A stretch of 28,938 nucleotides of DNA. It comes from Escherichia coli. GTDB taxonomy: Bacteria; Pseudomonadota; Gammaproteobacteria; Enterobacterales; Enterobacteriaceae. Numbering within the stretch: position 1 is the first letter of the stretch; each line of letters starts with the position of its first letter. The notes under the pieces were generated by a model. The model worked only from the letters and a program-made list of their open reading frames with translations. It did no database searches and was not told where the DNA came from. Location of the stretch: NCBI RefSeq assembly GCF_003334315.1, contig NZ_QOWR01000059.1; one strand, given 5' to 3'. Shown here piece after piece: positions 1 through 28,938 of the stretch. A program made the translations under genes and the position numbers.

Positions 1-204
1 GGTTGAGAAGCGGTGTAAGTGAACTGCAGTTGCCATGTTTTACGGCAGTGAGAGCAGAGATAGCGCTGATGTCCGGCGGTGCTTTTGCCGTTACGCACCA
101 CCCCGTCAGTAGCTGAACAGGAGGGACAGCTGATAGAAACAGAAGCCACTGGAGCACCTCAAAAACACCATCATACACTAAATCAGTAAGTTGGCAGCAT
201 CACC
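1..204 (-). mobile_element. insA: IS1 insertion sequence, terminal portion (inverted repeat plus 5' part of insA); continues beyond window start
   Basis: Reverse complement of 1..204 reads GGTGATGCTGCCAACTTACTGATTTAGTGTATGATGGTG...GTGGCTTCTGTTTCTATCAGCTGTCCCTCCTGTTCAGCTACTGACGGGGTGGTGCGTAACGGCAAAAGCACC..., which I recognise as the IS1 terminal inverted repeat followed by the insA start (GTG at 149 on minus strand; translation [24 protein letters not shown]...). Recognition from memory, no search run. Confidence 0.85.
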
Positions 205-275
205 CGGCAGCATAACTACCCGTAGCGGCGAATAGTGCGGCAGCCAGCGCAGACGAAATAAATCTTAATTTCATA
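205..275 (-). pseudogene. sfmA: 5' remnant of a fimbrial major-subunit gene (sfmA-like signal peptide), interrupted by IS1 after about codon 23
   Basis: Minus strand from 275 reads ATG AAA TTA AGA TTT ATT TCG TCT GCG CTG GCT GCC GCA CTA TTC GCC GCT ACG GGT AGT TAT GCT GCC G (MKLRFISSALAAALFAATGSYAA), a typical fimbrial signal peptide, then runs straight into the IS1 terminus GGTGATG; the frame hits TGA immediately. Position next to folD matches the K-12 folD/sfmA arrangement. Confidence 0.55.
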
Positions 276-744
276 TATATTCCTTCAATCTCATTTATCG
301 ACTCCACATCCGTATATAACCGATTACTTTATTTAAGACACTGATAGTAGTAAATTCCTTTTTATCCTCTAAGAATGTCTTAATTGAAAATATGCACTCT
401 ATTCTAAAAAATAGAGAGCCCCGTTAGATGAATACTTCCGCGCATAATATATTCAACACAAATATAGACCTGAAGCGGTAAATTACCAGGCTGAAAATTC
501 TTTTTATATTGTCAGGTATTTCTTAAATTATCTTAATCCTTAGACAAGGAAATAAATCAGTTCCAGATTTACAACGCCATCATGGACGAAAAATGAAGCT
601 TTCAGTCTCAGCGACGGTGCGCCTCACCTTCGCAAGAGGTCGCTTCACGCGATAAATCTGAAACGAAACCTGACAGCGCGCCCCGCTTCTGACAAAATAG
701 GCGCATCCCCTTCGACCTACGTAACAGATGGAATCCTCTCTCTG

Positions 745-1611
745 ATGGCAGCAAAGATTATTGACGGTAAAACGATTGCGCAGCAGGTGCGCTCTGAAGT
801 TGCTCAAAAAGTTCAGGCGCGTATTGCAGCCGGACTGCGGGCACCAGGACTGGCCGTTGTGCTGGTGGGTAGTAACCCTGCATCGCAAATTTATGTCGCA
901 AGCAAACGCAAGGCTTGTGAAGAAGTCGGGTTCGTCTCCCGCTCTTATGACCTCCCGGAAACCACCAGCGAAGCGGAGCTGCTGGAGCTTATCGATACGC
1001 TGAATGCCGACAACACCATCGATGGCATTCTGGTTCAACTGCCGTTACCGGCGGGTATTGATAACGTCAAAGTGCTGGAACGTATTCATCCGGACAAAGA
1101 CGTGGACGGTTTCCATCCTTACAACGTCGGTCGTCTGTGCCAGCGCGCGCCGCGTCTGCGTCCCTGCACCCCGCGCGGTATCGTCACGCTGCTTGAGCGT
1201 TACAACATTGATACCTTCGGCCTCAACGCCGTGGTGATTGGCGCATCGAATATCGTTGGCCGCCCGATGAGCATGGAACTGCTGCTGGCAGGTTGCACCA
1301 CTACAGTGACTCACCGCTTCACTAAAAATCTGCGTCATCACGTAGAAAATGCCGATCTATTGATCGTTGCCGTTGGCAAGCCAGGCTTTATTCCCGGTGA
1401 CTGGATCAAAGAAGGCGCAATTGTGATTGATGTCGGCATCAACCGTCTGGAAAATGGCAAAGTTGTGGGCGACGTCGTGTTTGAAGACGCGGCTAAACGC
1501 GCCTCATACATTACGCCTGTTCCCGGCGGCGTTGGCCCGATGACGGTTGCCACGCTGATTGAAAACACGCTACAGGCGTGCGTTGAATATCATGATCCAC
1601 AGGATGAGTAA
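745..1611 (+). CDS. folD: Bifunctional methylenetetrahydrofolate dehydrogenase / methenyl-THF cyclohydrolase
   Basis: 288-aa [26 protein letters not shown]...; length and sequence match my memory of E. coli FolD; TAA stop at 1609..1611. Confidence 0.96.
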
Positions 1612-1612
1612 C

Positions 1613-1825
1613 ATGGCGACATTTTCTTTAGGTAAACATCCGCACGTTGAGCTGTGCGACTTGCTGAAACTGGAAGGCTGGAGCGAAAGCGGCGCGCAGG
1701 CGAAAATCGCGATTGCCGAAGGCCAGGTGAAAGTCGACGGTGCGGTTGAAACGCGCAAACGCTGCAAAATCGTCGCCGGTCAGACAGTGAGTTTTGCAGG
1801 TCACAGCGTACAGGTTGTTGCCTGA
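1613..1825 (+). CDS. ybcJ: Small S4-like RNA-binding protein YbcJ
   Basis: ATG at 1613 two nt after folD stop; 70-aa product MATFSLGKHPHVELCDLLKLEGW... The ORF track's longer 88-aa version starts upstream inside folD and is less likely. Confidence 0.8.
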   Translation: MATFSLGKHPHVELCDLLKLEGWSESGAQAKIAIAEGQVKVDGAVETRKRCKIVAGQTVSFAGHSVQVVA

Positions 1826-1833
1826 TCCCTTTC

Positions 1834-1865
1834 CCGGCCTGTATCAACAGGCCGGTTCTCTTTTC
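1834..1865 (+). terminator. Rho-independent terminator after folD-ybcJ
   Basis: Stem CCGGCCTG (1834..1841), loop TATCAA, stem CAGGCCGG (1848..1855), followed by TTCTCTTTTC. Confidence 0.6.
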
Positions 1866-1932
1866 AGACTTTTGCCCTCTACGCCCCGTTCATCCATGCT
1901 GATAGCATCGACATTTTGCCGAAGCGACCATC

Positions 1933-2454
1933 ATGCCAACCGTTATTACGCACGCCGCCGTTCCCCTATGCATTGGTTTAGGGTTGGGTTCGAAAGTCAT
2001 CCCTCCGCGCCTGTTATTTGCCGGAATCATCCTGGCGATGCTGCCCGATGCCGACGTCTTGTCGTTTAATTTTGGCGTTGCTTACGGCAATGTTTTTGGT
2101 CATCGCGGGTTTACCCATTCGCTGGTGTTTGCGTTTGTTGTCCCGCTGTTATGTGTGCTGATTGGACGTCGATGGTTCAGGGCTGGGCTGATTCGCTGCT
2201 GGCTGTTTTTAACCGTCTCGTTGCTATCGCACAGCTTGCTGGATTCGGTAACCACTGGCGGTAAAGGGGTTGGCTGGCTGTGGCCGTGGTCAGATGAACG
2301 CTTTTTCGCTCCCTGGCAGGTGATTAAAGTCGCGCCGTTTGCATTGTCTCGTTACACCACAGCGTACGGGCATCAGGTGATTATTTCTGAATTGATGTGG
2401 GTGTGGTTGCCGGGGATGCTACTGATGGGAATGTTGTGGTGGCGCAGACGATAA
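1933..2454 (+). CDS. ybcI: Inner-membrane protein YbcI (DUF457 family, putative membrane-bound metal-dependent hydrolase)
   Basis: 173-aa hydrophobic ORF MPTVITHAAVPLCIGLGLGSKV...; matches K-12 YbcI length and position between ybcJ and cysS. Confidence 0.85.
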   Translation: MPTVITHAAVPLCIGLGLGSKVIPPRLLFAGIILAMLPDADVLSFNFGVAYGNVFGHRGFTHSLVFAFVVPLLCVLIGRRWFRAGLIRCWLFLTVSLLSHSLLDSVTTGGKGVGWLWPWSDERFFAPWQVIKVAPFALSRYTTAYGHQVIISELMWVWLPGMLLMGMLWWRRR

Positions 2455-2478
2455 CCGGATGCGAAAACTCGCATCCGG
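2455..2478. terminator. Hairpin between convergent ybcI and cysS (probable bidirectional terminator)
   Basis: CCGGATGCG-AAAACT-CGCATCCGG perfect 9-bp stem directly after ybcI stop and 12 nt before the cysS stop; flanking U-tracts are weak. Confidence 0.5.
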
Positions 2479-2489
2479 CAATAGCGCAA

Positions 2490-3875
2490 TTACTTACGAC
2501 GCCAGGTGGTCCCTTGCGGGCCATCTTCCAGCACGATCCCCATCTCGTTAAGACGATCACGCGCCGCATCCGCCGCCGCCCAGTCTTTCGCTTTACGGGC
2601 ATCCAGACGCTGTTGAATTAACGCTTCAATCTCAGCCACTTCGCTGTCGTCTGCCTGCGCGCCGCTTTGCAGGAACGCTTCCGGTTCTTGCTCCAGCAGG
2701 CCCAATACAGCGGAAAGTTTACGCAGGTGAGATGCCATTGCATTCGCCGCTGCCATATCTTCTGCTTTCAGACGGTTTACTTCACGCGCCATATCAAACA
2801 GTACGGAATAGGCTTCCGGGGTGTTGAAATCGTCGTCCATCGCTTCAATAAAGCGCGCTTCAAACGCTTCGCCACCGGCAGGCGCAACGGTTTTATCTGT
2901 GCCGCGCAGCGCAGTGTAGAGACGCTCCAGCGCCGCACGCGCCTGCTTCAGGTTCTCTTCGCTGTAGTTCAACTGGCTGCGATAGTGGCCCGACATCAGG
3001 AAGTAACGCACGGTTTCCGCGTCGTAGTATTTCAGCACATCGCGCACGGTAAAGAAGTTACCCAGCGATTTGGACATCTTCTCGCGGTCAACCATCACCA
3101 TCCCCGAGTGCATCCAGTAGTTCACATACTGACCATCATGGGCACAGGTGGACTGCGCGATTTCGTTTTCGTGGTGCGGGAACATCAGGTCTGAACCGCC
3201 GCCGTGGATATCAAAGTGGTTACCCAGCTGCTTGCAGTTCATTGCCGAACATTCAATGTGCCAGCCAGGACGACCCGCGCCCCACGGAGACGGCCAGCTC
3301 GGTTCGCCCTCTTTCGACATCTTCCACAGAACGAAGTCCATTGGGTTGCGTTTGTCGTCGACCACGTCAACGCGCGCGCCTGCCTGCAGCTGGTCGAGAT
3401 CCTGACGCGACAGCACGCCATAAGTTGGATCGGTCGGGACGTCGAACATCACGTCGCCGTTGTCCGCCACATAAGCGTGACCTTTGGCGATCAGTTGTTC
3501 AGTGAGTTCAATAATTTCTGCGATATGGTGCGTCGCGCGCGGCTCCATATCCGGGCGCAGAATGTTCAACGCATCAAAATCTTTGTGCATTTCGGCGATC
3601 ATGCGATCCACCAGCGCCACAAAGCTTTCGCCATTTTCATTGGCGCGTTTGATGATTTTGTCGTCGATATCGGTAATGTTGCGCACATACTTCAGCTTAT
3701 AGCCGAGGAAACGCAGATAGCGCGCAACCACGTCAAAAGCAACAAAGGTACGCCCGTGACCGATATGACAGAGATCGTAAACGGTGATTCCACACACGTA
3801 CATGCCGACTTCCCCGGCGTGAATAGGCTTAAATTCCTCTTTTTGGCGTGTCAGAGTATTGAAGATTTTTAGCAT
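2490..3875 (-). CDS. cysS: Cysteinyl-tRNA synthetase
   Basis: 461-aa [46 protein letters not shown]... with class-I aaRS HIGH motif and KMSKS (EKMSKSLGN). Confidence 0.97.
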
Positions 3876-4048
3876 CGAAGATTCCGTTTAGACATGTGTG
3901 GGTAATTGAGTTGCGTATAATACCCATATTTCCCGCGCGAATCAGCATACATTGCGTGATGATCCGATCGTGCGGTTATGCTATAACACCACCCTATATA
4001 TGACCCGAACTGGGTTGAAGCACCAATCAAACGGAACAGGATGCAAAA

Positions 4049-4543
4049 ATGGTTACTTTCCACACCAATCACGGCGATATTGTCATCAAAACTTTTGACG
4101 ATAAAGCACCTGAAACAGTTAAAAACTTCCTGGACTACTGCCGCGAAGGTTTTTACAACAACACCATTTTCCACCGTGTTATCAACGGCTTTATGATTCA
4201 GGGCGGCGGTTTTGAACCGGGCATGAAACAAAAAGCCACCAAAGAACCGATCAAAAACGAAGCCAACAACGGCCTGAAAAATACCCGTGGTACGCTGGCA
4301 ATGGCACGTACTCAGGCTCCGCACTCTGCAACTGCACAGTTCTTCATCAACGTGGTTGATAACGACTTCCTGAACTTCTCTGGCGAAAGCCTGCAAGGTT
4401 GGGGCTACTGCGTGTTTGCTGAAGTGGTTGACGGCATGGACGTGGTAGACAAAATCAAAGGTGTTGCAACCGGTCGTAGCGGTATGCACCAGGACGTGCC
4501 AAAAGAAGACGTTATCATTGAAAGCGTGACCGTTAGCGAGTAA
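4049..4543 (+). CDS. ppiB: Peptidyl-prolyl cis-trans isomerase B (cyclophilin)
   Basis: 164-aa [61 protein letters not shown]..., cyclophilin fold signature. Confidence 0.96.
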
Positions 4544-4545
4544 TC

Positions 4546-5268
4546 GTGGCGACACTCTTTATTGCAGATCTTCATCTCTGCGTGGAAGAACCGGCGATCA
4601 CCGCCGGTTTTCTGCGTTTTTTAGCGGGGGAAGCCCGCAAGGCCGACGCGCTGTATATTCTTGGCGATCTGTTTGAAGCATGGATTGGCGACGACGATCC
4701 CAACCCACTCCATCGCCAGATGGCGGCAGCGATCAAAGCGGTGTCCGATTCCGGCGTTCCCTGTTATTTCATTCATGGCAACCGTGATTTTCTGCTCGGC
4801 AAACGCTTTGCCCGTGAAAGCGGCATGACATTATTGCCGGAAGAAAAGGTGCTCGAACTTTATGGTCGCCGGGTGTTGATTATGCATGGCGACACGCTGT
4901 GCACCGATGACGCGGGTTATCAGGCTTTTCGCGCCAAAGTCCACAAACCCTGGCTGCAAACGCTATTCCTCGCCCTGCCGTTGTTTGTGCGCAAACGCAT
5001 TGCCGCGCGAATGCGAGCGAACAGTAAAGAAGCCAACAGCAGTAAATCGCTGGCGATCATGGACGTTAACCAAAACGCGGTAGTCAGTGCGATGGAAAAA
5101 CATCAGGTGCAATGGCTGATCCACGGGCATACCCATCGCCCGGCGGTACATGAACTTATCGCCAACCAGCAACCTGCTTTTCGCGTGGTACTCGGTGCCT
5201 GGCATACAGAAGGTTCGATGGTGAAAGTCACGGCGGATGACGTTGAGCTGATTCATTTTCCGTTTTAA
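4546..5268 (+). CDS. lpxH: UDP-2,3-diacylglucosamine pyrophosphohydrolase (lipid A biosynthesis)
   Basis: 240-aa [29 protein letters not shown]... calcineurin-like phosphoesterase motifs (DLH, GNRD, GHTH); GTG start 2 nt after ppiB stop. Confidence 0.94.
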
Positions 5269-5298
5269 AAAACCCGCAACTTTGCTGATTTCACAGCC

Positions 5299-5314
5299 AC
5301 GCAACCGTTTTCCT
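5299..5314 (+). promoter_or_regulatory. PurR operator (PUR box) upstream of purEK
   Basis: ACGCAACCGTTTTCCT resembles the PUR-box consensus ACGCAAACGTTTTCNT; located about 70 nt upstream of purE ATG. Confidence 0.6.
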
Positions 5315-5385
5315 TGCTCTCTTTCCGTGCTATTCTCTGTGCCCTCTAAAGCCGAGAGTTGTGCACCACAGGAGTTTTAAGACGC

Positions 5386-5895
5386 ATGTCTTCCCGCAAT
5401 AATCCGGCGCGTGTCGCCATCGTGATGGGGTCCAAAAGCGACTGGGCTACCATGCAGTTCGCCGCCGAAATCTTCGAAATCCTGAATGTCCCGCACCACG
5501 TTGAAGTGGTTTCTGCTCACCGCACCCCCGATAAACTGTTCAGCTTCGCCGAAAGCGCCGAAGAGAACGGTTATCAGGTGATTATTGCGGGCGCAGGCGG
5601 CGCGGCGCACCTGCCAGGTATGATTGCCGCCAAAACGCTGGTGCCGGTGCTGGGCGTGCCAGTACAGAGCGCCGCACTGAGCGGTGTCGATAGCCTCTAT
5701 TCTATCGTACAAATGCCGCGCGGCATTCCGGTGGGTACGCTGGCGATTGGTAAAGCTGGCGCGGCAAACGCGGCGTTACTGGCAGCACAAATTCTTGCGA
5801 CTCATGATAAAGAACTGCACCAGCGTCTGAATGACTGGCGCAATGCCCAGACCGACGAAGTACTGGAAAACCCGGACCCGCGAGGTGCGGCATGA
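5386..5895 (+). CDS. purE: N5-carboxyaminoimidazole ribonucleotide mutase
   Basis: Start taken at ATG 5386 ([20 protein letters not shown]...) preceded by GGAG at 5371..5374; 169 aa; the ORF-track start at 5359 lacks an RBS. Confidence 0.95.
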
Positions 5896-6959
5896 AACAG
5901 GTTTGCGTCCTCGGTAACGGGCAGTTAGGCCGTATGCTGCGTCAGGCAGGCGAACCGTTAGGCATTGCTGTCTGGCCAGTCGGGCTGGACGCTGAACCGG
6001 CGGCGGTGCCTTTTCAACAAAGCGTGATTACCGCTGAGATAGAACGCTGGCCGGAAACCGCATTAACCCGCGAGCTGGCGCGCCATCCGGCCTTTGTGAA
6101 CCGCGATGTGTTCCCGATTATTGCTGACCGTCTGACTCAGAAGCAGCTTTTCGATAAGCTCCACCTGCCGACTGCACCGTGGCAGTTACTTGCCGAACGC
6201 AGCGAGTGGCCTGCGGTGTTTGATCGTTTAGGTGAGCTGGCGATTGTTAAGCGTCGCACTGGTGGCTATGACGGTCGCGGTCAATGGCGTTTACGCGCCG
6301 ATGAAACCGAGCAGTTACCGGCTGAATGCTACGGCGAATGTATTGTCGAGCAGGGCATAAACTTCTCTGGTGAAGTGTCGCTGGTTGGCGCGCGCGGCTT
6401 TGATGGCAGTACCGTGTTTTATCCGCTGACGCATAACCTGCATCAGGACGGTATTTTGCGCACCAGCGTCGCTTTTCCGCAGGCCAACGCACAGCAGCAG
6501 GCGCAAGCCGAAGAGATGCTGTCGGCGATTATGCAGGAGCTGGGCTATGTGGGCGTGATGGCGATGGAGTGTTTTGTCACCCCGCAAGGTCTGCTGATCA
6601 ACGAACTGGCTCCGCGTGTGCATAACAGCGGTCACTGGACACAAAACGGTGCCAGCATCAGCCAGTTTGAGCTGCATCTGCGGGCGATTACCGATCTGCC
6701 GTTACCGCAACCAGTAGTGAATAATCCGTCGGTGATGATCAATCTGATTGGTAGCGATGCGAATTATGACTGGCTGAAATTGCCGCTGGTGCATCTGCAC
6801 TGGTACGACAAAGAAGTCCGTCCGGGGCGTAAAGTGGGGCATCTGAATTTGACCGACAGCGACACATCGCGTCTGACTGCGACGCTGGAAGCCTTAATCC
6901 CGCTGCTGCCGCCGGAATATGCCAGCGGCGTGATTTGGGCGCAGAGTAAGTTCGGTTAA
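5892..6959 (+). CDS. purK: N5-carboxyaminoimidazole ribonucleotide synthetase (ATP-grasp)
   Basis: 355-aa [30 protein letters not shown]...; ATGA overlap with purE stop (translational coupling). Confidence 0.95.
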
Positions 6960-6975
6960 CTGGTGCTCTATTCTT

Positions 6976-7133
<158 letters not shown>

Positions 7134-7153
7134 CAAATGTCTAATGCCTACGA

Positions 7154-8047
7154 CTACAGCGAAATACAGGTCCCCGCTTCGCCCGCCAGCGTCTCTTCAA
7201 TTCGCGATAACGCCCCAATCCACGCGGGTTTACCACCGCTTCTGACATAACCACTCACCGCCGTTACCTTCGGCCCCATCGAACCATCGGCTTTGGCAAA
7301 TGGCGCTAACTCATCCGGTGTGGCATGGCGAATGGCGCGTTGCTGCGGCGTTCCCCAGTTTTCATATACCGCATCAGCATCAGTGAGGATCACCAGCCCA
7401 TCGGCGTTAATCTGCTCAGCGAGCAACGCAGCAGCGAGATCTTTATCAATCACCGCTTCACTCCCTGCCCCATCTTCCGTCACAGGCACACCGCCGCCGC
7501 CACTGCAAATCACCACATGCCCCTCTTTGAGCAACAACTCGATGGCTTCGCTGTCGAGAATTTTACGCGGTTGCGGAGACGCCACCACCCGGCGCAAATA
7601 TTTACCATCACGTTTCATCTGCCAGCCGTAAGCCGCTTCCAGTGCCTCTTGTTCTTCTGGCTGATAAACCGGACCAATAAATTTCTCTGGCTGCAAAAAC
7701 GCCGGATCATCAGGCGAAACCTCAATGCGCGTCAGCACCGTCGTCACGGGCGGCATCTGCGGCTGTGCGCTCAAACTCTGCGCCAGCATATAGCCAATCA
7801 TCCCCTGACTTTCTGCCACCAGCACATCCAGCGGATACGGTTCTACCTCTTTCCACGCCAGATTCTGCAATGCCAGCAGCCCCACCTGCGGCCCGTTGCC
7901 GTGAACAATCGCCAGCCGATAAGAACGGGCCAGGCGCGCCAGCGCGGGTACAGCACTGGCGATATTGCGATATTGATTTTCTGCCGTCAGCGCCTCACCG
8001 CGCTGGAGTAAGGCGTTTCCCCCAAGAGCTACAACCAGTGTTTTCAT
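7154..8047 (-). CDS. ybcF: Carbamate kinase (ArcC-like; reported as AllK)
   Basis: 297-aa [43 protein letters not shown]... amino-acid kinase family; start overlaps ylbF stop (ATGA). Confidence 0.9.
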
Positions 8048-8859
8048 GGTTTTCCTTGTAATAATTGTTGACCAAGCCAGAACCCCAGCAGTGTATCTGC
8101 CCCTGACGTATGCCCCAGCGCCAGCAGCGAATCAATCGCAACAGCGGTACGTTTCGGGCAACTCAGAGCATGAACAAAGTGCAGGAGTGGCGAGGCGAAA
8201 TATCCTTGCGCGGCATAACGTAAATAACTGACGCTCACCGCTGTGGTAACGAGTTGCAGATTGTCGGAACAGGCAAAAAACTGGCGACCGGAGCGCGCAT
8301 CTAAAGCGCCATAATACCAGGCCGCCAGCAGCATTCCGCTCAGCGTGTCATCATGACTCGGCGTTAATCCGGGGCCTTTACCCAGCCAGTGCCGCCAGTC
8401 GGTCTTAACGCCATTGAGCGCGGCCTGAAAACAGTGACGAAACTGGCGTAACTCAGCAGGCAGCGGATCGCTTGCCGCCAACGCCAGTGGCCCGAAAAGC
8501 CCGGTTTCCTCCGCGCATTGCATCCATGCAGCTGCAAGTGGTTGAGGATGCGCAGGCGGCGTAATACGCAGCAAACAATAACGCTGTGGCTGTTTAACCG
8601 TGAAACGCCCGAGGCGAATCCCTTGAGCCACAACCTGTGGTCGTTCATTGCCGCATAATCCACCGCATAACGCATCGAATTGCGCACGGCGAAGCATCCA
8701 TCCTCCGGGGCCGAAACCACTACCCTGACGATGCAGCGTTAACAGTTCGCCGCTTTCCGTCATCAGGTTAATCGCCCGTCGCCACACTCCCGCTAACCGC
8801 CAGGACTGGCGATAATTCGGTGCACTACGGCTGGCAAGCAGAGGATGGATGATCGTCAT
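8044..8859 (-). CDS. ylbF: YlbF (DUF2877 family; reported subunit of oxamate carbamoyltransferase)
   Basis: Start placed at ATG 8857..8859 ([21 protein letters not shown]...) with GAGGA RBS upstream, giving 271 aa; the longer ORF-track start at 8952 lies inside ylbE. Confidence 0.8.
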
Positions 8860-8869
8860 TGCGCGTTCC

Positions 8870-10129
8870 TCAACCAATCCCCATGCTTTCAGCCAGTGCT
8901 TCCAGCGCCTGTTCAAAACACGCCAGCGGTGCCCGCACAGTGCCTGCGCCAATCTGCCCGATCCCCGCCTCTTTATGGGCGATACCGGTATTGATGAGTG
9001 GCGTAATGCCGGTTTCTACCACGCGACGAATGTCCAGTCCCAGGCACGCGCCCTGAAAATCCCAGCCTGGGATCTGCAACTGCATATTGCGCTCAAGGTA
9101 AATTTCCGCCATCTCTTCAGATACCGCTCTGGCCGCTTCCATGCCACCCGCACCGACAAAGCGCGTTACGCCAGGCGCTGCGATCATTGCCGCACCTCCG
9201 ATACCAAAGGTTTCGGTAATCGCGCTATCGCCCATATCCGGGTTCGCCTGCTCCTGCGAGAAGCCGGTGAAAAACAGACCTTGCGGAGTGTTTACAGGCG
9301 CAGTAAACCAGCGTTCGCCCAGCCCGCTTACCCGAATCCCGAACATATTGCCGTTGCGGGTCATTGCCGTGACGATGCTGCCTGCGCGGATCATCGCGCC
9401 AGCATCCATCGCCGCCTTGCAGTAAGCCATCGCGAGGTTGAGGAAGAACTGATCGGTCACGCTGAGGAAATCCATCACTTCGGCGATGTGCTGTTTATCA
9501 TGATCGAGGCGAGCAATTTGTGGGACCAGCGCACGCATTAACAGTGCAGAGGAAGCAATATTGCGTTGATGGAACTCATCGCCCATCGTAATGCCCTGCG
9601 CCATCATCGCCGTGAGATCGATACCGCGCTCCATGCGCCCCAGCGCCGCGCTTAATACTGGCATTAACACATCGCGCATCCAGCGATGGCGAGTCAGGAC
9701 ATCTTCGCCGTAAGCGCCAAAACGCATCACTTTGCCGATACCTTCGTTGAGGTTGCAGTACGCCCGGTTGCCGTCGGTCACGTTCTCAACCACCAGCATC
9801 GGCATACTGGCAGAAGTAATACCGCCCATTGGACCGACGGCATTCACATGGTGACAAGGAATGAAGTTCACTTCCCCCTGCTCCAGTATTGCCAGCGCCT
9901 GCGCTTCATCTTTCGCCCAGCCTTCGAACAGACATGCGCCCACGCACGCCCCTTTCATGGGTCCGGTCATCTCCTGCCAGCGCATTGGCGGCCCGGCGTG
10001 AAGCAGTGTTTTGCCCTCGTTTAGTTCGCTGATAAGTGAAGAAGCCGGTTGCACATCCAGCCAGTGTGGACGAGCGCGACGAATTTGTTCGATAACCGCA
10101 GCATTGGCTTGCGCCACTGATGTAAACAT
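8870..10129 (-). CDS. ylbE: YlbE (DUF1116 family; reported subunit of oxamate carbamoyltransferase), intact
   Basis: Uninterrupted 419-aa [29 protein letters not shown]...; AAGGGG RBS immediately upstream, overlapping the fdrA stop. Confidence 0.85.
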
Positions 10130-10138
10130 GGGAACCCC

Positions 10139-11806
10139 TTATTGCAAACGTTCTAATAAACGAGCCAGTTTTTTATTGCCGCCGGCGACTGGCGACCATT
10201 GGTAATGCACAACCGGTTTGCTGGCGCTTTGTAGCTCCAGCGCAAAGCTGCGTAATCCGATGTTAATCACGGCGACGTTTTCCAGTAATGACGGTGTGTG
10301 TTGCTGAGTGGCAGGCGAAAGCGGACGAATCAGTGCCGCCGCCAGCAAGGTGGCTTCCGGCAGCGAACTCACTACCGCGATCCCTGCATCTTCCAGCGTG
10401 GCGATTTGCTGCGAGCGGCATTGCGGGTCACGTTCAGTGCCTGTCACCGTGGCAATGGCATACAGTGGTTGATTGTCTGAACGCGCAGCACAGGCTTTTT
10501 GCCAGGCGCTTACCAGCGAGGCGGCAGGATCGGCGGTCGCACCGAAGCCAATCACGACATCAAGCAGCAGCACACGCACTTGCGGTTTAGCGCCGAGATC
10601 GGTAATTAACTGGTTGCGTAAGGTTGGGTCGATCATCGGATGGGGACGCCCGACGGTGTAGAAATCATCGCCGAGGTCAATAATCTGGTGGCCATCGGCG
10701 TCCAGCATCATGCCATGTTGATGGGTATCGTCGGCTTCCACGCCAAGGTGCCCGGCAAGTAATCCCGCCGCTTCGGCGGCCAGCGTACCGCCGGTATACA
10801 AACCGCAAATAAATCCGCTGCTGACAGGTGCTATTGCGTTACGTCGCGCCGTGACGCGTGAAAGCAGGCAAGCCAGGCGTGCGGCCTCATCCAGCGAGGA
10901 GGCAAACCAGACATTCTCGTCGCGGGCCACCGCCGGGGTATAACCTAAAAACAGCGCCACCGTCGGTTTGCCGGTTGCTTTCATGGCATTAACAATTTTC
11001 AGACGCACAGCTTCGGCAGGCGGTTTTGAAACAAATGCCAGCACTTCGCTTTTCTCGTCTGCACTGAGCATTTCCAGCGCCGTCAGCGCACTGATGCCGC
11101 CCACTTCACGGCTGAGGTCGCGCCCGCCAAGGCCAATCGCGTGAGTAATTCCCTCCCCTGCCAGCGCAATCTGCGAACACAGTTCCTGAATCCCGGTACC
11201 GGAAGCGCCAATGACGCCAATATTGCCTTCCGGCATCACGTTAGCAAAAGCCAGCGGCGTGCCGGCAATCATCGACGTACCGCAGTCCGGCCCCATCACC
11301 AGCAAGCCTTTTTCCCGCGCGCGGCTTTTAAGTTGGATTTCATCTTCCAGCGTGACGTTATCGGAGAACATCATCACGTTGAGGTTGCGATCCAGCGCCT
11401 GGTTCGCCAGCTCCGCCGCATACTCGCCAGCCACTGAAATCAGCGCCAGACTGGCGTCGGGTAATTTCTGACAGGCACTGTCCCAGCGACGCACCTGCGT
11501 CAAGGCCTGGCTGCTGCCTGACCCCTGCGCCAGTTGTTTTAGCGCCTCTTCAAGCTGCTGCATAATCGCCTACGCGATCCCCGCATCCGCCGCTTCGCTA
11601 CGAATTGTCACGCAAATATCGTTCGACGTGGCGTTATTAAAATCGTCATGCCAGAAACCTGTGGTATCTAATAACGCTTTATTGGCGGGCGTACCCATCA
11701 TTACGGAAACATCATCAACATTTTCTGATTCGCTGAGTTTTCGTGAAATAATCATTAAACTGACCGAATCCTGAAAACACCCTTTTTTAATAAAGGCGTG
11801 GATCAT
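10139..11806 (-). pseudogene. fdrA: fdrA (succinyl-CoA-synthetase-like protein; reported AllF) interrupted by an in-frame TAG at codon 79
   Basis: ORFs 11570..11806 (78 aa, ...AADAGIA) and 10139..11563 (474 aa, MQQLEE...) are in the same frame. Minus strand reads GCG-TAG-GCG-ATT-ATG, so 78 + stop + 2 + 474 = 555 codons, the length I recall for K-12 FdrA. Confidence 0.75.
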
Positions 11807-12043
11807 AACAACTCCTTAAAAATTGCACCCATGGCAATTGCACGAGCAGTGTTAATGTGGCGATTACGGTATCGATGACAACGGGTAAATAAGGTGATGA
11901 ATATTACACAGGGATTATTAACAAAAGAATTCAAATAACCGCCATGCTATTACGTGTTATTTTTTAATAAGCGTGGTTGTTTTAAAAACCAGGTTAAAAG
12001 AGAGCGGATTATCAAATAAATTCTAACTATATTTTTTTGCCTG

Positions 12044-12063
12044 TCTGGATCACATAATCCAGA
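12044..12063. promoter_or_regulatory. Palindrome TCTGGAT-N6-ATCCAGA in the fdrA/allD divergent promoter region (candidate regulator site)
   Basis: Perfect 7-bp inverted repeat about 60 nt upstream of allD ATG in a 316-bp AT-rich intergenic region. Confidence 0.3.
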
Positions 12064-12122
12064 TATTTTCCCTGTATGTTAATTGCAGTCATGCTTCACA
12101 CCGTCGTTAAAAAGGAAGACAG

Positions 12123-13172
12123 ATGAAAATCAGTCGGGAAACACTCCACCAGCTAATCGAGAATAAACTCTGCCAGGCTGGGTTAAAACGTGAGCACGCT
12201 GCAACCGTGGCTGAAGTATTGGTTTACGCCGATGCCAGAGGGATCCACTCTCATGGCGCGGTGCGCGTTGAATACTACGCAGAACGCATTTCAAAAGGCG
12301 GCACCAACCGCGAACCGGAGTTTCGTCTTGAAGAAACCGGGCCGTGCTCGGCAATTTTACATGCCGACAATGCCGCCGGACAGGTCGCGGCGAAAATGGG
12401 TATGGAACATGCCATCAAAACCGCCCAGCAAAAAGGCGTTGCGGTGGTCGGTATCAGCCGGATGGGTCACAGCGGCGCAATCTCTTATTTTGTGCAGCAG
12501 GCAGCCCGCGCTGGATTAATTGGCATTTCGATGTGCCAGTCCGATCCAATGGTGGTGCCGTTTGGCGGCGCGGAAATTTACTACGGTACTAACCCATTGG
12601 CCTTTGCCGCGCCGGGAGAAGGCGATGAGGTCCTTACCTTTGATATGGCGACTACCGTACAGGCATGGGGAAAAGTGCTCGACGCCCGCTCGCGTAATAT
12701 GTCTATTCCGGATACCTGGGCGGTCGATAAAAACGGTGCACCAACAACCGATCCGTTCGCGGTACATGCTCTGCTCCCCGCCGCCGGGCCGAAAGGGTAT
12801 GGCCTGATGATGATGATTGACGTCCTCTCAGGCGTCTTACTCGGCTTACCGTTCGGGCGACAGGTTAGTTCGATGTATGACGATTTACACGCCGGGCGTA
12901 ATTTGGGGCAATTACATGTAGTTATTAACCCGAACTTTTTCTCCTCCAGCGAATTATTCCGTCAACATCTTAGCCAGACCATGCGCGAATTAAATGCCAT
13001 TACCCCCGCGCCCGGTTTTAATCAGGTTTATTATCCCGGACAGGATCAGGATATTAAACAACGCAAAGCCGCCGTCGAAGGCATCGAAATTGTTGATGAT
13101 ATTTACCAGCATTTAATTTCCGACGCGCTTTATAACACGTCATACGAAACGAAAAATCCCTTTGCGCAATAA
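12123..13172 (+). CDS. allD: Ureidoglycolate dehydrogenase
   Basis: 349-aa ORF MKISRETLHQLIENKLCQAGLKREHAATVAEVLVYADARGIHSHGAVRVEYY... (Ldh_2 / malate-L-lactate dehydrogenase family). Confidence 0.93.
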   Translation: MKISRETLHQLIENKLCQAGLKREHAATVAEVLVYADARGIHSHGAVRVEYYAERISKGGTNREPEFRLEETGPCSAILHADNAAGQVAAKMGMEHAIKTAQQKGVAVVGISRMGHSGAISYFVQQAARAGLIGISMCQSDPMVVPFGGAEIYYGTNPLAFAAPGEGDEVLTFDMATTVQAWGKVLDARSRNMSIPDTWAVDKNGAPTTDPFAVHALLPAAGPKGYGLMMMIDVLSGVLLGLPFGRQVSSMYDDLHAGRNLGQLHVVINPNFFSSSELFRQHLSQTMRELNAITPAPGFNQVYYPGQDQDIKQRKAAVEGIEIVDDIYQHLISDALYNTSYETKNPFAQ

Positions 13173-13193
13173 TTATTGAGACAGGACTTTCTT

Positions 13194-14429
13194 ATGATTA
13201 CACATTTTCGTCAAGCCATAGAAGAAACGCTGCCCTGGCTTTCCTCTTTTGGCGCTGACCCAGCGGGTGGGATGACCCGTTTACTTTATTCGCCGGAATG
13301 GCTGGAAACCCAGCAGCAATTTAAAAAAAGAATGGCAGCAAGCGGGCTGGAAACACGTTTCGATGAAGTGGGGAATTTATACGGTCGCCTGAGTGGCACC
13401 GAATATCCACAGGAAGTGGTTCTGAGCGGTTCGCATATCGATACCGTGGTTAACGGCGGTAACCTCGACGGGCAATTCGGCGCGCTGGCGGCGTGGCTGG
13501 CAATTGACTGGTTGAAAACGCAATACGGCGCGCCGTTACGTACGCTTGAAGTGGTGGCGATGGCGGAAGAAGAAGGCAGCCGCTTCCCGTATGTCTTCTG
13601 GGGCAGTAAAAATATCTTTGGGCTGGCGAATCCTGACGACGTGCGGAATATCTGTGATGCCAAAGGAAATAGTTTTGTCGATGCGATGAAGGCTTGCGGA
13701 TTTACTCTGCCGAACGCCCCACTAACTCCGCGTCAGGATATTAAAGCCTTTGTCGAACTGCATATCGAACAGGGCTGTGTGCTGGAAAGTAATGGGCAAT
13801 CAATTGGCGTGGTGAATGCAATTGTCGGGCAACGTCGCTATACGGTGACGCTGAACGGCGAATCAAACCATGCAGGCACCACGCCGATGGGTTATCGTCG
13901 TGATACGGTTTACGCTTTCAGTCGCATTTGCCATCAGTCGATCGAAAAAGCGAAAAAGATGGGCGACCCGCTGGTGCTGACCTTTGGCAAAGTAGAGCCG
14001 CGCCCGAATACGGTGAATGTGGTGCCGGGTAAAACCACGTTCACCATTGATTGTCGTCATACCGACGCCGCCATCCTGCGTGATTTCACCCAACAGTTAG
14101 AAAACGACATGCGGGCGATTTGCGATGAAATGGACATTGGTATTGATATCGATTTATGGATGGACGAAGAACCCGTGCCGATGAATAAGGACCTGGTCGC
14201 CACCCTGACAGAATTGTGTGAAAGTGAAAAACTGAATTACCGGGTGATGCACAGTGGTGCCGGGCATGACGCGCAAATTTTCGCGCCTCGCGTACCAACC
14301 TGCATGATTTTCATTCCCAGCATCAACGGGATCAGCCATAACCCGGCGGAACGCACCAATATTACCGACCTTGCCGAAGGGGTCAAAACGTTGGCAATCA
14401 TGCTTTATCAACTTGCCTGGCAGAAATAA
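13194..14429 (+). CDS. allC: Allantoate amidohydrolase (M20 peptidase family)
   Basis: ATG 13194 (MITHFRQAIEETLPWLSSFGADPAGG...) with GAGACAGGA RBS, 411 aa; the ORF-track start at 13176 is a TTG 18 nt upstream. Confidence 0.93.
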   Translation: MITHFRQAIEETLPWLSSFGADPAGGMTRLLYSPEWLETQQQFKKRMAASGLETRFDEVGNLYGRLSGTEYPQEVVLSGSHIDTVVNGGNLDGQFGALAAWLAIDWLKTQYGAPLRTLEVVAMAEEEGSRFPYVFWGSKNIFGLANPDDVRNICDAKGNSFVDAMKACGFTLPNAPLTPRQDIKAFVELHIEQGCVLESNGQSIGVVNAIVGQRRYTVTLNGESNHAGTTPMGYRRDTVYAFSRICHQSIEKAKKMGDPLVLTFGKVEPRPNTVNVVPGKTTFTIDCRHTDAAILRDFTQQLENDMRAICDEMDIGIDIDLWMDEEPVPMNKDLVATLTELCESEKLNYRVMHSGAGHDAQIFAPRVPTCMIFIPSINGISHNPAERTNITDLAEGVKTLAIMLYQLAWQK

Positions 14430-14439
14430 GGAGTCATAA

Positions 14440-15225
14440 ATGGGATATTTAAATAACGTCACCGGTTACCGCGATGATTTACTGGCTAACCGTGCGATTG
14501 TGAAACACGGTAATTTCGCACTGTTAACCCCGGATGGTCTGGTAAAAAATATTATTCCGGGCTTTGAAAATTGTGACGCGACAATCCTCTCCACGCCAAA
14601 GCTGGGTGCCTCTTTTGTTGATTATCTGGTCACACTGCATCAAAACGGCGGCAACCAACAGGGCTTCGGTGGCGAAGGCATTGAAACGTTCCTGTATGTG
14701 ATCTCTGGAAATATCACTGCCAAAGCCGAAGGCAAAACATTTGCCTTAAGCGAAGGTGGCTATCTTTATTGCCCGCCAGGCTCCTTAATGACGTTTGTTA
14801 ACGCCCAGGCCGAAGACAGCCAAATCTTTTTATATAAGCGCCGCTATGTTCCGGTAGAAGGCCATGCACCGTGGCTGGTTTCTGGCAATGCCAGCGAACT
14901 GGAACGCATTCACTATGAAGGTATGGATGATGTGATCCTGCTGGATTTTCTGCCCAAAGAGTTAGGTTTTGATATGAACATGCATATCCTCTCTTTTGCA
15001 CCAGGTGCCAGCCACGGTTATATCGAAACACACGTTCAGGAACACGGTGCCTATATTCTTTCCGGTCAGGGGGTTTATAACCTCGACAATAACTGGATCC
15101 CGGTGAAAAAAGGCGATTACATCTTTATGGGCGCTTATTCTTTACAGGCTGGTTATGGTGTAGGGCGTGGTGAAGCGTTCAGCTATATTTACTCGAAAGA
15201 TTGTAACCGCGACGTAGAGATTTAA
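14440..15225 (+). CDS. allE: (S)-ureidoglycine aminohydrolase (cupin)
   Basis: 261-aa ORF MGYLNNVTGYRDDLLANRAIVKHGNFALLTPDGL...; AGGAG RBS; follows allC by 10 nt. Confidence 0.9.
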   Translation: MGYLNNVTGYRDDLLANRAIVKHGNFALLTPDGLVKNIIPGFENCDATILSTPKLGASFVDYLVTLHQNGGNQQGFGGEGIETFLYVISGNITAKAEGKTFALSEGGYLYCPPGSLMTFVNAQAEDSQIFLYKRRYVPVEGHAPWLVSGNASELERIHYEGMDDVILLDFLPKELGFDMNMHILSFAPGASHGYIETHVQEHGAYILSGQGVYNLDNNWIPVKKGDYIFMGAYSLQAGYGVGRGEAFSYIYSKDCNRDVEI

Positions 15226-15267
15226 GTCATACCACTCGCCTGATTATTTTTAGCTATGTTGGATTTT

Positions 15268-15294
15268 GCCACGGTTTATACCGTGGCTTTTTTT
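15268..15294 (+). terminator. Rho-independent terminator of allD-allC-allE operon
   Basis: GCCACGG-TTTATA-CCGTGGC followed by TTTTTTT. Confidence 0.75.
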
Positions 15295-15302
15295 GTAACA
15301 TT

Positions 15303-15406
15303 GCCTGATGCGCTTCGCTTATCAGGCCTACATGATCTCTGCAATATATAGAATTTGCGCGATTTTCAGGAAGGATATGGTACTCATGCCGCATCCGGCA
15401 TGAGTA
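15303..15406. repeat. REP-like palindromic elements between convergent allE and glxK
   Basis: GCCTGATGCGCTTCGCTTATCAGGCCTACA (REP-type) at 15303..15332 and palindrome TACTCATGCC-GCATCC-GGCATGAGTA at 15381..15406. Confidence 0.6.
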
Positions 15407-15452
15407 CTGCACTCTTATGCGATATAAATCGCATCCGCTTTAAAGGTAAGGG

Positions 15453-16598
15453 TTAGTTTTTAATTCCCTGACCTATTTTAATGGCGCAGGCAATATTTCG
15501 CGCGCTGTTGAAGAGATTGGTTTCACCGCTGGCGAGCACTTCGGCTAAAGGTGCCAGACGAGGCAAAATGCTGAATACCGCGTCAATGCCGTACTGGTGC
15601 ACCACTTCCACGCCATCACCCAATACGCCAGCAATCCCAATCACCGGTACATTAAACTGCTTCGCCACCGACGCCACACCCAGCGGCGCTTTACCGCCTG
15701 CCGTTTGCGAGTCGATGCGCCCTTCCCCGGTAATCACCAGTGCTGCGCCCTGCACTGCCTGCGCAAGATTGACCGCATTCAACACAATTTCAATGCCCGG
15801 TTTAATATCCGCATTGAGAAATACCGCCGCCGCAATACCCATACCGCCCGCAGCGCCGCCGCCCGCCATCTGGCAGACATTAATTTCAGTTTGCTGTTGT
15901 AAAACACGGGCGTAATTTTGCAGCCCCTGTTCAAGTTCTTCGACCATCTCCGGCGTTGCCCCTTTTTGCGGGCCAAACACCGCCGCCGCGCCGCGTGCCC
16001 CTACCAGCGGGTTATCAACGTCACATGCTACTTCAATATGGCAATTCGCCAGACGCGGATCGCATTCATCCATCTCAATGCTTGCCACGCGCGCTAAATT
16101 ACCACCGTTTGCCGCCAGCGCCTGACCGTCGGCATCAAGGAAACGCACACCGAGCGCCTGCGCCATGCCCATACCGCCGTCGACCGTCGCACTGCCGCCA
16201 ATGCCGAGAATAATATGGCGAATGTCGTTATCCAGCGCATGACGAATTAACTCCCCCGTACCAAAACTGGAGGCCAGCAACGGATTACGCTTTTCAGGCG
16301 CGACCAGCATCAGGCCACTTGCTGCCGCCATCTCAATCACCGCCGTTTTCCCGTCGCCGGTAAGGCCATAAAAAGCATTCACTTTTTCGCCCATCGGCCC
16401 GCAGACTTCAAGCGTCACGATGTTGCCGCCCGTCGCGGCGACCATCGCATCCACCGTCCCTTCGCCGCCATCCGCTATCGGCAAACAGATATAGTTCGCA
16501 TCGGGAAAGAGGGTCGAAAACCCGGCTTTAATTGCCTGACAACATTTTTCTGCACTTAAGCTCTCTTTAAAAGAGTCTGGCGCAATGACAATCTTCAT
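15453..16598 (-). CDS. glxK: Glycerate kinase II
   Basis: [48 protein letters not shown]..., 381 aa from ATG at 16598. Confidence 0.93.
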
Positions 16599-16619
16599 TA
16601 TCAATCCTTTTTCAACAAA

Positions 16620-17927
16620 TTATTCGATGCGTTCCCACGGAATAAGGTTATCCATAAGAACAGCCAGTAAAATCCCGACCAATAAGCCGTTACTGAGCAG
16701 AGGACGAAGCGTTAATGGAAGGTCTTGCAGATACACAGGCGGTAATGCCATTAAAAATATGCCGACAAATAACGGCAATGCGAGTCGATAAATATTGCGA
16801 GCGGTAAACGTTATTTGCTGGCTAAACACCAGCGCGGAAAAGAGTAAAGGCAGATAAGAAACCAGCATGACCGCACTACTCACGGGTAAAGGGATACTGC
16901 AAAACAGTCGCGTGAGTGCAGGAACCAGCGCCACCAGCAGGCAAATAACGCTGCCATAAATAAACGAACGCCGCGTGTAATCGCCAGTCTGGGTTAATAA
17001 ACCAATGGATGAAACAAACGGTGAAAATGGAATTACCGCCAGCGGTACGGTTATCAGCGTCATAAATCCGGTCGCCACAAAGCTACGACGATAACGCGTA
17101 TTCCCTGCGCCCTGCTGCGGATAAAAAACATCCGTGCCCCGAATCGCACCGTAGGTATTGCTGATATTTACCAGACCTGTAATCACCGCCGTCAGAATAA
17201 TTCCCGGCGACAAAGCACCGCCACTGCCGAGCGGGAACCACTGCCAGTGCAACTCACCGGAGAGCGAATGCGAAGAAGGAAAGCAAAAGTACCACAACAA
17301 CCAGCCGGTTATCGTACCGACCAGCAGGCCATAACGGGCAAAACGTTGCGGCAGAAAGATAATCATCGCCAGTACCAGGCACATCACCGCCACCGAGAGC
17401 GCGAACGGTGGTAACTGAATTTTAAAATTTGGGTCGGCTATGCCAAACGGCAGCCCGAGCATACCTTTGAAAAAGATAGTGGTCAGCTGCGCGCCCAGCA
17501 TCAACATAAACAAGACCATCACCGACGGCGTAAATAACCGTGCCAGGCGATGGCCTAATCCGCTAAAACCAATCAACATCGTCAGCACGCCGGAGAGTGC
17601 AATCCCCACCGCCAGACTGGTAGCGATATCGTTGATCGGTGTCCCGCGCGATGCTTCGCCAAGGGTGATAGTAAGGATGGTTCCCCACCACAGGCCACCC
17701 GGCCCTTCCATAATAGCGCGACGATGACCGCAGAACGCCTGAGCGAAGCAGGCCAGTGCGGTAGCAAGAAAAGCATATTGCGTGAGCGTAAGCAGGCTAC
17801 TTTGCGGCAACTGAAAAGCAGAAAGTAGCGTAGGAGGAACCACAACCGTGTTGCAAAAAATAAAGAAAAACCACTGAAATCCTGATAACAGGCTTTCGCG
17901 GCTGACTGCAAAATTGAACATAAACAC
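16620..17927 (-). CDS. ybbY: Putative purine/xanthine permease (NCS2 family)
   Basis: 435-aa polytopic membrane ORF MFMFNFAVSRESLLSGFQWFFFIFCNTVVVPP...; alternative start 2 codons downstream at 17921. Confidence 0.85.
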   Translation of the reverse strand: MFMFNFAVSRESLLSGFQWFFFIFCNTVVVPPTLLSAFQLPQSSLLTLTQYAFLATALACFAQAFCGHRRAIMEGPGGLWWGTILTITLGEASRGTPINDIATSLAVGIALSGVLTMLIGFSGLGHRLARLFTPSVMVLFMLMLGAQLTTIFFKGMLGLPFGIADPNFKIQLPPFALSVAVMCLVLAMIIFLPQRFARYGLLVGTITGWLLWYFCFPSSHSLSGELHWQWFPLGSGGALSPGIILTAVITGLVNISNTYGAIRGTDVFYPQQGAGNTRYRRSFVATGFMTLITVPLAVIPFSPFVSSIGLLTQTGDYTRRSFIYGSVICLLVALVPALTRLFCSIPLPVSSAVMLVSYLPLLFSALVFSQQITFTARNIYRLALPLFVGIFLMALPPVYLQDLPLTLRPLLSNGLLVGILLAVLMDNLIPWERIE

Positions 17928-17977
17928 ACCTTAACCGGAGAATGCCCGCCGCAAGGACGGGCATTGCAGGGGCCAGA

Positions 17978-19339
17978 TTACTGCTGATGTTTAAGGATAA
18001 ATTGACCTTTCGGCGCAACAGGGAAGCCCTGTTCAATGTCGTAAATCACATCACCACGTAAGATGGTTTTCGTGATACGCGCGCCAATGGTACGGCCAAC
18101 ATACGGGCTGACTTTGTGGCGATATTCCAGATCGTCATTGGTAAGAACATAGCTGCTATTCGGCTGAATGAAGACGAAGTCGGCATCTTTTCCTGGGGCG
18201 ATACGGCCTTTTTGCTGCAGACCGAAAATATCTGCTGCGTTAGTCGCCATTAATTTGCCGAACATTGGCAGAGACATACCGCGTTTCTGTACCGCTTCAT
18301 CGAACATCACGTCCATGCAGCTTTGCAGACCGGCGATACCGCCCCATGCTTTCATGATGTTACCGGCTTTCATTTCCGGCGGGCATGGAGAGTGGTCGGA
18401 AACCAGGCAGTCGATTTCACCGTTAAACAGTTTTTCCCACATGCCTTTCTGGTTTTCCAGATCGCGGATCGGCGGTGAACACTTCGCCAGAGTACCGATT
18501 TCTTCGAACTGATCGGTATCCAGTACAAAGTAATGCGGGCAGGATTCACAAGTAACGTCCTGACCTTCCTGACGTGCACGAGTCACTTCCTCAACACCTT
18601 CCGGGCTGCTGACGTGGCAAACGTGCAGACGGCAACCAGCAACTTTCGCCAGATACAGTACGCGGCGAATTGCTTCCACTTCGGTAAATACCGGACGCGA
18701 AGCCACATAGTCATGAGCGGTTACGCGACCTTCACGCTTCGCTTCTTCGCCCAGTTCGTCACAAATCAGCGCGTTTTCGCAGTGCACCAGCACCGGCTGA
18801 CCCAGTTCGCCCAGCTTCTGCGCACCTTTGAAGAACTGCCAGTCGTTTACATCACGGAAGTCGTTGTCGATACCGCGATCGCCACAGGTCGCAACGAAGC
18901 ATTTGAAGCCGACAACGCCCACTTCATCCAGCTCATGCAGACGGTCGATGTTGTAAGACACCAGGCCACCGAGTTGTGCCGCATCAATAGTCAGCTTGCC
19001 TTTAGCGGCATCGAACTTCAGTTCAATTGAAGCGCGGTCAACCGTTGCAGGCAGCTGGTTGAGCGGCATTTCGATCATGGTGGTGATACCACCTTTTGCC
19101 GCTGCGCGAGTACCGGTTTCATAACCTTCCCAGTGGCTACGACCCGGTTCAGAAATATGGGTGTGCGCATCAACCATGCCCGGCGAAACCACCAGACCAG
19201 ACGCATCCATAACTTCTTTTGCATCGCCCAGATCCTGACCGATAGCAGCAATTTTTCCGCCTTTAACGGCGATATCTACAACGCGAGCTTCGTTTTCTAA
19301 AATAACGGTGCCGTTTTTAATGATTAAATCAAAAGACAT
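17978..19339 (-). CDS. allB: Allantoinase (cyclic amidohydrolase)
   Basis: 453-aa [80 protein letters not shown]... with metal-binding HxH motif. Confidence 0.95.
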
Positions 19340-19398
19340 AACAAACTCCTTGTAAAATACAGATTGGTTTTTAACTCAATGTTCAATATCGGGATTAA

Positions 19399-20853
19399 TT
19401 AACCTATGGTTTTTTGCTCTCCTGTTTTTTCTGCTGTTGTACGTTTCTTTAATAAGGCGTAGGCCGCAAAGGCGACGATGACGCCGACAAACCATGAAAC
19501 ACGCGATAACGGTTCCATAAAGTGAATAAACTTACCGCCAAGAGATAAAATAACGGCCACCAGAGTTACTGAAAACGCAGTGAGGTTAAAACCGTTATCG
19601 TAATATTTATAATCGCCAGGTGCGGTATACAGTTCATCAAGATTAATTTGTCCGCGCATCACCACAAAATAATGCGCCATCATGACACCAATTACCGGAC
19701 CAAGCATTCCGCCGATAATATCGAGGAAAAGATAAATGCTGTCCTGATTTTCCATTAATTTTCACGGGCAGATCAGCAAGCTGATAATACTGGCAATCAG
19801 TACGCCGTTTTTATAGGTCAGTTTTGTCGGTGCAATGGCGGCAATCTGATAACCGGCTGGAATAATATTACCGGTCGCGTTAGTGGAGATAGTTGTCATC
19901 AGAATAACCAGTACCGCAAAGAACGAGGCGAACAGGCTGTCCCAACGCTGAACAATATCCAGCACGTTCCAGGTATCAGCGCCGTAGTGAATACTGGCTC
20001 CGGCAATAATACATACCCCGGCGACCGCAAACAGAATATAGGCCACAACTAAACCCAGCGTTTGCCCCAGCGCCTGCTCACGAAACGAGTGGGCGTTTTG
20101 CGTAAAGTCGGATGCGCTCACCGCCGGTGCCGCCCAGACCGCAACTACCGCGTTAATCACCACCAGGAACAGGAAGCCACCGTTTTCTGCTTTCTGAATA
20201 CCGCTCGGAATGTAGTCAAAGATTGGACCGATCCCGATCAGTGAAATCGCCCAAATCGCCATACCGCCGAAAACGATATAGATGCACGGGTTAAGAATGG
20301 CAGTGAATTTATTTAAAACTTTGCCACCGCCAAAACCTATACCAACGTTGACCAGCCAGAAGATTAAGAAAGTAATTAAGCCCGGTAGAGAAAGGCCTAA
20401 CAGAGTGAAATCACCACCGAGAGTTAAAAATCCCGGCCAGATTTTGCCAATCAGAATCAAGCAGGCCAGTGACCCCGCGTAACATTGCAAACCAAACCAC
20501 ATGATGGCGGCAATTCCGCCCCTTAATAATCCGGGAAACAGTGCACCACGTACACCGTAAGAAGCACGCAGGATCATGGCAAAAGGCACACCGTATTTAC
20601 TGCCCGCAGCACCGTTTAATACCATTACCGCGGCAATGAAAAAGGCGCTGAGGATAATTGCCAGCATAATACTAAAGGTAGACAAGCCGAGAATAAAAAA
20701 GCCGCCGACCATCACATAATTGGGAACGTTATGAACCGAACCCATCCATAAGGTAAAATAGTTAAATGTTTTCCAGGTCCGCTGGCTTTGCGTTTTCGGC
20801 AATAGATCTTCGCTATAGCCGCGTTGCTGGAATAGTTTTCTCTGATGTTCCAT
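19399..20853 (-). pseudogene. ybbW: Allantoin permease (NCS1 family) interrupted by an in-frame TGA at codon 364
   Basis: ORFs 19762..20853 (363 aa ...LLICP) and 19399..19755 (118 aa MENQDS...) share a frame. Minus strand reads ...TGA-AAA-TTA-ATG-GAA, so 363 + stop + 2 + 118 = 484 codons, the length I recall for K-12 YbbW/AllP. Confidence 0.75.
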
Positions 20854-20990
20854 AAATCCCTCTTAATTTCACGTATCGAATAACGTTGTTTTAATCTAGC
20901 TATGAGGAACAAATAAAATAAAAATATTATTTTTAATACTGAAGCAACATCTTTGGCTGCTTTCTTTTTTAATATTGCTGGCCGATTCAT
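20712..20990 (-). CDS. ybbV: Hypothetical small protein YbbV (doubtful ORF overlapping ybbW 5' end)
   Basis: 92-aa ORF MNRPAILKKKAAKDVASVLKIIFLFYLFLIARLKQ... in the position of annotated K-12 ybbV; AT-rich, overlaps ybbW by about 140 nt. Confidence 0.3.
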   Translation of the reverse strand: MNRPAILKKKAAKDVASVLKIIFLFYLFLIARLKQRYSIREIKRDLWNIRENYSSNAAIAKIYCRKRKASGPGKHLTILPYGWVRFITFPIM

Positions 20991-21021
20991 TTTCTGATAT
21001 CGGCCATTTTTATTGCGGGTA

Positions 21022-21900
21022 TCAGGCCAGTTTATGGTTAGCCATTAATTCCAGCGCCTGCACTAACGCAGAGTGATCCAACTGGCTGCCACCGTTTGCC
21101 GCACAGGTATTAAATAACTCCTGGCAGGTCGCAGTGTTTGGCAGGTTCAGCGCAAGTGCTTTCGCACTTTGCAGTGCCAGGTTGAGATCTTTCTGGTGCA
21201 GAGCGATTTTGAAGCCCGGATTAAAGGTGCGTTTAATCATACGCTCGCCATGAACTTCCAGAATACGTGAGGAAGCAAAGCCGCCCATCAGCGCCTGGCG
21301 CACACGTACCGGGTCCGCACCAGCTTTTGAAGCAAATAGCAGGGCTTCAGAAACCGCTTCAATATTGAGCGCCACGATAATCTGATTTGCCACTTTGCAG
21401 GTTTGACCATCGCCGTTACCGCCCACGAGGGTGATATTTTTACCGAGCAGTTCAAACAGCGGTTTAACACGTTCAAATACCGCTTCATCACCGCCAACCA
21501 TAATCGACAACGTCCCTTCACGCGCACCGATTTCACCGCCGGAGACTGGCGCATCGAGATAATCGCCGCCCAGTTCATTCACCTGACGAGCGAAACGCTT
21601 AGTTTCAATCGGGGAAATGGAGCTCATATCAACAATGGTTTTGCCCTTCAGCGAGGCTTTGGTACAACCATTTTCACCGAACAGAACTTCTTCAACCTGA
21701 GGTGTGTCCGGCACCATAATAAAAATGATGTCCGATGCTTCCGTTACCTGGCGAGCAGTTTCAACACTGACGGCACCCAGTGACAGTAATTCATCAGCAA
21801 CCGGTCCAATGGTCGTGACATGTAATTGATGACCGGCACGCGCCAGATTAATGGCCATCGGTGTACCCATAATGCCTAAGCCAATAAATCCCAGTTTCAT
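21022..21900 (-). CDS. glxR: Tartronate semialdehyde reductase (2-hydroxy-3-oxopropionate reductase)
   Basis: 292-aa ORF MKLGFIGLGIMGTPMAINLARAGHQLHVTT... NAD-binding GxGxxG of the 3-hydroxyisobutyrate dehydrogenase family. Confidence 0.93.
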   Translation of the reverse strand: MKLGFIGLGIMGTPMAINLARAGHQLHVTTIGPVADELLSLGAVSVETARQVTEASDIIFIMVPDTPQVEEVLFGENGCTKASLKGKTIVDMSSISPIETKRFARQVNELGGDYLDAPVSGGEIGAREGTLSIMVGGDEAVFERVKPLFELLGKNITLVGGNGDGQTCKVANQIIVALNIEAVSEALLFASKAGADPVRVRQALMGGFASSRILEVHGERMIKRTFNPGFKIALHQKDLNLALQSAKALALNLPNTATCQELFNTCAANGGSQLDHSALVQALELMANHKLA

Positions 21901-21999
21901 AATTAACCTCTTTTAAATTTCGCTTTTCCTGAATTCAGACAACACGATCCCCAGCCAACTTAGCGGCCTAAAAAAGCATTGTCTGAATAGCGTTACGTT

Positions 22000-22776
22000 T
22001 TAACGGTACGGATCCATCCAGCGTAAACCGGCTTCCGTGGTGGTTTGGGGTTTATATTCACACCCAACCCAACCGTTGTAGTCAGAATTTTCGATTACCT
22101 TAAAGAGATAATCATAATTAATTTCTCCGGTTCCCGGTTCGCCGCGATGCGGATTATCGGCAATTTGCAGGTGACCAATTTTATCAGCCCACTGAGTCAT
22201 GGTGTTGGTTAATTCACCTTCCATCCGCTGCATATGATAAATGTCATACTGAATTTTCAAATTGCAGCAACCAACATCATCAATCAATTTCAGCGCCTGC
22301 CGAGTTCCGGTGAGATGGAAACCAGGAATATCAAAATGGTTAATAGGTTCAATCAGTAATAAAATATCTTCTTTCATCAGCATATTCGCGGCATAACGCA
22401 GGTTTTCTACAAGCGTTGCGTGAATCTGTTCACTGCTGAAACCAGCCGGCGTTTTACCGACCAGACAGTTAATTTTTTTATTACCCAGCGCACGGGCATA
22501 ACGAATCGCTGCTGCTACGCCATCCCGAAACTCTTCTTCACGGCCAGGAATACAGGCAATACCGCGCTCCCCCGCCGCCCAGTCACCCGCCGGTAAATTG
22601 TGCAGCGTATGTTCGAGTTTATTACTCGCCAGCACATGTTTTAATTCTTCAATGTCGTAGTCATAAGGAAACATAAATTCAACGCCGCGAAAACCACACT
22701 GCGCAGCTTTCTCAAAACGGGCGAGAAAATCATATTCTCCAAATAACATCGATAAATTAGCAGAGAAACGTAACAT
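22000..22776 (-). CDS. hyi: Hydroxypyruvate isomerase
   Basis: 258-aa ORF MLRFSANLSMLFGEYDFLARFEKAAQCGFRGVEF... (xylose-isomerase-like TIM barrel). Confidence 0.93.
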   Translation of the reverse strand: MLRFSANLSMLFGEYDFLARFEKAAQCGFRGVEFMFPYDYDIEELKHVLASNKLEHTLHNLPAGDWAAGERGIACIPGREEEFRDGVAAAIRYARALGNKKINCLVGKTPAGFSSEQIHATLVENLRYAANMLMKEDILLLIEPINHFDIPGFHLTGTRQALKLIDDVGCCNLKIQYDIYHMQRMEGELTNTMTQWADKIGHLQIADNPHRGEPGTGEINYDYLFKVIENSDYNGWVGCEYKPQTTTEAGLRWMDPYR

Positions 22777-22788
22777 TATTTATCTCCC

Positions 22789-24570
22789 TTATTCATAGTG
22801 CATGAAGCAGGTTTCAGTCGGTGCGTCCGCTGCGTTATCGGCGATATCTTCAAATTCCATGACGTTATCCAGTTCGCTGCCCATCGAAATATTGGTCACA
22901 CGCTCGAGAATAACTTCCACGACTACCGGTACCCGATATTGCGCCATTAAGGCTTTCGCCTGTTCAAAGGCTGGCGCAATATCTTCCGGTTTGAAGACGC
23001 GAATAGCTTTACAACCTAAACCTTCCGCTACTTTTACGTGGTCAACACCGTAGCCATTCACTTCACTGGAGTTGATATTCTCGAAAGCGAGTTGCACGCA
23101 GTAGTCCATGTCAAAAGCGCGTTGTGACTGACGAATCAGCCCCAGATAAGCGTTGTTGACCAGCACATGGATGTACGGAATGTTGAACTGCGCGCCAACA
23201 GCTAACTCTTCAATCAGGAACTGGAAGTCAAAGTCGCCAGAAATCGCCACCACATTGCGTTTCGGATCAGCGGCACAAACCCCTAGCGCAGCCGGAATCG
23301 TCCAGCCTAACGGACCAGCCTGACCACAGTTGATCCAGTGGCGGTCTTTAAAGACATGCAGCATTTGTGCCGCAGCGATTTGTGACAGACCAATGGTGGT
23401 GACATAACAAACATCGCGACCAAAGGCTTTGTTCATCTCTTCATACACGCGCTGCGGTTTCACCGGCACGTTGTCGAAGTGGGTTTTGCGCAGCAAAGTG
23501 CGTTTACGCTGCTGGCAGTCGGCGACCCATTCTTTACGACACGGCAGACGACCCGCTTTTTGCATCTCCTGCGCCACTTCAACCAGCAGTGTCAGCGCCG
23601 CTTTAGCATCAGAGACAATACCGAGATCCGGACACAGCACGCGACCAATTTGCGTCGGCTCAATATCAATATGAACGATTTTGCGCCCTTCGGTGTATTT
23701 CTCTACCGAGCCGGTATGACGGTTAGCAAAACGGTTACCGATACCAAACACCATGTCAGACGCCAGCAGCGTTGCGTTACCGTAACGATGCGCGGTTTGC
23801 AGACCCACCATCCCGGCCATCAGTTCATGATCGTCCGGGATACAGCCCCAGCCCATTAGCGTTGGGATCACCGGAACGCTGGTCAGTTCAGCAAACTGTT
23901 GTAACAGTGCAGCTGCGTCAGCATTAATTACCCCGCCCCCGGCAACAATCACCGGACGTTCGGCCTGGATTAACATTTCTACAGCTTTTTCGATCTGCAT
24001 ACGGCTGGCAGCAGGTTTGTAGACCGGCAGCGGTTCGTACATGTCAGGATCAAACTCGATTTCCGCAACCTGAACGTCGAACGGTAAATCCACCAGTACC
24101 GGACCCGGACGACCAGAACGCATCAGGTGAAATGCCTGTTGCAGCACGCGAGGCACCAGCGCCGCTTCACGAACTGTAACCGCCATTTTGCTGACCGGTT
24201 TAGCAATTGCTTCAATATCTACGGCCTGAAAATCTTCTTTATGCAGACGGGCGCGCGGTGCCTGGCCGGTAATGCACAGAATAGGAATGGAATCAGCAGA
24301 AGCGGAATAGAGCGCGGTGATCATGTCCGTGCCCGCAGGACCGGAAGTCCCCAGACATACGCCGATATTCCCTGCCGTTGCGCGGGTATAACCTTCCGCC
24401 ATGTGCGAAGCACCTTCCACATGACGCGCCAGAATGTGACGAATACCGCCGTGCTTACGCATCGCTGAGTAGAACGGATTGATTGCAGCTCCCGGAACAC
24501 CGAAGGCGGTAGTGATACCTTCTTTCTCCAGCACATACATTGCCGCGTCAACGGCTCTCATTTTTGCCAT
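22789..24570 (-). CDS. gcl: Glyoxylate carboligase (tartronate-semialdehyde synthase, ThDP-dependent)
   Basis: Start at ATG 24568..24570 ([34 protein letters not shown]...), 593 aa; the ORF-track start at 24660 is 30 codons upstream in the promoter. Confidence 0.95.
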
Positions 24571-24590
24571 TTTATTCCTACCTCTATTTA

Positions 24591-24607
24591 TTGGAAAATT
24601 TTTCCAA
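24591..24607. promoter_or_regulatory. AllR operator in the gcl promoter
   Basis: Palindrome TTGGAAAATTTTTCCAA about 20 nt upstream of the gcl start; matches the AllR box as I recall it. Confidence 0.7.
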
Positions 24608-24620
24608 CTTTCAAATTTTG

Positions 24621-24647
24621 TCAAAAAAACCCGCTCCGCAGAGCGGG
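24621..24647 (-). terminator. Rho-independent terminator of allR
   Basis: On minus strand: CCCGCTC-TGCG-GAGCGGG followed by TTTTTTT, about 12 nt after the allR stop. Confidence 0.75.
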
Positions 24648-24659
24648 ATGCGACAGACA

Positions 24660-25475
24660 TTATGGATGTGCTTTCAGTCCCAACGCCGTGCTGATATCGC
24701 GGGCGGTGTCTCTGACCAGCTCACCCTGACTGACAAAACGATCTTCTGTCAGTCTTGATGAAGGCCCGGAGATGGAGATAGCGGCAACAACACTACCGAC
24801 ATCATCGTAAATTGCTGAAGCTATGCAATTCAGACCTACAACATGCTCTTCTTTATCTACGGTATAGCCCAGTTCACGCGCTTGTTCCAGGTCCTTCAGC
24901 AAGGTGGGCATATCCACAAGCGTAGTTGGCGTAAACTGCTGCAAACCGGTTTGCAGAATGATGCTCATCAACTCCTCTTCCGCCAGCGGATAAAGCAGCG
25001 CTTTGCCCGCACCGGAAGCATGCAGTGGCAGACGACTGCCCAGTGGCGCACACATCCTGACCATCGATTTACACTCTAACTGACCAATTAATACCGCTTC
25101 ATTGCCGTTACGGATCGCGACATTGACCGTTTCGCCGGAAAGTAACATCAGGCGGCGCATAAACGGCCCGGCGACGGAGAGGACATCGCGGTTATGGATG
25201 TACGCCGCACCGACGTTAAAGACACCTAATCCTATATGCCACCAGCCTAATTGACTGTCCTGATAGACAAAATCCGCTGCCTGTAAAACCTTCAGCAAGC
25301 GAAAGGTCGTGGAGAGCGGCAAATCCAGATTGAGAGAAATATCGCTAACCGACGAACTTCCCCCACTTTTTTCCAAATATTGCAGAATCGCAATTCCCCG
25401 CTCTAACGCCTGTGCGCCCTTCTGTGCCACAGGCTCCGCCTGTCCTGGCCTGCCGCGCCGTCTAACTTCCGTCAT
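24660..25475 (-). CDS. allR: IclR-family repressor of allantoin/glyoxylate genes
   Basis: 271-aa [67 protein letters not shown]... (IclR HTH plus effector domain). Confidence 0.95.
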
Positions 25476-25552
25476 ACCTACGTTAACTCCGACCTACAAG
25501 TGAGCATAAACAATGAACAATTAGTTTATCTTATGCAAGTCGGTTGCAGGCG

Positions 25553-26035
25553 TCACGCAAAACAGAGTTCCTGTTCAGGAATACTTTCAACATCACAGTT
25601 GTCACTGCCGCCGCGATCGATGGTCAGAAAATCGGTGACGCGCTGCCAGGCGAAAAGTGGGTGATGCCAGACGTTACGATGGTAATTCACTCCCTGTTCG
25701 CCGTTGGTGATAAACGCCCGCAGCGTTGACAGGTCTGGTTTGTCGTCACCTAACGCCACGACCACCACAAACACCTCACCTTTCATCGGGATAAAGGCCT
25801 GAGTACCCAGCGGATGACGTTCGAGTTCGTGAATGGTCAGCGGCAGATTCGCCGGTTGCGCGCGGTTAATGCTGATAAGCGTACGGTCTTGCTCAAGAAT
25901 CTCAACCAGCGCCAAATCGTGGTAACGCTCCACCAGGCCATTGTTAATATGGAAAAAATCCCGTTGCTGCGTTTCGATTACGTCGCCATAAGCACTAAAG
26001 GCTTCCTGACTTAACGGTAATACCTGAAGTTTCAT
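25553..26035 (-). CDS. allA: Ureidoglycolate lyase
   Basis: 160-aa [45 protein letters not shown]... Confidence 0.93.
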
Positions 26036-26140
26036 CTTTTTGTCCTTGTAACATAATTCCGTTCAACCACCGCCGACCGGTCAGCTTGGTTTCAATAACA
26101 GGCAATCTAAAACCTTAAGAGAACAACATCAATACAAAAG

Positions 26141-26157
26141 TTGGAATATTTTTCCAA
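26141..26157. promoter_or_regulatory. AllR operator in the allA/allS divergent intergenic region
   Basis: TTGGAATATTTTTCCAA, one mismatch from the gcl-promoter palindrome, located between divergent allA and allS. Confidence 0.65.
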
Positions 26158-26264
26158 AACTAGATTTAGTCCACAAATTGAACAGGGTTATCATGTAAAA
26201 ATACTGATAAATCAGAGGATAAGAAAATCACGCAACTTGCGGATTTAAAAGGGGATACCTGAAG

Positions 26265-27191
26265 ATGTTCGATCCAGAAACCTTGCGGACTTTCATTGCG
26301 GTTGCTGAAACAGGAAGTTTTTCAAAAGCGGCAGAACGATTATGTAAAACCACGGCGACGATCAGTTATCGCATTAAACTTCTGGAAGAGAATACCGGAG
26401 TAGCGCTGTTTTTCCGTACGACTCGCAGCGTGACGTTGACAGCGGCTGGCGAGCATCTACTTTCCCAGGCCAGAGACTGGCTGAGCTGGCTGGAAAGTAT
26501 GCCAAGCGAGCTGCAACAGGTGAATGATGGCGTGGAACGCCAGGTGAATATTGTCATCAACAACCTGCTCTACAACCCCCAGGCCGTCGCCCAGTTGCTG
26601 GCGTGGCTGAATGAGCGTTACCCCTTTACCCAGTTTCACATCTCCCGACAAATCTATATGGGCGTCTGGGACTCGCTATTGTACGAAGGTTTTTCGCTGG
26701 CTATCGGCGTCACGGGAACTGAGGCGCTGGCAAATACCTTTAGTCTTGATCCCTTAGGATCGGTGCAATGGCGCTTTGTCATGGCGGCGGATCATCCGCT
26801 GGCGAACGTTGAAGAGCCGCTAACAGAAGCGCAGTTGCGGCGCTTTCCGGCGGTCAATATTGAAGACAGCGCCCGCACCTTAACCAAACGCGTCGCCTGG
26901 CGATTGCCAGGGCAAAAAGAGATTATTGTTCCCGATATGGAAACGAAAATCGCCGCCCATCTGGCGGGCGTTGGCATTGGTTTTTTGCCAAAATCGCTTT
27001 GCCAGTCAATGATCGATAATCAACAACTGGTCAGCCGGGTAATCCCAACGATGCGCCCTCCTTCGCCATTGAGTCTGGCATGGCGCAAATTTGGCAGCGG
27101 CAAAGCGGTAGAAGATATTGTGACCTTGTTTACCCAGCGCAGGCCGGAAATCAGCGGATTTTTAGAAATTTTCGGCAACCCACGCAGTTAA
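26265..27191 (+). CDS. allS: LysR-family activator of allD operon
   Basis: 308-aa [68 protein letters not shown]... (LysR HTH). Confidence 0.93.
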
Positions 27192-27244
27192 AAATCAAGT
27201 TTCCTTGCGCGTTGGCGCGTAAAATAGCGCGCAAGCTGATTTGA

Positions 27245-28354
<1,110 letters not shown>

Positions 28355-28410
28355 TGAGGGACGTATTTGTATTAGTCGCGACTTGATCTGACACATGGCC
28401 TTGAAAGGTT

Positions 28411-28470
28411 GAGAGTTACCGGTTTTGATATGAGTGTCGAATCCTTATCCAAAACAAGAGGTAACTCTCA
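28411..28470 (+). other. Long inverted repeat / stem-loop spanning the RBS and start codon of the downstream HTH ORF
   Basis: GAGAGTTACCGGTTTTG (28411..28427) pairs with CAAAACAAGAGGTAACTCTC (28451..28470); the 3' arm contains AAGAGG and ends one nt before ATG 28471. Confidence 0.5.
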
Positions 28471-28841
28471 TGCTTCATACTGCCAATCCCGTCATCAAAC
28501 ACAAAGCCGGTTTGCTCAATCTGGCTGAAGAACTCAGCAACGTATCAAAAGCCTGTAAAATCATGGGCGTTTCGCGTGATACGTTTTATCGTTACCGCGA
28601 ACTGGTCGCTGAAGGCGGTGTGGATGCGCAGATTAATCGTAGTCGCCGCGCTCCTAACCTTAAGAACCGTACCGATGAGGCAACTGAACAGGCTGTTGTT
28701 GATTACGCCGTCGCTTTCCCGACACATGGTCAGCACCGGGCCAGCAACGAGCTGCGTAAACAGGGGGTTTTTATCTCCGACAGTGGTGTCCGTTCTGTCT
28801 GGTTACTCCATAACCTTGAGAATCTCAAAAGACGATACTGA
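28471..28841 (+). pseudogene. ylbG: Transposase-like helix-turn-helix protein fragment (ylbG-like IS remnant)
   Basis: MLHTANPVIKHKAGLLNLAEELSNVSKACKIMGVSRDTFYRYRELVAEGGVDAQ... resembles the N-terminal HTH of IS-family transposases with no catalytic domain following; start taken at ATG 28471 behind AAGAGG rather than the ORF-track start 28434. The position matches where I recall the K-12 pseudogene ylbG. Confidence 0.5.
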
Positions 28842-28861
28842 ACAAATTTTATCAGGTGACG

Positions 28862-28938
28862 TGATCTTACCCAGCAATAGTGGACACGCGGCTAAGTGAG
28901 TAAACTCTCAGTCAGAGGTGACTCACATGACAAAAACA
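28862..28938 (+). mobile_element. insE: IS3 left end (IRL and start of orfA), continues beyond window end
   Basis: TGATCTTACCCAGCAATAGTGGACACGCGGCTAAGTGAGTAAACTCTCAGTCAGAGGTGACTCACATGACAAAAACA matches my memory of the IS3 left terminus and the OrfA start (ATG 28927, MTKT...). Confidence 0.85.

Follow-up and report, generated by a model that had tools for sequence, protein, structure and literature searches.

A conserved base-paired leader of IS481-family insertion sequences survives as a relic in the Escherichia coli pseudogene ylbG

Introduction

Downstream of mnmH (selU) in Escherichia coli, a 60-nt inverted repeat runs up to the start codon of a short reading frame encoding a helix-turn-helix (HTH) domain. 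An earlier note on this DNA, made from the sequence alone, proposed that the repeat folds over the ribosome-binding site and offered three interpretations: a hairpin repressing translation, a structure resembling a selU transcription terminator, or the relic of an IS terminal repeat. We asked which of these interpretations applies, and what such a hairpin would act on. Our analysis covered a stretch of 28,938 nucleotides, referred to here as the window (contig NZ_QOWR01000059.1, assembly GCF_003334315.1), together with related loci from other genomes. The reading that we favor, with a probability of roughly 0.65, is that the hairpin is a conserved leader of an IS481 clade, that transposase translation is blocked in transcripts carrying its 5' arm, and that the window harbors a dead copy of this module.

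Results

A stable hairpin abuts the start codon of the HTH reading frame

The outer stem, P1, pairs GAGAGTTACC (28411-28420) with GGTAACTCTC (28460-28469) in a perfect 10-bp helix, which extends to 11 bp if the T28410-A28470 pair is counted, and the inner stem joins TTTTG (28423-28427) to CAAAA (28450-28454) with 22 nt between the inner arms. Both sets of arms can be read directly from the sequence, as the earlier note had done, and an inverted-repeat search extended the arm pair to 16 nt at 88% complementarity. Two details of the initial description had to be revised. The 3' arm was said to stop one nucleotide before the ATG, but its last base is 28469 and the ATG (28470-28472) follows immediately, so that the A of the start codon can pair with T28410. 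Moreover, the Shine-Dalgarno motif AAGAGG had been placed within the 3' arm; this holds for its last two G, which are paired in P1, but not for its first four bases, which reside in an internal loop outside the stem. The 3' arm of P1 takes in the last part of the Shine-Dalgarno motif, the entire spacer and the A of the ATG. RNA folding of 28400-28485, a check that the earlier note had suggested, yielded a stable structure (-25.7 kcal/mol, z = -3.5), with one of 200 shuffled sequences folding equally well. Taken by itself, a 10-bp inverted repeat is not rare in the window, which contains six perfect inverted repeats that are 10 bp or longer and have loops of up to 60 nt, compared with 1.65 expected from first-order Markov simulations, a background rate that lends some credit to a chance palindrome. 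The hairpin is more than chance because of its conservation and covariation in relatives, as detailed below, and the stem-loop is confirmed as real.

The hairpin lies within the remnant of an IS481-family element

The hairpin belongs to what remains of an IS481-family insertion sequence, namely its broken left end, known in E. coli as the pseudogene ylbG (Table 1). From 28368 onward, the window is 88-95% identical to full-length 1.2-kb plasmid copies from E. coli, Salmonella, Klebsiella and Serratia. The matches of the relatives begin exactly at 28368, and the match to an intact Serratia nevei copy stops near 28836. Intact copies include this one, on the S. nevei plasmid pCUVET18-1784.1, and one on the plasmid CP099066.1 of E. 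coli RHB43-SO-C02, while Mixta mediterraneensis has at least seven copies. The IS starts 14 nt past the stop codon of mnmH, and the hairpin, representing positions 44-102 of the element, is located 57 nt past that stop. The remainder of the IS including its right end is lost, and an IS3 follows. This IS3 copy, whose terminus we take to lie at ~28862 and for which RefSeq places the start of an 'IS3-like element IS3 family transposase' at window position 28927, does not belong to the hairpin system and delimits the relic on its far side. The relatives display the traits of the IS481 family: the transposase of the intact S. nevei copy (L006), which has 88% DNA identity to the window, scores 288.9 bits on the NCBIfam model NF033577 (IS481 family, cut-off 224), the terminal repeats start with TGT, and short target-site duplications of 6-7 bp are present in four relatives (L006, L008, L009 and L011).

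Table 1. Features of the hairpin locus, with coordinates given as positions in the window
Feature	Position	Strand	Basis
Sub-threshold match to Rfam RF02349 psRNA2 ('Proteobacterial sRNA')	28296..28467	-	31.1 bits, E 7e-6
IS481-family left remnant, ~469 nt (ylbG locus)	28368..28836	+	Identity to full-length copies
IRL, TGTATTAGTCGCGACTTGATCTGACA	28368..28393	+	Pairing in full-length copy, match starts of relatives
Candidate transposase promoter (Pin-like): TTGAAA 28401-28406, 17-nt spacer, TTTGAT 28424-28429	28401..28429	+	
P1 5' arm, (T)GAGAGTTACC	28410..28420	+	Sequence, inverted-repeat search, fold, covariation
Inner part of the hairpin (P2, P3, loop)	28422..28455	+	Folds, pair counts, intact-copy comparison
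P2	GTTTTG 28422-28427 with CAAAAC 28450-28455	+	Folds, pair counts
P3	~28430-28436 with 28443-28448	+	Folds, pair counts
Apical loop, within conserved GTGTCGAAT	~28437-28442	+	Folds of 57 leaders
Shine-Dalgarno AAGAGG	28456..28461	+	Read from sequence and fold
P1 3' arm, GGTAACTCTC(A)	28460..28470	+	Sequence, fold, covariation
ylbG ORF, transposase N-terminus (HTH domains), about 122-123 codons then stop, pseudogene	28470..28841	+	
Candidate outward (Pout-like) promoter, 16-nt spacer	28477..28504	-	Synonymous suppression, matrix scan
IS3 left end, cut by window end	28862..28938	+	RefSeq and known IS3 terminus

This placement refines two of the initial proposals. The reading frame described as an HTH ORF does encode HTH domains (Pfam HTH_29, E 2.9e-20; also HTH_32), namely those of the N-terminal DNA-binding part of a truncated transposase, and RefSeq annotates ylbG as 'incomplete; missing C-terminus'. 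Likewise, the locus is indeed the relic of an IS, but the hairpin arms are not its terminal inverted repeats. The actual repeats are 28368-28393 and the lost right end, as seen in the full-length copy L002, where the 26-nt IRL and IRR (2501-2526 / 3676-3701) pair at 81%. What the 5' arm holds is a subterminal motif, AGTTACC-NNN-TTT, which recurs beside the right terminal repeat in intact copies.

The proximity of the hairpin to the mnmH stop codon had made a terminator or attenuator of mnmH (selU) conceivable. The sequence directly 3' of the stem is ATGCTTCAT, lacking a U tract, and a simple promoter/terminator scan of 28200-28700 returned no promoter or terminator-like site. Carried along by the IS, the hairpin occurs in unrelated hosts and contexts, whereas in about half of the E. 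coli genomes (~2,500 of 5,407) mnmH is followed by REP elements and ybbP and has no hairpin. An mnmH signal is, together with a chance palindrome, which the covariation excludes, refuted as far as sequence comparison goes, and we consider either of them extremely improbable.

Compensatory changes accompany the stem across the clade

To follow the hairpin beyond the window, we used a clade sample of 80 loci from Gamma- and Betaproteobacteria, comprising 57 distinct leaders. According to the earlier note, absence of the repeat from homologous loci would have counted against the proposal; the repeat was present in every one of these leaders, with single-sequence folds forming P1, P2 and P3 in 57 of 57 cases. 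An ungapped count anchored on conserved motifs found 565 of 570 P1 cells to be paired. Double changes occurred at four of the ten P1 pairs (GAAAG/CTTTC, TAAGG/CCTTA, GAGGG/CCCTC and AGAAG/CTTCT) and were compensatory in at least four lineages; a Burkholderia glumae relative kept P1 with further G-C replacements, its stem ending at a GTG start codon. The inner helices likewise carried compensatory changes (CTTTG/CAAAG, TTTAG/CTAAA, TTTTAAT/ATTAAA), including A-U to G-C exchanges in P3. In a covariance-model-fitted alignment, P1 was 99.3% paired and both sides had changed at 14 of 28 pairs, values that none of 500 shuffles reached, while slid controls were at most 54.5% paired. An unfitted MAFFT alignment gave 89.8% paired cells, compared with at most 58% when slid. 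This plain alignment misregisters the 3' arm of the Acinetobacter leaders, which is why its counts understate the compensatory changes and were checked by the ungapped, anchor-based count. Conversely, because the sequences are related, the shuffle statistics overstate independence, and the independent compensatory events in P1 number only about four to seven. Overall, leader identity amounted to 81% (84% in paired columns) as compared to 45% codon identity at synonymous sites. The window copy itself differs from the intact copies by three substitutions in the inner part of the hairpin. Judged by comparison of these leaders, the data show that the hairpin is IS-borne, conserved and maintained by base-pairing constraints.

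Conservation of the arms could also reflect a function in DNA, either as subterminal transposase-binding repeats or as a palindromic operator at the gene start, with the RNA hairpin being a by-product. In line with this idea, both ends of intact copies carry AGTTACC followed by 3-4 variable bases and TTT, and within one copy these variable bases mostly agree between the left and the right end (CCGG, CCCG, CCCAC, CCAG, CCGA); in one relative (L061), the right end also matches psRNA2, and the N-terminal part of the encoded protein is a DNA-binding HTH domain. A protein-binding site, however, should be conserved and not covary in Watson-Crick fashion. The variable GAGAG of the 5' arm changes with the 3' arm rather than with the right-end copy, which remains GACAG in Acinetobacter, Aquicella and others. 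Moreover, P2 and P3 covary too, and G-U cells are tolerated. It is thus quite unlikely, in our view, that the arms are DNA sites with an incidental RNA fold.

The hairpin is predicted to close the transposase initiation region

In each of the 57 leaders, 0-2 nt separate the end of the stem from the start codon. Opening the region from -13 to +3 is predicted to require 11-17 kcal/mol in RNAs that include the 5' arm and ~5 kcal/mol in an RNA starting at -33. Along with the compensatory changes, the start-codon spacing and the opening cost support the initial proposal of a translational repression hairpin, and we infer from them that the structure would repress transposase synthesis.

In the mechanism that we propose, IS positions 44-53 would form P1 with a stretch that begins at the final two bases of the Shine-Dalgarno sequence, spans the whole spacer and includes the A of the AUG. 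Because of this pairing, the ribosome-binding site should be closed in any transcript containing the 5' arm, and no transposase should therefore be made from such transcripts. The main target would be transcription entering from outside the IS, in the present case read-through from mnmH. The promoter of the IS itself, in turn, most likely resides inside the hairpin. Transcription from it would start close to the apex, and the resulting native mRNA would lack the 5' arm and be translatable. On the other strand, the same palindrome would provide the body of an outward antisense RNA of the psRNA2 type. The details of occlusion may vary within the clade: in AAAGGTGGTAAC-type relatives, most of the Shine-Dalgarno sequence is located in the internal loop, and occlusion would thus rest on the spacer and the AUG instead. 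In the window, there is no transposase left to control, and the module would at most stop translation of the HTH fragment.

A candidate transposase promoter overlaps the hairpin

The proposed selectivity for outside transcripts depends on where the native mRNA begins, as a promoter located upstream, in IRL or outside the element, would place the hairpin in every transposase mRNA, and the logic of blocking outside transcripts only would fail. We ran a weight-matrix promoter scan on 40 leaders, the window among them. On the plus strand, TTGAAA-17-TTTGAT ranked first among the sigma-70 matches in 32 of these leaders and first or second in 38, and both hexamers of this Pin-like candidate are more than 90% conserved. 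The corresponding start would lie ~7 nt downstream, near 28436, coinciding with the hairpin apex. The candidate is nevertheless weak, since its -10 box TTTGAT has no A at position 2, the reason why a stricter scan lists no Pin, and it overlaps P2, whose pairing alone could account for the conservation of TTTGAT.

Alternatively, the hairpin may be a constitutive part of the native transposase mRNA, transcribed from a promoter in or upstream of IRL, and either dampen expression permanently or act as a switch that a trans factor, an antisense RNA, temperature or a protein binding to the conserved apical loop would open. A short hairpin, P0, around the conserved CTTGAAAA upstream of P1 would fit this arrangement. 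Its loops are often of the GNRA type (GAAA, GTAA, GCAA) and some of its flanks covary; if P0 is real, transcripts start upstream of it. In addition, conservation is strong at the apical loop GUCGA and at the G-U pair of P3, and ISPpu9 offers a precedent for an antisense RNA opening a closed leader (PMC8450116). However, only 74% of the P0 cells are paired and the register differs between enteric and marine copies, neither of the two promoter scans found a promoter-like site in IRL, and no ligand or protein partner is indicated. We consider a constitutive leader unlikely and favor the reading in which the hairpin blocks transcripts that carry its 5' arm.

The opposite strand matches the Rfam family psRNA2

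The minus strand of the locus matches RF02349 (Table 1), and all 20 relatives tested scored 32-58 bits on the same strand; being below the gathering score of 65 bits, neither the window nor these relatives are psRNA2 members by the Rfam rule. Positions 1-114 of the model correspond to the IS left end (P1, P2, P3 and IRL) in antisense orientation, whereas its last ~87 positions are flank and not IS. psRNA2 is homologous in sequence, and the outer stem, the inner stem and the apical loop described here are all drawn in its Rfam consensus structure; psRNA2 differs in being modelled opposite the transposase strand and in being described as an sRNA gene, with the IS not mentioned. A true member of the family (144.6 bits) is found in Burkholderia glumae BGR1 opposite an IS481-family transposase gene, at the same relative place. 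These matches indicate that RF02349 probably represents the left end of such IS elements rather than a free-standing sRNA gene. ISPpu9, the flanks of which are conserved REP sequences, was also considered as a source of psRNA2 and ruled out as a member of the IS110 family.

The Rfam entry for a homologous element, which treats it as an sRNA of the opposite strand, speaks against our main explanation and points to an outward antisense sRNA as the functional product, similar to psRNA2 and comparable to the Pout RNA of IS481 and RNA-OUT of IS10. Transcription of such an RNA would begin a short distance upstream of the transposase start codon and proceed through the hairpin and IRL into the flank, and the inverted repeat would be kept as the stem-loop of an RNA pairing with the 5' end of the transposase mRNA. 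Besides the consistent strand of the psRNA2 matches and the B. glumae member, several observations argue for this possibility. In IS481 of Bordetella pertussis, the type element, Pin and Pout have been mapped, and the Pout transcript, defined by 5'RACE, overlaps the Pin transcript, the overlap amounting to 19 nt (PMC6161684, PMC11774165). In the window, the minus strand of 28400-28485 also folds well (-23.0 kcal/mol, z = -2.8). Furthermore, suppression of synonymous variation falls precisely on codons 3-5 and 10-12, the sites of the minus-strand boxes of a Pout-like candidate, whose -10 box CAGTAT (TAGTAT in relatives) is the reverse complement of 28477-28482 and whose -35 box TTGTGT is the reverse complement of 28499-28504. 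As with the Pin-like candidate, its position is a prediction. The Pout-like site recurs among the minus-strand candidates of the matrix scan, but several inconsistent others compete with it, and synonymous sites close to a start codon may be frozen for other reasons.

The structural data, on the other hand, lean toward the sense strand. The sense fold was more stable than the antisense fold in 49 of 57 leaders, a modest preference of 2 kcal/mol on average; P1-P3 contained 62 G-U compared to 20 A-C cells, although much of this excess stems from one conserved G-U pair; and B. glumae and the Rfam consensus share an extra hairpin whose loop is of the GNRA type in the sense orientation only. In addition, the psRNA2 strand is as modelled by Rfam, the source publication not being found in the literature. 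An antisense RNA as the functional product is therefore a possibility that we take seriously but rate below even odds. It is compatible with the main explanation, occlusion of the transposase initiation region, and does not exclude it.

Discussion

In the window, the hairpin represents neither a selU/mnmH signal nor the regulator of a cellular HTH protein, but the fossil of transposon self-control inside the pseudogene ylbG. Beyond this locus, the comparison provides a well-supported structured leader for a widespread clade of the IS481 family, a family responsible for genome rearrangements and outward transcription in Bordetella and other pathogens. The leader is relevant to read-through activation of such elements, be it wanted or feared, and to genome annotation, where sRNA matches adjoining transposase genes may be misread.

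A hairpin that hides the ribosome-binding site is an ordinary kind of transposon self-restraint. In IS200, a stem-loop in the tnpA 5'UTR that includes the ribosome-binding site was found experimentally to lower translation, and the antisense sRNA art200 overlaps the leader (PMC4513863). In ISPpu9, experiments likewise revealed that a 5'UTR structure including the ribosome-binding site lowers translation; the antisense RNA Asr9, which overlaps the leader, activates rather than represses (PMC8450116). The leader described here resembles both in placing a hairpin over the transposase initiation region, with repression being predicted in our case, whereas the transposase families (IS200/IS605 for IS200, IS110 for ISPpu9) are unrelated and there is no sequence similarity. 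IS481 shares the transposase family, and its mapped Pin boxes TGGAAA and TTCACT (PMC11774165) resemble the TTGAAA and TTTGAT hexamers found here. It also has an outward transcript from its left end, while in the present element the Pout-like promoter is a candidate. A term search of PMC11774165 on IS481 found that 'stem-loop' and 'secondary structure' are not mentioned. The literature offered nothing usable on IS481-family leader structure, ylbG expression or the origin of psRNA2.

A further parallel is provided by IS10 (Tn10), in which pIN and pOUT, the antisense RNA RNA-OUT and fold-back inhibition of read-through transcripts act together. This left-end control was reportedly worked out by Simons and Kleckner in 1983, Davis et al. 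in 1985 and Kittle et al. in 1989. The present element shares with IS10 an inverted repeat immediately internal to the IS end, through which upstream IS sequence base-pairs with the start region of transposase translation, comprising the ribosome-binding site and the start codon. The predicted native start at the hairpin apex is reminiscent of the 5' end of RNA-IN facing the RNA-OUT loop, and an outward antisense RNA may arise from the same palindrome. The two systems differ in family (IS4 versus IS481), their sequences are unrelated, and the promoters and antisense RNA proposed here are predictions. Owing to the psRNA2 relative and the Pin/Pout pair of IS481, an IS10-like layout of antisense RNA and fold-back is plausible, if unproven. 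We put forward more tentatively, as a doubtful extension, that a single palindrome provides the IS481 clade with a three-part control of the IS10 kind, consisting of an mRNA starting at the apex, fold-back of outside transcripts on the ribosome-binding site and a psRNA2 antisense RNA, with the 5' arm doubling as a subterminal transposase-binding motif common to both IS ends. If so, the 5' arm would couple end recognition with expression control in one sequence, the Rfam 'sRNA' psRNA2 would be reassigned to an IS regulatory module, and the design of IS10 would have evolved convergently in an unrelated family.

A truncated IS481-family element carries the hairpin

On the E. coli chromosome the gene order is allA, allS, mnmH (selU, 27260-28354), ylbG and then IS3. 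RefSeq lists ylbG as an incomplete gene missing its C-terminus, and its DNA matches, from 28368 onwards, plasmid regions labelled 'IS481 family transposase'. Plasmid NZ_CP010243.1 holds a full-length IS copy of 1,201 bp, bounded by inverted repeats of 26 nt, TGTATTAGTCGCGACTTGATCTGACA at one end, with 81% complementarity between the two. Intact copies have a single ORF of 344-346 codons and target duplications of 6-7 bp, and the transposase of one of them scores 288.9 bits against NCBIfam NF033577 (IS481 family; cut-off 224). The 'HTH ORF' (123 aa) downstream of the hairpin is the N-terminal DNA-binding part of this transposase (Pfam HTH_29, E 2.9e-20), and the hairpin, at IS positions 44-102, separates the terminal repeat from the transposase start codon. 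Homology of the window to the intact IS ends near 28836. Here the hairpin is a fossil, since the IS has lost its right end and part of its transposase gene. The suggestion in the earlier note that it is the relic of an IS terminal repeat thus held for the locus, which is an IS relic, but not for the arms, which are distinct from the terminal repeats. In many E. coli genomes ylbG has no adjoining IS3, so the truncation seems older than the IS3 insertion.

Direct reading of the sequence confirmed the stem-loop as previously described, and a repeat search of the window also recovered the arm pair. The 3' arm had been said to end one nucleotide before the ATG; the stem abuts the start codon. RNA folding predicted a stable structure for 28400-28485 (-25.7 kcal/mol, z = -3.5 against dinucleotide shuffles), with -23.0 kcal/mol (z = -2.8) for the opposite strand. 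Perfect inverted repeats of at least 10 bp with loops of up to 60 nt are not rare in the window (6 versus 1.65 expected), so the hairpin structure by itself proves nothing. The five further perfect repeats (10-12 bp, loops of 4-54 nt) lie at 2455-2478, 9769-9843, 15380-15409, 21933-21988 and 22935-22985.

Features of the leader and its surroundings in the window
Feature	Position	Strand	Remark
Left terminal repeat	28368-28393	+	starts 14 nt past mnmH stop codon
P1 (outer stem) 5' arm GAGAGTTACC	28411-28420	+	read from sequence
P1 3' arm GGTAACTCTC	28460-28469	+	read from sequence
Possible eleventh P1 pair	T28410 with A28470	+	read from sequence
Inner stem (P2) TTTTG / CAAAA	28423-28427 / 28450-28454	+	read from sequence
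Shine-Dalgarno AAGAGG	28456-28461	+	read from sequence
ATG start codon	28470-28472	+	read from sequence
IS3 left end	terminus near 28862, ORF start 28927	+	cut by window end; ~25 nt past IS481-family break

Compensatory changes maintain the stems

Covariation of the arms was already apparent in plasmid relatives from Serratia, Pseudoalteromonas, Photobacterium, Acinetobacter and Aquicella. A scan restricted to one genome per species returned 80 loci with transposases 78-98% identical to the query, from Enterobacterales, Alteromonadales, Vibrionales, Moraxellales, Burkholderiales and other hosts, which yielded 57 distinct leaders. Folded singly, all 57 share one architecture, comprising a 10-bp P1 identical to the stem first noted, a P2 of 6-9 bp (TTTTG/CAAAA in the window), a P3 of 3-6 bp near the apex and a conserved apical loop inside GTGTCGAAT. 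The stem ends 0-2 nt from the start codon in every leader. Counting without gaps, with GTTACC and GGTAAC as anchors, gave 565 of 570 P1 cells paired and double changes at four positions (GAAAG/CTTTC in Acinetobacter, TAAGG/CCTTA in Aquicella, GAGGG/CCCTC in Alkanindiges and AGAAG/CTTCT in two further genomes). P2 likewise has substitutions in both arms (CTTTG/CAAAG in Vibrio and Photobacterium, TTTAG/CTAAA in Undibacterium, TTTTAAT/ATTAAA in Arsenophonus), and between marine and enteric copies P3 has A-U in one and G-C in the other. An unfitted MAFFT alignment had 89.8% of cells paired, versus at most 58% with partners slid. In the covariance-model-fitted alignment, P1 was 99.3% paired and both-sided changes occurred in 14 of 28 pairs; none of 500 shuffles matched the observed pairing values, although the leaders are mutually related, which makes the shuffle figures generous and leaves only ~4-7 independent P1 events. 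Judged from these alignments, the direction of the covariation is clear despite this kinship. Mean leader identity is 81% (84% in paired columns) versus 45% for same-amino-acid codons of the same genes; by this comparison, the leader is under purifying selection at the nucleotide level.

Individual copies deviate. Candidatus Arsenophonus triatominarum, an endosymbiont, carries at least 14 near-identical copies in one genome (L075, L078-L090), with leaders whose outer stem is degraded (one G-U, two mismatches; -9.6 versus about -23 kcal/mol elsewhere). Copy-number burst and weakened hairpin may be associated, but Mixta mediterraneensis, with at least seven copies, has an intact outer stem. In Vibrio sp. 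99-8-1 (L072, upstream of 601), the first ~14 nt of the left terminal repeat are fused directly to the 3'-arm end (…TGTATTAGTTCCGA|ACTCTCATG…), and the entire hairpin and Shine-Dalgarno sequence are deleted. The transposase match in a Chromatiales MAG (L055 601-2015) covers 1,415 nt rather than 1,038, with a match of the leader model at 901-989, which suggests a copy that is rearranged or carries an inserted second element.

An Rfam sRNA family describes the opposite strand

Rfam RF02349 (psRNA2, 'Proteobacterial sRNA') gave a 31.1-bit match (E 7e-6) to 28296-28467 on the minus strand; its gathering score being 65, the window copy is below threshold and not a psRNA2 member by Rfam's rule. Model positions 1-114 read P1, P2, P3 and the terminal repeat in antisense, and 20 of 20 relatives tested match on the minus strand (32-58 bits). 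The consensus is nearest to Burkholderia glumae plasmids, and B. glumae BGR1 has a true member (144.6 bits) placed precisely antisense to an IS481-family transposase leader, which a sense-structure model built from leaders also recovered, on the transposase strand. Though under the threshold, the hairpin is homologous to psRNA2: Rfam already includes a relative, catalogued as an sRNA of the opposite strand. A literature search did not find the source paper of psRNA2. The BGR1 leader (plasmid bglu_1p, L092 1601-1720) starts its ORF with GTG and has an additional 13-nt hairpin, GCGC-GCAA-GCGC, between the P2 and P1 3' arms; psRNA2 was built on such Burkholderia-type sequence.

The strand under selection leans towards sense. 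The sense fold is the more stable in 49 of 57 leaders (mean -22.8 versus -20.7 kcal/mol), P1-P3 contain 62 G-U versus 20 A-C cells, one conserved pair making up much of this excess, and the extra Burkholderia hairpin has a GNRA loop (GCAA; consensus GAAA) in the sense orientation only.

Base pairing and a shared motif at the right end

Part of the 5' arm may be a transposase-binding site, since AGTTACC, 3-4 variable bases and TTT occur both there and, in intact copies, immediately inward of the right terminal repeat, with the variable bases mostly identical at both ends. The distal half of the arm (GAGAG), by contrast, varies in step with the 3' arm while the right-end copy remains GACAG, so the stem is explained by base pairing and not by a shared protein site. 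The motif lies at 28415-28427 in the window and at the right ends of L002, L006, L008, L009, L011, L024, L025 and other relatives, its variable bases usually being the same within a copy (CCGG, CCCG, CCCAC, CCAG, CCGA). Its left-end position is ~21 nt further inside than its right-end one, as though an ancestral, longer inverted repeat had received an insertion bearing TTGAAA. Right ends of intact copies (L006 2330-2401, L008 2335-2406 and others) form a separate conserved hairpin immediately 3' of the transposase stop codon, CTGACAG(x)CACC, loop, GG(G)TAACTGTCAG, running into the terminal repeat and lacking a downstream U run. The right end of L061 matches psRNA2 on the plus strand (37.9 bits).

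The hairpin is predicted to repress transposase translation

That structure at the initiation site affects translation is well established. Unpairing positions -13..+3 was computed to cost 11-17 kcal/mol for RNA with its 5' end external to the IS, at the IS terminus or at IS position 28, versus ~5 kcal/mol for RNA starting 33 nt before the ATG, without the 5' arms. From this difference, every RNA carrying the 5' arm would be strongly repressed. Given also the covarying stem and its closeness to the start codon, a translational repression hairpin, as the earlier note had proposed, is the best supported reading.

Its further proposal of a selU terminator-like structure was refuted. A scan of the hairpin region found no terminator-like site, the stem is followed by coding sequence and not by a U run, and the mnmH 3' end, found in 5,407 E. 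coli genomes, continues into the IS in only 2,907; in the remaining genomes homology ends within a few bases of the mnmH stop codon. In one IS-less genome (E. coli FDAARGOS_1253, L093 2655-2900), two REP-type palindromes (GCCGGATGCGGCGTGAACGCCTTATCCGGCCTAC) and then convergent ybbP lie downstream of mnmH; genomes of this type are without the rhs/ylbG segment.

The best plus-strand sigma-70 match, TTGAAA (28401-28406), 17 nt, TTTGAT (28424-28429), was the top-ranked site in 32 of the 40 leaders scanned and first or second in 38, with each hexamer more than 90% conserved. It would set the start near 28436, at the hairpin apex. The match is weak, as the second position of the -10 box is not A, for which reason a stricter scan of the region listed no site; it also overlaps P2, which could be the cause of its conservation. 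The minus strand has several competing candidates, of which TTGTGT, 16 nt, TAGTAT falls on two stretches of synonymous sites that are near-frozen in 53 intact genes (28476-28505; codons 3-5 and 10-12, CAT 47/47, ACT 50/51, AAC 41/42, AAA 52/53, CAC 45/52, AAA 50/53). Codon entropy is 0.7-0.8 bits there versus a gene mean of 1.29, and adjoining codons vary freely. For the family type element, IS481, inward (Pin, TGGAAA/TTCACT) and outward (Pout, TCGAGT/CATGCT) promoters were mapped by 5'RACE (PMC11774165), and their transcripts overlap by 19 nt (PMC11774165, PMC6161684). An IS10-like layout fits the data, its three transcripts all being inferred: the native transposase mRNA would start inside the hairpin, transcripts from outside would be inhibited by folding back, and an outward antisense RNA would be formed from the same palindrome.

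Comparison with known leader systems

In IS10 and IS50 the leader is known to conceal the ribosome-binding site. Concealment of this kind is likewise established for IS200 (PMC4513863) and ISPpu9 (PMC8450116), and in such systems an antisense RNA often overlaps the leader. Like the leaders of these four elements, that of the window type hides the ribosome-binding site according to our computations; unlike them, it belongs to an element of another family, IS481. The type of control is already known, and the IS481-family element adds a further case.
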